A DNA stretch of 64,000 nucleotides, taken from positions 324 to 64,323 of the forward strand of contig NVUY01000015.1 of the NCBI GenBank assembly GCA_002733215.1, written 5' to 3'. A model generated the notes under the pieces. It was not told where the DNA came from. It worked only from the letters and a program-made list of their open reading frames with translations, and made no database searches. This document shows, in pieces, positions 1 through 64,000 of the stretch. Both the position numbers and the translations under genes were made by a program. The DNA is from Sulfurovum sp. (GTDB taxonomy: Bacteria > Campylobacterota > Campylobacteria > Campylobacterales > Sulfurovaceae). How positions within the stretch are numbered: position 1 is the stretch's first letter; every line of letters begins with the position of its first letter.

Positions 1-1
1 A

Positions 2-508
2 GAAGCAAGTGAAAGCTATGAGATAGATCTGCCTTTTTTTGAACAGATAGGGGCATCTGCATTGACAGACAAGCATATAGATGTACCTACTGGAGGCATA
101 GAAGAGGGTGTCCCTGTCACCTATGTACCTTTTAGAAATGGTATCTTTCTCTCCATCGCTGCAGCTGTGGCAGAAAAACATGCTGCCCAGGCACTCTTTA
201 TCGGTGTGGTGGAAGAAGACAGTTCCGGTTACCCTGACTGTCGTGAAAATTATATAGAACAAATGCAAGATGCCATTAACCTTGGTACCAAAGATGAAAC
301 GCAGCTAGAGATAAAGATGCCTTTGGTAGCTTTGAAAAAAAGTCAGATAGTTCAAAAGTCTTTGGCACTTCATGTCCCTTTGGAAGATACATGGAGCTGT
401 TATAAATCTGAAGAAAAAGCCTGTGGTCTGTGTGACTCTTGCAGATTGAGACTGAAAGGCTTTAAAGAAGCCGGGCTGGTTGACCCGATCTCTTATGACC
501 TGTTATGA
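2..508 (+). CDS. queC: 7-cyano-7-deazaguanine synthase (5'-partial)
   Basis: TYVPFRN, SGYPDCR and TWSCY...CGLCDSC motifs; frame open from base 2. Confidence 0.95.
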   Translation, partial: EASESYEIDLPFFEQIGASALTDKHIDVPTGGIEEGVPVTYVPFRNGIFLSIAAAVAEKHAAQALFIGVVEEDSSGYPDCRENYIEQMQDAINLGTKDETQLEIKMPLVALKKSQIVQKSLALHVPLEDTWSCYKSEEKACGLCDSCRLRLKGFKEAGLVDPISYDLL

Positions 509-877
509 GTGGTGTTGAAAGCCATTGGCAATAAAGTTAAATTCATAGCTGCGATCCGGATATTGGGCAAGACCTTCAGATATAAATTGCTGTCGTGAGA
601 TCTGTCTGTTCCAGTATCTATAGGTTAAGCTCTTAAACCATGCTTTCTTCTCGGGAGTATCAAGAGCAATTCTTTGGTAATTTGGATCATGCTGTATACC
701 TCCTGCTACTTTTCTCATGGTTTGCTGATAAGATTCTGATTGTGCCGCAGTGGGTTGTTGATGTTGTTTGGCTTTTGGTGCAGATGCTACTTCCGGGGAA
801 GTGAGTGCATTGATGGTATTCGTACATCCTGAGAAGCCCAGGGCAACACAAGCTGCGATGGTTAAACGTAATTTCAT
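503..877 (-). CDS. hypothetical lipoprotein
   Basis: Lipobox FSGC after hydrophobic N-terminus; AAGGA RBS. Confidence 0.75.
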   Translation of the reverse strand: MKLRLTIAACVALGFSGCTNTINALTSPEVASAPKAKQHQQPTAAQSESYQQTMRKVAGGIQHDPNYQRIALDTPEKKAWFKSLTYRYWNRQISRQQFISEGLAQYPDRSYEFNFIANGFQHHS

Positions 878-988
878 TTTTTTCCTTTAGTTAGGATCAA
901 TTCTTTTCCTAAAACCTATTTTAACGAAATCAAATAAAATTAACTATATATCTATGCTATAATCTTGCAAAAATTAAGGCTTTAAGCT

Positions 989-2029
989 ATGAGAATCCCC
1001 GCTAAATCACCACAGGCAAAAGAAGCAACCCTTCTGGTTGAAGGTCTACAGGCTTATTTTGTTTCAAAATTGAATTCTCTTGCTCTGGCATATGGAGAAG
1101 GGAAATCCTGTGAGACAGTGATATGGAGTCGTGACGGCGGTAAACACGGTGGCGGTGTACGGTATGAAACCAGAGATTCTGTTGTGTTTGACAGGGGTTC
1201 AGTGAATGTCTCTCAAGTCCATTATGATGATACCGAACATAAAAAACTGGGTTCTGCCACGGCTATCTCCACTATTATCCATCCACGTAATCCGCATGCG
1301 CCCTCGATGCACATGCATATCTCATGGACGCAAATGAAAGAGGGAAGTGGCTACTGGCGTGTGATGGCTGACCTGAATCCTTCCATCATCAGTGAAGCAG
1401 ACCTGGATAAAAAGATCTTTTCTACCACCCTTCAGAAGGTGACAGGTATACTCTATGAAGAGGGTGCTGCCCAGGGTGACAGGTATTTTAATATTCCTGC
1501 CTTAGGCAGACATCGCGGTGTCAGTCATTATTATCTTGAAGGGTACAACAGCGGAAATTTTGAAACAGATAAAAATTTTGCTTTGGAGATAGCGGAATCT
1601 GTGATCGACACTTACATCTCTATCCTCTCGGCTAAACTCACGGCACACAGTACCTTTACAGAAGAAGACAAAGAAGAACAGCTCGCTTACCATACACTTT
1701 ATCTTTTCCAGGTACTTACACTGGACAGAGGTACCACCTCAGGACTACTTGTGCACGATCAGAATGATGTGGGTATCATGGGTTCCATCCCCTCACATGT
1801 CAACAGAGATATTTTAGCGTCTTGGGTAGAGAAAATGTCTGCACCTCAAGATATTTTACTTAAGTCCTTACTGAAAGTTTTACCTGATCAGGTACCTACA
1901 CCTGTGGAAGAAAAGACAAAAAAAGCATTGGCTAATGCGGTCCGTAAACATTATAAAAAATACCCAGAAGCTTTGAGTATGCAGGCCTCAGGAGAAAGTG
2001 TTCCTTCTACGGTTGAGAATCATGTGTAG
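989..2029 (+). CDS. hemF: oxygen-dependent coproporphyrinogen III oxidase
   Basis: GGG, SVNVSQV, STIIHPRNPHAPSMH, RHRGV and DRGT motifs. Confidence 0.85.
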   Translation: MRIPAKSPQAKEATLLVEGLQAYFVSKLNSLALAYGEGKSCETVIWSRDGGKHGGGVRYETRDSVVFDRGSVNVSQVHYDDTEHKKLGSATAISTIIHPRNPHAPSMHMHISWTQMKEGSGYWRVMADLNPSIISEADLDKKIFSTTLQKVTGILYEEGAAQGDRYFNIPALGRHRGVSHYYLEGYNSGNFETDKNFALEIAESVIDTYISILSAKLTAHSTFTEEDKEEQLAYHTLYLFQVLTLDRGTTSGLLVHDQNDVGIMGSIPSHVNRDILASWVEKMSAPQDILLKSLLKVLPDQVPTPVEEKTKKALANAVRKHYKKYPEALSMQASGESVPSTVENHV

Positions 2030-2102
2030 GGTGTTGTACGATTCAGCATTTAGTGCTTCACTTGCACTGCATTTTAATGCTTGTGTCCTCACAACACCCT
2101 AC
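2026..2102. repeat. GTAG-type REP doublet between convergent genes
   Basis: GTAGGGTGTTGT (2026-2037) ... ACAACACCCTAC (2091-2102), perfect 12-bp inverted repeat. Confidence 0.7.
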
Positions 2103-2590
2103 GCAAATATAAATTTTCCTAATTTTTTGTCTTTTTTCACCTTTTCATACGTATCCATCACGCCGTTCATGGCAATATAAATTCCAGATTTTTCCAGCGC
2201 ATTTATATATCCGTAAGCCGAAGATAAATTTGCAGTAGCTTCTACGGGGTCTATACTGTAGGGAACCATAGCTCCTGTAAATACTATGCATTTTTCACAG
2301 TCTCCGTCAAAGAGGTATTCGGCTGTCATATTCATAGTGTCTGTGCCGTGTATGACAATAATATATTCATAGCCTGAGTGACTTATCGTTGCCAATAGTT
2401 CCAGTCTATCCTGATTTGTCATATCAAGACTGTCTTTGCCTATGATATTGAGTACTTCAAACTCACAAAACCATTTGTTGGCTATTTGTTCAACAGTATG
2501 TGCTGTTTTGCTAACAATCAATTCACCATTAAGAGGATCATATACTTTGTTAAATGTGCCACCTGTGTTGATTATGAGTATTTTGCGCAT
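2099..2590 (-). CDS. asparaginase/glutaminase N-terminal domain protein (short form)
   Basis: TGGTF, DSLDM, HGTDTM and TGAM motifs; start moved to ATG 2590 after AAGGA. Confidence 0.85.
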   Translation of the reverse strand: MRKILIINTGGTFNKVYDPLNGELIVSKTAHTVEQIANKWFCEFEVLNIIGKDSLDMTNQDRLELLATISHSGYEYIIVIHGTDTMNMTAEYLFDGDCEKCIVFTGAMVPYSIDPVEATANLSSAYGYINALEKSGIYIAMNGVMDTYEKVKKDKKLGKFIFA

Positions 2591-2671
2591 TTGATTCCTT
2601 CTATCTGGGATGGGTTTCTTATATTTTACCTCAATGATGTTAAAATGTTGGAATTTATTTTGGGAGTTCAC

Positions 2672-3496
2672 ATGGTAATGAAGGGTAAAAAGGGTGTTAT
2701 TTTAGGTATCGCCAATAAAAAATCAATCGCATACGGTATTGCAAAGGCATGTCAGGAGCAGGGTGCGGAGATGGCGATCACATTTCTTAATGAAAGATTT
2801 GAGCAAAAACTGGTTCCTATCGCAGAAGATCTGGACTGTGGGGCAAGACTTTATCCTTGTGATGTCTCTAAACCTGAAGAGATCACAGCACTTAAGGAGT
2901 CATTGGAAAAAGATTTTGGTCAGATAGATTTCATTGTGCACTCCATTGCTTTTGCTCCCAAAGAAGGATTAAGCGGACGTTTTGTGAATATTTCGAAAGA
3001 AGCATTTGGCGTTTCCCTGGATATCTCTGTCTATTCACTCATCGAGATCGTACGTGAACTTAAACCGATCCTCTCTTCCAGTTCATCTGTATTGACATTG
3101 AGCTATTATGGTGGAGAAAAATGGATCCCGAATTATAATCTGATGGGTGTGGCAAAAGCGGCCTTGGAAATGACAGTAAAATACCTTGCTGAAGACTTAG
3201 GAAGAGACGGTATTAGAGTCAATGCCATTTCCGCCGGTCCCATCAAAACACTTGCTGCGGCAGGGATAGGTGACTTTGGCTTTATGCTCAAGTGGAATAA
3301 AGCCCATTCACCGCTTAAAGAAAATGTCAGCATCAGCCAAGTAGGTAATTCCGGTATGTATCTGCTTTCAGATCTGAGTTCCGCTGTCACCGGTGAAATA
3401 CATTATGTAGATGGCGGATATAATATAATGGGTATGCCTGCGGTTGAGTTTGATGATGAAGGTAAGCCTCACATTGCCTGGAACGGTGAAAAATAA
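2672..3496 (+). CDS. fabI: enoyl-ACP reductase
   Basis: GIANKKSIAYGI, YNLMGVAKAAL and ISAGPIKTLA; start at ATG 2672. Confidence 0.97.
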   Translation: MVMKGKKGVILGIANKKSIAYGIAKACQEQGAEMAITFLNERFEQKLVPIAEDLDCGARLYPCDVSKPEEITALKESLEKDFGQIDFIVHSIAFAPKEGLSGRFVNISKEAFGVSLDISVYSLIEIVRELKPILSSSSSVLTLSYYGGEKWIPNYNLMGVAKAALEMTVKYLAEDLGRDGIRVNAISAGPIKTLAAAGIGDFGFMLKWNKAHSPLKENVSISQVGNSGMYLLSDLSSAVTGEIHYVDGGYNIMGMPAVEFDDEGKPHIAWNGEK

Positions 3497-3500
3497 TTAA

Positions 3501-3609
3501 GGGCACCTCCAATGCCATTAAGTTAAGGATTATTTTACATAAGGAGCAGGGACTTCAGTCCCGTTTTATGGGACTGAAGTCCCTACTCCACGAAAAGATT
3601 TATCCTTAA
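3501..3609. repeat. nested palindromic element (GGAG-type REP doublet inside outer inverted repeats), copy 1
   Basis: GGAGCAGGGACTTCAGTCCC (3543-3562) / GGGACTGAAGTCCCTACTCC (3570-3589); outer TTAAGGAT/ATCCTTAA; leader CAATGCCATTAAGTTAAG also at 58503. Confidence 0.8.
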
Positions 3610-3619
3610 GAAGATCTCT

Positions 3620-4684
3620 TTAATTTTTCAACTTTTTAAAGGGAAAAAGTAATAACGAAGCGATACTCAGCATAGCTATGAGTATCGTGTCACTCAAATG
3701 TTTCATAAGCGATAAAAACACTTTCCAGATCTCACCTTTGTACCCCACTTTTGCATAAGATTTCATCCGTTTTGTTGTTTTGATAAAATGTTTTTCTCCA
3801 CCTTTGAGTAGCTGTATAAACCCATTGTCTGCATAGCTTGTGGCCAGTTTTACAGTATTTTTATCGTAGTGGCGCAGGGTATCTGTATGGGTTAAAAGCT
3901 TGGTATTTGAGAGATCTAACATGAGTACTGTGTTTTTACCATAATGTTTACTAAGTGTAGACATGGTTTCTAATTCATCTGTATTTTTACTCTTTGAAAG
4001 TATCTTGAGTGTGTTTTTTAGTCCTACTTCTTCGTGAATGTCAGAAATGTTGTTCAGTAAAGGTTTGACTGTCTGAATACTTTTTGTTTCGCGAATCTGC
4101 CTGCTTTGACGTAGAAGATACTTTTTGAGCCATGAGGGTATTTTATTGCTCCTGTGTGCCAGTTTCAGTACAGATATACCACCTTTGGCTGTGGAAGAAG
4201 TACCAAATGTAAAAAATGTACTGACAGAGGCAACAAGTCCTATGCCGGAGAGTGATACAAGGACTGTGTCCACCTTTTCATCTTTAAAATAGTGTGATCC
4301 CTCTATGGCCAGATCCCGCAGATCACCGATAAGAAAAAAGTCAGAACTTATGGCAGAGACTTGACCTAGCATTTCATCACTTGTTCCTGTATATATGCCT
4401 TCAAAGATCTTGTTGCTTCGGTACTCAAAACTTTCTCTTTTTGTTTGTATGTTTCTGAGCAGGTCTTGGGCTTCAGCTACCTGTGATACATAATCAAACT
4501 GCATAAAATACTCAAGGTATTCCTGTGCATCTGCATATTTTTCTTGAGAGATGAGTACTTTTGTATGTGGAAGCGGATCTACCCTTACGAGTGTATGGTA
4601 GGCATAGGTATGTTTTTGGTACAGTAAAACAGCAGATAATACAATGATACTGATGAGTGAAATCTTGTAAAAAAGTTTATACAT
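3620..4684 (-). CDS. hypothetical membrane-anchored protein
   Basis: 354-aa ORF with N-terminal, central and C-terminal hydrophobic segments. Confidence 0.7.
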   Translation of the reverse strand: MYKLFYKISLISIIVLSAVLLYQKHTYAYHTLVRVDPLPHTKVLISQEKYADAQEYLEYFMQFDYVSQVAEAQDLLRNIQTKRESFEYRSNKIFEGIYTGTSDEMLGQVSAISSDFFLIGDLRDLAIEGSHYFKDEKVDTVLVSLSGIGLVASVSTFFTFGTSSTAKGGISVLKLAHRSNKIPSWLKKYLLRQSRQIRETKSIQTVKPLLNNISDIHEEVGLKNTLKILSKSKNTDELETMSTLSKHYGKNTVLMLDLSNTKLLTHTDTLRHYDKNTVKLATSYADNGFIQLLKGGEKHFIKTTKRMKSYAKVGYKGEIWKVFLSLMKHLSDTILIAMLSIASLLLFPFKKLKN

Positions 4685-4740
4685 ATGTCATTGTATCAAG
4701 TAAAGATGATAAAATACAAGAAAATAAAGGTTTATTCTGC

Positions 4741-5496
4741 ATGCAAGACTCAAAAGAGTACCTGGCTAAAAAAGCATTTTTCGATAAGGTACTGACTATT
4801 TACGGACGTAATGCTGTGATGGAAGCACTGGAAAATGAGGCTGTGACCCTACATAAACTGCATCTTTCCAAGTCAAACAAAGATGCCTCTGTACTTGAAG
4901 AGATGAAAGGCATTGCTAAAAGACGAGAGATAGAAGTCGCTTACCATGACAAACAGTCTCTTTCACGCATTTCAAAAAATGCAAAACAGGACCAGGGTGT
5001 GGCACTGGACATTGTGCTTGAACATTTTGGAGATGAAGAGAGTTTTAGATCGAAACATCATCGCTATCGTATCATCGCGCTTGACGGCGTGACAAACCCT
5101 CAAAATCTTGGTATGATCATCCGTTCCTGTGCAGCGGGGAATGTAGATGCCATACTGCTTCCAACAAAAGGTGCCGCACAGATTAGCCCCCTTGTGATAA
5201 AAGCTTCAGTGGGTACTCTGTTTAAAATGCCTATTATCAAAACTACCAATCTGGCAAACACACTAAGAAGTTTTCAACATGAAGGGGCATCTGTCTATAC
5301 TCTCTCTTCTCTTGCCTCCCTCAGCTATAAAAACCAAACTTATACAGACAAAACTATCTTTGTGCTTGGTAATGAAAGTGAAGGGGTGAGCAAAGCAGTA
5401 GAGTCTCTGTGTGATGAAAGTATTGCTATCCCTATGCAAAGAGGGGTAGAGTCTCTTAATGTGGCTGTCACTGCTTCTTTGTTGGCATTTCTCTAA
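4741..5496 (+). CDS. TrmH/SpoU-family RNA methyltransferase
   Basis: LDGVTNPQNLGMIIRS, GNESEG and SLNVAV motifs. Confidence 0.92.
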   Translation: MQDSKEYLAKKAFFDKVLTIYGRNAVMEALENEAVTLHKLHLSKSNKDASVLEEMKGIAKRREIEVAYHDKQSLSRISKNAKQDQGVALDIVLEHFGDEESFRSKHHRYRIIALDGVTNPQNLGMIIRSCAAGNVDAILLPTKGAAQISPLVIKASVGTLFKMPIIKTTNLANTLRSFQHEGASVYTLSSLASLSYKNQTYTDKTIFVLGNESEGVSKAVESLCDESIAIPMQRGVESLNVAVTASLLAFL

Positions 5497-5673
5497 TCTA
5501 AACGATTGGTGACTTTGAGAGCTTGATCAAATCAACAGGATAAACAATCAGGTTCTATGTTCAATTTGCATCCTCCTTCATCGCATTTTTGGGTAATGCA
5601 ATATTGGTTTCTATGAAGTGAAAAAGTAGATATATAGTGTTATAATTGACAAAAAGTATATGGAGTTGTAATA

Positions 5674-7062
5674 GTGTTGAATGAAAATATAACAATTGAA
5701 GACGCACACAAGAAGATAAAAGAAGAGGTACATAAGCTAGTAGAGAGTCATCGTATTGAGCATGATGTTTTTTATCAGGCACTTGAAGAGGTGTTATTCT
5801 CTATTGCACCACTTTATCTTGCGGATGAAAGATATGCAAAACATAATATTATCAGAAGATTGGCGAATCCTGACAGAATTATAAAGTTTAAGGTTGAATG
5901 GATGAATGACAAGAATGAAATTCGGGTCAATACCGGCTACAGGATCCAGTTCAATAATTCACTTGGCCCGTACAAAGGGGGTCTTCGTTTTCATCCATCA
6001 GTAAATGAAGGCGTTTTGAAGTTTTTAGGGTTTGAACAGATCCTTAAAAATGCGCTGACCGGACTGCCGATAGGCGGTGCAAAAGGTGGAAGTGACTTTG
6101 ACCCAAAAGGGAAAAGTGACTTTGAAGTGATGAAATTCTGTACGGCTTTCATGAGAGAACTGCATAAATACATCGGTCCGCGTATGGATGTTCCTGCGGG
6201 AGATATCGGAGTGGGGTCAAGAGAAATATCATACCTTTTTGGTGAATACAAAAAGATCACTTCAACTTTTGATGGTATTTTAACCGGAAAACCGTTATTT
6301 TCAGGAGGTTCTCTCGCTCGTACAGAAGCTACAGGTTACGGAGTGGTTTATTTTACTGAAGCTATGTTGGAAACAGAAAATAAAGAGAGCCTCGAAGGTA
6401 AGATCTGTAACGTGAGCGGTGCAGGAAATGTCGCACTTCACACGATAGAAAAGCTTCTTCAGATAGGAGCTATTCCTGTGACTTGTACAGACTCAAAAGG
6501 AACGATCTATGATGCCAGAGGTGTAGATCTGGAATTTTTAAAAGACTTGAAATTCAACCGTAGGGGCTCTTTGGAAGAGTATGTTGTAAAACATCCTGAA
6601 GCTATTTACATCCCTGTGTCAGAATATCCTGAAGGAGGGCATGCCGTATGGCACATAGAATGTTATGCTGCTTTTCCTTGTTCTACACAAAATGAGTTGA
6701 CTAAGATCGATGCTGATACTCTCCTTGCAAATGGTTGTGTCTCTGTGACGGAAGGGGCCAATATGCCATCTACTCCGGAAGCCATGGCAACCTTCCTGGA
6801 AAATAAGATCTGTTTTGGCCCGGCTAAAGCGGCCAATGCAGGCGGTGTTGCTGTAAGTAGTTTTGAAATGAGCCAAAATGCCTCTATGATCAAATGGAGT
6901 TTTGAAGAGGTGGATGCCAGACTAAAAACGACAATGCAGAATATTTGTAAAGATATTGCCACTACGGCTAAAGAGTATGGTGTTGAAGGAAACTATGTGG
7001 ATGGTGCAAATATTACCGGATTCAAGAAAGTTGCTGATGTGATGATCGCTGAGGGAATATAG
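5674..7062 (+). CDS. gdhA: NADP-specific glutamate dehydrogenase
   Basis: GPYKGGLRFHP, GGAKGGSDFDP, PAGDIGVG and KAANAGGV. Confidence 0.96.
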   Translation: MLNENITIEDAHKKIKEEVHKLVESHRIEHDVFYQALEEVLFSIAPLYLADERYAKHNIIRRLANPDRIIKFKVEWMNDKNEIRVNTGYRIQFNNSLGPYKGGLRFHPSVNEGVLKFLGFEQILKNALTGLPIGGAKGGSDFDPKGKSDFEVMKFCTAFMRELHKYIGPRMDVPAGDIGVGSREISYLFGEYKKITSTFDGILTGKPLFSGGSLARTEATGYGVVYFTEAMLETENKESLEGKICNVSGAGNVALHTIEKLLQIGAIPVTCTDSKGTIYDARGVDLEFLKDLKFNRRGSLEEYVVKHPEAIYIPVSEYPEGGHAVWHIECYAAFPCSTQNELTKIDADTLLANGCVSVTEGANMPSTPEAMATFLENKICFGPAKAANAGGVAVSSFEMSQNASMIKWSFEEVDARLKTTMQNICKDIATTAKEYGVEGNYVDGANITGFKKVADVMIAEGI

Positions 7063-7250
7063 CATTATTTTCATCTATAAAAAGTATAAGGGTACCTCCA
7101 ATGACCCTCTATGCTTATATTCGACATAGACTTCCAATGTCATTGACTATCTTGTCTCTCTGATCTCTTGGGTTATTGTTGAAAAATTTCTTTTTACTTA
7201 ATTGTTATAGTACAATACCTTTGATACATAAAAGTACAAAGGAAGTATAA

Positions 7251-7979
7251 ATGTCAGATATTCGAAAAAGTGACAGTAACCAAGGTGTAGACAGAAAAGA
7301 GGCAATGAAAAACTTAAGACATGATATGAAAAAAGAGCATGAGTGTCTGGAGGAAAACCAGCATTGTGCCAATGCACGTAAGGGGATCCTCGCCAGCATG
7401 CAATCCGTTATGAGCTTAGATAAAGAGTATTTCACAAAGTTTTATAAAGATCATCAGGTTTTTGCTGTAAATTTTTCTGATTACAAATATGTTGAAGAAC
7501 TGTGTGCTTTGATCTGTGCTGCCGAAAGTTGGTATACTTTACCTGGTGATAACCTGCCCGGTGATCCGGATGATCCTTATGGAGACGTTGGTTGGATCGG
7601 TGGATTGAACCTTCATATTCACGCTAGTTTATATTTCGGATTTACAAAAAAAGAGATGTTGCGGTTATTCCAGATCCTCCAGGAAGTAAAAGAGATAGAG
7701 ATCAATGATCTTGCTCTACCGGGATATACTATTCCAAAGATTGAACTGAAAGACTCAGAAGATTGGATGCTGTATTATGTTGCTGCTGTTGTTGTAAAGT
7801 GCAAAGCAGCAATTTTGCATTTTGAAAGCAGAAGAGAAGAGTTGGGAATTTCTGCAGAGTTAAGAGATGATATCGTGGGAGCTATACGAACGACTTATTG
7901 GTGGAAACACATGATGATGAGTCGGGTTATTGATTTCTCTACAGAAGGATTGCCGCCGGAAGTTCTTGAAAGAATTTAG
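7251..7979 (+). CDS. hypothetical protein, possibly two AhpD/CMD-like helical domains
   Basis: AAGGA RBS; LHIHASLYFGFTKKEM resembles the CMD HxxxAlxxGxTxxE pattern; function uncertain. Confidence 0.6.
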   Translation: MSDIRKSDSNQGVDRKEAMKNLRHDMKKEHECLEENQHCANARKGILASMQSVMSLDKEYFTKFYKDHQVFAVNFSDYKYVEELCALICAAESWYTLPGDNLPGDPDDPYGDVGWIGGLNLHIHASLYFGFTKKEMLRLFQILQEVKEIEINDLALPGYTIPKIELKDSEDWMLYYVAAVVVKCKAAILHFESRREELGISAELRDDIVGAIRTTYWWKHMMMSRVIDFSTEGLPPEVLERI

Positions 7980-9854
7980 GAACTGTGTGCTTTAGCATCT
8001 AAAAAGAGTTTTTCAAACGCATCCGCTTTCATAGGTTTTGAAAAGTAATAGCCTTGTAATACATCACATTTTTGATCTACAAGAAACTTTCGCTGTTCCT
8101 CATTTTCAATGCCTTCTGCAACAATGTTTAATCTGAGATTTTTAGCAATAGCAAAGATGGTTTTAATAAAGTACCTGTCTTCTTCATTTTCAAGAGTATT
8201 CAATTCCGATATGAACGATTTGTCTATCTTGATCTCATCGACGGGTAATTGACGAAGATAACTTAAAGAGGAATACCCTGTCCCAAAATCATCCATTGAA
8301 AAACGAATACCATAGCTTTGAAGTATTTTCATATTGGTAATTAGCTGTTTTACATCTTCTGCGACAGTAGTCTCTGTGATTTCAAAAACGATTTTTGAAC
8401 ATTGTTCTTTTGTAAGATATTTGTCACAGAGCTCTTTGATATCATCTAGAAAAGTATGATGAAAGAGTTGTCTCATACTAATGTTAATGGACATCTGTTG
8501 TAAAGAAATACCTTTGTCTTCCCACTTTTTAAATGTATAAAATGACTCTTTTAAAATCTCATACCCCAACTCTATGATGAAACCTGTTTTTTCAGAAATA
8601 GGGATAAACTCTGCAGGACCGACTTCTCCAAGCTTTTCATTATCCCAGCGTGCAAGCACTTCACAGCCAATGATCTCATTTTCAGGATTGTATTGTGGCT
8701 GATAAGCCAATGATATCTCGTTATTATCAAGAGAAAAATGTAATAAACGTTCTATTTCAAGTTTCCGTTCAACTCGTTTTGCAAGTTTATCATTGAAAAA
8801 TATGATGCCGTTCCTACCCTGTACTTTAGCTTCGTACATGGCGATATCTGCTTCTTTTACAAAGGTACTGGCATCTATTTTTGGATTAGAGATAATACTC
8901 ACACCGATACTGGCACTAATATACAAATGATGTTCTCCAATACGGTAACTTTCTCTGATAACTTCCAGTAGTTTTTGTGAAAAGTGTGACGCCTGTTCTA
9001 TACATTCTTTCTTTGTAGCATAATCAGAACTAAGGATGCAAAACTCATCTCCTCCGAGACGTGATACATTGTTATTATACTCTTTCGAAAGAGATAACAT
9101 ACGCTTTGCGACCTGCCGAAGCAATACATCCCCGATATCATGTCCCAGGGTATCATTAATGGTCTTAAAATAGTCCAGATCGATCAGTAACAAATAGATA
9201 TGTGTATTGGTCTGTTTTTGGCTTTTCATGGCGTTATTGAGAAGTTCAATAAAATAATGCCTGTTCCCAAGTGATGTTAAAAAGTCATGATAGGCCTGAT
9301 ATTGACTTTTTATAAGATAATTAAATGTATTGCGTGAAGCATATAATAATACACCACTTAAGACCACGGTAAAAAAAAGCCAGTAGGTAGCTGTAAAACT
9401 CACCGATTAAAATAAAATAAATGGTTAAAGGGAGCATTAGGGAGACCAAAGTAGCAACAGCCAGTTTTTTCTGTGAGACCAAGATAGTTGTAGAGACCAC
9501 AGTGACACCCAATTGCGTTGCGATAGCCATATAATGTAACTCTATATTACTGCGTGATACGTACATGAGGAACATGATCGTCCAAACTGAGAAATAAGAA
9601 AATAAAAAATATCTCAGTTGATGAAGCCATTTTTCCTTTTGTTGTATATCAAGATCATTGTCTAAGTAAAATCTATGGAGTCTGTATCCCCAAAAAGAGA
9701 GGGTCAGAACAAGAGAAAACCATAAAAGTTCAGGAAGCAAAGAGGAATAGAGCCATCCCATATAAATATAACCTATACCAGTACCGACAAAAAGTGCGAT
9801 CACGATAAGTATTTGTTTGTGCATGAAATGATAAAAATTCATATTGTCGAGCAT
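7976..9854 (-). pseudogene. membrane GGDEF-EAL protein split by a frameshift in a homopolymer tract
   Basis: ORF 9321-9854 (TM helices) and ORF 7976-9403 (GGDEF, EVL, DDFGTGYSS) fuse if one base is removed from A8 at 9371-9378. Confidence 0.85.
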
Positions 9855-9875
9855 GGAACACCTTAAAAATTATTA

Positions 9876-10364
9876 TTATTTAGCTTTTCCCTGTTCAATG
9901 GTTATTTGGATCAGAAGTTTATCTGTTTCAGAATATACTCTGATAATACCATTAAAAGTACCATGCAGGAATACTGCTTTTTTGATTTTTCCTGTTGTAT
10001 TATACACTTTACCCACACCATTTTTTTCCCCATTTTTGAATGGTATTTCAAATTTAAGTTTACCTGTGCTGTAATATTCTTTAAACACACCATTTATAGT
10101 ACCGTCTACAAATGGTATTTCAAATTTAAGTTTACCAGACCTGTAATACTCTTTAAACACACCGTTTAAAATGCCATCTTTGTAGGGTATTTCTGCTATT
10201 GGTTTGCCCGTTTCAAAATACACTTTCTCCACACCATTCTTTTTATTATGTGTGTAAGGTATTTCTGATTTAAGTTTACCAGTTTCGTAAAATTCTTTTT
10301 CAGTATAAGTATTCTGGGCAAACAGACTTCCCGACAACATACATATTAATAACAACTTTTTCAT
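9876..10364 (-). CDS. MORN-variant repeat protein (YwqK-like), secreted
   Basis: Signal peptide; repeated YYxxGKLKxEIPxxxGxxNG units of 24 aa. Confidence 0.85.
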   Translation of the reverse strand: MKKLLLICMLSGSLFAQNTYTEKEFYETGKLKSEIPYTHNKKNGVEKVYFETGKPIAEIPYKDGILNGVFKEYYRSGKLKFEIPFVDGTINGVFKEYYSTGKLKFEIPFKNGEKNGVGKVYNTTGKIKKAVFLHGTFNGIIRVYSETDKLLIQITIEQGKAK

Positions 10365-10467
10365 ATTTTACCTAAATCCTCAACTTTTTAATTTTCTTCT
10401 ATCTGTCCTTTATTATTATACCATTATGTTAAACTATAGTATATGAAAACCAGAAGGTAGGTGTTAG

Positions 10468-11088
10468 ATGAAAAATATATTATTGGTTGTTTTGCTTAGT
10501 GTGTTTGGGTTGGCCGCTAAGGTTAAACATACTACTTTCACTTGTGAGTTTACTACGTATGCTACAGAAAAAGGCAGTTTTTCTGATGATGTTATGAGGT
10601 TTACGCTGGTGACAAATGACAATAACAGTACATATATACGCAAAGGGAGTAAAGATGAATTTCGAGGGAAGATCCTTAGAGGAGACAAAGGACTATCTTT
10701 TGTTGAAGTGAGTAAACGGAACAATATTACTACAACGACTATGTCCAGTCTTTCTTCAGATAAAGACGAACACAAAGCAGTACATAGCAGTAATAGACTT
10801 TTAGATGGTAAACTTTTGGCCAGTCAATACTACGGAACATGTCATCGTGTAGATGAGATCTTAACTCAAAAAGTAAGTTTTCCTATTTCACCAAATAGAC
10901 GACGTAAGATCATTAAGAAGTTAAATGTTGATCAGGAAATAAAAAAGCTCTCAAAACAAGATGCTAAATATGTTAAGGATGCACTCAGAGGAGTATTCCC
11001 TTCAAGACAGGAGATGGAACAGGATATGAGCATAGAGGGGATGATCCTTGTCGGCAGGATCATGGATGACGCAATGAAAGCGAAGTGA
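10468..11088 (+). CDS. hypothetical secreted protein
   Basis: Signal peptide; 206-aa ORF with RBS. Confidence 0.7.
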   Translation: MKNILLVVLLSVFGLAAKVKHTTFTCEFTTYATEKGSFSDDVMRFTLVTNDNNSTYIRKGSKDEFRGKILRGDKGLSFVEVSKRNNITTTTMSSLSSDKDEHKAVHSSNRLLDGKLLASQYYGTCHRVDEILTQKVSFPISPNRRRKIIKKLNVDQEIKKLSKQDAKYVKDALRGVFPSRQEMEQDMSIEGMILVGRIMDDAMKAK

Positions 11089-11112
11089 TTTTTATAGAAA
11101 GCAAAGTGATTT

Positions 11113-11583
11113 CTATATGGCTCTTCTTTCTTTCCTTCTTTCCTCTCCCTGGTAGACTGCTGCATCACTCTTAGGTGTCAAGTCTCTAAAATCTTTATTT
11201 AGGTTGACACCTGACATTTTTTCGAATTCGTCAAATTCACTAGGGTCTATAGTAAATGAAATTTCGGTAATGTGGAGCATATTCCACTTCTGATCGAGAA
11301 CTTCTTTTTGAAATGCGACATGGACAGAAGATATTTTTTTATCATCGCCTTCTTCTTTATTATCTTCGTAGGTATACTTTAGGAACATTGGTAAGAGTTT
11401 GAGTTCCTGTATTTGGTCTATTTTCCCCCACTTTGCTTTGGCAATATTATCTTCATTTGCATTTACATTTTCGCATCCGAAACATCTTCCAGTTAAAATT
11501 CTCTTAAAAGTTCTGCCTGGAGGATCAGGAACGTACTCTTTTTCCTTTTTTTTGGAAAATACATTTTTAAATAATCCTAGCAT
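11113..11583 (-). CDS. hypothetical protein
   Basis: AAGGA RBS; CxxC motif (CFGC). Confidence 0.65.
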   Translation of the reverse strand: MLGLFKNVFSKKKEKEYVPDPPGRTFKRILTGRCFGCENVNANEDNIAKAKWGKIDQIQELKLLPMFLKYTYEDNKEEGDDKKISSVHVAFQKEVLDQKWNMLHITEISFTIDPSEFDEFEKMSGVNLNKDFRDLTPKSDAAVYQGEERRKERRAI

Positions 11584-11734
11584 CAATATCTTCCTTTGTC
11601 TTTTGTTATACAGTATATCTTTTAAATATTGAATATTTTTTTAGAACTTTAACCCTCATAAATAGTATTTTTTTTCTTATATGCATGAGCTTTTATATGA
11701 AAGTAGAAGAGTAAGGAAATATATGATTGGGAGA

Positions 11735-12000
11735 TCAGATCAAGAGGTCAAGCTTGTTGCTAAGCTTAACTTCTTGATAGCGTGTACATTTGAGTTACTT
11801 TAACAAGTTTCTCAACACCTGGGTCATGTTTGACCTAGGAGTCTATCCTCGTCCAAATTCGAGTTTGGACTTACCTTTTTAGAGTGCCAAGTTTAACTCT
11901 TAACTGTAGTATAGTAAAAAACAGATCGAAAGTTAAGGGCATATTTGAGAAACTTTATTTTCAAATATGCTTTAGTTGGAAATGACTACATTTCCTGATA
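11735..12000 (-). ncRNA. candidate structured non-coding RNA(s)
   Basis: Series of hairpins downstream of minus-strand -10 hexamers at about 12005-12010 and 11909-11914; no long ORF. Confidence 0.4.
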
Positions 12001-12010
12001 ATCAATTATA

Positions 12011-12065
12011 TGAATTTAATATGAACTGAGTGTGAACTGAGTGTGAACTGAGTGTGAATTTAATT
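12011..12065 (-). promoter_or_regulatory. five tandem 11-bp direct repeats abutting a minus-strand TATAAT
   Basis: + strand TGAATTTAATA / TGAACTGAGTG x3 / TGAATTTAATT. Confidence 0.65.
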
Positions 12066-12075
12066 TTAGGAATAT

Positions 12076-12095
12076 TCCACCCAAAAGAGGGTGGA
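12076..12095 (-). terminator. hairpin after cytochrome gene
   Basis: TCCACCC-aaaaga-GGGTGGA; weak U-tract. Confidence 0.5.
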
Positions 12096-12110
12096 GTAAA
12101 GAAGTTTTAC

Positions 12111-14600
12111 TTAAAGTGCTTCAGTATAACTTCCTACTTCAGTGACAAGAAGTTTTTTTGCATCACTTGCCGCCTGGTCTAGCCAACCATCAGAACCTGT
12201 AAGGAACTTACCATTTGCACCTTTTTGCATATAGTATATTTTATACGTCGCAGATACACCAGTTAGCCCTGTAATATCGTAAGTGGTTGTATATGTCTCA
12301 GTCTCATTTGGACTTAGACGGTTATCACTTTCAACCTTGTTCGAATCAAATCCTGGACGGACCACAAATACAGAAGGTGTAGATGTATTGCTATCAAGAT
12401 CATACATTTTCCCTGTTTCGTGACCATAGACTCTTGTAAAGTTACTAAGGTTACTGTCAATGGCAATAGCAGCATTTGCAACATCTCCTGTTGTTGTACC
12501 AGAAGTAGAAACAGTTTGATTTGTAAGTGTTGTATCTGTACCAGGGATTCTCACTGTTGTACTATCAAACTTTTGTGAAGTGACTGCACCATTTAAATCT
12601 GGAACTTTTCCAGGGAAACTTAGATCTGCACTTCCATTATTGTGTACCGGTACTAGAGCTAATGCACTTTCATGAAGTACTTTACCTTGAAGTGGTTGTA
12701 CATCATTCTCAATGTTTGTAAATGTTGATGTACCTGTACTGCTTGCTACATCGATCATAGCACCTGTGCCATCTGTAACGATCACACGACTTAACACACG
12801 ACGCATAGGGTGTGCACCTGGGAACATGTGGGCAGTTTTATTTGTAAATATAGTTGTAACGGTTAAAGTATCACCTGTAACACTTGTGCTTATAGACCCT
12901 GCAAATCCACTTTGAATTTTAGCAGTAGCAGATGTTTTATGACCTGTTTTACTTGCACCTAAGAAAGCATGTGAATTAAACCAGCCATCACGCTGAGGGT
13001 TGTCTCCAGCAGGAATAGTTGTATCTTTTTCATCCAATTGAGGGGTTAGATCATATCCTACGGCATCTTTAAATGTTTGTGCATCAAAACTCAAGTCTGG
13101 TCTTGCCCATTGATGAAGAAGGTTACCTTCTATTCTTTCCATGTGACATTTCTGACATTTTGGAGAACTTAAACTATCGTTAATCGCTGTATCTCCGCCT
13201 GTTGTCACTGCCATTTGTGTGGAACAAAGTTCCATAAATTGACCCGGTACTGCTGGAGTTTTTGCACCTGCTGAACGTTGGTGACAGGTTAAACATAAAG
13301 ACTTACCGTGGTCTCCAGCTTCACCTGTAGTGATCTCTTTATCACCGAAATGATTGTTGGTGTCTGCATCAAAGTGAGGGTTAATAAGTGCTATACGGTC
13401 AGTCTGATCATCAGCATTTTCATTTGACTTACCACTAACTCCATATGGTCCGTAGTATGGCCCACCGGTGTAGTGTGTTTTACCGTTTGTTCCATTGATA
13501 TCTACACTTGTCATTGTATAGCGACCATCACTCGCTCTTTTAGATACATCATCCGCATCTTTGTTAGTGTTGTTGTAAGCTACTGGCTTTTCAGGTCCCC
13601 ACAGTCTGAAGAAGTTATTCATATCTTGACTGGAAGCATTGTTATCTTGGTTAAGGATCGTAGCCAATGATCTAATAACAGGTCCATGTGCCCCAGATCT
13701 CATATCTTTTTTAAGTGTATAGGTATCACCACTTTTCATCAATCTAGGTGTTTCTACACTGTGACAAAATGCACAGCTAATACCTTCTTGATTTGATTGG
13801 TGACCAACTTGATAGGTTGCTTTGTATAATTTTTTTGTCCCCTTACTCACAGCAACAACACTTACTGGAACAGTTGCATCAAAAGTTCCTGTCGTAGATA
13901 TAGAGTTAGTTTGCTCAGCTTTCTGTGCAGCAAGTAGTTCATCTGTAGTAGCTATAGGTGAACTAGGAAGTTCAGTGATACTGATACTGAAGTCATTTGC
14001 ATAAAAGGCACCAGGAGCATGACATTTAATACATGTTTTTGCAGCACCTTTGAACATACTTTTTGTACCAACACCAACAGTTGCTTCTTCATAAACGATA
14101 CCAGGACCAAAGCCATCATCCTTAGCACTTAGATCTTCACCAATCTTATTAATATGCGTTCTTAAAAAGTCCTGCATTTTAGACTGGAAGATCGGATCTG
14201 TCCAGGACTTACCATGCATAGAGTCTTTCCATGTATCATACAGTTCATTATGACAATTTTGACACTTATTTTTTGGACTGTCAAAAAGTGTACTTCCATA
14301 GCCTGTACCTGTATGGTATTCGGCTTTAGCAGCTGAAGGTGGTGAAACTCTTGTTCCTCCTGTATAATCTACATATTCTATGTCCCCATTTGCTAATATG
14401 GTTTGATACCCTAATTCACCTGGTTTTGGATCTGTTGAACCTGGTGGTGGTGTTACAACAGGTGGCGGTGTCACACCTGAAGGTGGTATCTCATCCCCTA
14501 CCACATACGATATTCCTCCACCATTATCACATCCGCTTAAAGCGAGTAAGGCAGATATGGAAAGCATCAGTGCCCATGTTTTAAAGTTTGTATATTTCAT
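12111..14600 (-). CDS. multiheme (5 CxxCH) c-type cytochrome lipoprotein, c554-like N-terminal domain
   Basis: Lipobox LSGC; Pro-rich linker; CQNCH, CIKCH, CAFCH, CLTCH, CQKCH; WxxSMH motif. Confidence 0.9.
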   Translation of the reverse strand: MKYTNFKTWALMLSISALLALSGCDNGGGISYVVGDEIPPSGVTPPPVVTPPPGSTDPKPGELGYQTILANGDIEYVDYTGGTRVSPPSAAKAEYHTGTGYGSTLFDSPKNKCQNCHNELYDTWKDSMHGKSWTDPIFQSKMQDFLRTHINKIGEDLSAKDDGFGPGIVYEEATVGVGTKSMFKGAAKTCIKCHAPGAFYANDFSISITELPSSPIATTDELLAAQKAEQTNSISTTGTFDATVPVSVVAVSKGTKKLYKATYQVGHQSNQEGISCAFCHSVETPRLMKSGDTYTLKKDMRSGAHGPVIRSLATILNQDNNASSQDMNNFFRLWGPEKPVAYNNTNKDADDVSKRASDGRYTMTSVDINGTNGKTHYTGGPYYGPYGVSGKSNENADDQTDRIALINPHFDADTNNHFGDKEITTGEAGDHGKSLCLTCHQRSAGAKTPAVPGQFMELCSTQMAVTTGGDTAINDSLSSPKCQKCHMERIEGNLLHQWARPDLSFDAQTFKDAVGYDLTPQLDEKDTTIPAGDNPQRDGWFNSHAFLGASKTGHKTSATAKIQSGFAGSISTSVTGDTLTVTTIFTNKTAHMFPGAHPMRRVLSRVIVTDGTGAMIDVASSTGTSTFTNIENDVQPLQGKVLHESALALVPVHNNGSADLSFPGKVPDLNGAVTSQKFDSTTVRIPGTDTTLTNQTVSTSGTTTGDVANAAIAIDSNLSNFTRVYGHETGKMYDLDSNTSTPSVFVVRPGFDSNKVESDNRLSPNETETYTTTYDITGLTGVSATYKIYYMQKGANGKFLTGSDGWLDQAASDAKKLLVTEVGSYTEAL

Positions 14601-14747
14601 CTTTTCCCCTTTTTTTTACATATATTAAGTGACAACAGTGTCCCCATATCACTCTTAAGATCGGTACTACCGACACCTTTAAAGACCAGTCCAATAAGTG
14701 TCAAAATAGACACCACGAATAATTGAAACAGATAATTTTATAATACA

Positions 14748-14768
14748 AGTGTTAATTAAGTGTGAATT
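14748..14768 (-). promoter_or_regulatory. 11-bp direct-repeat pair upstream of cytochrome promoter
   Basis: Minus strand TTCACACTTAATTAACACTT directly before a -10-like hexamer; same core as the 12011-12065 repeats. Confidence 0.5.
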
Positions 14769-15122
14769 TTACTTTAAGTTATACTTAAATGTATATATTT
14801 TTAATAATAAATATAATATAGACTAATAGCTATAAGAATTTTTTAAAATATTTAACGATATATGAGAATATGACATATATTTCACTGTGAAGTTAATAGA
14901 CAGCTTTTTTGCTTCAACTGAAAGAAGTGTAAATGAATGACTCAAAGGGTTACCTCTAATGTTATAAAGCTTATTACGGAGTGTCTCTATGATGTGCTTT
15001 ACAATTATGCAGTCTTATTATCCCCCAGTTTTCTATTTCGAGACTGGGGATTTCTAGCTTCAAGAATTAAGTAAAATAAAAATGCTATAATAGTAAAATA
15101 ATTAATAAACAAGGGAAAAGTT

Positions 15123-15725
15123 TTGAAAAAAATAGCATTATCAGTAGTGACAGCAGTAACAATAAGTAGTTTGGCGTTTGCAGGTGGAGATGTTGCACCG
15201 GTGGTGGCACCTGTGGTGATAGATGAAGTGAGACCTTTTTATATAGGTCTTGGTCTTTCTGCTGTGAGTACCCGTGATTCCCGTACCTCATTGAAGTTTT
15301 TCGACAATAAGGATGGACAAGAGGAAACGGGAGATGTCTCCGCTATGGTGGGATATGATTTTAACCCGTACATCGCGATAGAAGGTCGCTACATGACTTC
15401 TATGTGGTATGAAGATTCTCTTAATAGAAACTCATGGGGGATCTATGCGAAACCGCAATATCCTGTAACGGATGAGTTTTCTGTGTATGTACTGCTTGGT
15501 TATGGCGGTATGCGTGTTAACAGCATAAGTAGAAGTCTTATTCATGTACATGATACAGGTTTTCAGTGGGGTCTGGGTCTAAGTTATGCCGTGTCGGAAC
15601 ATGCGGACGTGTTTTTTGATTATGTGGATGTTGCAAATAATATGGATTCAGATATCTTTGATGGCGTACCTTTTGCAGAAGTGGATTCAGATGCACTTAC
15701 CGTGGGTGTAACTTATAATTTTTAA
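15123..15725 (+). CDS. outer-membrane beta-barrel (OmpA-like/porin family) protein
   Basis: Signal peptide, alternating beta pattern, C-terminal GVTYNF. Confidence 0.9.
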   Translation: MKKIALSVVTAVTISSLAFAGGDVAPVVAPVVIDEVRPFYIGLGLSAVSTRDSRTSLKFFDNKDGQEETGDVSAMVGYDFNPYIAIEGRYMTSMWYEDSLNRNSWGIYAKPQYPVTDEFSVYVLLGYGGMRVNSISRSLIHVHDTGFQWGLGLSYAVSEHADVFFDYVDVANNMDSDIFDGVPFAEVDSDALTVGVTYNF

Positions 15726-15739
15726 TCTCCTTTTTCGAG

Positions 15740-16837
15740 TCAGCTCCTGATCTCCAAAAAGTTTCTGGTACTGATGTCATCCCAGGGTTTATTGAGCTTT
15801 ACAAAGGCTTCGTAGCTTTTTAAGACACGTTTGAAATCAGAGCTTTTTTGGCTTTCGTCCTCCAGAACTTCACGAAGCGCTATTTTCGCTGCATCCATCA
15901 TATCTTTGGGAAAAGCCTTGATCTGTACGTTTAAGGGAAGTACCTGCAGTGCTTTGGCATTTTTATAACGGAACTCCTGCAGCATATTGGATGTCATCTC
16001 TTCGGAAGCCGCAGTAATGATGGCCTGATGTTCCGCACTTAGCTTTTCCCATCGGGTTTTGTTGAAAGTGATCTCCAAAATGGAACCGGGTTCATGCCAT
16101 CCTGTATAATAATAGGGTGCTGCTTTTGCAAAACCCATCATACTGTCCAGAGCAGGTCCTACCCATTCTGTTGCATCAATGGTACCGCGTTCAAGAGAAG
16201 TGTAGATCTCTCCGGCAGGAAGTAGTACAGGGTTGACACCAAGTTTTTTCATCACCTCTCCGCCAAGTCCGGGGATACGCATTTTAAGACCTTTGAGGTC
16301 AGCTAGAGAGCGTATCTCTTTTTTGAACCAGCCACCCATTTGAGGACCTGTTGTGCCCCCTATGAGAGGGTAAAGGTTAAACTTACCGTACATCTCACGC
16401 CAGAGTGCATAGCCACCTCCAAATTTCATCCAGGTGATCATCTCTTCGCTTGTAAGACCCAGCGGCATCCCTCCAAAGATGGAAAAAGCAGGGTTTTTGC
16501 CTTTCCAGTAGTAGACACCCGAATGAAAAGCATCGATCTGTGCCGCTGAAGTGGCATCAAAAACCTGCAGGGCAGGGACTAAAATGTTTTTAGGATAGAC
16601 TTTAATTTCAAGACTTCCCCCGGAGAGTTCAAAACAGCGTTTTGCAAAGCTGTCTACACCTGTACCCATGATGGGAAAATGTGCAGGCCAGGAGGTAGCA
16701 AGTTTGAGTGTGACCTTTTTGGCTTTATTGATGCTTACGGTACCATCTTCTGCTGTCTCTTCTGCTCTATGGCATCCTGATAATGCCAATGCCGCTGCAC
16801 TTATGCTGGTACCGGTGATAAAGTCTCGTCTTTTCAT
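15740..16837 (-). CDS. dctP: TRAP transporter substrate-binding protein (DctP/TakP type), Tat lipoprotein
   Basis: RRDF twin-arginine signal; QMGGWF, KMRIPGLGG and EWVGP. Confidence 0.9.
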   Translation of the reverse strand: MKRRDFITGTSISAAALALSGCHRAEETAEDGTVSINKAKKVTLKLATSWPAHFPIMGTGVDSFAKRCFELSGGSLEIKVYPKNILVPALQVFDATSAAQIDAFHSGVYYWKGKNPAFSIFGGMPLGLTSEEMITWMKFGGGYALWREMYGKFNLYPLIGGTTGPQMGGWFKKEIRSLADLKGLKMRIPGLGGEVMKKLGVNPVLLPAGEIYTSLERGTIDATEWVGPALDSMMGFAKAAPYYYTGWHEPGSILEITFNKTRWEKLSAEHQAIITAASEEMTSNMLQEFRYKNAKALQVLPLNVQIKAFPKDMMDAAKIALREVLEDESQKSSDFKRVLKSYEAFVKLNKPWDDISTRNFLEIRS

Positions 16838-16903
16838 TTGTTGTCCTCGTAGCGTGGAAAGTATTAATTAGATAAATAGTAACATAACAATGAATAAATA
16901 AGG

Positions 16904-17548
16904 ATGAAAATGAAGTGTCAACTCTGCAATAAAGAAACAGAATCGTTTGTGCATGAGAAAACTAATATTAAATACTATCAATGTTCTAACTGCGAATACA
17001 TCTTTAAATCACCAGCGTGTCATCAGGACCTTTCTGTACAAAAAGAGCGTTATGACCTGCATACCAATGATGAAAATGATGAGGGGTATCGCGCTTACTT
17101 TCAACGTTTTTTAGACTTTACACTTCCTTTGGTAGGTAAACCTGAAACTGCTTTGGATTTTGGCTGTGGCAAAAGCTCTCTGCTTGCGGCACTACTTGAA
17201 AAAGAAGGTATCTCCTGTGAGTATTATGATCCTATCTATCATTCGAATACATCTATTGATAGTAGAAAATATGAACTTATTGTTTCAACAGAAGTATTTG
17301 AACATTTACATCAGCCCAAAGAAGTATTTGAAAGTTTATTGGAACGCTTGGAAACGGGTGGATACCTTGCACTTCAGACACAGTTCCATCCCAATGATAT
17401 AGAGCGTTTTAAAAAATGGTACTACCATCAGGATCCTACACATATTGTTTTTTTTACTGCTCAGACTTTTAGAGCCCTTTGTAAAGAATATGCTTGTGAA
17501 TATATAAGTGATAATGGGAAAAATATGGTACTGATCAGAAAGATCTGA
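16904..17548 (+). CDS. class I SAM-dependent methyltransferase with N-terminal Zn ribbon
   Basis: CxxC...CxxC; LDFGCG; TEVFEH. Confidence 0.9.
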   Translation: MKMKCQLCNKETESFVHEKTNIKYYQCSNCEYIFKSPACHQDLSVQKERYDLHTNDENDEGYRAYFQRFLDFTLPLVGKPETALDFGCGKSSLLAALLEKEGISCEYYDPIYHSNTSIDSRKYELIVSTEVFEHLHQPKEVFESLLERLETGGYLALQTQFHPNDIERFKKWYYHQDPTHIVFFTAQTFRALCKEYACEYISDNGKNMVLIRKI

Positions 17549-17571
17549 TACCTACATATTTGTTGTAGGTA
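17549..17571. terminator. hairpin between convergent genes
   Basis: TACCTACA-tatttgt-TGTAGGTA. Confidence 0.55.
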
Positions 17572-18552
17572 TTAAAAGAGTGAATACTCTTCTTTGATCG
17601 TATTTAAAATACTTTTATCTGCATTGTAAATAAAGGCATAGTTAAAATGGATCTTTTTGAGTAGTTCGCGTACTTCTTCTTCTGTATTGAACCAGTGAGG
17701 ATGATCGATGCCCGGTACTTTCGTTTTGGGTGGTGTCATCACAACACTTTTTACCCACATGTTAGATCTCATAACATATTCTCTTGCTTTGGTGATGTCT
17801 GCAAGATTATCGGTAAATATGACGACTTTATCACTTTTGCTTGCCTGGGTACTTCTTAGTTTAGAGTCGATAAAGACAGGTAAAAAGTGTTTGGTATATT
17901 TGATACGATCCATAGTATACGGCATGTCATGCAGGTTACAGAAATCTACAGCACGCAAGAGGTATTCTAAATGGAAGGGGATCAACTCTTTTTCCTGGTA
18001 CACAAAACCATCTACTTTAAAGGTACTTTTAAAGAGTGTATCAGAGACAAGGTAGCCGTCTACTTCTCTGTTGATCTTTTCTATGTCCGGTTTGATGAGC
18101 TGCATCAACTCTTTATCTGTACCGACAAAAAGTGTACCGTCAGAGTTAAGTATCTGCTCAAATGCTTTTCTCCAGTCATTAGGAATAAAAGATACATTTC
18201 CTTTATGTTGAATGAGCATTTTTAAAAAAGTGAGTTCATGTTCAGAGAGTAAATAAAACTTTGACTCTTTTTTGATGACAACATAGCGAATGAGTTTAAA
18301 GGCTGCAAGCTGGATATCTGAGACTTTTATCCATGCGATCTCATCATCTTTTTTTATGACATTTTCATCATCATAGACGATGGCATAGGCACCGTTTTCT
18401 ATGGCTTTATCTATCTCTTCCTGATTTGAAGAGAAGAACAGATCACCATGCTCTACTTTAGAGTAGTAAACGGTAGCCGCTCCTATAGCCTGTACTTTAG
18501 GTGTGTTCGTGAGTATTCCCTCTGTGAGGTTTAAGATATCTTCTATTTTCAT
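17572..18552 (-). CDS. conserved hypothetical protein with Mur-ligase-like N-terminus
   Basis: GDLFF...AIENGAYAIV resembles the Mur N-terminal domain; lies downstream of metG as in other Campylobacterota. Confidence 0.7.
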   Translation of the reverse strand: MKIEDILNLTEGILTNTPKVQAIGAATVYYSKVEHGDLFFSSNQEEIDKAIENGAYAIVYDDENVIKKDDEIAWIKVSDIQLAAFKLIRYVVIKKESKFYLLSEHELTFLKMLIQHKGNVSFIPNDWRKAFEQILNSDGTLFVGTDKELMQLIKPDIEKINREVDGYLVSDTLFKSTFKVDGFVYQEKELIPFHLEYLLRAVDFCNLHDMPYTMDRIKYTKHFLPVFIDSKLRSTQASKSDKVVIFTDNLADITKAREYVMRSNMWVKSVVMTPPKTKVPGIDHPHWFNTEEEVRELLKKIHFNYAFIYNADKSILNTIKEEYSLF

Positions 18553-18563
18553 GTTTACCCTCT

Positions 18564-20516
18564 TTATCCTATGGTCGTTCCGGCTGTTTTAGGCTTTTCA
18601 GGGCGTATCATACAGAGACCGTTTTCATCTTTGGCTGCAAGAAGCATACCTTCACTTTTAAGACCCATCAGTTTAGCCGGTTTGAGGTTTGCTACCACAC
18701 AGACCTGTGTGTTCATCATATCGTTTGCAGAGTACCACTCTTTGATACCTGCAACTACTTGTCTAGGCGCATCTTCACCTACATCTACTTGCAATAAAAG
18801 AAGTTTTTTGCTTTTTGGCACTTCTTCGGCCTGTACTACGGTACCTACTTTAAGAGAAGTTTGGAAAAACTGGTCTATGCCTATGAGGGCTATACCTTCT
18901 TCTTTTGTCTCTTTTTTCCCTTCTTCTTTTTTTGATGCTTTTGGTTCAGGTTTTTTATCTACAGGTTCCATTTGTTCGAGCAGAGGTGCTTCTATACGCG
19001 GGAAAAGAGGATCTATCTTCTCCAATACAAAAGGTTCAAGCAGTTTTCTCTCTTTAACCAGAGCGTTCCAGGAATCATTGTCTATGCTGAAGTGCAGGGC
19101 ATTTGAAATTTTGGTACATACTGCCGGCATGACGGGGTAAAGCATAACAGAGACTTTTGCCAGGATCGCAGCGATCAGTCCGTTAAGCGCCATGGCTTCT
19201 TCTTCTCTTCCTTCTTTCATCAATGTCCATGGCTGATACATATCGATGGCTTTGTTGGCTACTGTGAGTGGTCTCCAAAGCTCTTCCAGGTATTTGTGTA
19301 TCTGCATCTCAAAGAGGAGCGGCTCAAGCTTGTCAAGTGAGGCATGTACTTCATCCAGTTCAGCCTGATAATATTTAGCTACATTGACAGAGTCTACTGA
19401 CCCTTCGAAGTATTTACCGGACATACCTATGAGGCGGTTCAGTAAGTTACCAAGATCATTTCCCAGGTCAGAGTTGATGCGGTCAATGAGTGCTTTTTGG
19501 CTAAAGTCACCGTCGCCGCCAAAAGGTACTTCTCTCAGCATGAAATAACGGAAGTTATCGAGTCCATAGGCATCTGCTACTTCTCTGGGGTTCACTACGT
19601 TACCTTTAGACTTGGACATCTTTTCACCATCACGTGTCCACCAACCGTGCGCTGCGATGTGCTTGGGAAGAGGCAGATCAAGACTTATAAGGAATGCCGG
19701 CCAGTAGATTGCATGGAAACGTAAAATATCTTTTCCTATGAGTTGTACACGTGCAGGCCAGAGGTCCATGTTGGCATCATCTGTACCGTAACCAAGAGCC
19801 GTGACATAGTTCATCAGCGCGTCAAGCCAGACATACATGACGTGTTTAGGGTCATTCATCTCTTCAGGAAGTTTAACACCCCAGTCAAAAGAGGTTCTGG
19901 TAATGGAGAGGTCTGTGAGTCCACCTTCCACAAAACGGATCACTTCATTTCTTTTAGATCTTGGCAAAATGAAGTCGGGATGGTCTTCATAGTATTGAAG
20001 CAGTTTGTCCTGATAGTCTGAAAGCCTGAAGAAATAACTCTCTTCTTCTACTACGGTAGTGCTTTTTCCACATTCAGGACAGAACTCATCATCTACCAGT
20101 TGAATGGAAGGGAAAAAAGTTTCACAAGAGATACAGTAGTGTCCTTTGTACGTATCTTTATAAATGTCGCCATTCTTGTGCATGGTTGAAAAAGCTTTTT
20201 GAACGCCTTTCATGTGGTCAGCATCGGTAGTTCTGATGAATTTATCGTAAGAGATGTCAAAATCATCCCAAAGGTCTTTGAATGTTGCGGATATCTCATC
20301 TGCATAAGTCTGGGTAGTTTTACCTCTGGATTTAGCAGCTTCTTCTATTTTCTGGCCGTGTTCGTCTGTACCTGTAAGAAAAAATGTTTCAAGACCTGAC
20401 ATGCGGGAATAACGTGCAAGTGTATCTGCGATGATGGTTGTATAGGCATGACCGATATGGGCAATGTCATTAACATAGTAAATGGGGGTTGTGATATAAG
20501 CTTTTTCACAAGACAT
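18564..20516 (-). CDS. metG: methionine--tRNA ligase
   Basis: YITTPIYY, HIGH, KMSKS and C-terminal tRNA-binding domain. Confidence 0.98.
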   Translation of the reverse strand: MSCEKAYITTPIYYVNDIAHIGHAYTTIIADTLARYSRMSGLETFFLTGTDEHGQKIEEAAKSRGKTTQTYADEISATFKDLWDDFDISYDKFIRTTDADHMKGVQKAFSTMHKNGDIYKDTYKGHYCISCETFFPSIQLVDDEFCPECGKSTTVVEEESYFFRLSDYQDKLLQYYEDHPDFILPRSKRNEVIRFVEGGLTDLSITRTSFDWGVKLPEEMNDPKHVMYVWLDALMNYVTALGYGTDDANMDLWPARVQLIGKDILRFHAIYWPAFLISLDLPLPKHIAAHGWWTRDGEKMSKSKGNVVNPREVADAYGLDNFRYFMLREVPFGGDGDFSQKALIDRINSDLGNDLGNLLNRLIGMSGKYFEGSVDSVNVAKYYQAELDEVHASLDKLEPLLFEMQIHKYLEELWRPLTVANKAIDMYQPWTLMKEGREEEAMALNGLIAAILAKVSVMLYPVMPAVCTKISNALHFSIDNDSWNALVKERKLLEPFVLEKIDPLFPRIEAPLLEQMEPVDKKPEPKASKKEEGKKETKEEGIALIGIDQFFQTSLKVGTVVQAEEVPKSKKLLLLQVDVGEDAPRQVVAGIKEWYSANDMMNTQVCVVANLKPAKLMGLKSEGMLLAAKDENGLCMIRPEKPKTAGTTIG

Positions 20517-20665
20517 GATTGTTCCTTAAACAAATGAGTTTGTAGAGTTATTTTAGACGATATTTTAGCCAAAACGTGCTGTGTTTTCGGTGATTTTATG
20601 AAATTATAAATTTGTAACAGTTATAATATAAACCATATAACTATGTTTAAAGGAAGAAGATACAT

Positions 20666-21181
20666 ATGGATAGGGATGACAGTGCATATTTAGATATACC
20701 GGGAGTGGGGGATAAAGAAACTTACAGTGTTGCAGAAAAAAAACTCATTATGCATAGATTGAATGAGGAAAGACGCATTCATCAGCGTGTACAGGAAAAA
20801 TTAGACCGTAAGATAGAAGCCTATACAGAAGAAGAAAAGCAACAGGTCTTACATCTACTCAATGAACAGAGACTGAGCATACAAAAACGTGAAGAGATAA
20901 AAAAGAAACGAATAGAGAAGAAAGAAAAATATACCTTTAATCATAGAGAATTTTACAAATTCACTAAAATGGAACGGGAATATTATATAGAGGTCAAAGA
21001 GTGTGATAGGCTTACAAGCAGACCGGTTATCCTTACCCTGTATTATAAAACATTTGAGGAGTTTAAAAAGAAAGATGTGTTGATAAAAACAGAGTTATAT
21101 TCTCCTAAATTTTTTGTCTCTTATAACCCTATACGTGTCTATTCTAAACAATACTCTCTTGAAGATGAGAAAAAAAAGTAA
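20666..21181 (+). CDS. hypothetical protein
   Basis: AAGGA RBS; charged, with a duplicated helix motif. Confidence 0.7.
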   Translation: MDRDDSAYLDIPGVGDKETYSVAEKKLIMHRLNEERRIHQRVQEKLDRKIEAYTEEEKQQVLHLLNEQRLSIQKREEIKKKRIEKKEKYTFNHREFYKFTKMEREYYIEVKECDRLTSRPVILTLYYKTFEEFKKKDVLIKTELYSPKFFVSYNPIRVYSKQYSLEDEKKK

Positions 21182-21183
21182 AG

Positions 21184-21447
21184 ATGTATTATGTCTACAT
21201 GGTACAGTGTGCCGATGATACCCTTTACACAGGTATCTCTACAGGATTGGAACGTCGCATAGAGGAACACAATAGTTCTGATAGAGGTGCCAAATATACA
21301 CGGGTACGACGACCTGTGACATTAGTCTATAGTGAAGAACACCCGGATAGAAGTAGCGCATCAAAACGTGAATATGAGATTAAAAAGAAGATGAATAGAG
21401 GAGAAAAGTTACTTATGATAAAGGCTAGGAGTCAGTCGGACTCCTAG
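21184..21447 (+). CDS. GIY-YIG nuclease family protein (UPF0213 type)
   Basis: YVYM...LYTG...R...HN...GAKYTR...REYEIK. Confidence 0.92.
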   Translation: MYYVYMVQCADDTLYTGISTGLERRIEEHNSSDRGAKYTRVRRPVTLVYSEEHPDRSSASKREYEIKKKMNRGEKLLMIKARSQSDS

Positions 21448-21450
21448 GGG

Positions 21451-21648
21451 TTAAAACTCGAATCCGCCTCCGGCACCTTTACTCATGCTGTCATAGACAG
21501 CTTTGATGTAAGCGTCCCGTACGGTACAGTCAAGTAATTTATCACATTTCATACAGCTTTTGACTTGATGCTCAAGCTGACAGGCTTCCAGTTCAGACTT
21601 TTTTCGGACAAGGGCTATCTTCCATTCATCAAGTACTTCTTCAGACAT
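21451..21648 (-). CDS. small conserved Cys-rich hypothetical protein
   Basis: Coupled to fbp; CQ...SCxxC...C; GGFEF end. Confidence 0.8.
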   Translation of the reverse strand: MSEEVLDEWKIALVRKKSELEACQLEHQVKSCMKCDKLLDCTVRDAYIKAVYDSMSKGAGGGFEF

Positions 21649-22499
21649 TAGATCTTTATCCCGTAGGCTGATCTGAGTGCTTCGATCTCATAGTTGGAAC
21701 CAAAGAAACAAGGGCTTGTGTCGTGGGGATGACTTGGTACTAATTCCATGAGTCTCATGCCCTTGTCATTAATGGCCTGTCCACCTGCCTGCTCGTAGAT
21801 AAAGGCAAAAGGGATCACTTCGAAAAGCTGTCTGAGTTTGCCCTGTGGCTTGTCTGAAGTACCTGGATATGAAAAGATCCCGCCCCCTTTGAGAAGTATC
21901 TGGTGAAGGTCCGGAACCATACCTCCGGAGTATCTGAGACGGTATCCTTCTGCAAAAAGACCATCCACAAAGGTTTTATGCTCCTTATCCCAGTTTTGCT
22001 GTGTACCGCCCGGTGCATTGAGTTTTCCTTTTTCATCCAGTGTGATCTCACAGATGAAGCTAAAAAGTCCTTCTTTAGCTCTGTAGTGTTTTGGCTTAGA
22101 TCCCTTGGTCGCAAGTACAAGTTCAATACGCGGACCATACACAACATAGGCAGAAGCCACAAGGTTTTCAGCTTTCAACTCTCCTTCGTAGATACCGAAG
22201 ATGGATCCTACTGAGAGGTTGACATCTGCCAGACTGGAACCATCCAGGGGGTCATAACAGATCGTATATTTTCCATCATCATGCAGTTCCATGACACCTT
22301 CTTTCTCTTCACTGACCAATGCTTTGACGAGAGAGATATCTTTAAATGCCTCTTCGATGATGTAATCACTTTTTACATCAAGTTTGAGTTGATCTTCTCC
22401 TGATGAATTTGAACTGTCACAGTAACCCAAATCCTCATTTTTGATTTCATGGTCAATTTTGATGGCAATGTTCTTGATGGTATCAAATATAGTTAACAT
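21648..22499 (-). CDS. fbp: class 1 fructose-1,6-bisphosphatase
   Basis: [19 protein letters not shown] and GKLR. Confidence 0.97.
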
Positions 22500-22512
22500 T
22501 TATATCTCCTTT

Positions 22513-23010
22513 TTAGATGTTCTTGGCATGTGTGTTGATCCACTCAATGATCTGAGCAGTATTATTTAAGTCCAGTATATCTATACCTTTTGGGATAGTG
22601 TATTGTGTCTGGTCGATCGTCTCATCAATGGCAATGGCTTCGGAACATTCAAAATAGCTCTCATCGATCTTGTTTCTAAAGATAGCGATACGAGGGAGAG
22701 GAAGTGTTTTAAGCCCCTCAACCAGTAAGATGTCAAAGTCACTGATCATCGCTACGATGTCGTCGAGTGTTTTTTCTCGTTGAGAAAAATACGTCGTACG
22801 GGTAGGTGAGGTGATAACCACTTCTGCACCTGTTTGGGAAAATTTGTAGCTGTCTTTGCCTTCTACATCAAACTGTGCTTTATCTTTAGGATCATTTTTT
22901 ATGATAGCGACTTTGCGTTCTTTTATCAATATTTGGGCGATCTTTTCTACAAGGGTGGTCTTCCCACTATTTGACGGACCGGTAAATGCCACAGCAACTC
23001 TTTTATTCAC
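22513..23010 (-). CDS. mobB: molybdopterin-guanine dinucleotide biosynthesis protein B
   Basis: GPSNSGKTT, GKDS and LVEGLK. Confidence 0.93.
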   Translation of the reverse strand: MNKRVAVAFTGPSNSGKTTLVEKIAQILIKERKVAIIKNDPKDKAQFDVEGKDSYKFSQTGAEVVITSPTRTTYFSQREKTLDDIVAMISDFDILLVEGLKTLPLPRIAIFRNKIDESYFECSEAIAIDETIDQTQYTIPKGIDILDLNNTAQIIEWINTHAKNI

Positions 23011-23120
23011 GGTTAACCTTTTAGGGCACTTCTAACAAACCCATTATTCATATTGTGGAGATTATACTTAAATGTTTATTGAATGTATGTTAAAATCTGT
23101 ATTAATCCTGAGGAGGACAT

Positions 23121-23639
23121 ATGCTTAGATCAAGTATTTTATTTATCGGCATTGTCCTTCTTCTTGGCTGTACATCAAAAAAAGAACAGGAATTGATGCA
23201 GGCATACCATGACAAGATCAACTATCATAAACTTTTGCAAAAAACAGAAAAAACACAACTGTATGAAAATAATGTGACTAAAGTCATGTTGACCGCGACA
23301 TACCTTTATACGCCAAATTATGAAAAGAATGATACCCGTGATGAAGTTTTTATCGTAGGTATACACCTGGAAGATGAAGAGTCTGTTTATACTGATACGC
23401 AAGAGTATAATTTAACACTGAATAACAAATCAGTAAAAGAAATTAAAAGTCTTGCTTTAGATGATGTGAGATTGAAAGATGTCTCTTTTGTTTCGGAGTG
23501 GGGTAGTTATTATCTTGTCACTTTTCCCCATGTAAGTAGTAAAAAACTGACTCTGGTTCTTGACAGTGAAGAGTATGGGAAGGGTATACTTCATTTCGCC
23601 AAAGTGGCTAAATATGTATTGAGCAAAGAAACTTTTTAA
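23121..23639 (+). CDS. hypothetical lipoprotein
   Basis: Lipobox LLGC; GAGGA RBS. Confidence 0.8.
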   Translation: MLRSSILFIGIVLLLGCTSKKEQELMQAYHDKINYHKLLQKTEKTQLYENNVTKVMLTATYLYTPNYEKNDTRDEVFIVGIHLEDEESVYTDTQEYNLTLNNKSVKEIKSLALDDVRLKDVSFVSEWGSYYLVTFPHVSSKKLTLVLDSEEYGKGILHFAKVAKYVLSKETF

Positions 23640-23669
23640 TTTAGAGCACCTCTAAAGATCTGCTAATGC

Positions 23670-24944
23670 TTACTTTCTGAACTTATCCGTTGCCGAAGGA
23701 GTTGCGAGTGTTCTTAAAAGTGGAAAGAGACGTGTGGGTACACCCAGTTTATTGAGGTAAATGACATAGTTTGCCAAAACTTTTTTCCCATATTCCCTGG
23801 CTTCAACGTTTTTCATCGTTTCCATACTCATATACGGCTCATACGGACCTTTTCTGAAGTGACGGGAATTTCTAATATGTCTTCTTGTAAAGCCTATACC
23901 GCCATTATAGGCATAAGCGATAAAAAGAGGATGATGAAGATACTTTGTAAGATAGTCAAGATGCCAGTCTGCATACTCTATGGCCTTGTAAGGGCTGAAC
24001 ATCTCATCGAGATCCATTTTCTGCCCTTTTTCCTTAGCGATATGCTTGATAAGAAAGGGCATGAACTGCATCATTCCCAAAGCAAAAGAGCGTGACACAG
24101 AAGCTGGCACAAAACGGCTCTCCTGTCTGGCTATGGCATATATAAGTGCTTGACGTTCCGGAGGCATATGTTTCATCGCCTTACGGTATGGCATAGGAAA
24201 GTATGACTCTGTATAATTACAGGCTTTGGCTTTCAGGTAAGTATAGATACCGATACACTCCTGAGATTTATAATCATCTGCCAGATCATCCAGGTCTACC
24301 CCTGAATACATTTTCTTTTTTATCTTTGCCCATGCGATCGGATCTTCTATATCAAATCCAAAGGTACTGCTTTTCCAAATGGATTCTGTGATCGTTTTTG
24401 GGTATTTGGCATGGGCAGTATCTGCTGCCATTAAAGTATAGATATTTACATGGTGACTGTTGCGCAGCATATCGATATATTTACTGCTTTTTGTACTCAG
24501 ATAGAGCCAGAAGGTCGATCTGTCGATATCATACTGTTTGACATACATTTTACGTGCAACATCGAAGTGTCTTACTGCTGCTTGAGCTTTATTTTGCTGC
24601 ATGAGGGCAAGACCGTGTTTAAAACTTTTATGTGCGTGACTTCTGTTACGCCAGTTTTTATTTGCCGCTCCTGTTGCCTTTATTTTCGGCAGTTTTACAT
24701 TTAAGCCTGTTTTTTTTCTGTATGCCGTACGGAGTTTTTTATTGAGCCTGCTTGCTCCATAAATGATGCTTTTGGCTTCTTTCTTTGTGGTGGTTCTTTG
24801 GGTAAGAAAACGCCAGATATAATAATCTTTTTCTACGCTCATCGGCATACTGTGTACTTGCCGGTAGGTAAATGTTTTACCCAACAGTACGGACGGACTA
24901 AGTAAAAGAGAAAGTAGGATGGCTAAACGTAAGTAAAATTTCAT
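23670..24944 (-). CDS. soluble lytic transglycosylase (SLT domain)
   Basis: IARQESRF, GMMQFMP and AYNGG. Confidence 0.93.
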   Translation of the reverse strand: MKFYLRLAILLSLLLSPSVLLGKTFTYRQVHSMPMSVEKDYYIWRFLTQRTTTKKEAKSIIYGASRLNKKLRTAYRKKTGLNVKLPKIKATGAANKNWRNRSHAHKSFKHGLALMQQNKAQAAVRHFDVARKMYVKQYDIDRSTFWLYLSTKSSKYIDMLRNSHHVNIYTLMAADTAHAKYPKTITESIWKSSTFGFDIEDPIAWAKIKKKMYSGVDLDDLADDYKSQECIGIYTYLKAKACNYTESYFPMPYRKAMKHMPPERQALIYAIARQESRFVPASVSRSFALGMMQFMPFLIKHIAKEKGQKMDLDEMFSPYKAIEYADWHLDYLTKYLHHPLFIAYAYNGGIGFTRRHIRNSRHFRKGPYEPYMSMETMKNVEAREYGKKVLANYVIYLNKLGVPTRLFPLLRTLATPSATDKFRK

Positions 24945-24950
24945 ACTTTA

Positions 24951-25217
24951 TTATCCAAAGAGTACGTTTCTTATAATGATGTCAATAAACTGCAAACCAA
25001 ATATAATAACCAATGGAGACAGATCAATTCCCCCCATCACTACAAAAGGCAGTTTTTTACGTATGAAAGCAAATACCGGTTCTGTCAATCGATATAAAAT
25101 CTGCACCACAGGGTTCTGCGGATCAGGACGTATAAAACTTAAAAATGCAGCAATAATAATAATCCAAATATAGAGTGTTCCTATACTTCTTATAAGTCCG
25201 TAAATTTCAGCTATCAT
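24951..25217 (-). CDS. YggT family membrane protein
   Basis: RLTEP...GGIDLSPL. Confidence 0.93.
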   Translation of the reverse strand: MIAEIYGLIRSIGTLYIWIIIIAAFLSFIRPDPQNPVVQILYRLTEPVFAFIRKKLPFVVMGGIDLSPLVIIFGLQFIDIIIRNVLFG

Positions 25218-26476
25218 GAGGCTACCTCCAGTAGGTATGGTTTAATTAGCGGATAGATATCCGAGAGTTCAGGCCCATGTTGGGCACCTGTTAAAAGTAG
25301 TCTAAGTGGCTTATCGAAGTTTTTACCTTCCAGCCCACTCTCTTTCATCATATGGGATTTAAATTCATCAAAGTCGTTTATCATCGGTGCATTTTGTATA
25401 AGAATTTCCATTTTACGCATCTGATTACCCCATTCATTTTCAAAATCTTTTGCTGCAAAGATAGGCTTTATCTTGGCAATAAGTTCTTTAATTGTACTGC
25501 TTTCCTCAAGGTAGAGCTTAGCCAGTTTCCCGATGTCTGCATCTGCAAATCCAAAGAGCGTAGAGAGTTCTCTATCATCCATACGTTTAAGATGCGCTCT
25601 GTTAATGAAACGCAGTTTATCTATCTCAAAGTTCACAGCAGACTTTGAGATGTTCTCTAGTTTAAACCATTCTATAGCTTCAGGCAGTGTAAAGATCTCT
25701 TTAGGTGCCTTGGGGTTCGTAAGCAATATCAAGTAGTTGATAATAGCATCTGGCAGAAATCCTTTTGCAAACAGCCATTTGACCGTAGTGCTATCATCAT
25801 CTTCAGTATTCAGAATCATAGGCAGGTGTGCATAGTTTGTCTCTGCTTCATACCCTAGTTTGGTTCTTATATGCATCTGCTTTGCGGTATTAAGGAGTTG
25901 ATCTTCTCCTTGAAAGATGAAGTCTACACCGCTTATCATGTCATCACAGGCAGAAGCAAAGTTGTGGGTTGGTGTACCGTCAGTACCTAAGATCACAAAA
26001 GAGTCTACTTCATCAGGAGTGCTAGTGATATCTCCTTTTATAAGGTCATGATACACTATGGCTTCACTAGGTTTTTTGATACGGAGAACAAAAGGGGTAC
26101 CACTCTCTTTTAACTTTGCATGTTCTGATTTATCTACATCAAAACATTGTCCAGAGTAAGTGTGAGCGGCTTCACGTTCTTCTGCTGTACAGGCACAAAC
26201 AAAAGCCTTCCCTTCCTCGAGCAAACGTATAGCAAGTGTCTGATGCATGTGTAAATGTTCACTTTGATGAAAAACACTCTCGTGTTTCAAAGCAAATTTT
26301 TCTAAGATCTGCATGATCTCAGTATCTTTACCTTCTATATTACGCTCTTTGTCTGTATCTTCAATGCGGACGATGAAGCTCTCTTTACGCTGCTGTGCGA
26401 CAAGGTAGTTTAGTATGGCAACACGTAGGGTACCTACGTGCATATCTCCAGTAGGAGAGGTGGCAAATCTTAGCAT
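25214..26476 (-). CDS. gltX: glutamate--tRNA ligase paralog (GluRS2 type) with degenerate active site
   Basis: RFATSPTG, RIEDTD and LRxxLTGxxHGPEL retained; KMSK motif absent. Confidence 0.9.
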   Translation of the reverse strand: MLRFATSPTGDMHVGTLRVAILNYLVAQQRKESFIVRIEDTDKERNIEGKDTEIMQILEKFALKHESVFHQSEHLHMHQTLAIRLLEEGKAFVCACTAEEREAAHTYSGQCFDVDKSEHAKLKESGTPFVLRIKKPSEAIVYHDLIKGDITSTPDEVDSFVILGTDGTPTHNFASACDDMISGVDFIFQGEDQLLNTAKQMHIRTKLGYEAETNYAHLPMILNTEDDDSTTVKWLFAKGFLPDAIINYLILLTNPKAPKEIFTLPEAIEWFKLENISKSAVNFEIDKLRFINRAHLKRMDDRELSTLFGFADADIGKLAKLYLEESSTIKELIAKIKPIFAAKDFENEWGNQMRKMEILIQNAPMINDFDEFKSHMMKESGLEGKNFDKPLRLLLTGAQHGPELSDIYPLIKPYLLEVAS

Positions 26477-26570
26477 TTATATCTTACTCCAAAGGTTTTG
26501 GTTATTAGAGTGTAATTATAGTGGGTTTAAATTAATACCCGAATTTAAATCCAAAGATCACATTCATATA

Positions 26571-27221
26571 TTAAGAGGTGACATGTTCAAACATATCTAA
26601 AACCTTTTTTAAGGTATGATTTTCATCATCCCCTGACTTTGGACAAAAATCAGGATGCACTTTTATGTCAAATTTTTTACAGGTTTCTACAAAATACACT
26701 ATTTCATCTTCTAAATGATTATCATGACTACACAGATAAAATATAGGAAAAGAATCTATAAGGTTTAAAAAATGACTTAGATCATATTCTTTAGATATTG
26801 TATCGTGCTTTTCTTGTAGTATTATGCAGGGTGATTCTGCATAGACTGCATTTGCCTTGCACAAAATACCATGTAAAATAGCCCCATAGCCTCCCATAGA
26901 GTTTCCATACAGATAGATATGATCTTCACATTCAAGCTTTTCGGCGAATTGTTTTATGAGCTTTTGCAAAAGATCTTTGACAAAAAAATCATCCTCCTCA
27001 CCGAGCCAGCATGTACCATTGTTCGCATATTCAAAGTTGTCTAGGGGTGTCAGTATATTCCACATCTTGTACTCGAAATGATTTGCTTCAGCTTTTCCTT
27101 CATCATGTAAGACAACAAGTAATGGTGCAAAATTTGAAAAAAAAGGTGCAGGAGTGAAACGATAATATAGTTTTCGATTATTGGCATCTTCAATATATAA
27201 AAGATCTTCATCATATGACAT
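26571..27221 (-). CDS. alpha/beta-hydrolase-like hypothetical protein
   Basis: PLLVVLH and GNSMGG nucleophile elbow. Confidence 0.7.
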   Translation of the reverse strand: MSYDEDLLYIEDANNRKLYYRFTPAPFFSNFAPLLVVLHDEGKAEANHFEYKMWNILTPLDNFEYANNGTCWLGEEDDFFVKDLLQKLIKQFAEKLECEDHIYLYGNSMGGYGAILHGILCKANAVYAESPCIILQEKHDTISKEYDLSHFLNLIDSFPIFYLCSHDNHLEDEIVYFVETCKKFDIKVHPDFCPKSGDDENHTLKKVLDMFEHVTS

Positions 27222-27459
27222 ATTTTTACCTATACTTTCTTTGGTTTATAATTATTGTTCACGCCGGACTACTTGGACAGCGCCGCCGGTTTATATGTGG
27301 ACAGTGATTCATTGCAGATATTCTCATAGCGATTATAGCACAAGTGTCCAAATGTTTAATTCTCAGACATCAATTTACGCATAGATTCCCCTTTCATTTA
27401 AATTCGGGAAGATTTGGAAAAAGTGTTTGAGTTGATACGCCATTGACTAGAGAACAACG

Positions 27460-27708
27460 CTAATTCACTCTATGTCTCTTACCATTAAATCTCACCACCA
27501 AAGACAATCTAATCTTCTCTTGCGTATCTAACACTAAAAACTCAAAACCATCGATAAGTTGCATCGTTGTTACTAAAGCTTTTGTTTGTTGTGTCTCTTT
27601 CCTTTTTTCTAGTTCCTCATTTTGATAATATTCTATGGTAGATGGAATTTTTCTTTGCACGGCAACGGTTAGCTGATCAAAGAATTCCGATGATATGGGA
27701 TTGTACAT
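27460..27708 (-). CDS. Rof/YaeO-like small protein (putative Rho-binding antiterminator)
   Basis: YxPI....DxL..A and EFLxL...EKIRL pattern; 82 aa; AAGG RBS. Confidence 0.6.
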   Translation of the reverse strand: MYNPISSEFFDQLTVAVQRKIPSTIEYYQNEELEKRKETQQTKALVTTMQLIDGFEFLVLDTQEKIRLSLVVRFNGKRHRVN

Positions 27709-27731
27709 GCTTACCTTTTATGAGATAAATA

Positions 27732-27827
27732 TTAAGATTTTTTTGCTTTTTTTTCTGCACGTTTTTCTTTTAAAGTTTTTTCTGATTTTTTCTTAACTGC
27801 TTTTTGTTTATCTTGACCTTTTGCCAT
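27732..27827 (-). CDS. 31-aa Lys-rich small protein (absent from ORF track)
   Basis: MAKGQDKQKAVKKKSEKTLKEKRAEKKAKKS; RBS AAGGGG. Confidence 0.75.
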   Translation of the reverse strand: MAKGQDKQKAVKKKSEKTLKEKRAEKKAKKS

Positions 27828-27962
27828 CTTATCCCCTTCGTTTTGATTTATGTATCATATAGTCTATACAATCTATACTTAAGGGGACATCAAATAATAG
27901 GTAATACCCACAACATCCCCTTAAACTACTATGGGTTAAATACAATCTAGGTATGATAGCAA

Positions 27963-28490
27963 ATGATAATCTTAGACTTTGAAACAAACTCAACAAACAT
28001 ACATGATGTTATAGAAGTAGCAGCCTTTCGTGTTGCTCTAGTCAACAATGAATATAAAGTTCTAGATACTTTTCATCGCTATTATTTCTCGTTATATGAA
28101 GTAAACCCTCATGCTCTAGCGGTACATAAACTCTCCCCCGATAGACTTGAAAGACTCAGAAAAGGCGTAAGCTATGAAGAGTATTTTGAGGACGATGCGG
28201 ACTTTGTAGCGTTTTGTAAAAATACCACAACATTGGTAGCACATAACATATCGTTTGAGTTAAGACATATAGGTGAGTTGCTTTCATTTGAAAATCATTT
28301 TTGTACGATGAAAGAAAATAAAAAGATAGTTAAAGCGACCAATATCAATGGTAATATAAAAAATCCAAAACTTATAGAGACTTGTAAATATTACCATATA
28401 GATTTTGATGATGAACAGTATCATAGTGCTATTTATGATGTGACTAAGACCTTGGAGATTTTGAATAGGATGGGGGGTGGGGTTATTTAG
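27963..28490 (+). CDS. DEDDh 3'-5' exonuclease (DnaQ-like)
   Basis: LDFET, VAHN and HSAIYD. Confidence 0.9.
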   Translation: MIILDFETNSTNIHDVIEVAAFRVALVNNEYKVLDTFHRYYFSLYEVNPHALAVHKLSPDRLERLRKGVSYEEYFEDDADFVAFCKNTTTLVAHNISFELRHIGELLSFENHFCTMKENKKIVKATNINGNIKNPKLIETCKYYHIDFDDEQYHSAIYDVTKTLEILNRMGGGVI

Positions 28491-28624
28491 TGTAACTGTT
28501 TATAAATAAGCTCAATTCAGCTATTGGTATCAATATCAAGACATATTTGATATACTCTTAATACTGAAATATCGTAATAGCAGGATAAAGTGTTCGTTAA
28601 ATAAATAGTACCCTGAGGATTAAA

Positions 28625-29512
28625 ATGAAACTAATTGATGAAATCATTGAAATATTAAGTAGTGAAAATTGTAATTTAGAAAATGCACTTATTAAAACTA
28701 AAATTCTTCTTCATAAGATGGGTGAAAAATCATTACTTACATGGGTCAATCAAGAGCTTAATGGATACGACGACACTGAATCCGTTCCTGATTATAGAAA
28801 AATTCAAAATATTGTTGTCGGTTCTTTTCAAAACTATACAACAAGATATACAAACCACCCTATCCCTATAATGCATTTAAAAGATAAAGAATTAGATTTT
28901 TTTACAATTATGAAATTCTCTGATAGTATTTCTACGATTGAGCATCTTTCTAAAAGTGACGATACACTATATTTTTCTCTTGAACTTGAATTTGCTCCAT
29001 TGTTAACAAAAACTTTAGTTTCTTCTCTTAATGTAACAAGTCTTAAAAGACAAGTTGCAAAATCTCAAATTTTAGGAATTTTAACACAAATAAGAAGTCG
29101 ATTATTAGATTTTATTTTAGATATTTCAGAAAAAATTCCAGAAGATATAAGCGACAAAGATATTAAATCTAAATCAAAAGAAATTGATACAAAAGAGATT
29201 TTTAATAATGCAATTTTTGATGGAAATATTACTATCAATATTGGAGATAATAATAAAAATAAAAGTATTCAAATAAAAAATAATTTTGAAAATTTATTAA
29301 AAAAATTAAAAAAATATGACTTAAACTCTGAAGATTTAAATGATTTAAAAGAGTCAATCAAAGAAGACAAGACAATAATTAATCATGAAAAAAAAGAATT
29401 TGGTAAAAATGTAAAAAGTTGGCTACAAAATATATCAACAAAAATTAGAGATAAAGTAGCAATGGAGGAAGTAATAGAAAGACTACATGAATTTTATGGA
29501 TGGATAACATGA
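28625..29512 (+). CDS. AbiTii-domain protein (putative abortive infection)
   Basis: L.K.KILL......L..WVNQELNGY....VPDYR signature; very AT-rich. Confidence 0.8.
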   Translation: MKLIDEIIEILSSENCNLENALIKTKILLHKMGEKSLLTWVNQELNGYDDTESVPDYRKIQNIVVGSFQNYTTRYTNHPIPIMHLKDKELDFFTIMKFSDSISTIEHLSKSDDTLYFSLELEFAPLLTKTLVSSLNVTSLKRQVAKSQILGILTQIRSRLLDFILDISEKIPEDISDKDIKSKSKEIDTKEIFNNAIFDGNITINIGDNNKNKSIQIKNNFENLLKKLKKYDLNSEDLNDLKESIKEDKTIINHEKKEFGKNVKSWLQNISTKIRDKVAMEEVIERLHEFYGWIT

Positions 29513-29532
29513 CCATGATAACAAAATTTTTT

Positions 29533-29563
29533 CTCGTTCCCACGTTGTACGTGGGAATGCATA
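29533..29563. repeat. CTCGTT-type REP-like palindrome
   Basis: CTCGTTCCCACGTTGTACGTGGGAATGCATA; near-copy at 59386-59416. Confidence 0.85.
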
Positions 29564-29634
29564 CCTCAAGTTAAACAACAAACAAAATTCACATTCACAT
29601 TTAACTCTCGTATAAATTCCCAGAACAACAGTTA

Positions 29635-29673
29635 TATCTAAGATGCGATAAGCTCTAATTAGATAAAATACAA
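29635..29673 (+). repeat. 39-bp exact direct repeat, copy 1
   Basis: TATCTAAGATGCGATAAGCTCTAATTAGATAAAATACAA, also at 31285-31323. Confidence 0.9.
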
Positions 29674-29694
29674 GCTAATAATCAAAAGGGTTCG

Positions 29695-29963
29695 CTCGTT
29701 CCCATCCGTCCTCGGTGGGAATGCATACGAGAGACAGATAGATAAGCTAACCCTTTACTCAAATCGTTTTAACTCTACACCAAACCTATAAAACAAATAG
29801 GACTTATCAACTTAAACTAAGACATACCGATACTATAATGATAGAGATGGTAGGTACTCTCTAGTGTTGAAGCTATGAGGGTATGGAGGGGTTTATTGAA
29901 ATAGAGAGGTTTGGGTGATTATATCTTTCATATGCATTCCCACCGAGGACGGATGGGAACGAG
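29695..29963. repeat. REPIN-like element: 33-bp perfect inverted REP pair with 203-bp spacer
   Basis: 29695-29727 is the exact reverse complement of 29931-29963. Confidence 0.88.
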
Positions 29964-29972
29964 AGGATATTT

Positions 29973-30014
29973 TACTAGTTCAACAGCTCTAGCTGTTGAA
30001 CCTCTATCAGACTA
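29973..30014. repeat. REP-like palindrome matching the RAYT flank
   Basis: GTTCAACAGCTCTAGCTGTTGAACCTCTATCAGACTA; near-identical reverse complement at about 50660-50700. Confidence 0.85.
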
Positions 30015-30181
30015 CAAATAACAAAATCAAACTCATAGTATAAAAATACCGCACTAAATATAATACCTCTACAAAAAAAATGCGTATACTCCTTGGTACA
30101 CCTATACTTCTGCACTTTTACTTCATTCTGACTAAAACTTCATACTACGCTATAATAAAACAATCTAAATTAGGATAAATA

Positions 30182-30400
30182 ATGCAATTAAATATAAATA
30201 TACCCAATGAAAAGATAGCCAACAAAGTGTTGTGGTTACTTGAGCATTTTAAAAGTGATGGTGTAGAAGTAAAGAAATTAAGCAATGTAAATGAAAGAAC
30301 CATATTCGACAATTTCACAAAAAGTGTTAAAGAGCTAAAGTCTATAAAGAAAGGAAATATCACTTCTAGACCTGTTGAAGATTTACTTGATGAGCTATAA
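30182..30400 (+). CDS. putative type II antitoxin
   Basis: 72 aa ending RPVEDLLDEL; overlaps the start of a toxin-like frame. Confidence 0.7.
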   Translation: MQLNINIPNEKIANKVLWLLEHFKSDGVEVKKLSNVNERTIFDNFTKSVKELKSIKKGNITSRPVEDLLDEL

Positions 30401-30431
30401 TATAGAAACAATCCCTTCTTTTGAGAAAGAT
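30390..30431 (+). pseudogene. truncated RelE/ParE-like toxin N-terminus
   Basis: MSYNIETIPSFEKD, overlapping the antitoxin 3' end, then loses similarity. Confidence 0.55.
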
Positions 30432-30441
30432 TATGGTCACA

Positions 30442-30828
30442 CTAATGTTTCGAAGATAATGACATGCCACTAGGCTGAATCAAAACCTCTAAAGGTAAAT
30501 GTAATCCTTGAGATAGATTATAAATCATACTCAAAGAAAGCCCAACTTTACGGTTAAGCACTTCTGAGACCTTACTTTTGTTTCCTATGTAGGGCACAAG
30601 GTCTTTCTGCTTTAGGTGCATTTGCTCCATACGAACCTTGATGGCTTCTATGGGATCTGGCTCGCTTATAGCCCATGCTTTTTCTTCGTATTTTTCTATA
30701 AGAAGAGCCAACACTTCAAGCTCATCACTTTGTACTGTCCCCAGTGCTGGATTTAAGTCCATCAGTACATCTACTCTATCAAGAGCATTGTCATAGTCTT
30801 TTTCATTGTGTATGGGTTTTATATTCAT
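30442..30828 (-). CDS. higA: HigA-family antitoxin (HTH)
   Basis: IKPIHNEKDY...LIEKYE...PDPIEAI...SKVSEVLN. Confidence 0.92.
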   Translation of the reverse strand: MNIKPIHNEKDYDNALDRVDVLMDLNPALGTVQSDELEVLALLIEKYEEKAWAISEPDPIEAIKVRMEQMHLKQKDLVPYIGNKSKVSEVLNRKVGLSLSMIYNLSQGLHLPLEVLIQPSGMSLSSKH

Positions 30829-30845
30829 CTATATCTCCTCTGCGT

Positions 30846-31133
30846 TTATATTATGGGCACCTTATCATATTGGGCATGTGTGCCTATGAACTTGACTCTG
30901 ACTATCTTTCGTAAGTAGTCTATGTGAACTATAAGTCTATAGTCATTGCCTTTGATGTTAAAAACAACTCTATTGTCTTTCAAAAAAGAAGCTGACGCAT
31001 ACACTCTTTTGATGTCATCAGGTGTTTTCCATACTGCTTTTCTTGTGTCCGAATGCCATACTTCTAAAGCTGTTTTAGCTTGTGCATGTTCTTCATAAAA
31101 CTTGACAAGTGTTCTTTTACTGATAACGTTCAT
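30846..31133 (-). CDS. higB: HigB-family toxin
   Basis: RVVFNIKGNDYRLI...FIGTHAQYD. Confidence 0.93.
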   Translation of the reverse strand: MNVISKRTLVKFYEEHAQAKTALEVWHSDTRKAVWKTPDDIKRVYASASFLKDNRVVFNIKGNDYRLIVHIDYLRKIVRVKFIGTHAQYDKVPII

Positions 31134-31152
31134 AGAGAGAGTATAATATTTA

Positions 31153-31167
31153 TTCCCTTAGAGGGAA
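31153..31167. promoter_or_regulatory. putative HigA operator
   Basis: TTCCC-ttaga-GGGAA just upstream of a minus-strand TATACT; ATG follows 6 nt later (leaderless). Confidence 0.6.
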
Positions 31168-31284
31168 CTTTAATTTTTAACCTCATAAATATGACACCTC
31201 TACAAAAAAGATACGTATAAAAAATCAAAGTCTGATAGTAAGTACAGTAGCTAAAGCTAATGTACTAGTAAAACGTAAACGCTT

Positions 31285-31323
31285 TATCTAAGATGCGATA
31301 AGCTCTAATTAGATAAAATACAA
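31285..31323 (+). repeat. 39-bp exact direct repeat, copy 2 (glnS promoter region)
   Basis: Identical to 29635-29673; contains TAAAAT. Confidence 0.9.
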
Positions 31324-31349
31324 CATATATATAAAAAGGTTGAATAATA

Positions 31350-33608
31350 ATGAGTGAACACAAAGATTTTTTACGTACCATCGTCGAAGAGGACTTAAAA
31401 GCAGGAAAATATAATAAGGTAGTCACACGCTTTCCTCCAGAGCCTAATGGGTTCCCACATATTGGACACGCTAAATCTATCGTTATAAATTTTGGTATTG
31501 CACGTGATTATCATGGTCACTGTAACCTTAGAATGGATGATACCAATCCAACTAAAGAAGACACGAAGTATGTTGAAGCTCTTAAAGATGCTGTTGAATG
31601 GCTTGGATTTGACTTTGATAATAATGTACATTTTACTTCTGATTATTTTCCTAAGCTGTATGATTACGCTATTGAACTCATAAAAATGGGTAAGGCATAC
31701 GTTGATAGTCTAGATGAAGAAGAGATACGTGAATATCGTGGGACTGTTACAGAGGCAGGTAAACGTAGCAAATACGCAGAACGTTCTGTGGAAGAGAATT
31801 TAGACCTTTTTGAAAGAATGAAAAATGGCGAGTTTAAAGACGGTGAACATGTCCTTCGCGCTAAGATCGACATGACTGCTGCCAATATGAAAATGAGAGA
31901 TCCACTGTTATATCGTATTAGACATGCACACCATTTTAGAGCAGGAGATGCATGGTCTATTTACCCCATGTATGACTTTGCTCATTGTCTGGCTGATTAT
32001 ATTGAAGGTATTACTCACTCTATTTGTACATTAGAGTTTGAAAACAACCGTGATATTTATAATTGGGTACTTGATACTCTTGGGCTTGGGTCAATATCGC
32101 CAAGACCTTACCAACATGAATTTGCACGACTGGGTATTAACTATACTGTTATGAGTAAAAGAAAGCTTTTAGAGTTGGTTAAAGGTGGACAAGTAAGTGG
32201 ATGGGATGACCCTCGTCTGCCTACCATCGCCGGTTACAAAAGAAGAGGGTATACGCCAGAGTCTATTTTGAACTTCTGTGATGGCATAGGTATAACAAAA
32301 GCAAATTCTATGGTGGATGTTGCGCAACTTGAATTTTCTATAAGAGACGATTTAAATACAAAAGTACCACGTGTACTGTGTGTACTTGACCCACTCAAAG
32401 TAACCATTGAGAACTATGAGGGTTCAGAAGAGATCGAAGCGACATACTACCCACATGATGTGCCCAAAGAGGGCTCAAGAAAGCTACCTTTTTCTCGTGA
32501 GATCTATATTGAACGTGATGACTTTATGGAGAACCCTCCAAAGGGGTACTACCGCCTTACACCAGAACAACCAGTGAGACTTAAGCATGCTTATATCATA
32601 TCTTGTAAAGAAGTGGTTAAAGATGTTAATGGCAATATCACAGAAATAAAAGCAGAGTATCATCCTGACTCCAGAAGTGGCTCAGATACTAGCGGTATCA
32701 AAGTGAAAAGTGCCATCCAGTGGGTAAGTGCTTCAGAGGCTAAAGAAGTTGAGATAAGGCTTTATGATAGACTCTTCAAAGATGAAGCTCCGGAAGGCTT
32801 AGAAGATATAAACCCTGATTCTTTAAAAGTGATTAAGAATGCTCTTATTGAACCTGCTGTGATCACTGAAAAACCTGATGAGAGATTCCAATTTGAAAGA
32901 CAGGGGTATTTTTATGCTGATCCTGTGGACTATACAGATGAAAAGCCTGTGTTCAATAAAATTGTTGGGCTTAAAGATTCTTGGAGTAAGAAGAAAAAAA
33001 CAACAACGGAATCTGCCCCTAAACCTCAAGCTAAAAAAGTACAAATTGATGGTGAAGTTGCACCTATGACTGAAGTGCAGGAAAAACTCTTCAATAAGTA
33101 CAGAGCTGACCTTGGTCTAAACAGTGAAGTTGCCAATACTTTAGCTCGTGATGAGAAACTATCTTATTTTTATGCAGAGGCACTTACTGTGCTCAATAGT
33201 CCCGTAGGTCTAGCAAATATTGTTGCCAATGATGTAGCTAGAGAGCTAAAAGCGAAAGAAGCATCTGAGCTTAAATTTTCTGCAAAGCAAATCGCTGATC
33301 TTGTTAAGATGGTTGATGATGAGACCATTTCAAGTAAAATTGCTAAACAAGTATTTGAAGAGATGGCGAAATCTGGAGAAAGCCCAACACAGATAGTTGA
33401 GAGTAAGGGTCTTGTACAGATAAGTGATCCCTCTAAAATTTTACCTATTATTGATGAAATAATGGAAAAAAATCCAGACAATGTCGCTAAGTTTAAAGCA
33501 GGTAATACCAAACTATTGGGTTTCTTTGTCGGGCAAGTGTTGAAGAGTACTGGAGGAAAAGCAAACCCTAAAGTGGTCAATGAGCTTGTGAGCGAAAAGT
33601 TAAAATAA
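31350..33608 (+). CDS. glnS: glutamine--tRNA ligase with C-terminal YqeY/GatB domain
   Basis: TRFPPEPNG, HIGH, MSKRK and FQFERQGYF; C-terminal GFFVGQVLK..GKANP. Confidence 0.97.
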   Translation: MSEHKDFLRTIVEEDLKAGKYNKVVTRFPPEPNGFPHIGHAKSIVINFGIARDYHGHCNLRMDDTNPTKEDTKYVEALKDAVEWLGFDFDNNVHFTSDYFPKLYDYAIELIKMGKAYVDSLDEEEIREYRGTVTEAGKRSKYAERSVEENLDLFERMKNGEFKDGEHVLRAKIDMTAANMKMRDPLLYRIRHAHHFRAGDAWSIYPMYDFAHCLADYIEGITHSICTLEFENNRDIYNWVLDTLGLGSISPRPYQHEFARLGINYTVMSKRKLLELVKGGQVSGWDDPRLPTIAGYKRRGYTPESILNFCDGIGITKANSMVDVAQLEFSIRDDLNTKVPRVLCVLDPLKVTIENYEGSEEIEATYYPHDVPKEGSRKLPFSREIYIERDDFMENPPKGYYRLTPEQPVRLKHAYIISCKEVVKDVNGNITEIKAEYHPDSRSGSDTSGIKVKSAIQWVSASEAKEVEIRLYDRLFKDEAPEGLEDINPDSLKVIKNALIEPAVITEKPDERFQFERQGYFYADPVDYTDEKPVFNKIVGLKDSWSKKKKTTTESAPKPQAKKVQIDGEVAPMTEVQEKLFNKYRADLGLNSEVANTLARDEKLSYFYAEALTVLNSPVGLANIVANDVARELKAKEASELKFSAKQIADLVKMVDDETISSKIAKQVFEEMAKSGESPTQIVESKGLVQISDPSKILPIIDEIMEKNPDNVAKFKAGNTKLLGFFVGQVLKSTGGKANPKVVNELVSEKLK

Positions 33609-33644
33609 TAAACTAAGCAAAACTAACTCGAAATTGAAGATATT

Positions 33645-34382
33645 CTACTCTAAATAATAATTTAAGGTATAAACCATGTCTTCATCAAGATCAAGATTTT
33701 TCTGCATCCAGTTGATGTAGCCTTTGTCTGCTTTACAGATCTCTTCAATCTCTCTGTCTTTGTATTTACCAAATTTAAATGTTTTCATGAGTACAGGTGT
33801 TTGTGTGAGTTCTGCCAGCTTTTGCATAGGATTGACACCGGCATAGTTCTCCTGGGTAAGTTTTACCAGTTGTGAGAGCAGCAGTTTCATGACCAGTACA
33901 TCCCCTATGGCATCATGCGCTTTGATGGTGATATTTTGTTTATTAGCTTCCTGTCCTTCTGTTTTGTAGAGTTCGAGGGAGTAGCGTAAGTACTGCAGTC
34001 TGTGGTAAGGGCTCTCCGGGAGTAGATGTTTGGCACAACGTAGTGTGTCTATGAGTGTATAATGGTTTTTAAAACCTTCTTTTTTCAACATCCCCAGATC
34101 AAAAGAGATATTATGTGCGATGAGATAGTTCTCTTTTTGATTTAATTCAGCTACTTTTTTTGCAAAACCTGTTTCGGAGAAAGGAGGCTGGTTTTCGATG
34201 ACATCGGGTGTAATATTATGTACTTCCATCGCTTCGATGCCTATGTTTACATCCGCAGAGCAAAGTTCATCAAAGACTTCGATGTTGTCTTTACTGTGTA
34301 CGATCATAGCTCCTACCTGTATGATGCGGTCTTGTTCCTGGTTTCCTGTGGTTTCTGTATCGAAAAGTACGTATGTAGCCAT
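33645..34382 (-). CDS. DEDDh 3'-5' exonuclease (ExoX-like C-terminus)
   Basis: FDTETTG, AHNISFD, AHDAIGD and FGKYK. Confidence 0.9.
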   Translation of the reverse strand: MATYVLFDTETTGNQEQDRIIQVGAMIVHSKDNIEVFDELCSADVNIGIEAMEVHNITPDVIENQPPFSETGFAKKVAELNQKENYLIAHNISFDLGMLKKEGFKNHYTLIDTLRCAKHLLPESPYHRLQYLRYSLELYKTEGQEANKQNITIKAHDAIGDVLVMKLLLSQLVKLTQENYAGVNPMQKLAELTQTPVLMKTFKFGKYKDREIEEICKADKGYINWMQKNLDLDEDMVYTLNYYLE

Positions 34383-34492
34383 GCTTCTTCCTTGATGTAT
34401 AGTAAATAGATAGTATCGTATTTTCTCTGACATTCCCAACTCTCAATGACAAATGATATAATGCCAATAATATTAACGTTACAGGAATCCTC

Positions 34493-35308
34493 ATGTCTAA
34501 ACATTTTACGTCTATACTCTCTGGTGGCTTTGGAAAATTCGCTTCTAAATCCTTCCCCTCATCGGTGCAAAACTTTATCAATGGCTCTTATGTCAAACTC
34601 ATGGGCTTAGATATGTCTGAATTCAAGGAGCCTTCTGCTTACCCCACACTGAACAAACTTTTTACAAGAGCATTCGAAGTGCCCAGAGCATTACCCGAAG
34701 ACCAAAGTGCCTTGATCTCCGGAGTAGATGCCCTTATTACGGATGCCGGAACGATCAAAGATGGAAAAGCATATCAGATCAAAGGGATGAGTTATCAGAT
34801 AGATGAGCTTTTTGGTAAGTATCACCAAGATGCAGCAGCGAAGGTAGAAGGCGGGGAATTTATAAACTTTTATCTCTCGCCTAAAGATTATCACCGATAT
34901 CACATGCCGATGCGTCTTAAAGTAAACGCTTTGACGCACATTCCGGGAAAACATTATCCTGTAAACTTTCCACTGCTGCGTAATAAACAGGATCTTTTCA
35001 TAGAAAATGAAAGAGTGGTCATAGAGTGTGAAGATGAAAAGGGTAGAACACAAGTACTGGTACTTGTCGCTGCACTTAATGTAGGTCAAATGGTGGTAAC
35101 TTTTGAAGAAAAAGTAAGAACAAATTCAGAGATAAGAGAACCGGTGCATTATGACTATGAGGATCTGTGGGCGGAACGAGGAGAGTTCTTTGGCTGGTTT
35201 GAGATGGGATCAACCATTTTGACCTTTTCAGAAAAAGGAAGCATCTTCCCGGAAGTAGCCATCAACCAAAAAGTAAGTTTTGCCGATGTTTTAGGTAAAG
35301 TACTATAA
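34493..35308 (+). CDS. psd: phosphatidylserine decarboxylase
   Basis: YLSPKDYHRYH, NERV and FEMGST. Confidence 0.95.
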   Translation: MSKHFTSILSGGFGKFASKSFPSSVQNFINGSYVKLMGLDMSEFKEPSAYPTLNKLFTRAFEVPRALPEDQSALISGVDALITDAGTIKDGKAYQIKGMSYQIDELFGKYHQDAAAKVEGGEFINFYLSPKDYHRYHMPMRLKVNALTHIPGKHYPVNFPLLRNKQDLFIENERVVIECEDEKGRTQVLVLVAALNVGQMVVTFEEKVRTNSEIREPVHYDYEDLWAERGEFFGWFEMGSTILTFSEKGSIFPEVAINQKVSFADVLGKVL

Positions 35309-35334
35309 TATAATAGATAATTTAGGGAGAGACT

Positions 35335-36258
35335 ATGCAAATTAAAGAGATCAAAGAGTATGCAGAGGTACGTGCAAAGGCCAGGGCATACTTATGTTAC
35401 ATCATAGGGCGAAATATATCAGATAATATCCAAAATGGAGATGTTGCTACAGTACTCGCAAAGCTTGAAGGTTTAAATGACAGCATAGAAAAAGCTGAAG
35501 CTATTTATGCTCTTGATGGAAAAGGGATTCAGATCATAGCGAATATCTCTAAAGATAAAAAGCTAAAGGGTATGGGTAAGGGCTCCAATAGATCTGACAG
35601 AGCTTATTTTTATAAAACCATTAAAGAACATAGGTGTGTTCTCACTGAACCTTACCCCTCAGATATCAGTAATACTATGGTGGTGACTGCATCTTTTCCC
35701 ATCTATAATGAAAGTGATAATCTTCTTTGTCTTATATGTGTTGACATATCGTTGGCAAATATTTTGCGTATGGTGCATCCTAGTTCAGTAGATTCCTTCT
35801 TTGGTAAACTCTCTAAATTGGCATATACTTCATTTTCTGTCGCTCTTGCTGCTGTATCTCTTTTACTTTTTGTAAAAGGAGTAGATGCATTCTTGCATTT
35901 TGGTATGGACTTGGGTGCTATAAATACAAATGAAATATTTAAAGCAACCATTCTTCTCACACTTTCAATTGCCATATTTGACCTCGTTAAAGCCATATTT
36001 GAGGAAGAGGTCTTGGGTAAAGAGAAAAAAGAGGGAGCAGGAGAGGGACATCAAACCATGATACGCTTTTTGGGTTCTATCATCATTGCACTCTCTATTG
36101 AGGCATTAATGCTAGTCTTTAAGTTTGCTCTTACAGACCCCGGTCAGCTTATCTATGCCGTGTATCTCATAGCTAGTATTGCTTTATTGATTGTAGGTCT
36201 GTCTATTTATGTTAAGTTTAATCAGAAGCCCTCAAGAAGAACAAGCGAGATTGAATAG
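35335..36258 (+). CDS. PDC/Cache sensor domain membrane protein
   Basis: RSDRAYF...LTEPY...TASFPI...CVDI followed by four TM helices. Confidence 0.8.
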   Translation: MQIKEIKEYAEVRAKARAYLCYIIGRNISDNIQNGDVATVLAKLEGLNDSIEKAEAIYALDGKGIQIIANISKDKKLKGMGKGSNRSDRAYFYKTIKEHRCVLTEPYPSDISNTMVVTASFPIYNESDNLLCLICVDISLANILRMVHPSSVDSFFGKLSKLAYTSFSVALAAVSLLLFVKGVDAFLHFGMDLGAINTNEIFKATILLTLSIAIFDLVKAIFEEEVLGKEKKEGAGEGHQTMIRFLGSIIIALSIEALMLVFKFALTDPGQLIYAVYLIASIALLIVGLSIYVKFNQKPSRRTSEIE

Positions 36259-36902
36259 TGCAGTTAAGTTCCAATAGTGAAAAAAAACTTATCATCTTCG
36301 ATATGGATGGTACCTTGGTCAACTCTTCGTTGACCATAGCCAATGCCATCAATTATGTACGCAAAAACCTTGGTTTTGACGCTATGGAACAAGAGTATAT
36401 TTTGAGACTGGTAAACGACCATACTATCAACCCGGCACAAAAGTTTTACCATGCACAAGCCTTTGATGCAGACCATGAAAGATGGTTTTCAGAGTATTAC
36501 AGCAAGAATCATGAAAGTGAACTTGTATTGTATGAAGGCATTAAAGAGTTGTTGCACTCTCTTAAAGACAAAGGGCACACACTGGGTGTTGCCACAAATG
36601 CTTACAGAATATCTACCATTGAGTCTCTCACTCATTTGGATATACATGATGTATTTGACGGCATAGCCTGTTATGACGATGTAGCCCAGGGCAAGCCTCA
36701 CCCTGATATGTTACATAAGTTACTAGATGAGTTGGAACACAGCAGCCACGAATCACTTTTTATCGGTGACGGTCCGCGTGACGAGATAGCAAGTCAAAGA
36801 GCCGAGATCGACTATATCATGGTGGACTGGGGTTTTACGGAACATGAAGACGCTGTACGGACGGTATCTGATCTGCATAAGATACTCATAGAGAAATATT
36901 AA
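36258..36902 (+). CDS. HAD-family hydrolase (phosphoglycolate phosphatase-like)
   Basis: FDMDGTL, KPHP and IGD. Confidence 0.9.
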   Translation: MQLSSNSEKKLIIFDMDGTLVNSSLTIANAINYVRKNLGFDAMEQEYILRLVNDHTINPAQKFYHAQAFDADHERWFSEYYSKNHESELVLYEGIKELLHSLKDKGHTLGVATNAYRISTIESLTHLDIHDVFDGIACYDDVAQGKPHPDMLHKLLDELEHSSHESLFIGDGPRDEIASQRAEIDYIMVDWGFTEHEDAVRTVSDLHKILIEKY

Positions 36903-37606
36903 TGTCTAAATCGCTTATTACTGATCTTCTTTCTATACTACTTATAGGACTCTCTTTTATAGTTCCTCACCCATACCATGACCAGCTTCTTTTCACTGGA
37001 CTCTTTGCCTTCTCAGGTGCGGTAACGAACCAACTTGCCATTCATATGCTGTTTGAAAAGGTACCTTTTCTTTATGGTTCCGGGGTGATAGAGAAAAACT
37101 TTGAGAGTTTTAAAGAGTCCATCCGTGTCATGATAATGAAACAGTTTTTTACCAAAGAACAGTTAGGAGATTTTTTTGCTAAAGAAGAACAAAAAATAAA
37201 CTTAGCCCCTTTGGTTGAAAGTGCAGACTTTTCTCCTGCTTTTGATGCTCTTTCTAAAACAGTAATGGAATCAAAGTTTGGTGGTGCTATCAATATGTTT
37301 GGAGGAGAAGAAGCACTTGAAGGACTACGTGAACCTTTTGCAAAAAAACTTAAATCAGCTGTCTCTTCCATAGTCTCTTCTTCAGCCTTTAAAGCACAAT
37401 TAGACCATCACATACAAAACTCAGCACTCTCAGATGACATGATAGACTCCGTTGAAACACTCATCACCAAGCGTCTTGATGAGCTAACACCCAAGATGGT
37501 CAAAGAGTTGGTTCAGGAACTCATCAAAGAACATTTAGGATGGCTGGTAGTGTGGGGTGGTGTGTTTGGTGGGCTGATAGGGCTTATCTCTTCGTTTATT
37601 TTATGA
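36902..37606 (+). CDS. DUF445-family membrane protein
   Basis: SGAVTNQLAIHMLFEKVP...HLGWLVVWGG. Confidence 0.85.
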   Translation: MSKSLITDLLSILLIGLSFIVPHPYHDQLLFTGLFAFSGAVTNQLAIHMLFEKVPFLYGSGVIEKNFESFKESIRVMIMKQFFTKEQLGDFFAKEEQKINLAPLVESADFSPAFDALSKTVMESKFGGAINMFGGEEALEGLREPFAKKLKSAVSSIVSSSAFKAQLDHHIQNSALSDDMIDSVETLITKRLDELTPKMVKELVQELIKEHLGWLVVWGGVFGGLIGLISSFIL

Positions 37607-37619
37607 TAAATTTTGATAA

Positions 37620-38177
37620 TTATTTCTTTTTTGCAACCATAGATGCTTTTAAGGTTTTAAACCCTTGGTAGTCTATATCCCACCACTCTTCAATGTGTAT
37701 GAGTTCACAGCACTTTTCAAAATACGCTTTAAGTTCACCCTCTCTAAGTCTAAAAGAGGGGTTTGAAGATTTACGTCCATTTTCTTCATGTGCCACAAAT
37801 GTTTCCATGAGTATGATGCCGTCAGGTTTAAGTGCTTCTAGCATTTGAGGAAAGAGTTTACGTTCTAAGAAGTAAGTACAGACTATGAGGTCATACTTTG
37901 ATTTGCTAAGTGTATAGGTATCAAAATCAACTTCTATGGCATGGATGTGAGGTGTGCCTTTGAGTTGATCTATCGCCACAGATGAGATGTCTAAGGCGTC
38001 AACCTCAAAGCCAAGTGAAGTTAGGAATTTGCTATGTCTACCATTACCACATGCAATATCAAGAGCATTTCCCCTTTTAGATAAATATGCATACTTGGTA
38101 ATAAATTTTACAGGTTCATGCGGCATCGTGTCCTCTTGATGTTTTTCATCCCAACGTTGTTTGTCTTCTAGTGCCAT
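37620..38177 (-). CDS. class I SAM methyltransferase (TehB-like)
   Basis: ALDIACGNGR; start moved to MALEDKQRW. Confidence 0.88.
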   Translation of the reverse strand: MALEDKQRWDEKHQEDTMPHEPVKFITKYAYLSKRGNALDIACGNGRHSKFLTSLGFEVDALDISSVAIDQLKGTPHIHAIEVDFDTYTLSKSKYDLIVCTYFLERKLFPQMLEALKPDGIILMETFVAHEENGRKSSNPSFRLREGELKAYFEKCCELIHIEEWWDIDYQGFKTLKASMVAKKK

Positions 38178-38235
38178 ACTTACAGCCTTTTTTGATATTA
38201 TTCTAGCAAAACTTAATGAATTTAGGATTGAATAA

Positions 38236-39006
38236 ATGGCAAAACTTACTTTTATATCATGGAATGTAAATGGCATACGTGCAGTAGACAAAAAAGATGC
38301 ACTAAAATGGATAGACGAAGCAGAGGTAGACTTTTTAGGTTTACAGGAGATCAAAGCAGAAGCAGACCAGATACCTGAAGGTATATTTGAGAGAAATTAC
38401 AAATTTGAAAGTATCAACTCCTCTTCTAAAAAAGGGCAGTCCGGGGTGGCACTCTATACCGACATAAAAGGTGAAGCAGGTTCCTGTGATCATGTAGACG
38501 TTTTAAATGAAGGGCGTATCAATGAGTACCATTTTGGAGACATCGCATACTTCAATGTCTACTTTCCAAACGGACAGCGTAATGATGAACGTCTGGTCTA
38601 TAAAATGGAATTTTATGAGCGTTTCTTAACACATATTAACACTTTGAGAAAAGAAGGAAAGTCCATTGTCGTATGTGGAGATGTAAACACAGCACACCAT
38701 CCCATAGACCTTGCCCGCCCAAAAGCAAACGAAAAAACTTCAGGTTTTTTACCGATGGAACGTGAATGGCAGGATAAACTTCTGTCATCAGGGTTCATAG
38801 ATACCTTCCGTCATGTGCATGGGGATGTGGAAGAGCGATACAGCTGGTGGTCATACCGGGCAGCCGCCAGAAAAAACAATGTCGGATGGCGTATTGACTA
38901 TTTTTATGTCTCTGATGATTTGAAAGATAAGATTGTAGATGCAGATATTCTTGATACGGTAATGGGATCTGACCACTGTCCTGTGAAATTGGTATTGGAA
39001 GTTTAA
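38236..39006 (+). CDS. xth: exodeoxyribonuclease III
   Basis: SWNVNG, LQEIK, GDVN, GWRIDY and SDHCP. Confidence 0.96.
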   Translation: MAKLTFISWNVNGIRAVDKKDALKWIDEAEVDFLGLQEIKAEADQIPEGIFERNYKFESINSSSKKGQSGVALYTDIKGEAGSCDHVDVLNEGRINEYHFGDIAYFNVYFPNGQRNDERLVYKMEFYERFLTHINTLRKEGKSIVVCGDVNTAHHPIDLARPKANEKTSGFLPMEREWQDKLLSSGFIDTFRHVHGDVEERYSWWSYRAAARKNNVGWRIDYFYVSDDLKDKIVDADILDTVMGSDHCPVKLVLEV

Positions 39007-39263
39007 CCTTTAGTTAAATGCCAGCCTTTTTCATAGGGACAGGGATAAGAGTAAAGAGAAATGTTCCTGCTTGATAGAAGATACTTTATTTCTTTTTGTG
39101 AGTTATAGAGATATTTATTCTCACCATTGGAGTCTTTACAGGTACAGTACGTTTTATGGGGTTTGTCTTCTTGAGGGATAGTGAGGATTTTTTGTTTGTT
39201 TCTGTTGGTTATGATGTGACTTTTTAGCGTTTTTAATGCTTTTAAAAAGTCTGAATGTTTCAT
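39003..39263 (-). CDS. hypothetical protein
   Basis: Coupled ORF; CxC...YxCP...GWHLT. Confidence 0.7.
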   Translation of the reverse strand: MKHSDFLKALKTLKSHIITNRNKQKILTIPQEDKPHKTYCTCKDSNGENKYLYNSQKEIKYLLSSRNISLYSYPCPYEKGWHLTKG

Positions 39264-39742
39264 GACTCTTCAGGGTCTACAAAATAAAATTCATCAAGAC
39301 CTTCTAAAAATGCCATGAGCATTTCATCTGAACAGGCTTTAAAGTTTTTATGACCTTCTTTACGGAAGAGAGAAGCGAGTTGCTGCTTGCTGAGTTCTCT
39401 CTCTGCAAGACCAAAGATGATCTCGGTTTCTGCTTCTTTGAGTTCCAGTGCGATACGCAGCTTTTTGAGTATGAGGTTATTGGTGAGTTCTATCACTTCT
39501 CCCTCATTGGTTTTTTTAGGAGAGGGTCCTCTTTTTAGAGTCACAAGTCCATCTAAAAAGACACCTAACTCTTCATAAGAACAGAGCATAAAACCTTCAT
39601 CGTGACGACGTTTGAGAAGAGACTCCAAGTGTGAAGCTTCCATTGGGTACGCTTCAAGCTTGTAAGTTTCCATCATCTCTTCTGTCGTTAAATTCAACGC
39701 TTGCTGTATGCGGTAAAGTATTTCGTTGGTATTGATGAGCAT
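39260..39742 (-). CDS. DUF1456 (YehS-like) protein
   Basis: Duplicated N.IL..LR.AL and FL.GL motifs. Confidence 0.88.
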   Translation of the reverse strand: MLINTNEILYRIQQALNLTTEEMMETYKLEAYPMEASHLESLLKRRHDEGFMLCSYEELGVFLDGLVTLKRGPSPKKTNEGEVIELTNNLILKKLRIALELKEAETEIIFGLAERELSKQQLASLFRKEGHKNFKACSDEMLMAFLEGLDEFYFVDPEES

Positions 39743-39743
39743 A

Positions 39744-40205
39744 TTATTTCTCACCGGCTTTTTGGACAAGATCAGCTAATGCTATCTTTGCTTTGTTAAT
39801 AATATTTAAACAGTTCTTATCTATGATATTGTGTTTTAAAGACCAGTATTCCGGGTTGGTGTACATGATGCTGGTCAAACCTTCATAATCTGTAGTAAAT
39901 AATATACGCAGAGGTAAGTCCAAACCCATAGAAGGGTTACAGTTCATGAGCACAGTACCCATTTTAGGGTTACCAAAAACAACTACCGTTTCAGGTTTTA
40001 AGTTCATGTTAACCTCTTTGGCATTCGCCTGATGGTCGATAGTTGAAAAGTGTGTCAAGCCCTGTTCTTTGATGAGTTTTTCAAGTTTTGCAACTGCAGT
40101 TGGCAGATCATTTTCACTCTGGACAGTATTTATAAAAGTACTTTTTTTGCTATCACAACCCACTAAAGTAAGTCCAATCAATCCAATGAAGAGTAACTTG
40201 TTCAT
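39744..40205 (-). CDS. DUF302-domain lipoprotein
   Basis: IDH, FGNP..GT..M and GLDLPLRIL; lipobox LVGC. Confidence 0.88.
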   Translation of the reverse strand: MNKLLFIGLIGLTLVGCDSKKSTFINTVQSENDLPTAVAKLEKLIKEQGLTHFSTIDHQANAKEVNMNLKPETVVVFGNPKMGTVLMNCNPSMGLDLPLRILFTTDYEGLTSIMYTNPEYWSLKHNIIDKNCLNIINKAKIALADLVQKAGEK

Positions 40206-40215
40206 ATCAATCCTT

Positions 40216-41319
40216 TTATACGTTAAATCTGAAGTGCATGACATCACCATCCTGCACGATGTACTCTTTACCTTCCAGTCTGTTCCTCCCTGCGTCTTTA
40301 GCACCTGACTCACCGTTAAACTCTACAAAGTCTTCATAGCTGATGACTTCTGCACGAATGAAACCTTTTTCAAAGTCATTGTGGATGACAGCTGCAGCTT
40401 TAGGGGCTGTTGTACCTTGCCGGATAGTCCAGGCACGTACTTCTTTTACCCCTGCTGTAAAGTAAGATTGAAGTCCCAGTTTATCAAACCCTTTGTGAAT
40501 GATCTGCTCCAGTCCTGATTCTGTGACACCAAGGTCTGCAAGCATTTCATCTCTCTCATCATCCTCAAAGTCTACCATGTCTTCTTCAACTTTGGCACAG
40601 AGTTTGATCACTTCTGAGTCTCTTGCTTCCGCATAAGCTTTGAGCTGTCTGACATATTGACTGTCTTCATTCAGTCCGTCTTCATCTACATTTGCACCAT
40701 AAATGATAGGTTTGGAGGTAAGAAGACGTAAGTCTTTGTTCAGTGCTAAAAATCCGTCACTCTCTTTGTCTTCAAAAGTAGAAACAGGAGCACCGTCCTC
40801 TATATGTAGAAGAAGGGCTTCAGCAACCAGGAGCTGTTCTTTTGCCTCTTTGTCGTTACCTTTTGCTTTTTTCTTAAGCATTTCAACACGCTTGAGTATT
40901 GCATCAATGTCTGCAAAAAGTAACTCCTGCTCGATGATCTCAACATCACGTATAGGGTCAATGCTGCCTTCAGTATGAACGATATTATCATCTTCAAAAC
41001 ATCTTACAATATGCAGGATCACTTCTGTCTCACGGATGTTCCCCAGAAATTTATTTCCCAGACCTTCACCTTTACTGGCTCCCGCAACAAGCCCTGCGAT
41101 GTCTACAAAATCCAGTGTAGAATATTGTACTTTTTCAGGGTTTACTATCTCAGCCAATTTATCCAGTCTTTTATCCGGTACAGGTACTACTGCCTTATTG
41201 GGTTCGATGGTACAAAAAGGGTAGTTTGCACTTTCTGCGTTTTGTGCTTTGGTGAGTGCGTTAAAAGTTGTAGATTTTCCTACATTTGGTAGTCCAACAA
41301 GTCCGATGCCTAGTCCCAT
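40216..41319 (-). CDS. ychF: redox-regulated ATPase YchF
   Basis: GLPNVGKST, YPFCTIEPN and DIAGLV. Confidence 0.98.
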   Translation of the reverse strand: MGLGIGLVGLPNVGKSTTFNALTKAQNAESANYPFCTIEPNKAVVPVPDKRLDKLAEIVNPEKVQYSTLDFVDIAGLVAGASKGEGLGNKFLGNIRETEVILHIVRCFEDDNIVHTEGSIDPIRDVEIIEQELLFADIDAILKRVEMLKKKAKGNDKEAKEQLLVAEALLLHIEDGAPVSTFEDKESDGFLALNKDLRLLTSKPIIYGANVDEDGLNEDSQYVRQLKAYAEARDSEVIKLCAKVEEDMVDFEDDERDEMLADLGVTESGLEQIIHKGFDKLGLQSYFTAGVKEVRAWTIRQGTTAPKAAAVIHNDFEKGFIRAEVISYEDFVEFNGESGAKDAGRNRLEGKEYIVQDGDVMHFRFNV

Positions 41320-41400
41320 GGTATTTCCTTACGTTTATATAGACGTGATTTTAGCGAAATATACGTGAAAGTGTGATTAGGTTTATCACTTCACCGAATC

Positions 41401-41414
41401 TTGACATAAGTCAT
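41401..41414. promoter_or_regulatory. Crp/Fnr-type box upstream of the regulator
   Basis: TTGAC-ATAA-GTCAT. Confidence 0.5.
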
Positions 41415-41508
41415 TTTTTTACAATAGCTACTGTGTTATAATTTTAACCTGAATTATGCAACAAAATTTGCTGAGTCGTTTTTATAGATAGAGAGGATTT
41501 CATTAGCT

Positions 41509-42153
41509 ATGGATATTGAAAAACATATAAATAACATTTCTCTTTTTGATAAACTAGAAGAGGTGCAAAAAGAAAAAGTTCTTAAGCTTGCAAGCATCAA
41601 AAAGCTTCATAAAGATAATATCTTATTTTATCAAGGTGATGAGAGTAGCTATTTGCACATCGTATTAAAAGGTAAAATAGAGGTCTATAAAGTCAATGCT
41701 TCAGGTAAAAATATGCCCCTTAATCTCTTTAAGCCTTATCAGACTATAGCAGAGCTCTCCAACTATAAAAACATACCGTTTCCTGCAACTGCACATGCAT
41801 TAGAAGAGAGTGAAGTTTTGTTGATAGATTTCAAACGCTTTAAAGAGGCGTTTTTTTCTAATCCAATCATTGTAAGTAATATATTAGAGTCCATGTCTGA
41901 CAAGATACTAAACCTTGAAAAGCTCATCTCTTCACATATAGTGATGAATGCGACCCAAAGGGTGGTCTATCATCTTTTAGAAGAAAGGATTAATCTTAAT
42001 ACTGAAAAACATACAGTGATTGCAGACAGGCTCAACATCTCTCCTGTGACACTTTCTCGTATACTCAAAAAACTCAAAGAGAAAAATGCAGTTCTTTTTC
42101 ATAAAAATTTTTATACTCTTAACAAAGACTTACTTCATAATCTATGCTCTTAA
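41509..42153 (+). CDS. Crp/Fnr-family regulator (NssR/HcpR-like)
   Basis: cNMP-type domain, HTH ISPVTLSR; adjacent to hcp. Confidence 0.9.
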   Translation: MDIEKHINNISLFDKLEEVQKEKVLKLASIKKLHKDNILFYQGDESSYLHIVLKGKIEVYKVNASGKNMPLNLFKPYQTIAELSNYKNIPFPATAHALEESEVLLIDFKRFKEAFFSNPIIVSNILESMSDKILNLEKLISSHIVMNATQRVVYHLLEERINLNTEKHTVIADRLNISPVTLSRILKKLKEKNAVLFHKNFYTLNKDLLHNLCS

Positions 42154-42163
42154 CCAATGTTAA
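42150..42163. promoter_or_regulatory. NssR-type box upstream of hcp
   Basis: TTAAC-CAAT-GTTAA matches the Campylobacter NssR consensus TTAAC-N4-GTTAA. Confidence 0.75.
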
Positions 42164-42221
42164 TGACTTAGCATCTTAAATATTCTACAATCTCCTACAA
42201 TTTAAAATTAAAGGATCGATT

Positions 42222-43544
42222 ATGAGTATGTTTTGTTATCAATGTGAGATGAGTACCCCAAATGGATGTGGAAGTAATGGTGCAGTTGTAGGAACTTGTG
42301 GTAAAGATGAAAATTTAGCGAGACTACAAGATTTGATGGTTTTTGGTCTTAAAGGACTTAGCTCTTACCGTGAACACTTAAATGAATTAGCCCCTGAGAA
42401 AACTAAAAACATAGACGATGTCATCAGTGAAACACTTTACTTTACGCTTACAAATGTAAACTTTAATTTTGATGACCACATCAAACAGTTAATGAAAGTT
42501 GGTAGTGCAGGTATAGAAGTGATGGATAAGCTTTCTAATGCACATACAGGACACTTTGGCATCCCTACACCTGTGGTAGTACCTCAAAATGTTGTTGAGG
42601 GGAAAGCTATGTTGGTAAGTGGACACAACCTAGATATGTTTGAAAAACTATTAATAGCCACAGAAGGGAAAGGGATTAATATTTATACCCACTCAGAGAT
42701 GTTGCCAGCGCATGGGTATCCAGAGTTAAGAAAATATAAACATTTAAAAGGAAACGTAGGAAAAGCATGGTTTGACCAAGTGCAACTTATGAAAAAGTTT
42801 AAAGGTACTTTTGTGGTAAACACAAACTGTATAATCCCTCCTAAGAAAAATGCAGACTATGTAGATAGAGTTTTTACTTACAATATAGTAGGAATCGAGG
42901 GTGGAACAGCTATAGAAAATGATGACTTTACTGCACTCATAGAAAAAACTTTAGCATGTGAAGATACAAATATGAATGAAGATTTGACCCTTACAACAGG
43001 GCATCACTATAAAACCATATTGACATTAGCACCACAAATTTTAGATGCTATAAAGTCTAAAAAGATAAGACAGTTCTTCGTCATTGCTGGTTGTGATGCA
43101 CCGGGAAAAGCAGGAAATTATTACAGAGAGATGGCTGAGATGTTACCAGAAGATTGTGTGATCATCACCTCTAGTTGTGGTAAATTTAGATTTAATGACA
43201 TAGACTTTGGAGTCATAGAGGGAACAGACATTCCACGCTACTTAGACCTTGGTCAATGTAACGATAGTAATGGTGCAGTAGAGATAGCAAAAGCCATAGG
43301 CGAAGCACTTGACGTTCCAATTAATGATTTACCTATCTCTATCGTTCTTTCTTGGATGGAACAAAAAGCAGTCATTATACTGTTAGGACTATTTAGTCTA
43401 GGCATTCAAGACATCTACCTAGGACCAAAACCACCACAATTTGTGAATGATGACATTATGGATTTCCTAGCAGAAAACTTTAACCTACACCTCACAGGTG
43501 ATGCGAAAGAAGATTTGGAAGATTTGCTTTTAGTTGAGGCGTAA
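42222..43544 (+). CDS. hcp: hybrid cluster protein (hydroxylamine/NO reductase), short form
   Basis: MFCYQCE...C...CGK, YTHSEMLPAH, GCD, GQCND and WMEQK. Confidence 0.96.
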   Translation: MSMFCYQCEMSTPNGCGSNGAVVGTCGKDENLARLQDLMVFGLKGLSSYREHLNELAPEKTKNIDDVISETLYFTLTNVNFNFDDHIKQLMKVGSAGIEVMDKLSNAHTGHFGIPTPVVVPQNVVEGKAMLVSGHNLDMFEKLLIATEGKGINIYTHSEMLPAHGYPELRKYKHLKGNVGKAWFDQVQLMKKFKGTFVVNTNCIIPPKKNADYVDRVFTYNIVGIEGGTAIENDDFTALIEKTLACEDTNMNEDLTLTTGHHYKTILTLAPQILDAIKSKKIRQFFVIAGCDAPGKAGNYYREMAEMLPEDCVIITSSCGKFRFNDIDFGVIEGTDIPRYLDLGQCNDSNGAVEIAKAIGEALDVPINDLPISIVLSWMEQKAVIILLGLFSLGIQDIYLGPKPPQFVNDDIMDFLAENFNLHLTGDAKEDLEDLLLVEA

Positions 43545-43602
43545 AAGTAAGGGTCAACATTTTGAATATTATTTAGAAGCGCAATGATTCCGCTTTTATA
43601 AT

Positions 43603-43658
43603 AAGGGCACTTCAAATAACCATAGTCACTTATAATGGGTTATTAGATGTGTCCATAA
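43603..43658. repeat. GGGCAC-type miniature inverted-repeat element
   Basis: AAGGGCACTTCAAATAACC ... GGGTTATTAGATGTGTCC; related ends elsewhere in the window. Confidence 0.65.
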
Positions 43659-43773
43659 GCGACAAACTTTTGAAAATAATATTACAAAAGTAGAGATTCC
43701 TGAGAATTATATTTTTATGCTCTATTCTAATCATAGTTATATAGTATAATAAATATAAAATTCAGGAACTTTG

Positions 43774-45396
43774 ATGGAAAATACCTTACTAATCTTGATT
43801 ATTACCATTAGTATTTCTACCGTACTCAATGTCTTTTTAAAAAGATTTGATATCCCTACTGTTATTGGGTATGTTCTTGCTGGTTTTGCTATTTCATCTC
43901 TTTTTCATTTTGCAGAAGGTTCCAAAGAAATGCTGGCACATTTAGCAGAGTTTGGCATAGTCTTTTTAATGTTCACCATTGGCTTGGAGTTTTCAGTAAA
44001 ACATCTTAAAAGTATGAAAAAAGAAGTCTTTTTATTTGGTTCCTTACAGGTTATGTTGTCAGGGGTACTGTTCACAGCTTTGGGTTTATGGTTGTTTGGT
44101 TTAGAAATGAAAAGTGCCATAGTCATAGGCGCTGCTCTTTCTCTTTCGTCTACCGCTATTGTATTGAAAGTTTTGAATGAAAATAACCAGATTCATTCAG
44201 GCTATGGCCGTGCAACTCTGGGTATATTACTCTTTCAAGATTTAGCAGTGATTCCTATGTTGCTTATGGTTTCTTTTTTCGCTTCAGATTCCGATTCGGT
44301 TTCGATGTTGTTACTCGAAACCCTTGGAAGTGCGATTGTCGTTTTTATAATTTTATTTCTTATAGGTAAATACTTCCTTGAAGAATTTTTTGGATGGATC
44401 ATGTCTTCAGGCTCAGAAGAGATCTTTTTAGTAGCGGTGTTACTTGGGGTCATGAGTGCTGCCTATTTGGCTGATGTCTTTGGATTTTCCTATTCACTAG
44501 GTGCTTTTCTTGCAGGTATGATGATAGCAGAAACAAAATACCGCTACAGGATAGAAGCCGACCTCATTCCTTTTAGAGACATTTTACTTGGAGTGTTTTT
44601 TGTAACCATAGGAATGTTGATTGACTGGTATTCTATTGTACTTTATTGGCATATTATACTTTTATTACTTGTGGGGATTATGCTTCTAAAAGGTTTAATC
44701 ATCGTGCTTGTTTTGCAGTTTTTTGTGCAAAAAAGAACAGCGGTAAAAACGGCATTTGCACTTTTTCAGGTGGGGGAGTTTTCTCTGGCTATTTTTGCTC
44801 TTGCCCGTGCGCATGACCTAATAAGCAATGAACTAAACCAGATTATGATCATCACCATTGTTTTATCCATGATTATTACACCTTTTGTCTTGAAACATAT
44901 TAAGAAATTGGCTGACTTGTTCACACAAGAGCCTGTTACGCTACGTGAACGAGCACTTAAAAATGATACCTATAAAAATCATATTATCGTTTGTGGTTAT
45001 GGACCTGTAGGAGAGAAACTGGTTAAAACGTTTAGAGAAAGGAAGTTGCTCTATATTATAATTGAACATGATATGAAGATAGTAGATGCAGAGATCGCCA
45101 GAGGTGAAGAGGCTATTTATTTTGCGAATGCAGCACAAAAAATGGTTTTGTCCCATTTTAATGTAAATGAGTGCTCGGCTATTATTGTAACCATTGAAAA
45201 TGAAATACAAAGACAGCTGATTTGTGAAAATATTGTATCGTTTAACCCCAGCATAAACAGTATTGTAAAGGTCAATAACAATACAGAAGAAGAGATTATA
45301 TCTGCACTTGGCATTAGCCATGTTGTAAATGGGAGAGATATGATCGCTGACACTTTGGCTGAAGAAGCCTTGACTTGTCATTTAAAGTTGGTATAG
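43774..45396 (+). CDS. CPA2 cation:proton antiporter (KefB/KefC-like) with TrkA-N domain
   Basis: FTIGLE, SSTAIV, FQD, QVGEF and GYGPVG. Confidence 0.93.
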   Translation: MENTLLILIITISISTVLNVFLKRFDIPTVIGYVLAGFAISSLFHFAEGSKEMLAHLAEFGIVFLMFTIGLEFSVKHLKSMKKEVFLFGSLQVMLSGVLFTALGLWLFGLEMKSAIVIGAALSLSSTAIVLKVLNENNQIHSGYGRATLGILLFQDLAVIPMLLMVSFFASDSDSVSMLLLETLGSAIVVFIILFLIGKYFLEEFFGWIMSSGSEEIFLVAVLLGVMSAAYLADVFGFSYSLGAFLAGMMIAETKYRYRIEADLIPFRDILLGVFFVTIGMLIDWYSIVLYWHIILLLLVGIMLLKGLIIVLVLQFFVQKRTAVKTAFALFQVGEFSLAIFALARAHDLISNELNQIMIITIVLSMIITPFVLKHIKKLADLFTQEPVTLRERALKNDTYKNHIIVCGYGPVGEKLVKTFRERKLLYIIIEHDMKIVDAEIARGEEAIYFANAAQKMVLSHFNVNECSAIIVTIENEIQRQLICENIVSFNPSINSIVKVNNNTEEEIISALGISHVVNGRDMIADTLAEEALTCHLKLV

Positions 45397-45417
45397 TTTG
45401 AGATAAAAGGAAGTTCT

Positions 45418-45600
45418 ATGGACTATTTACAGCAAAGTGAAATTGTAGATTTTCAACATAAAGAGGTCATGGCTCAAGCAAAATTATTAGCACAGGGCTG
45501 TAAAAATGATGTAGAGACAGCCAAAGCTTGTTTTTTCTTTGTTCGGGACCATATAGAGCACTCAGGGGATTACACGGCAGACATCAGCACCTGTAAAGCT
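45418..45600 (+). pseudogene. truncated transglutaminase-like protein
   Basis: YL......D.......A..L...CF.FVRD.I.HS.D...TCKA, then runs into the antisense of pepA before the catalytic Cys. Confidence 0.7.
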
Positions 45601-45628
45601 TTGTACAGTCCCCTGCTTCTGTACAAAC
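45601..45628 (-). terminator. hairpin after pepA
   Basis: TTGTACAG...CTGTACAA. Confidence 0.45.
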
Positions 45629-45636
45629 ATATTTTC

Positions 45637-47100
45637 CTAATGTTTTGTATCTTTCGCAAGGTTTTCTATAAGCTTCACCATCATTCTAACGCCAGCTCCA
45701 GATGCACCATGAGGGTTTTCACCCCAAGCGTGTTCTACAAAAGCAGGACCTGCTATGTCTATGTGCGCCCATTTTTTGCTATGCTTTTTGTCTACAAATT
45801 CTGAAAGAAAATGACCTGCGGTAATGGCACCACCATAGCGTGTATTGGAAATGTTGCAAATGTCTGCTATTTCAGACTTTATGGTCTTTTTGAGGTAAGG
45901 GTTAAAGTCAAGTGCTGTGGCAAGCTCACCTGCATTATGTGCTTCTTTGACAACTAAGTCTTGTACCTTTTTGTTGTTCCCCATAATGGAAGAAGTATAA
46001 TGTCCCACGGCCACTACAGAAGCACCAGTGAGTGTTGCAAAGTCGAAAAGATAGTCAGACTTTACCTCTTGTTGTGCATAACACAATACATCAGCTAAGA
46101 CCAGTCTACCCTCTGCATCGGTATTGCGTATCTCTATGGTTTTTCCATTTTTGGCTACGAGTACATCATCTGGCTTATAGGCATCTCCGCCTATCATGTT
46201 CTCAACAGCACCCACAAAACCATGTACTTCTATAGGTAAATCAAGTTCTGCCACTGCTTTCATAATGCCCATAACTGCAGACCCGCCACTTTTATCGGAC
46301 TTCATAGTCACCATAAAGTCAGCAGGTTTTAAACTAAGACCTCCCGAATCATAAGTTAATCCTTTACCTACCAGTGTTACCACACATTTTGGATTTTTTG
46401 GTTTATGTGTAAGGTGAATGACTCTAGGTGTATGGCGGCTTGCACGTGCAACAGCCAAAAGGGTTTCCATTTTTTCTTTTCTTAATGCTTTTGGTTTGAG
46501 AATTTTACATTTGAGTCCTGTATCTTCAGCCATACCCTCCGCAATGTTTGCCATGACTTCAGGGTAGCAGTCATCTGGTGTAGTATTGACGATGTCACGG
46601 GTGAAATTTGTTGCATCTGCAATTATTTGTGCTTTGTGTATTTGTATAGATGCTTTTTCAATGTCTATTTTAAGAGCGCTGTACTCTTCAAGTGAAATAG
46701 AAATCTCTTTGATTTTATTTTTGCTCTTTTTGCTTTTGTAAGTCTCAAAGCTATAAGAACCTAAAATGAAACCTTCTACCATAGCACGGAGTGTATAGGT
46801 ACAGCCTTTGTTGGTATAGGTGGCAATTTTTATAGATTTGTACTTTGTGCCTTTGAGTGCTTTTATAGCAGAAGCTGCTGCGGTTCGTATAGCAGCACTT
46901 TTCACAGAAGCAGCACCAACATACAGTCTGCCTTCACCAAGAAGTAAACAGCTTTCATCTTGTCCCCCGGAGAAGCCTGCTTTTTTCAATAGTTTTTTGT
47001 CTTGTACAAAACGGTGTTTTAAGTTATTGGCTACAACGATAACAATTTCTATCTCCGCATCTACATCTTGCAAAGGGAGGGCAGTTAATTCAAAATTCAT
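45637..47100 (-). CDS. pepA: leucyl aminopeptidase
   Basis: GKGLTYDSGG, MKSDKSG and NTDAEGRL. Confidence 0.96.
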   Translation of the reverse strand: MNFELTALPLQDVDAEIEIVIVVANNLKHRFVQDKKLLKKAGFSGGQDESCLLLGEGRLYVGAASVKSAAIRTAAASAIKALKGTKYKSIKIATYTNKGCTYTLRAMVEGFILGSYSFETYKSKKSKNKIKEISISLEEYSALKIDIEKASIQIHKAQIIADATNFTRDIVNTTPDDCYPEVMANIAEGMAEDTGLKCKILKPKALRKEKMETLLAVARASRHTPRVIHLTHKPKNPKCVVTLVGKGLTYDSGGLSLKPADFMVTMKSDKSGGSAVMGIMKAVAELDLPIEVHGFVGAVENMIGGDAYKPDDVLVAKNGKTIEIRNTDAEGRLVLADVLCYAQQEVKSDYLFDFATLTGASVVAVGHYTSSIMGNNKKVQDLVVKEAHNAGELATALDFNPYLKKTIKSEIADICNISNTRYGGAITAGHFLSEFVDKKHSKKWAHIDIAGPAFVEHAWGENPHGASGAGVRMMVKLIENLAKDTKH

Positions 47101-47239
47101 AGAGGTCCTTTTATTTGTTCTTATTAATTTATTGAAGTATATCAAAAGTTAGAGTAAAGAAGTATGACATAGGAAGGTTAACCTTCAATGCGAACTCTTT
47201 TTTATAGTATACTATTCAAGAGAATCATAAAGGGTTTAG

Positions 47240-48193
47240 ATGCAATTAATAATTATCGTTATTTTGGGGACTATTTTTGGATTTATGTATGGATATAACA
47301 CAGATGGCTTCATTTTTAGTACAAACATCTGTCTTTTTGCTGGTATAACTATGATAATGCCATCACTTTTTAAATTTGAATTAAAAGATATTAGATTAGT
47401 ATGGCAATATAAATCAGTCCTTTTTAAAGGCCTTATGGTCAACTATATACTATTGCCTGTTTTTGCACTAGTCATTGGTTTTATGACAAATGATTTTGGT
47501 ATTACTGGAGGGTTGTTTTTACTTTCAGTCTTAAGTGGTGGAGGTATGGTCATGCATTGGATCAAAAAATCTAAGGCAGATAGCTCTTTTGGATTTCTAC
47601 TTCTTTTTATCAATCTCATTTTTATTTCACTCTCTTTACTGATGTTACATCTCTTTGCAACATACTCTGCGGGGTACTTTGGTGTGAGGTATGATGCAGA
47701 GATCCATATTAGCAGGTTTGCAGAACCTGTGATCATGCTTTTAATTGTTATTCCGTTCTTTGTAAGCAGAGTGATACTTTTTATCAAACCACTGCTTACC
47801 TTGATCCAAAGCTATAGTAAGTATATAAGTCAGGGTAGTATTTTTGTCATTTTATTTTATTTGTTTGGATTGCAGAGTACTCAGCGCTTGGAAGATATTT
47901 ATGATTTTGAACCTGAACTTTTTTTCATTGCATTTGGGGCTGTCACAGCATTTTATTTACTAATATTTATAGCTTCAAGACTCATTTATAACTTAGATTC
48001 ACCTCAGGAAAGGGCAGCATTTTGGCATAGTATAACAAGATATATTACTTTGGCGTTGGTGATTTCTACTTTCTCTGCCAGTACCTTTGGTCTCTCCATG
48101 TTACTGCCCGTTATGTTCGCTTATCTTGTGCAGATACCACTATCTGTAGTGATCAGTAATAAGTATATGCAGAATTTAGAAGAGACAGTTTAG
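47240..48193 (+). CDS. polytopic membrane protein, possibly BART (bile acid:Na+ symporter/Acr3) superfamily
   Basis: About 9-10 TM helices; GL.VNYILLP pattern. Confidence 0.65.
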   Translation: MQLIIIVILGTIFGFMYGYNTDGFIFSTNICLFAGITMIMPSLFKFELKDIRLVWQYKSVLFKGLMVNYILLPVFALVIGFMTNDFGITGGLFLLSVLSGGGMVMHWIKKSKADSSFGFLLLFINLIFISLSLLMLHLFATYSAGYFGVRYDAEIHISRFAEPVIMLLIVIPFFVSRVILFIKPLLTLIQSYSKYISQGSIFVILFYLFGLQSTQRLEDIYDFEPELFFIAFGAVTAFYLLIFIASRLIYNLDSPQERAAFWHSITRYITLALVISTFSASTFGLSMLLPVMFAYLVQIPLSVVISNKYMQNLEETV

Positions 48194-48324
48194 ATAAACT
48201 GCTTTGTTTCTAGGTCCCCGTACCTCGAGCTATGATACGAGTTTATTTCTTCTCTAAAACTATCCAGTTAGCTAGAATACAAATTATCTTTATATCTATT
48301 TCTAACAAGCCTAAGAACTTAAAA

Positions 48325-50049
48325 TTAGCAACAATTACAACTTTGTTTATACTTGCTCAATTTCCCAATTCCTGGATTGAATGTATTTGTAGGATCTAAT
48401 TTAGCATAAAACTTTTGCAGAGTGCTTTCTGCCTTATATAAGTGACCAACGTTATGTTCAGCAGGATACTTAGCCCCTTTTTTATCTAAGAATTCAAGCA
48501 TTAGTTCTTTCATTCTAACCTTATCGGTACCTTTTTTGAAAATGTAATTTTGATGGAATACATTACACATGAAATGCCCATAGTGCAAGGTGACGTCTAT
48601 ATTATCTTGCACTTCTTGAGGTAGTGTTTCAACCCATTGCGTATCATTACGTCGCAGCGCAATATCTAGTGGTAACATACCAGCAATATTCTTTTCATGC
48701 ATAACCGTGTAACGTCCAGCGGCTCCGCCCGCTGCAAATCTATGAAGTAGTGCTTTTTCACCTTCTTCTTTAGTGCATACTATATATCCACCATTTGAGT
48801 CTTCTTTATCTTCAGACCAGTTCTCTTCTAGGTAAGCCAAAGCTTCTTCTATACCATCATCTCCCATACTTAGAATAAGATGATGTTCATACTTATCTCT
48901 CATTTCAAGTAAACGTTGTGGGATTTGGTTTGGAAATAATTGACTCGTGTATTGCATCACCTTATTTGGAATATCTTTTGGTAAAAATGAAAACCCTTTT
49001 AAAAGATTTTCAACCTTTGATTTAATTTTATATAAAAGAGGCATTCTTTTAGTTCCTAAGTATCTAATGGCTACAAAGGTGTCTTTTCCATATTTTTCTG
49101 TAATATTAAAAATTGTACGGTGCATATATTCTCCCATCTCAGGAAGGTTCTTAAAATTACTTAAAATATCAATTCTTAGTTTTGCAAGTTTATCAGGATC
49201 ATTGGTTCCTAGGTAAAACACCTGTTCTCTTTTTGGTATTGCAAAGGTATCCGTTCTAACGGCAAATACACCTAGTTTTCCCGCACAACCACTACTTTCA
49301 AATAATCGTCTCTCATCTGCATTATAACGAGCGGGTATATCTGATGTTACATCTCGAACACGTTCTTCGTATTCATTATCAGAAGCAATACCTTTATCAT
49401 AATTAATCTTATAAATATCAAGATTGCCTTTTTCTAAGTTCGTTAATATCTCTTCCGGGGTAGATCCAAGTCCTTCAATGCCAAGATGATTAACAAGATG
49501 TAATTCTCCTTTTTCATCTACTTGTGCATAAATAGCAAGTTCTGTATAAGCAGGACCACGTTTTACTAAGGCACCACCTGAATTATTAGCAATACCACCT
49601 ATAACTGTGGCACCTAGTTGAGAAGAGCCAATAACAGAATGAGGACTTCGATTTATTTTACCTAAGGTTTCGTCCAGTGAGTGCAAGGTTGCACCCGACA
49701 AACTAATCGCTTGTTTTCCATCATTAATTAAATGAATTTTATTAATAGCAAGGGTACTAATAATCACCACATCTCTATCATAGTCAGAACCACTAGGTGC
49801 AGAACCTTCTGTAAGTCCAGTTTTTGCTGCTTGCATAATAATGATACAATTAGCTTTGACACAAGCTTCAATTAATTTCCACTGCTGCACTAGTGTGCTT
49901 GGGAAAACAACGGCTAAAGCTATTCCTACACCTGAACGAAATCCACTTCTATAATAAGATGTTTTACTCTCTTTAGTTAAAACCTTATTTGCCCCTACAA
50001 TACTTTCAAATTGTTGAATTACTGCATTTTGTTCTGCTGTTCTTGTCAT
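48325..50049 (-). CDS. dld: membrane-bound FAD-dependent D-lactate dehydrogenase
   Basis: QAAKTGLTEGS, NNSGGALVKRGPAYTE, GAKYPAEHNVGH and FNPGIGK. Confidence 0.95.
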   Translation of the reverse strand: MTRTAEQNAVIQQFESIVGANKVLTKESKTSYYRSGFRSGVGIALAVVFPSTLVQQWKLIEACVKANCIIIMQAAKTGLTEGSAPSGSDYDRDVVIISTLAINKIHLINDGKQAISLSGATLHSLDETLGKINRSPHSVIGSSQLGATVIGGIANNSGGALVKRGPAYTELAIYAQVDEKGELHLVNHLGIEGLGSTPEEILTNLEKGNLDIYKINYDKGIASDNEYEERVRDVTSDIPARYNADERRLFESSGCAGKLGVFAVRTDTFAIPKREQVFYLGTNDPDKLAKLRIDILSNFKNLPEMGEYMHRTIFNITEKYGKDTFVAIRYLGTKRMPLLYKIKSKVENLLKGFSFLPKDIPNKVMQYTSQLFPNQIPQRLLEMRDKYEHHLILSMGDDGIEEALAYLEENWSEDKEDSNGGYIVCTKEEGEKALLHRFAAGGAAGRYTVMHEKNIAGMLPLDIALRRNDTQWVETLPQEVQDNIDVTLHYGHFMCNVFHQNYIFKKGTDKVRMKELMLEFLDKKGAKYPAEHNVGHLYKAESTLQKFYAKLDPTNTFNPGIGKLSKYKQSCNCC

Positions 50050-50103
50050 TATATTATCCTTTTAATTATTTTATAATTTTTGAACCTCTATCAGCACAAT
50101 AAT

Positions 50104-50608
50104 TCACCAAACTCTTTCAACTTTCAATAACCCATCAATCCCTACATAATCTCTAGCGGAGCTATAACGCCAATGTGTAGCTTCTTCCATATATCCGCAT
50201 TTTACAGAGTTATGATGAATATATTCTATTTTTTCTTTCATCATTGTGTTTGATTGTATCAGTTTTGGATGAAAGCCCTTCTCCCATATTTGATAAGTAC
50301 TTTCAGTTCTATGTGCCTTTTTATGATAAGCCAATTGTTTCAGTGGAGTTGCTGCATTATTTTTTTGTAGTAACTTGAGTAATTCATACGCAGTATAGGA
50401 TTTAAACTTTTGCATACTTTTTCCAATGTCATCACTTTGAGCTATAAGAAAAGACAATAAGATTATCATTTTCTTGCAGATAAGCCAATGAATCTATAAT
50501 TATTTGCACACTCTCTTTGTTTGTAAACAGTGGTAACCAATGCAATATAGTACACGTTAAAAAGTGTGGATGTGTTGGTTCATATATTTAATATCTGCTT
50601 CTACCTAT
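50104..50608 (-). pseudogene. decayed REP-associated tyrosine transposase (RAYT, IS200-like HUH)
   Basis: GRSRY*IYE...HFLTCTILHWLPLF...FKSYTA...QIW...YIHHN.VK.G...WRYSSA; start ATA, internal stop, deletion/frameshift over the HUH motif. Confidence 0.85.
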
Positions 50609-50659
50609 AAATTGAGTGTATCAACTTTTTTGTTATAGGTGCTTTAGTTTTGGATTTAT

Positions 50660-50700
50660 AGTCTGATAGAGGTTCAACAGCTGGAGCTGTTGAACGAGTA
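50660..50700. repeat. REP upstream of RAYT
   Basis: CTGATAGAGGTTCAACAGCTGGAGCTGTTGAACGAG; inverted partial copy TTGAACCTCTATCAG at 50080-50094. Confidence 0.85.
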
Positions 50701-50725
50701 GGTAGAATATACCCAAAGAAGATGT

Positions 50726-51973
50726 TTAAGCAAACTGTTCTTTAAGTATATCCTGCGCCTGGATCATATCTTTATCACCACGTCCCGAAAGGTTCACTAA
50801 GATGGTTTTACCTTTGATCTCTTCTGGCTTCATCTTTTTCAAATACGCTATGGCATGAGAACTCTCAAATGCTGGGATGATCCCTTCTGCCTGTGAAAGC
50901 CATACAAAGGCATCCAGGGCTTCATCATCAGTGATGTGGTCATAAGTCACAACACCTTCATCTTTTAAAAATGAATGTTCCGGACCTATGCCCGGGTAGT
51001 CAAGTCCTGCTGAAATGGAATGCGCTTCCTGTACCTGTCCGTCTTCATCTTGCAGAAGATAGCTCAGCTGGCCGTGTAGTACACCGGGGCTTCCCTTTGC
51101 AAGAGAACAACCGTGTTTGGAGTCAAGTCCCAGTCCACCGGCTTCTATGCCGATACACTCTACACTTTCATCTTGTAAAAAGTGATTGAAGATACCAAGG
51201 GCATTGGAACCCCCGCCGATACAGGCGATGACCTTGTCCGGCAGACAGCCTTCCACCGCATCAAGCTGTGCTTTTGCTTCCCATCCGATGATAGACTGGA
51301 TGTCACGTATCATCATAGGGTAGGGGTGAGGTCCTGCTACAGTTCCGATGATGTAGTAAGTGTCACGAGCATTGGTCACCCAATGTCTGATGGCATCATT
51401 CATGGCATCTTTAAGCGTACGGCTTCCAGACTCTACGGCATGTACCTTGGCACCAAGGAGTTTCATACGAAAAACGTTGAGTTCCTGACGTGCCACATCT
51501 TTAGCACCCATAAAGACATCACATTCAAGTCCAAAAAGTGCTGCTACTGTTGCTGTTGCTACACCATGTTGTCCTGCTCCTGTCTCTGCGATGACTTTTT
51601 TCTTGCCAAGTCTTTTGGCAAGTATAGCCTGTGCTACGGTATGGTTTATCTTGTGTGCGCCGGTGTGGTTCAGGTCTTCACGCTTGAGGTATATCTTTGC
51701 ATCAAGCTCTTTGGAAAGGTTTTCGGCAAAGTAAAGCGAGGAAGGACGACCGACGTAGTTTTTATAGTAGTAGTCTACTTCTTTCCAAAACCCTTCATCA
51801 AAACGTACGGCTTCGTAGTCGAGTCTGAGTTGTTCAAGTGCAGGCATAAGTGTTTCGGGTACAAAACGTCCGCCATAGCCTACCTGACCATTTTCCATAT
51901 TGCCGAAATGTCCTGAGTCATCGGGGTCATGAGGGCTGGGTTTTGGGATATATATTTCTTTATGTAAGTTCAT
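50726..51973 (-). CDS. trpB: tryptophan synthase beta subunit
   Basis: [22 protein letters not shown] and SAGLDYPG. Confidence 0.98.
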
Positions 51974-52099
51974 TATTTTCTCTCGTGTAGTAATAGAATG
52001 GATTATATCTCATATGAGTTTAAGATAAGTCTATAGTCTATTTATGTTACCATTAATAAGATCACTTATTTCAGGATACTCCTAACAGAAGGAAGTTTT

Positions 52100-55000
52100 A
52101 TGTCTAAACATACAGCCACAATTGATGGAAATGAAGCAGTTGCGCGGGTCGCTCATAAAATAAATGAAGTCATAGCCATTTATCCTATTACGCCTTCATC
52201 GGTGATGGGTGAACTTTCAGATACCTATTCTACCCAAGGCGAGAAAAATATTTTTGGCACAGTGCCTGATGTGACTGAGATGCAAAGCGAAGGAGGAGCA
52301 AGCGGGGCTGTCCATGGAGCATTGCAAAGCGGGGCATTAACAACGACGTTTACTGCTTCACAGGGCCTTTTGTTAATGATACCAAATATGTACAGGATCG
52401 CCGGTGAACTTACCTCGACTGTATTTCATGTGGCTGCACGTTCACTTGCTGCTCAGGCGCTTTCCATCTTTGGTGACCATCAGGATGTGATGGGTGTAAG
52501 ACAAACAGGTTTTGCATTGATGCCCTCGGGGTCTGTGCAGGAAGCACATGATTTTGCGCTTATCTCTCAAGCCGCCACACTTCGTACCCGTATACCTTTT
52601 TTACATTTTTTTGATGGCTTCCGTACCTCCCATGAGGTCAATAAAATAAACTTACTGAGTGAAGATGTTTTAAAGGCGATGATAGACGAAGAGCTGGTCT
52701 ATGCCCACCGTTCACGAGCACTCACTCCTGACAATCCTTTTATACGAGGTACTTCACAAAACCCGGATGTTTATTTTCAAGGCCGTGAAAGTGTTAACAG
52801 TTTCTATTTAAAGGTTCCCTCTATTTTACAGGAAGAGATGGATAAGTTTGAAAGACTTACAGGCAGAAAATACAAGCTTTTTGAATATATCGGAGAAAAA
52901 GATGCTGAAAGGATCATCGTACTTATGGGATCAGGTGCTGAAGCTGTGGATGAGTGTGCAGAGTATTTGGGGGAAATGGGCGAAAAGGTTGGGGTTGTAA
53001 AGGTGCGTTTGGCGCTTCCTTTCAGTATAGAACATTTTATAGCTGCGTTGCCGATCACAACTCGCTCAATCGCAGTACTTGACAGAACAAAAGAGTCAGG
53101 CTCTCTGGGTGAACCACTATATCATGATGTCTTTATGGCACTGAGTGAAGCAAATATTGAAGGCAGGTTGAATTTTAAGATGCCAAGGGTCATTGGTGGC
53201 CGTTACGGGCTTTCATCCAAAGAATTTACACCCGCCATGATAAAATCCATCTTTGACGAACTGGGCAAAGAAAAACCTAAAAATCACTTTACCATCGGTA
53301 TCAATGATGATGTGACACATACAAGTTTGGAGTATGATACAGGTTTTATGGTTCAAGACAGTAATACCTATGAAGCCATTTTTTTTGGTTTTGGTTCAGA
53401 CGGTACCGTGGGAGCAAACAAAAATTCTATTAAGATCATTGGACAGGAAACAGAAAATTATGTGCAGGGGTATTTTGTCTATGATTCTAACAAATCGGGC
53501 TCTGTGACTACTTCACATCTTCGTTTTGGATCTAAGCCTATCCGCTCAAGCTATCTTATACAAAAGGCAGATTTTGTAGCCTGTCATCAAAATGTTTTTC
53601 TGGAGAAGTTTGAGATCCTTATCCATGCAAAGGAGGGGGCAACTTTTCTCCTGAACACAGCATTTCCAAGAGCGTTGCTTTGGGGTAAATTACCCAAAGA
53701 GGTACAAAGAGAGATCATAGATAAAAAATTGAAATTCTTTGCTATAGATGCAGCTAAGGTGGCAAAAGAGAGTGGTATGGGAAGAAGGATCAATACCATC
53801 ATGCAAACATGTTTTTTTGCGATTTCCGGCATTTTAGATAAAGAAGATGCCATAGAAAAGATCAAACAGAGTATCTACAAAACATACGGAAAGAAAAGTG
53901 AATCCCTTGTTGCGATGAACTATAAAGCAGTGGAGAGTGCGCTGGAGAACCTTTATGAAGTAGAAGTGCCCAATGAAATAACTTCAAAGTTAGCAATGCA
54001 AGCTTCTGTTAAGGGTGATTATAATGATTTTGTCGAAAATGTTACCAGGAAGATCATTGAGGGGCATGGAAATGAACTGCCTGTAAGTATGCTTCCCAAT
54101 GATGGAACCTGGCAGAGCGGCACAACACAGTATGCAAAAAGAAATGTGGGTCTTGAGGTTCCTGTATGGGATGCTGACGTGTGTATTCAATGTAACAAAT
54201 GTGTAATGGTCTGTCCACATTCTGTCATACGTTCAAATGTCGTCGAACTCTCTTACCTTAGCAATGCACCTGAAGGGTTTAGCTTTATCAAGGCCAAGGG
54301 TAAAACCTTTGAAGAAGATGAAAACTTTATGATCTCTGTCTCTGTTGAGGATTGTACGGGATGTGCTTTGTGTGTGGAAGTGTGTCCTGCTAAAAATAAA
54401 TCACAGACAAATCTCAAAGCGATCAATATGCAGGAACAGCTTCCGCTTAGGAAAAGCGGGTCTGCACAGTGGGAGTTTTTTACAGAGCTTCCACTCATAG
54501 ACCGTTCAAAACTCAACCATGACAAAGTAAAAGAGAGCCAGTTCCTAGAACCGCTTTTCGAATTTTCTGGAGCATGTCCGGGCTGTGGAGAAACGCCTTA
54601 TGTCAAACTTACCAGTCAGCTTTTTGGTGACAGAATGATCGTAGCAAATGCCACAGGATGTTCCTCCATCTACGGAGGAAACTTACCGACAACCCCATGG
54701 AAGAAAAACCTGGAGGGTAAAGGACCTGCCTGGTCAAATTCACTTTTTGAAGACAATGCAGAGTTTGGTTTGGGTTTCAGACTGGCTATTGATAAACATG
54801 AAGCTCAGGCAAAAGAGCTGGTAAATGAACTGAAAGAGGTGATAGGTGAGGAATTAAGCCAAGATATCCTAAGTGCAGTGCAAGTTGAGGAGAGTGATAT
54901 TTATAGTCAAAGAGAACGTGTTGAGCACTTGAAAGAGAAACTTCAAAACGCCACACATCCTCATGCCAAAAGACTCCTCTCTTTAGCAGACTATCTCTCT

Positions 55001-55675
55001 AAAAAATCTGTCTGGATCATGGGTGGTGACGGTTGGGCTTATGACATTGATTATGGTGGGCTTGACCATGTCATAGCCTCTGGAAAAAATGTAAATATTT
55101 TAGTGCTGGATACGCAAGTCTACTCCAATACCGGCGGACAACAGAGTAAAGCGACATTTACTGGCGCCGTTGCTAAATTTGCAGCCGGAGGAAAAGCAGG
55201 ACTTCCCAAAGACCTGGCAATGATGGTCATAGCTTACGGAAATGTCTATGTAGCCCGTGTTGCCATGGGTGCAGATGATACGCAAACATTAAAGGCTTTT
55301 ATTGAAGCAGAGAAATATGACGGACCGTCTATGATCATCGCCTATTCCCACTGTATCGCTCATGGCTATGACCTGAAATATGGAATGAGTCAGCAAAAAT
55401 TGGCAGTCCAAAGTGGGATTTGGCCGACTTTCAGATATAACCCTGATCTAGAGAAAGAGGGGCTAAATCCTATGATCGTAGATTATAAAAAACCTACAAA
55501 GTCTGTGAAAGAGTTTATGTATAATGAAACGAGGTTTAAGATGGTTGAGAAAATGAATGCCAATGATGCCAGAGCATTTATCTCTACCGCACAAAAACAT
55601 GCAGATGAACAATATAAAAAATACACTAATTTGACCAACATTGATTATAGTCATGAAGCTAGGGAGGAAAAATAA
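52100..55675 (+). CDS. nifJ: single-chain pyruvate:ferredoxin/flavodoxin oxidoreductase
   Basis: YPITPS, two ferredoxin CxxCxxCxxxCP motifs, CPGCGE and GGDGWAYD. Confidence 0.97.
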   Translation: MSKHTATIDGNEAVARVAHKINEVIAIYPITPSSVMGELSDTYSTQGEKNIFGTVPDVTEMQSEGGASGAVHGALQSGALTTTFTASQGLLLMIPNMYRIAGELTSTVFHVAARSLAAQALSIFGDHQDVMGVRQTGFALMPSGSVQEAHDFALISQAATLRTRIPFLHFFDGFRTSHEVNKINLLSEDVLKAMIDEELVYAHRSRALTPDNPFIRGTSQNPDVYFQGRESVNSFYLKVPSILQEEMDKFERLTGRKYKLFEYIGEKDAERIIVLMGSGAEAVDECAEYLGEMGEKVGVVKVRLALPFSIEHFIAALPITTRSIAVLDRTKESGSLGEPLYHDVFMALSEANIEGRLNFKMPRVIGGRYGLSSKEFTPAMIKSIFDELGKEKPKNHFTIGINDDVTHTSLEYDTGFMVQDSNTYEAIFFGFGSDGTVGANKNSIKIIGQETENYVQGYFVYDSNKSGSVTTSHLRFGSKPIRSSYLIQKADFVACHQNVFLEKFEILIHAKEGATFLLNTAFPRALLWGKLPKEVQREIIDKKLKFFAIDAAKVAKESGMGRRINTIMQTCFFAISGILDKEDAIEKIKQSIYKTYGKKSESLVAMNYKAVESALENLYEVEVPNEITSKLAMQASVKGDYNDFVENVTRKIIEGHGNELPVSMLPNDGTWQSGTTQYAKRNVGLEVPVWDADVCIQCNKCVMVCPHSVIRSNVVELSYLSNAPEGFSFIKAKGKTFEEDENFMISVSVEDCTGCALCVEVCPAKNKSQTNLKAINMQEQLPLRKSGSAQWEFFTELPLIDRSKLNHDKVKESQFLEPLFEFSGACPGCGETPYVKLTSQLFGDRMIVANATGCSSIYGGNLPTTPWKKNLEGKGPAWSNSLFEDNAEFGLGFRLAIDKHEAQAKELVNELKEVIGEELSQDILSAVQVEESDIYSQRERVEHLKEKLQNATHPHAKRLLSLADYLSKKSVWIMGGDGWAYDIDYGGLDHVIASGKNVNILVLDTQVYSNTGGQQSKATFTGAVAKFAAGGKAGLPKDLAMMVIAYGNVYVARVAMGADDTQTLKAFIEAEKYDGPSMIIAYSHCIAHGYDLKYGMSQQKLAVQSGIWPTFRYNPDLEKEGLNPMIVDYKKPTKSVKEFMYNETRFKMVEKMNANDARAFISTAQKHADEQYKKYTNLTNIDYSHEAREEK

Positions 55676-56670
55676 TGAATTTATCGACAACATACCTGGG
55701 ACTGGAGTTTAAAAATCCGCTTATTGCTGGCGCTTCGCCCTTAACTGGGAGCAGTGATAAAATTAAAGAGCTTGAAGATGCCGGCATTGCCGGTGTGGTC
55801 TTACATTCTTTATTTGAAGAACAGATCAACCATGATCTGCATGCGGTTGATCACTTTTTATTTCAGGGAAGTGACAGTTTTGCAGAGTCTCTGAGTTATT
55901 TCCCTGAGTCAGATCATTTGGAAAGTTCAGAATCTGAGCATTATCTGGAAGATCTGGCAGAGATTAAAAGATCGACTGATATTCCTGTCATTGCCAGTTT
56001 AAACGGAGTTAGCAGTGGCGGATGGGTCAAGTATGCTAAAAAGATACAAGAAGCAGGTGCCGCTGCTCTGGAGTTAAATATCACATACATTCCAACAGAT
56101 CCAATGCAGGATGCAAGGGAGATAGAAAATATGTATGTAAAAGTTTTGGAAGATATAAAAGAAAATACCACCTTGCCGCTCGCAGTAAAGATGAATCCCT
56201 ATTTTACAAATCCTGCCCAAATGGCAAAAAGATTTAAAGATGCCGGTGCAAACGGCTTAGTTGTTTTTGACAATCCGGTTCAGGTGGATATTGATCTGGA
56301 CGAATTAAGCCCTGTACAAAGAGCAAATTTAACGACTTCTTCCAGTATCTCTGAGACACTTCGCTGGTGTGCTATTTTACACAGTATGGTGGATATTTCT
56401 CTTGCTGCATCAACAGGGGTACATACTGCAAAAGATGTTTTAAAAGCTGTGATGAGTGGTGCAGATGTGACACAGATGGCTTCTGCGCTTCTAAAACATG
56501 GAACAGGACATGTGCAGACTATACTCAAAGAGTTAGAAGAATGGATGGAAGAGAAAGAATATGTTTCCATAGAACAGATGAAAGGAAGTATCTCTTTAGA
56601 TCATTGTGATAACAAAGCGGCCTATGAGAGAGCCAATTATATGAGAGCACTGCTTACTTACAGGTTTTAA
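55675..56670 (+). CDS. dihydroorotate dehydrogenase-like flavoprotein coupled to nifJ
   Basis: L.T.YLGL..KNP, SLFEEQI, ALELN and YERANY. Confidence 0.85.
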   Translation: MNLSTTYLGLEFKNPLIAGASPLTGSSDKIKELEDAGIAGVVLHSLFEEQINHDLHAVDHFLFQGSDSFAESLSYFPESDHLESSESEHYLEDLAEIKRSTDIPVIASLNGVSSGGWVKYAKKIQEAGAAALELNITYIPTDPMQDAREIENMYVKVLEDIKENTTLPLAVKMNPYFTNPAQMAKRFKDAGANGLVVFDNPVQVDIDLDELSPVQRANLTTSSSISETLRWCAILHSMVDISLAASTGVHTAKDVLKAVMSGADVTQMASALLKHGTGHVQTILKELEEWMEEKEYVSIEQMKGSISLDHCDNKAAYERANYMRALLTYRF

Positions 56671-56702
56671 GAACGCAGGTTCTAAAATCGCAGGTTTTAA
56701 CA

Positions 56703-57803
56703 TCAAATGATATAGGCTATCTCTGCCTGTGAAGCCAGTCTCATAGGCGGCCCCCAAAACCCTATACCGGAGTTCACGTAAATATGACTGCCATTTGGCA
56801 GTTTATGCAGACCTTTGACATAGGGTTGCTGTAGTCTTACGAGGTATTCAAAAGGCCAGATCTGTCCTCCATGGGTATGACCTGAGAGTATAAGATCCGG
56901 TGTGTAAGACCCCAGTTCTTCTATAAACTTGGGTTGGTGTGCTAAGAGTATGGTTTTATAAGCAGTGTTAGTCCCTTTAAAGGCTTTATGGATGTCAGGT
57001 ACAAGTACATTGGTTCTGTAGCCTATACGGTCTGTAACACCTACTACATTGAGTTGGATCTCGTTTATGATGATGTTCTCATTGAGTAGTAGTTTAATGT
57101 TTGTGGTCTTCATGAAATTTATGATTTTCACAGGGTTGTGAAAATATTCGTGGTTACCTAAAATATAATAGATTCCATACTTTGATTGAATGTCTGTAAG
57201 CTCTAGTATTGCCTCTTTTATACCGTCAAGTGCAGTATCTATGATGTCACCGGTAATGCACACTATGTCAGGTTTAAGTGCATTGATCTTTTCTACAGAT
57301 GCTTTTACAAATGTTCTGTCTATCAGACCCCCAATATGAAGATCACTTATTTGCACAATGGAGAAATCAAAGGTATTGAATTTTACAACATTTACCACAG
57401 GTTCTTTCATCCCTTCATAGGCACCTGCTGTCACATAGGAAGTAGAGAGTGCCAGCATGGCACCATCCCCGCTTTTTTTAATAAAATTTCTTTTTGAGAG
57501 ATCTATTCCCCTGAGTGTCTTATGGAAAAGATGTAATACTTCATGCAGTACTAAATAGAGAAATATCACTAGTGTAAACCCTATGGAAAGGGAGAAGAGA
57601 TAGTAGAAGGTATTTGGTATGATATCGGTGTATCTCCCTATAACATAGAGTATGTTAAAAATAAAATTGAGTCCAAGAAGTATGGTTAAGATGTTTTTTG
57701 ACTTGTCAGTGAGTAAGAGCTTCTTGATGACCCTTGAGTAAAAAAGATAGTGCAAGGCAAAGAATAAAAGAAGAAACAGTGAAAAAAACAAATAAACTCG
57801 CAT
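56703..57803 (-). CDS. membrane metallophosphoesterase (YkuE-like)
   Basis: SDLH, TGD, GNHE and SGHTHGGQ. Confidence 0.92.
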   Translation of the reverse strand: MRVYLFFSLFLLLFFALHYLFYSRVIKKLLLTDKSKNILTILLGLNFIFNILYVIGRYTDIIPNTFYYLFSLSIGFTLVIFLYLVLHEVLHLFHKTLRGIDLSKRNFIKKSGDGAMLALSTSYVTAGAYEGMKEPVVNVVKFNTFDFSIVQISDLHIGGLIDRTFVKASVEKINALKPDIVCITGDIIDTALDGIKEAILELTDIQSKYGIYYILGNHEYFHNPVKIINFMKTTNIKLLLNENIIINEIQLNVVGVTDRIGYRTNVLVPDIHKAFKGTNTAYKTILLAHQPKFIEELGSYTPDLILSGHTHGGQIWPFEYLVRLQQPYVKGLHKLPNGSHIYVNSGIGFWGPPMRLASQAEIAYII

Positions 57804-57874
57804 AATGACCACCTTAATGCGGTATTATACTGTATATAAAGAAATAAGACACATACATTTTAGAAGGAATAAAA

Positions 57875-58492
57875 ATGGATAGAAGAGACTTTTTACTTGC
57901 ATCGGGGATCATGCTAGTCTCCGCATCTGCATATAGTTTTGGTGAGAGTATGAAACCCTTGATCGGTGCTAAGTCAGAAAAGGTCGCATTGATCTATGGT
58001 ACCAGATATGGTGCAACAGAAGATACTGCCCAATGGATAGCCAAAGGGATGGATAGCAATGTAGATGTTCTTAATGTTGAAACTATTGATCTTGATGAGA
58101 CTGTCTCTAAGTATGATAAGATCATTATCGGTTCGGGTATCTGGATCGATGGGGCACATAAGCGTCTAATGGAACTGCTCTCCACGCATAAAAAGAAAAT
58201 TCAGCCAAAGATCATTGCTTCGTTTATCGTTTGTGGAACTACGGGAGAGGATGAAGCCGGTAAGCTTAGGATAGAGGGGTATTTTAAACGTTTTCATGAA
58301 CCATTAACTGTCAAACCAAAGATTCAGAGACATTTTGGTGGGAGAATGCTCATTGATAAGTTAAGTGAAAAAGATAGAAAGATTTTGGATAATTTCTATA
58401 CCAATGTTTTGAAAAAAGAGTTTGTAAGCTGGGACAGAACACAGCCGGAAGAGGCTGAAAAGTTCGGAAAAGAATTTCTTATAAATAATTAA
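57875..58492 (+). CDS. Tat-exported flavodoxin-domain protein (HemG-like fold)
   Basis: DRRDFL signal; YGTRYGAT FMN loop. Confidence 0.85.
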   Translation: MDRRDFLLASGIMLVSASAYSFGESMKPLIGAKSEKVALIYGTRYGATEDTAQWIAKGMDSNVDVLNVETIDLDETVSKYDKIIIGSGIWIDGAHKRLMELLSTHKKKIQPKIIASFIVCGTTGEDEAGKLRIEGYFKRFHEPLTVKPKIQRHFGGRMLIDKLSEKDRKILDNFYTNVLKKEFVSWDRTQPEEAEKFGKEFLINN

Positions 58493-58618
58493 AGTTGCCC
58501 TTCAATGCCATTAAGTTAAGAGAATAATGTAGCAAGGGGATGCGACTTCAGTCGTATGTCAGCGACTGAAGTCGCTGCTCCAAAAGTGATTCACTGAATG
58601 GTGTTGGAGGTTCTCTTT
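58493..58618. repeat. nested palindromic element, copy 2
   Basis: CAATGCCATTAAGTTAAG (58503-58520); GCGACTTCAGTCG / GCGACTGAAGTCGCTGCTCC; right end ACTGAATGGTGTTGGAGG. Confidence 0.8.
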
Positions 58619-59180
58619 AGTCTATCTCTAAAACTGAATAGACAGGCGCAGAGATACCTTCTCGACCGTTTAAGAACCCAAGTTCCATGATAAAGCATAC
58701 TTCTACGCAGTGTGCACCTACTTTATCTATGAGGCTTGCAGCAGCTTTGGCTGTGCCGCCGGTGGCTATGAGATCGTCTATAAGTAGGACTTTGGATCTG
58801 CTTCCTGTTGTGCAGCATCCATTTTCACCAAAAGCATCTATATGTATCTCTACTTCATCAAAACCATACTCCAGGCTGTACTTTTCGGCAACTGTTGTGT
58901 AAGGCAGTTTCCCTTTTTTTCGAACAGGCACAAAACCTACACCCAGTCTGTCAGCAAGGGCGGCACCAAAGATGAAGCCTCTTGCGTCAATTCCTGCGAT
59001 GTAATCAAGTTCATATCCCAAGTAGCGATTGCTTAAATGATCCATAAGTGTATTAAATGCTTGAGGATTACCTAACATAGTTGTAATATCTTTAAAGATA
59101 ATTCCGGGTTTTGGGAAGTCTGGGATGTCTCTTATGCTTCCTAAGATGATGTCTTTTTCTTCTATAGTTAGGGTGCTCAT
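58617..59180 (-). CDS. apt: adenine phosphoribosyltransferase
   Basis: [13 protein letters not shown] and [10 protein letters not shown]. Confidence 0.97.
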
Positions 59181-59229
59181 TTTATTTAACTTCCTTTTAC
59201 TTTGATCGTGGTGGTGTTTCTCTCTTCTA

Positions 59230-59416
59230 CCCCAAGGGCACTTCCTTACTTCGTTCACGGCGTTTTTTTAGAAAAAACGAAGCAAAAAATCGTCACAACT
59301 CTCGAATCGCTCCGCTTATACGGTCGTTCGTTGTGACAGGGCACGCTTTGCGTGATTAATGCTTAATTGCTTACGCGGGGTTCTTCTCGTTCTCACGTTG
59401 AACGTGGGAATGCATA
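59230..59416. repeat. structured intergenic cluster ending in a CTCGTT-type REP
   Basis: Hairpins CGTTTTTT/AAAAAACG, GTCACAAC/GTTGTGAC and CACGC/GCGTG; REP at 59386-59416. Confidence 0.6.
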
Positions 59417-59419
59417 TAT

Positions 59420-59884
59420 CTATCCTAGATCTGAACCGACTGCACAGCCTTCTATTTTGGCTACACGTCCGGCATGTCTGCCACCTTCAAATTCTGTAGA
59501 GGCAAAGGCTTCTATCATGTCTTCTATGACGCCTTTACCTACAACACGTTCACCGAAACATAAAATGTTTGCATCGTTGTGTTGTCTGGTAAGCTTGGCT
59601 GTGTAGTGGTCGTGACAGAGGGCAGCACGGATACCGGGTACTTTGTTGGCCGATATGGAGATGCCGATGCCTGTTCCACAGATCAGGATGCCAAAGCTTC
59701 CTTCATCTGCAATCACCGCATTTGCACATTTTTTGGCAAAATCCGGGTAGTCTACTCTGTCTGCAGAATCTGGTCCAAGATCAATGATCTCATGTCCCAA
59801 AGAGGTGACGTAGTCTTTTACGTAAGCTTTCAGGGCATATCCTGCGTGGTCTGTTGCGATGTAAAATTTCTTAAGATTCGACAT
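59420..59884 (-). CDS. rpiB: ribose-5-phosphate isomerase B
   Basis: DHAG, CGTGIG, HNDAN and FEGGRH. Confidence 0.96.
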   Translation of the reverse strand: MSNLKKFYIATDHAGYALKAYVKDYVTSLGHEIIDLGPDSADRVDYPDFAKKCANAVIADEGSFGILICGTGIGISISANKVPGIRAALCHDHYTAKLTRQHNDANILCFGERVVGKGVIEDMIEAFASTEFEGGRHAGRVAKIEGCAVGSDLG

Positions 59885-59976
59885 TTAGTGCCTCACTGTA
59901 CTGAATTTCACATAAATCATTTAGTGATTTATTGCATTGTATTTTAATACTTATAATTCTTGTCATTCTGCTTCCC

Positions 59977-60948
59977 TTATTCAATAGGTTGTTCCAACTG
60001 TATGGACGAGATCTGTCTTCCTATGCGTCCCCATCGAACAGTATAGCGTTGCTTGTTCCATAATGTTTCACAGGCTTCTGAATCGATCTCAATGTCAGCA
60101 CATAAACGTTTAAGTCCGGCATTGTCTTTTCCTCCACCATGCGCATCACCATAAAGTACACTCTCATAAGATCGGTATTCTAAACTCATATAGATCAACC
60201 AAGGTTTTCCTACGATAAGTTTGTATGGAACAGAACCCCAGAAACGGCTGTCATTAGAGTTATCACGGTTATCACCTATCATATAGAAGTGGTCTGCTTC
60301 CACTTTTGCATAAAGAGCATTAATGCCTTTGCCCCCTATTTCATGCGTTGGTGCATCAAAATCGTCTACATAAACAGGTATCATATCGATCTCTTTATTA
60401 TAGCTGTAATACCGTAAAAGACCCTGAAAAATATCTGTACCCTCCGGGGCATACTGGATACCCAGATATTTTGTCATATAAGGGTTTTCTACCCAAAGTT
60501 TACCTCTGAGTGAAATGATCTTTTCAGCAGGGTAGTTTGCTTTCATATATTCTGCACCTTCATGAAAGTGAATCAGAAGTTTCTCATTTGCATAGAGAAT
60601 TTCATCTCCGCCTACAGCAACACAACGTTTTACATAGTGGATCTTGTTGTTTTTTGGGTAACGGAAGATCACGATATCTTCTCTTTTTGGTCTGGGACCT
60701 TCTATGAGGTGTCCATTGTTATTAAAGTCCGGCAAAAGCGGTATCTCCAACCATGGCAAGTGAGGCGTAGGGATACCGTAGGAAAACTTCGTGGCAAATA
60801 AAAAGTCACCTATGAGCTGTGTTCTTTTCATGGATCCTGAGGGGATGACAAAAGACTGTGCCACAAAGAAAATGAGAAAAAGTACGATAATGATGGTCCC
60901 TGTCCAAGAGCTTGCAAAACGACCTGTATGATGTAAAATTTTTTTCAC
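59977..60948 (-). CDS. lepB: signal peptidase I
   Basis: IPSGSM, YVKR and GDNRDNSNDSRFWG. Confidence 0.96.
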   Translation of the reverse strand: MKKILHHTGRFASSWTGTIIIVLFLIFFVAQSFVIPSGSMKRTQLIGDFLFATKFSYGIPTPHLPWLEIPLLPDFNNNGHLIEGPRPKREDIVIFRYPKNNKIHYVKRCVAVGGDEILYANEKLLIHFHEGAEYMKANYPAEKIISLRGKLWVENPYMTKYLGIQYAPEGTDIFQGLLRYYSYNKEIDMIPVYVDDFDAPTHEIGGKGINALYAKVEADHFYMIGDNRDNSNDSRFWGSVPYKLIVGKPWLIYMSLEYRSYESVLYGDAHGGGKDNAGLKRLCADIEIDSEACETLWNKQRYTVRWGRIGRQISSIQLEQPIE

Positions 60949-61793
60949 TATATTCTTCCTTGTGCGGCTTTAAGTGTATTGCTTAAAAGCATTGCGATGG
61001 TCATGGGACCCACACCGCCTGGTACGGGAGTAATGTATGAACATTTAGGGCTCACATTTTCAAAATCGACATCACCCACAAGTGAACCGTTCTCTGTGCG
61101 GTTGATACCGATGTCTATGACGATGGCTCCTTCTTTTACCATATCTGCCTTGATGAGTCCGGGCACACCCACACCAACCACAACGATGTCAGCTTTGGAA
61201 GTATGTGCCTTAAGATCTTTAGTGAAGATATGTGTGATGGTCACAGTCGCTTCTGCATTGAGAAGCAGGGCAGCCATAGGCTTACCCACAATGTTAGAGG
61301 CACCTACCACACAGACATCCTTACCTTTGACGTCTATGTGATACTCTTCAAACATTTTCATCACACCAAGAGGCGTACAGGCTACAAAACTTTCAAGACC
61401 TGTGACCAAACGTCCTACATTGTAGGCATGAAAACCGTCTACATCTTTTTTAGGGTCTATCACTTCAAGAATCTTGTCAGTATCCACATGTTTAGGCAAA
61501 GGCAATTGTACCAATATTCCATCTATGCGTGGATTACCGTTCATCATCTCTATGGTCGCGATGATCTCATCCTGGCTTATGGTGTCAGGCATGCTGTGTG
61601 TGATGGAGTAAAAACCTACATTTTCACAGGCTTTTGCTTTCATTTTTACATAGGCATGAGAAGCAGGATCATCACCTATGAGAATGACAGCGAGTCCCGG
61701 AACGATATTTTTTTCCTGTTTGAGCTGTGCGACTTCCGTGCTTACAGTAGACTGCACTTTTTTGGCTAAAGATTTACCATCGATGAGTTGCAT
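60948..61793 (-). CDS. folD: methylenetetrahydrofolate dehydrogenase/cyclohydrolase
   Basis: KDVDGFH, GASNIVGKP and PGGVGPMT. Confidence 0.98.
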   Translation of the reverse strand: MQLIDGKSLAKKVQSTVSTEVAQLKQEKNIVPGLAVILIGDDPASHAYVKMKAKACENVGFYSITHSMPDTISQDEIIATIEMMNGNPRIDGILVQLPLPKHVDTDKILEVIDPKKDVDGFHAYNVGRLVTGLESFVACTPLGVMKMFEEYHIDVKGKDVCVVGASNIVGKPMAALLLNAEATVTITHIFTKDLKAHTSKADIVVVGVGVPGLIKADMVKEGAIVIDIGINRTENGSLVGDVDFENVSPKCSYITPVPGGVGPMTIAMLLSNTLKAAQGRI

Positions 61794-61860
61794 AGAATGC
61801 CCTTATAATTTTTAAGGTATTATATCAAAAATAGTTTAGGGGAGAAAGCGTAGTGTTATT

Positions 61861-62208
61861 ATGAGACGATTATGGATGTTATTACCTCTAATGTTATGGG
61901 GACAGGAAGACTTTATCTCGCACTATGAATACGGTGAAATGCTTTATGCAAATCCCCGGGGGGTAAGTTGTTCTCAGTGTCACGGGAAAAACGGTGAAGG
62001 TCAAATGATCGTTGAATATCGTGATATTCAGGGTAAACAGGTTTTACGAGGTTCAGATATACGCAGAGACAGTCTTGCTGTGATGATCAATGCCGTCAAC
62101 AGCTACCATGAGGTCATGCCGCGTTATTATCTGACGGATGAAGAGGTGGAAGCCATCTATGATTATATTAAGATCAAAAATCAGGAGTATTTACTGAGTT
62201 TTGATTAG
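61861..62208 (+). CDS. monoheme c-type cytochrome
   Basis: CSQCH and distal MP; signal peptide. Confidence 0.88.
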   Translation: MRRLWMLLPLMLWGQEDFISHYEYGEMLYANPRGVSCSQCHGKNGEGQMIVEYRDIQGKQVLRGSDIRRDSLAVMINAVNSYHEVMPRYYLTDEEVEAIYDYIKIKNQEYLLSFD

Positions 62209-62250
62209 AGTAATTGGCTATAATTATCCATACAATTTTAAGGATAATCT

Positions 62251-63684
62251 ATGGAACTTCACAAAACACTCACAACGATGCTTTTAACCGGAGGTTTAAG
62301 TTACGCTTCTTCTTTAGCAGTTTATCAAGATAAAACTTTTTACACCTACACACCTCAAAACAATTTTATAGGTTTTTCCCAAGGACTGAAAGCTAGCTGT
62401 GAAGGAACAACGATACCACTTTCAGGTATGACCCACTGTCCTGAAGAGAGTAGGTTGTGCCAGGAATTGACAAGTCTCAAAAATACAGAAGAAAAAGTGG
62501 CAGCTGTTGTGGCCAATACCAAAGTGTTGTCACAATTGGTCTCTCTGCCTCAGCCCACGACATTTGATGCCAATGCATGGATAGAATCTGCCAAGCGCAT
62601 AGGAGAAGAACAGGCAAGGCTTTTAACGCAAAGAAGAGTCTTGAATGAAGAGCGTGAGTTGAAACAGAGAAACTTCCAAAAACAAGCCCCTACAGAGCAA
62701 GCAGTTCAAATGAATAAAAGTTGTAAAGAAGAAGTAGAACTTAGCATTCCTTATGGCTATGTCTCTTTTTCTACAAGATACGAAGCAAATATCAATGATG
62801 ATAAAGAAGTGACTGTTAGCCAATACCTTTCTATTACAAATCGAAGCGGTATCGATATAGAAGCAGATACGGCGATGTTCTACTATCGTTCAGCCAGGCA
62901 AAATATATATCCGACTCATTTTACTCCATGGATAGTAAGCAAGTATGTTCCCAGACCAACAAGAGTGCGTAAACCAAAAAGTGCCATGAGAAAAGAGATG
63001 AGTATAAATATGGCGATGATGGATGAACAAAGGGTTGAACTGCCGGTGATGGCAGCTGCACCTACAGCTTCGTATGAAGATGCCAGAGAGTATAAGATAA
63101 AAAATCTTACTCTGCCTTCGAGTGGTGTGGCATTGGAGGTACAGGTATTGACATGGAAAGCGGCACTTTCCTGTGAAGTACGTGCTTATCCCTATGTAAA
63201 CCGACAAGCATTTCATGTCTGTTCTTTCACACCGAAATACCAGATAGATGCTAATCACTGGAAAGTAAAGTCTGCAGATGAGGTCATCAATGATAATGCA
63301 GCAGGAGAGTATAGAGACGAACGTTATGCTCTCTATACAAAAGTAGAAGAAGATATAAAGATAGAGCGTAAGCCTATAGTGAAGAGAGAGCGTGAAACGG
63401 GTATCTTTGGCGGCACAGAACGTAAAAAGGACGGCTTTGTTTTAACACTTACAAACAAATCTGATAAAGAAAAAACATTGACGCTTGTAGAACGTATACC
63501 TACCTCTACAACAGAAGAGATCAAAGTAAAACTTTTAAGTATCAAGTCTGAGTTGAAAGTAAACTATAAAATCCTCAAAGACGGACAAATAGAAATGAAA
63601 CTTACATTAGCGCCACATGAAAACAAGAAGATAGAAGTATTGTTTGAGATGGCTTATGATAAAGAGTTAAAAGTGAGTTATTAA
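62251..63684 (+). CDS. DUF4139-type secreted protein
   Basis: Signal peptide, coiled coil, N.SG.D and ERIP.S..E.I.V motifs. Confidence 0.8.
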   Translation: MELHKTLTTMLLTGGLSYASSLAVYQDKTFYTYTPQNNFIGFSQGLKASCEGTTIPLSGMTHCPEESRLCQELTSLKNTEEKVAAVVANTKVLSQLVSLPQPTTFDANAWIESAKRIGEEQARLLTQRRVLNEERELKQRNFQKQAPTEQAVQMNKSCKEEVELSIPYGYVSFSTRYEANINDDKEVTVSQYLSITNRSGIDIEADTAMFYYRSARQNIYPTHFTPWIVSKYVPRPTRVRKPKSAMRKEMSINMAMMDEQRVELPVMAAAPTASYEDAREYKIKNLTLPSSGVALEVQVLTWKAALSCEVRAYPYVNRQAFHVCSFTPKYQIDANHWKVKSADEVINDNAAGEYRDERYALYTKVEEDIKIERKPIVKRERETGIFGGTERKKDGFVLTLTNKSDKEKTLTLVERIPTSTTEEIKVKLLSIKSELKVNYKILKDGQIEMKLTLAPHENKKIEVLFEMAYDKELKVSY

Positions 63685-63795
63685 AAAAGAAGGAAAATTA
63701 AAGGGGATTGATCTGCGGGTCTAAAGCCCGCAAAGCCACTACTAGGAGATAAAGGTGGAAACTGTCCCCTTTAGTATCAGCCTCAGGTGACTTTG

Positions 63796-64000
63796 CTAAT
63801 CTAATTTTTCAAAGTCTGATAATTGCCAAGTCTTGTTAAAAAACGGCTTTTTTGTTCCATAAAATCTAAACCATACAAACCACCCCTCAGAAGCACTTGT
63901 ATTTACCCAGTTCTTTTCAAGACCTTTAGGGGCTTTAGGTCCAAAGTAAAGATCTGCTGAACCATCTTTATTGAGTACCATATTATCAAGGGAGCTTACT
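63796..64000 (-). CDS. DUF1214-domain protein (3' end only)
   Basis: N.DGS.DLYFGP.AP.G.EKNWV.T...WF...RFYG. Confidence 0.85.
   Translation of the reverse strand, partial: VSSLDNMVLNKDGSADLYFGPKAPKGLEKNWVNTSASEGWFVWFRFYGTKKPFFNKTWQLSDFEKLD

Follow-up and report, generated by a model that had tools for sequence, protein, structure and literature searches.

In sulfidic habitats, much of the primary production is due to Sulfurovum species. Direct repeats spaced by 11 bp are typical of binding sites for response regulators of the OmpR/PhoB family, and small RNAs are known to be controlled by two-component regulators, i.e., OmrA/B by OmpR and the csRNAs by CiaR. In Campylobacter jejuni, the box of the DccRS system reportedly reads WTTCAC-N6-TTCACW. 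DccRS is described as an OmpR pair activating genes for periplasmic and membrane proteins (PMC9449129), CrdRS of Helicobacter pylori is associated with copper excess and nitrosative stress (PMC9696931; 10.64898/2026.06.29.735229), and SulRS of Sulfurimonas is described as an OmpR pair of vent Campylobacterota with direct repeats around -51 to -17 (PMC12936845). RepG and NikS of H. pylori are reported to be Hfq-independent (PMC8322730), and MccSep is described as a polysulfide reductase (10.1101/2025.11.18.688581).

The DNA analyzed here, a stretch of 64,000 nucleotides from a Sulfurovum sp. (contig NVUY01000015.1, positions 324 to 64,323, hereafter the window), carries on its minus strand two promoters of the same design, in which TTMAYAC box units lie 11 bp apart and 26 bp ahead of a -10 hexamer. 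One of them precedes a gene for a pentaheme c-type cytochrome and the other a non-coding element downstream of this gene. On balance, we favor the reading that an OmpR-type box drives both the cytochrome gene and a separate, likely small-RNA gene within a copper/redox regulon. The initial annotation had described repeats with an 11-bp period before a -10-like hexamer at two places of the minus strand and had assigned them to the OmpR/PhoB type; both places are confirmed in the sequence, and the period and the fixed 26-bp offset at both promoters agree with this assignment. This geometry supports the view that an OmpR/PhoB-type TTMAYAC box would replace the -35 element at both promoters, and the repeats probably are binding sites for a response regulator of the OmpR family.

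In this Sulfurovum genome, loose box sites with an 8-bp gap to the -10 hexamer occur 12 times, vs 0-2 times at each of nine other gaps, and pairs of exact or one-mismatch units reach their maximum at the 11-bp spacing (6 vs 0-3 at 16 other spacings). The pattern TTCACAC-N4-TTMAYA has four matches in the window, all within the promoters of cytochrome and element, and 100 shuffles of the window give a mean of 0.04 and never four. The 20 top matches to a box matrix all lie outside long ORFs, seven of them being training sites. A wider motif scan had been proposed in the initial annotation, and box patterns indeed extend beyond the window throughout genome and genus; the strict combination of box and -10 hexamer is present in 78 of 116 genus genomes, and the reversed control pattern gives three matches.

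The cytochrome promoter (14735..14766, minus strand) contains the two units annotated ahead of the gene, TTCACAC (14766-14760) and TTAACAC (14755-14749), followed by the -10 hexamer TAAAAT (14740-14735), and its box obtains a score of 27.2 when the sites of the window are withheld from the training of the matrix. Transcription is predicted to start near 14728, which would give an mRNA leader of 128 nt (14601..14728, minus strand) with several computed hairpins and a sequence that is not conserved among orthologues. The conservation of the box ahead of orthologous cytochromes, which had been anticipated, is seen in a strong form at seven of the 12 cytochrome loci having upstream DNA, in a weak form at two, and at three there is none; all strong boxes end in TTAACAC. 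Behind the gene (12111..14600, minus strand; 829 aa, five CxxCH motifs) lies a hairpin (12076..12095, minus strand) that recurs downstream of the orthologues from G014 and G119. The terminator postulated at this place is therefore likely, although the hairpin lacks a U-run and is missing from the terminator-scan list.

The cytochrome itself is predicted to be a lipoprotein, its Cys24 is invariant, and the cysteines of its heme motifs are Cys113, Cys190, Cys276, Cys436, and Cys482. In a fold search, a structure model built from 35 sequences (residues 61-727, pLDDT 84) finds PDB 5ZE8 as best match (Z 11.6, rmsd 3.7 over 278 residues), and MccSep is absent from the matches of this model. An earlier model from 11 sequences was poor (pLDDT 49.8), and its weak likeness to toxin folds was set aside. 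Against the ExtKL model, the cytochrome reaches 25.8 bits vs a cut-off of 250 bits. An extra cysteine between hemes 4 and 5, Cys459, is found in 13 of 13 family members vs 0 of 17 distant matches, and position 597 is occupied by His in 11 of the 12 family members listed and by Met in one. The cytochrome is predicted to be anchored to the membrane and to act as a redox enzyme in which one heme has His/Cys ligation, and its substrates would likely be sulfur compounds.

In the element, promoter P1 (12005..12036, minus strand; box score 19.1) comprises TTCACAC at 12036, TTCATAT at 12025, and, at the 26-bp offset, the -10 hexamer TATAAT (12010-12005), with a predicted start near 11998 and a predicted RNA of about 265 nt. 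Two extra TTCACAC units at 12058 and 12047 (12037..12058, minus strand) lie upstream, and a fifth unit, TTCA-TATA at 12014, overlaps the -10 hexamer. The promoters of the closest metagenome homologues, L232 and L235, possess only the 12036/12025-type pair and the -10-overlapping unit, and because the two upstream units are absent there, they probably represent a recent 11-bp tandem duplication. All five units of the initial annotation are present, but three of them are exact TTCACAC, and two would be working units, two recent duplicates, and one overlaps the -10 hexamer. The stretch of about 400 bp reported to be ORF-free after the repeats is real, the next ORF on the same strand starting at 11586, about 420 bp further on; it codes for a 157-aa protein of no known family (11113..11586, minus strand) and has its own -10-like TATACT near 11617-11612.

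A second promoter inside the element, P2 (11908..11970, minus strand), was absent from the initial annotation. It consists of the palindrome GCATATTT-N14-AAATATGC, CCTT, a fixed gap, and the -10 hexamer TATACT (11913-11908), and is predicted to start an RNA of about 165 nt near 11901. In the genome, loose matches to this type of pattern number 11 at the P2 gap, and 12 other gaps yield 0-5 each; the P2-type element is multi-copy in G054 and G115.

The conserved core of the RNA (11851..11890, minus strand) consists of UUGGCACU, a variable spacer, GGUAA, and a GUCCAA/UUGGAC hairpin with a variable loop. Three further hairpins follow (11739..11839, minus strand; 11839-11818, 11815-11790, and 11778-11739), the last of which likely ends the RNA, and homologues carry other hairpins in their place. 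The element folds with a z score of -5.8, none of 100 shuffles being equally stable; by itself, the fragment with only the core (11905-11780) has little folding stability (z -1.7). Among the 116 genus genomes, 10 possess the core, which follows the box in six and the stop codon of a multicopper oxidase in four. The underlying model, R1, gives 28 matches in 25 genomes, of which 10 were kept (E 3e-5 or better); nine weaker matches were inspected, all lying in coding sequence, and the other nine were left out of the count. A pattern search gives 10 matches, five of which were dropped as coding (four in carB and one other). Among 12 metagenome matches, the surroundings of L228 and L229 are unrelated, L230 repeats a contig of G010, and the homologues L225, L231, and L227 have no box. 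Boxed stand-alone copies facing a convergent gene at another locus occur in G062, G122, G130, L226, L233, and L234.

Spacer and loop lengths vary among homologues and the stem is kept. In the core stem, 46 of 50 cells are paired and the sequence is invariant, and covariation does not exceed that of shuffles either there or within the close lineage; in the G062-type group, 7 of 27 predicted pairs show a double change, a figure that has no control. Rfam 15 contains no family that matches the element at or near its gathering score (best E 2.8 for the window region), and at 16 homologous or related loci the RNA stays without a match too. A model termed R2, applied to 141 genomes of the order, finds besides this genome three weak matches (E 5e-4 to 3e-3), none of them full-core, and the RNA family is not found outside the genus among the genomes searched. 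Two other readings were rejected: a small peptide, whose 23-codon frame is cut short in G010, is not conserved, and starts in the P2 palindrome that is lacking in G062, G122, and G130, and a riboswitch or leader, because no gene follows the element in three genomes. With its own promoter and 3′ hairpin and without a conserved reading frame, the element that had been annotated as a non-coding transcript holds up as a conserved, folded, and boxed unit of the genome and likely is a real small RNA. Listings of sequencing runs include no genome that carries the RNA, which speaks neither for nor against it. The RNA would be transcribed from both P1 and P2, and its working part likely begins just before UUGGCACU, as it does in relatives whose core is preceded by only the boxed promoter or the oxidase stop codon. 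Like RepG and NikS of Helicobacter, the RNA would probably act in trans, pairing through its invariant, unpaired 5′ core.

We consider it unlikely that the element is instead no trans-acting RNA at all, being made up of promoter parts with terminator-like hairpins or forming a leader of the 157-aa gene, with the core serving as a degenerate, CIRCE-like DNA operator. Hairpin 1 does belong to the multi-copy promoter element, the core lacks significant covariation and fits the CIRCE pattern with three mismatches, and a weak RNA-model match in G266 is a CIRCE-like site ahead of groES. However, the CIRCE operator has a fixed 9-bp spacer between its arms, and the arm-to-arm spacer of 8-14 bases among our homologues is hardly tolerable for an operator; in addition, certain bases within the spacer never change, nor does the downstream GGAC. 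The groES of this genome lacks such a site, no same-strand gene follows the element in G062, G122, and G130, and relatives carry the 157-aa gene without the element. HrcA (PF01628) is detected in none of five genomes, a search that is insensitive since G266 is negative as well. The invariance of the sequence without compensatory change would also suit an RNA that is real and serves as a decoy, binding a protein or sponging C/U-rich small RNAs of the regulon with its AAGGUAA stretch. A target search by duplex energy over 2295 start regions gives best energies no better than those of three shuffled queries, and a second boxed RNA family has UUACCUU near its 3′ end in five of eight aligned copies. 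This UUACCUU is, however, predicted to pair in cis, the family-2-like copy of this genome has no complementary stretch, and GGA, the CsrA-type binding motif, is not conserved across homologues, so that a decoy function seems doubtful to us.

Returning to a small-RNA gene under the same type of box as the cytochrome gene, the two had been viewed as one module, a view that is not supported. They are directly adjacent in this genome only and one gene apart in G014, and the cytochrome is known from just two of the 10 RNA genomes (it was not found in seven of the other eight, G012 being left out). Cytochrome and RNA likely are two members of a wider regulon that became neighbours only by local rearrangement. 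The box stands at a fixed distance ahead of many genes for exported proteins. Boxed genes code for TonB proteins resembling copper receptors (TIGR01778, E 1e-51, below cut-off), MbnP (above cut-off), NosL, MauG/MbnH-like, DUF2202, DUF302, and Spy/CpxP-like proteins, and further small RNAs. In this genome, CopA and Cus-like genes have a variant box, TRCACAC, beside another paralogue of the regulator, and the boxed set mixes copper genes of the uptake and the resistance type. One pattern used to look for peptides of 44-48 aa with His-His has no match in this genome, and a viral-contig scan with the TonB receptor gives no matches. The regulon likely serves periplasmic copper supply and redox and has a small-RNA arm, with gene content as the sole basis for naming copper as the signal.

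This genome encodes some eight related paralogues of the OmpR type, among them C40:65230, C23:99028, C20:19461, and C45:16175, and four boxes flank one regulator-kinase pair (G000:C40:65230). Genomes with a close C40 orthologue (n=20) have 5-13 boxes (median 8), those with a 67-72% orthologue (n=7) have 1-4, and those without (n=89) have 0-5 (median 1), counts that are overstated because the genomes are kin. The three genus genomes with the cytochrome and without a C40 orthologue have a weak cytochrome box or none; in G004, G056, and G050, boxes are present and both C40 and C23 paralogues are absent. Across the order, regulator matches are at 39-52%. The likeliest reader of the box seems to be G000:C40:65230, with the paralogue C23:99028 as second candidate, and cross-talk is probable. 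Whether one regulator serves both cytochrome and RNA, as initially proposed, is an evenly balanced question, because several paralogous regulators could read the box.

Throughout the genus, cytochrome and RNA track different paralogues, the cytochrome box going with C40 and the RNA with the C23 type, which sits beside an RND pump and a copper-receptor-like TonB gene. The boxes might be real and be read by different paralogues, the cytochrome box by the C40 type or a paralogue present throughout the genus and the RNA box by the C23 type, their likeness reflecting family resemblance instead of co-regulation, and we give this a distinct if minor chance. All six boxed-RNA genomes have a C23-type orthologue of at least 81%, vs three of six with C40, and the four oxidase-linked RNA genomes all have a C23-type match. 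G062 (98% complete) and G122 (99%) possess a boxed RNA and no orthologue of the C40 regulator or kinase, and the RNA occurs in none of 14 genomes having C40 without C23, eight cytochrome genomes being of this kind. Boxes adjacent to C23-type genes read TTCAT-n-T/A, RNA promoters of the window's lineage carry one TTCATAT, and the ending of the strong cytochrome boxes differs from these. On the other side, the C23 query was taken from an RNA-bearing genome, so that closeness is partly kinship, C23-type matches exist in 64 of 116 genomes, and G107, G007, and G071 have the C23 type and no RNA match. The predicted recognition helices of the paralogues are very alike, and the box of the G062 RNA is identical to the window's cytochrome box over 20 bases.

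In the reading that we favor, an OmpR-family regulator would turn on the gene of the pentaheme cytochrome as well as the separate small-RNA gene, its phosphorylated dimer recruiting RNA polymerase from the box in the manner of PhoB/CreB. A far-reaching extension, which we put forward as speculation with a low chance of being right, is a copper-starvation programme. Copper locked up by sulfide would lead to OmpR-type induction of copper receptors and chaperones, of a pentaheme sulfur-redox enzyme that contains no copper and represents a new type with His in place of selenocysteine, and of small RNAs, including the present one, shutting down copper-consuming proteins in a RyhB-like copper sparing; another lineage would also obtain the same core from the 3′ end of a multicopper-oxidase mRNA. 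A literature search, from whose coverage most subscription journals are excluded, brought up no publication dealing with small RNAs of Sulfurovum or with a TTMAYAC box. What results is a box of defined sequence, a pair of candidate regulators, a list of genes, and an RNA family not yet catalogued, and cultured strains would allow all of these to be tested. Regulators with a small-RNA branch have been described before, which limits the surprise; the finding would matter more if copper limitation is the signal or if the cytochrome proves to be a selenium-free relative of the polysulfide reductase MccSep.

As in the pentaheme cytochrome c552 of Thermochromatium tepidum (5ZE8) and in MccSep, as far as the latter is described in the accessible part of its report, five CxxCH motifs in like order are combined with a C-terminal beta domain. 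The Sulfurovum protein is longer (about 830 aa with a lipoprotein signal vs 435-450 aa), has His597 where MccSep has the selenocysteine U325, i.e., neither Sec nor Cys, and its Cys459 is likened by spacing only to C239, the Cys ligand to heme 2 of MccSep (10.1101/2025.11.18.688581).

Three TTCACAC units of the element match exactly a known OmpR-family direct-repeat box, TTCAC-N6-TTCAC with an 11-bp period, and both occupy the place of the -35 element, although the known system is from a different phylum and has a different gene set, and the units here are TTMAYAC. The box reported for DccRS is likewise fitted by the upstream units of the element, whereas the cytochrome box reads TTCAC-N6-TTAAC. 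The C40 regulator scores far below the cut-offs of both the CreB and the PhoB model. DccRS belongs to the same order, but its target set, as described in the accessible part of the source, includes no small RNA, cytochrome, or copper-uptake gene (PMC9449129). Whereas CrdRS, as far as its sources describe it, is associated with copper excess, the tendency of the boxed genes here is toward uptake and delivery of copper. For SulRS, the part of the report at hand gives a TTACA repeat before sox clusters; the unit here differs, and no sox gene is among the boxed genes examined. As in known two-component-controlled small RNAs, the RNA gene bears the same regulator box as the protein genes of its regulon. 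The element has no sequence likeness to these RNAs or to RepG and NikS as partially described, and its core is purine-rich and not a C/U-rich anti-SD loop. Unlike all of them, to the extent that RepG and NikS are covered by their source, the element occurs in three promoter contexts within one genus.

In the window, which is contig C44 of a 2.65-Mb genome (G000, 85% complete), both groups of repeats claimed by the initial annotation, one before the pentaheme cytochrome gene (829 aa, 14600-12111, minus strand; boxed promoter 14766-14735) and one downstream of it, are found as stated. In the window, TTCACAC-N4-TTMAYA is matched four times (0.04 expected), every time at the promoter of the cytochrome or of the downstream non-coding element, and at both promoters a TAnnnT hexamer starts 26 bp past the beginning of the proximal pair. 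All five downstream units are present; since the fifth overlaps the -10 hexamer and the first two are absent in L232 and L235, extracted loci whose promoters match otherwise, two units probably make up the working box at both promoters alike.

Within G000, loose boxes followed by TAnnnT number 12 at an 8-bp gap versus 0-2 at each of nine other gaps, and the best 20 matrix matches include none within long ORFs and many situated 56-70 bp upstream of a start codon. The strict pattern occurs in 78 of 116 genomes of the genus, with 3 matches in total for the control. Judged by these patterns, the box is a regulon signature. Strong boxes in G000 precede genes for a TonB receptor closest to the copper-receptor family (E 1e-51, below cut-off), ExbBD-like and NosL-like proteins (assigned from sequence, NosL being confirmed on a relative's copy), a Spy/CpxP-like protein, beta-propeller proteins, and a c-type cytochrome. 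Boxed in relatives are MbnP (scoring above cut-off), a MauG/MbnH-like protein, DUF2202 and DUF302 proteins, and secreted peptides of 44-48 aa belonging to no Pfam/NCBIfam family, whose mature part would start with His-His and might bind metal (L152:2634-2777, L153:351-482, L154, L184, L192, L198, L199, L200, and L206). A variant TRCACAC box of unchanged geometry precedes genes likely to confer metal resistance, one of them for a CopA-type ATPase (G000:C20:14055 +, C20:29463 -, and C5:17673-19959), and another OmpR paralogue adjoins. Near boxed genes of the relative G130, a c-di-GMP-I-type riboswitch match (L198:1907-1985 +) scores slightly below the gathering score.

Orthologues of the cytochrome are encoded in 14 of 201 genomes of the family, G000 counted, and additionally in G014. 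A matrix from whose training the window's sites were withheld was applied to the 12 other loci for which upstream DNA is available: seven have a box scoring 24.5-28.7, two reach 13-15, and three have no box. Across the 5.3 million positions of G000, the score rises above 20 just 11 times. Conservation before orthologous cytochromes, on which the initial annotation had staked its proposal, is thus found, the box being strong at seven of these 12 loci. A single TAG stop breaks the reading frame of the G004 orthologue (L044:1402-3741), whose box is weak. An outer-membrane beta-barrel gene (15123-15725 +) is divergent from the cytochrome; in G014, a similar gene (L033:2195-2800) lies between box and cytochrome on the same strand.

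With 37 clusters at E 1e-30 in a set of 1.84 billion representatives, the cytochrome belongs to a small family. Pentaheme cytochrome c552 (5ZE8) ranks first in sequence and fold searches, and MccSep is the second-ranked sequence match (E 0.009). According to its description (10.1101/2025.11.18.688581), MccSep employs heme-ligating Cys239 and Sec325; in contrast, His occupies the Sec position in the window's cytochrome, and membership in MccSep was rejected. All 13 family members have Cys459, which 17 distant matches lack. We infer a His/Cys-heme sulfur-redox enzyme.

The downstream element is likely a real RNA. Region 12000-11700 folds with a z of -5.8, and an Rfam search of the element matches no family. 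Searching 116 genomes of the genus with a covariance model of the core (11890-11851) yields 10 that match with an E of at most 3e-5, of which six had supplied training sequences. The RNA occurs upstream of the 157-aa gene, boxed and with the promoter element P2 (G000, G010, and G014); facing a convergent comF-like gene, with a perfect box, two further hairpins and the core about 22 nt past the predicted start (G062, G122, and G130); and immediately 3' of the stop codon of a CueO-like multicopper oxidase (G042, G044, G012, and G055), whose promoter in G042 carries related TTCATA repeats at the box's usual offset. Among 12 matches to the core in a metagenome scan, seven are boxed, three possess a P2-like element without a box, and two are unrelated. 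Outside the genus, the core was not found among 141 genomes of the order, which fits the poor conservation between genera reported for non-coding RNAs of such a class (PMC3847290). A 21-bp tandem duplication (11076-11117) lies between the convergent 206-aa and 157-aa genes.

Invariant in the RNA are UUGGCACU, GGUAA, and a GUCC/GGAC stem, with length varying in spacer and loop. In the core stem, 46 of 50 cells pair. It shows no covariation, and the close lineage is no higher than shuffles; folding energy and replaced hairpins thus point to a structure without proving it. A target search gave no candidate better than shuffled controls.

In the transcript initially proposed to start near 11998, the 5' 100 nt are mostly promoter DNA, because the first long hairpin (11970-11939) is part of the multi-copy P2 element (11908-11970 -; G000:C14:950 +, C24:29160 -, C33:87358 +, and C47:16725 -). 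P2 consists of a palindrome (13-14-base spacer), likely the operator of some regulator, CCTT, a fixed gap, and a TATACT -10; G000 has 11 loose matches at this gap versus 0-5 at 12 others. Transcription beginning near 11901, as predicted, would produce a 5' terminus resembling that of the other lineages. Elsewhere, P2 lies upstream of small genes and of a C/U-rich RNA family, in which a CAACCAAGA...UCUUGGUUG stem encloses a C/U-rich loop and which has several copies per genome behind the palindrome (L008, L009, L013, L014, and L015 near 1500; G000:C47:16725 -), two of them between a phosphate-transporter-like and a PhoB-like regulator gene. Another non-coding family of about 130 nt, boxed in relatives and without Rfam match, has an anti-SD-like loop (UCCCUUUU) and long stems (L155:2875-3024 -, L157, L161, L189, L192, L198, L202, and L206); a related copy at G000:C7:42170-42064 lacks a clear box. 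C/U-rich, folded non-coding stretches also follow the boxes at G000:C6:48167 -, C28:79341 +, which has a homologue in L182, and C28:21559 -.

The proposed module of cytochrome and RNA is not borne out: both are known together only in G000 and G014, where in the latter a boxed DUF302 lipoprotein gene separates them. No cytochrome was found in any of the seven further RNA genomes searched (G010, G062, G122, G130, G042, G044, and G055), a match to residues 1-83 only in G042 not being counted. The box likely serves a wider regulon.

Roughly eight related OmpR paralogues are encoded in G000, and their recognition helices are predicted to be similar. Four boxes flank the regulator-kinase pair at C40:65230, and, in related genomes uncorrected for kinship, boxes number 5-13 in the 20 with a close C40 orthologue versus a median of 1 in the 89 without. 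Of the 13 genus genomes that carry the cytochrome, 10 have a C40 orthologue; in the remaining three, the cytochrome's box is weak or absent. C40 is missing from G062 and G122 despite their boxed RNA; a close paralogue of the C23:99028 type is present in six of six boxed-RNA genomes, and none of 14 genomes having C40 without C23 contains the RNA. Some genomes keep boxes though both are missing. From these distributions, the chances that a single regulator acts on cytochrome and RNA boxes appear about even, and cross-talk among paralogues is likely. A small c-type cytochrome gene, possibly a redox-sensing accessory, follows three paralogous regulator-kinase pairs (G000:C20:21267-21611, C23:97534-97893, and L158:6865-7167).

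The box is real and the RNA likely so. Regulators with RNA arms are already known. The window's box matches the cre/blr tag and is presumably similar to the DccR box. It resembles the CrdR core and differs from the SulR site (PMC12936845). Box and RNA together would represent a so far undescribed example of a regulator with an RNA arm.
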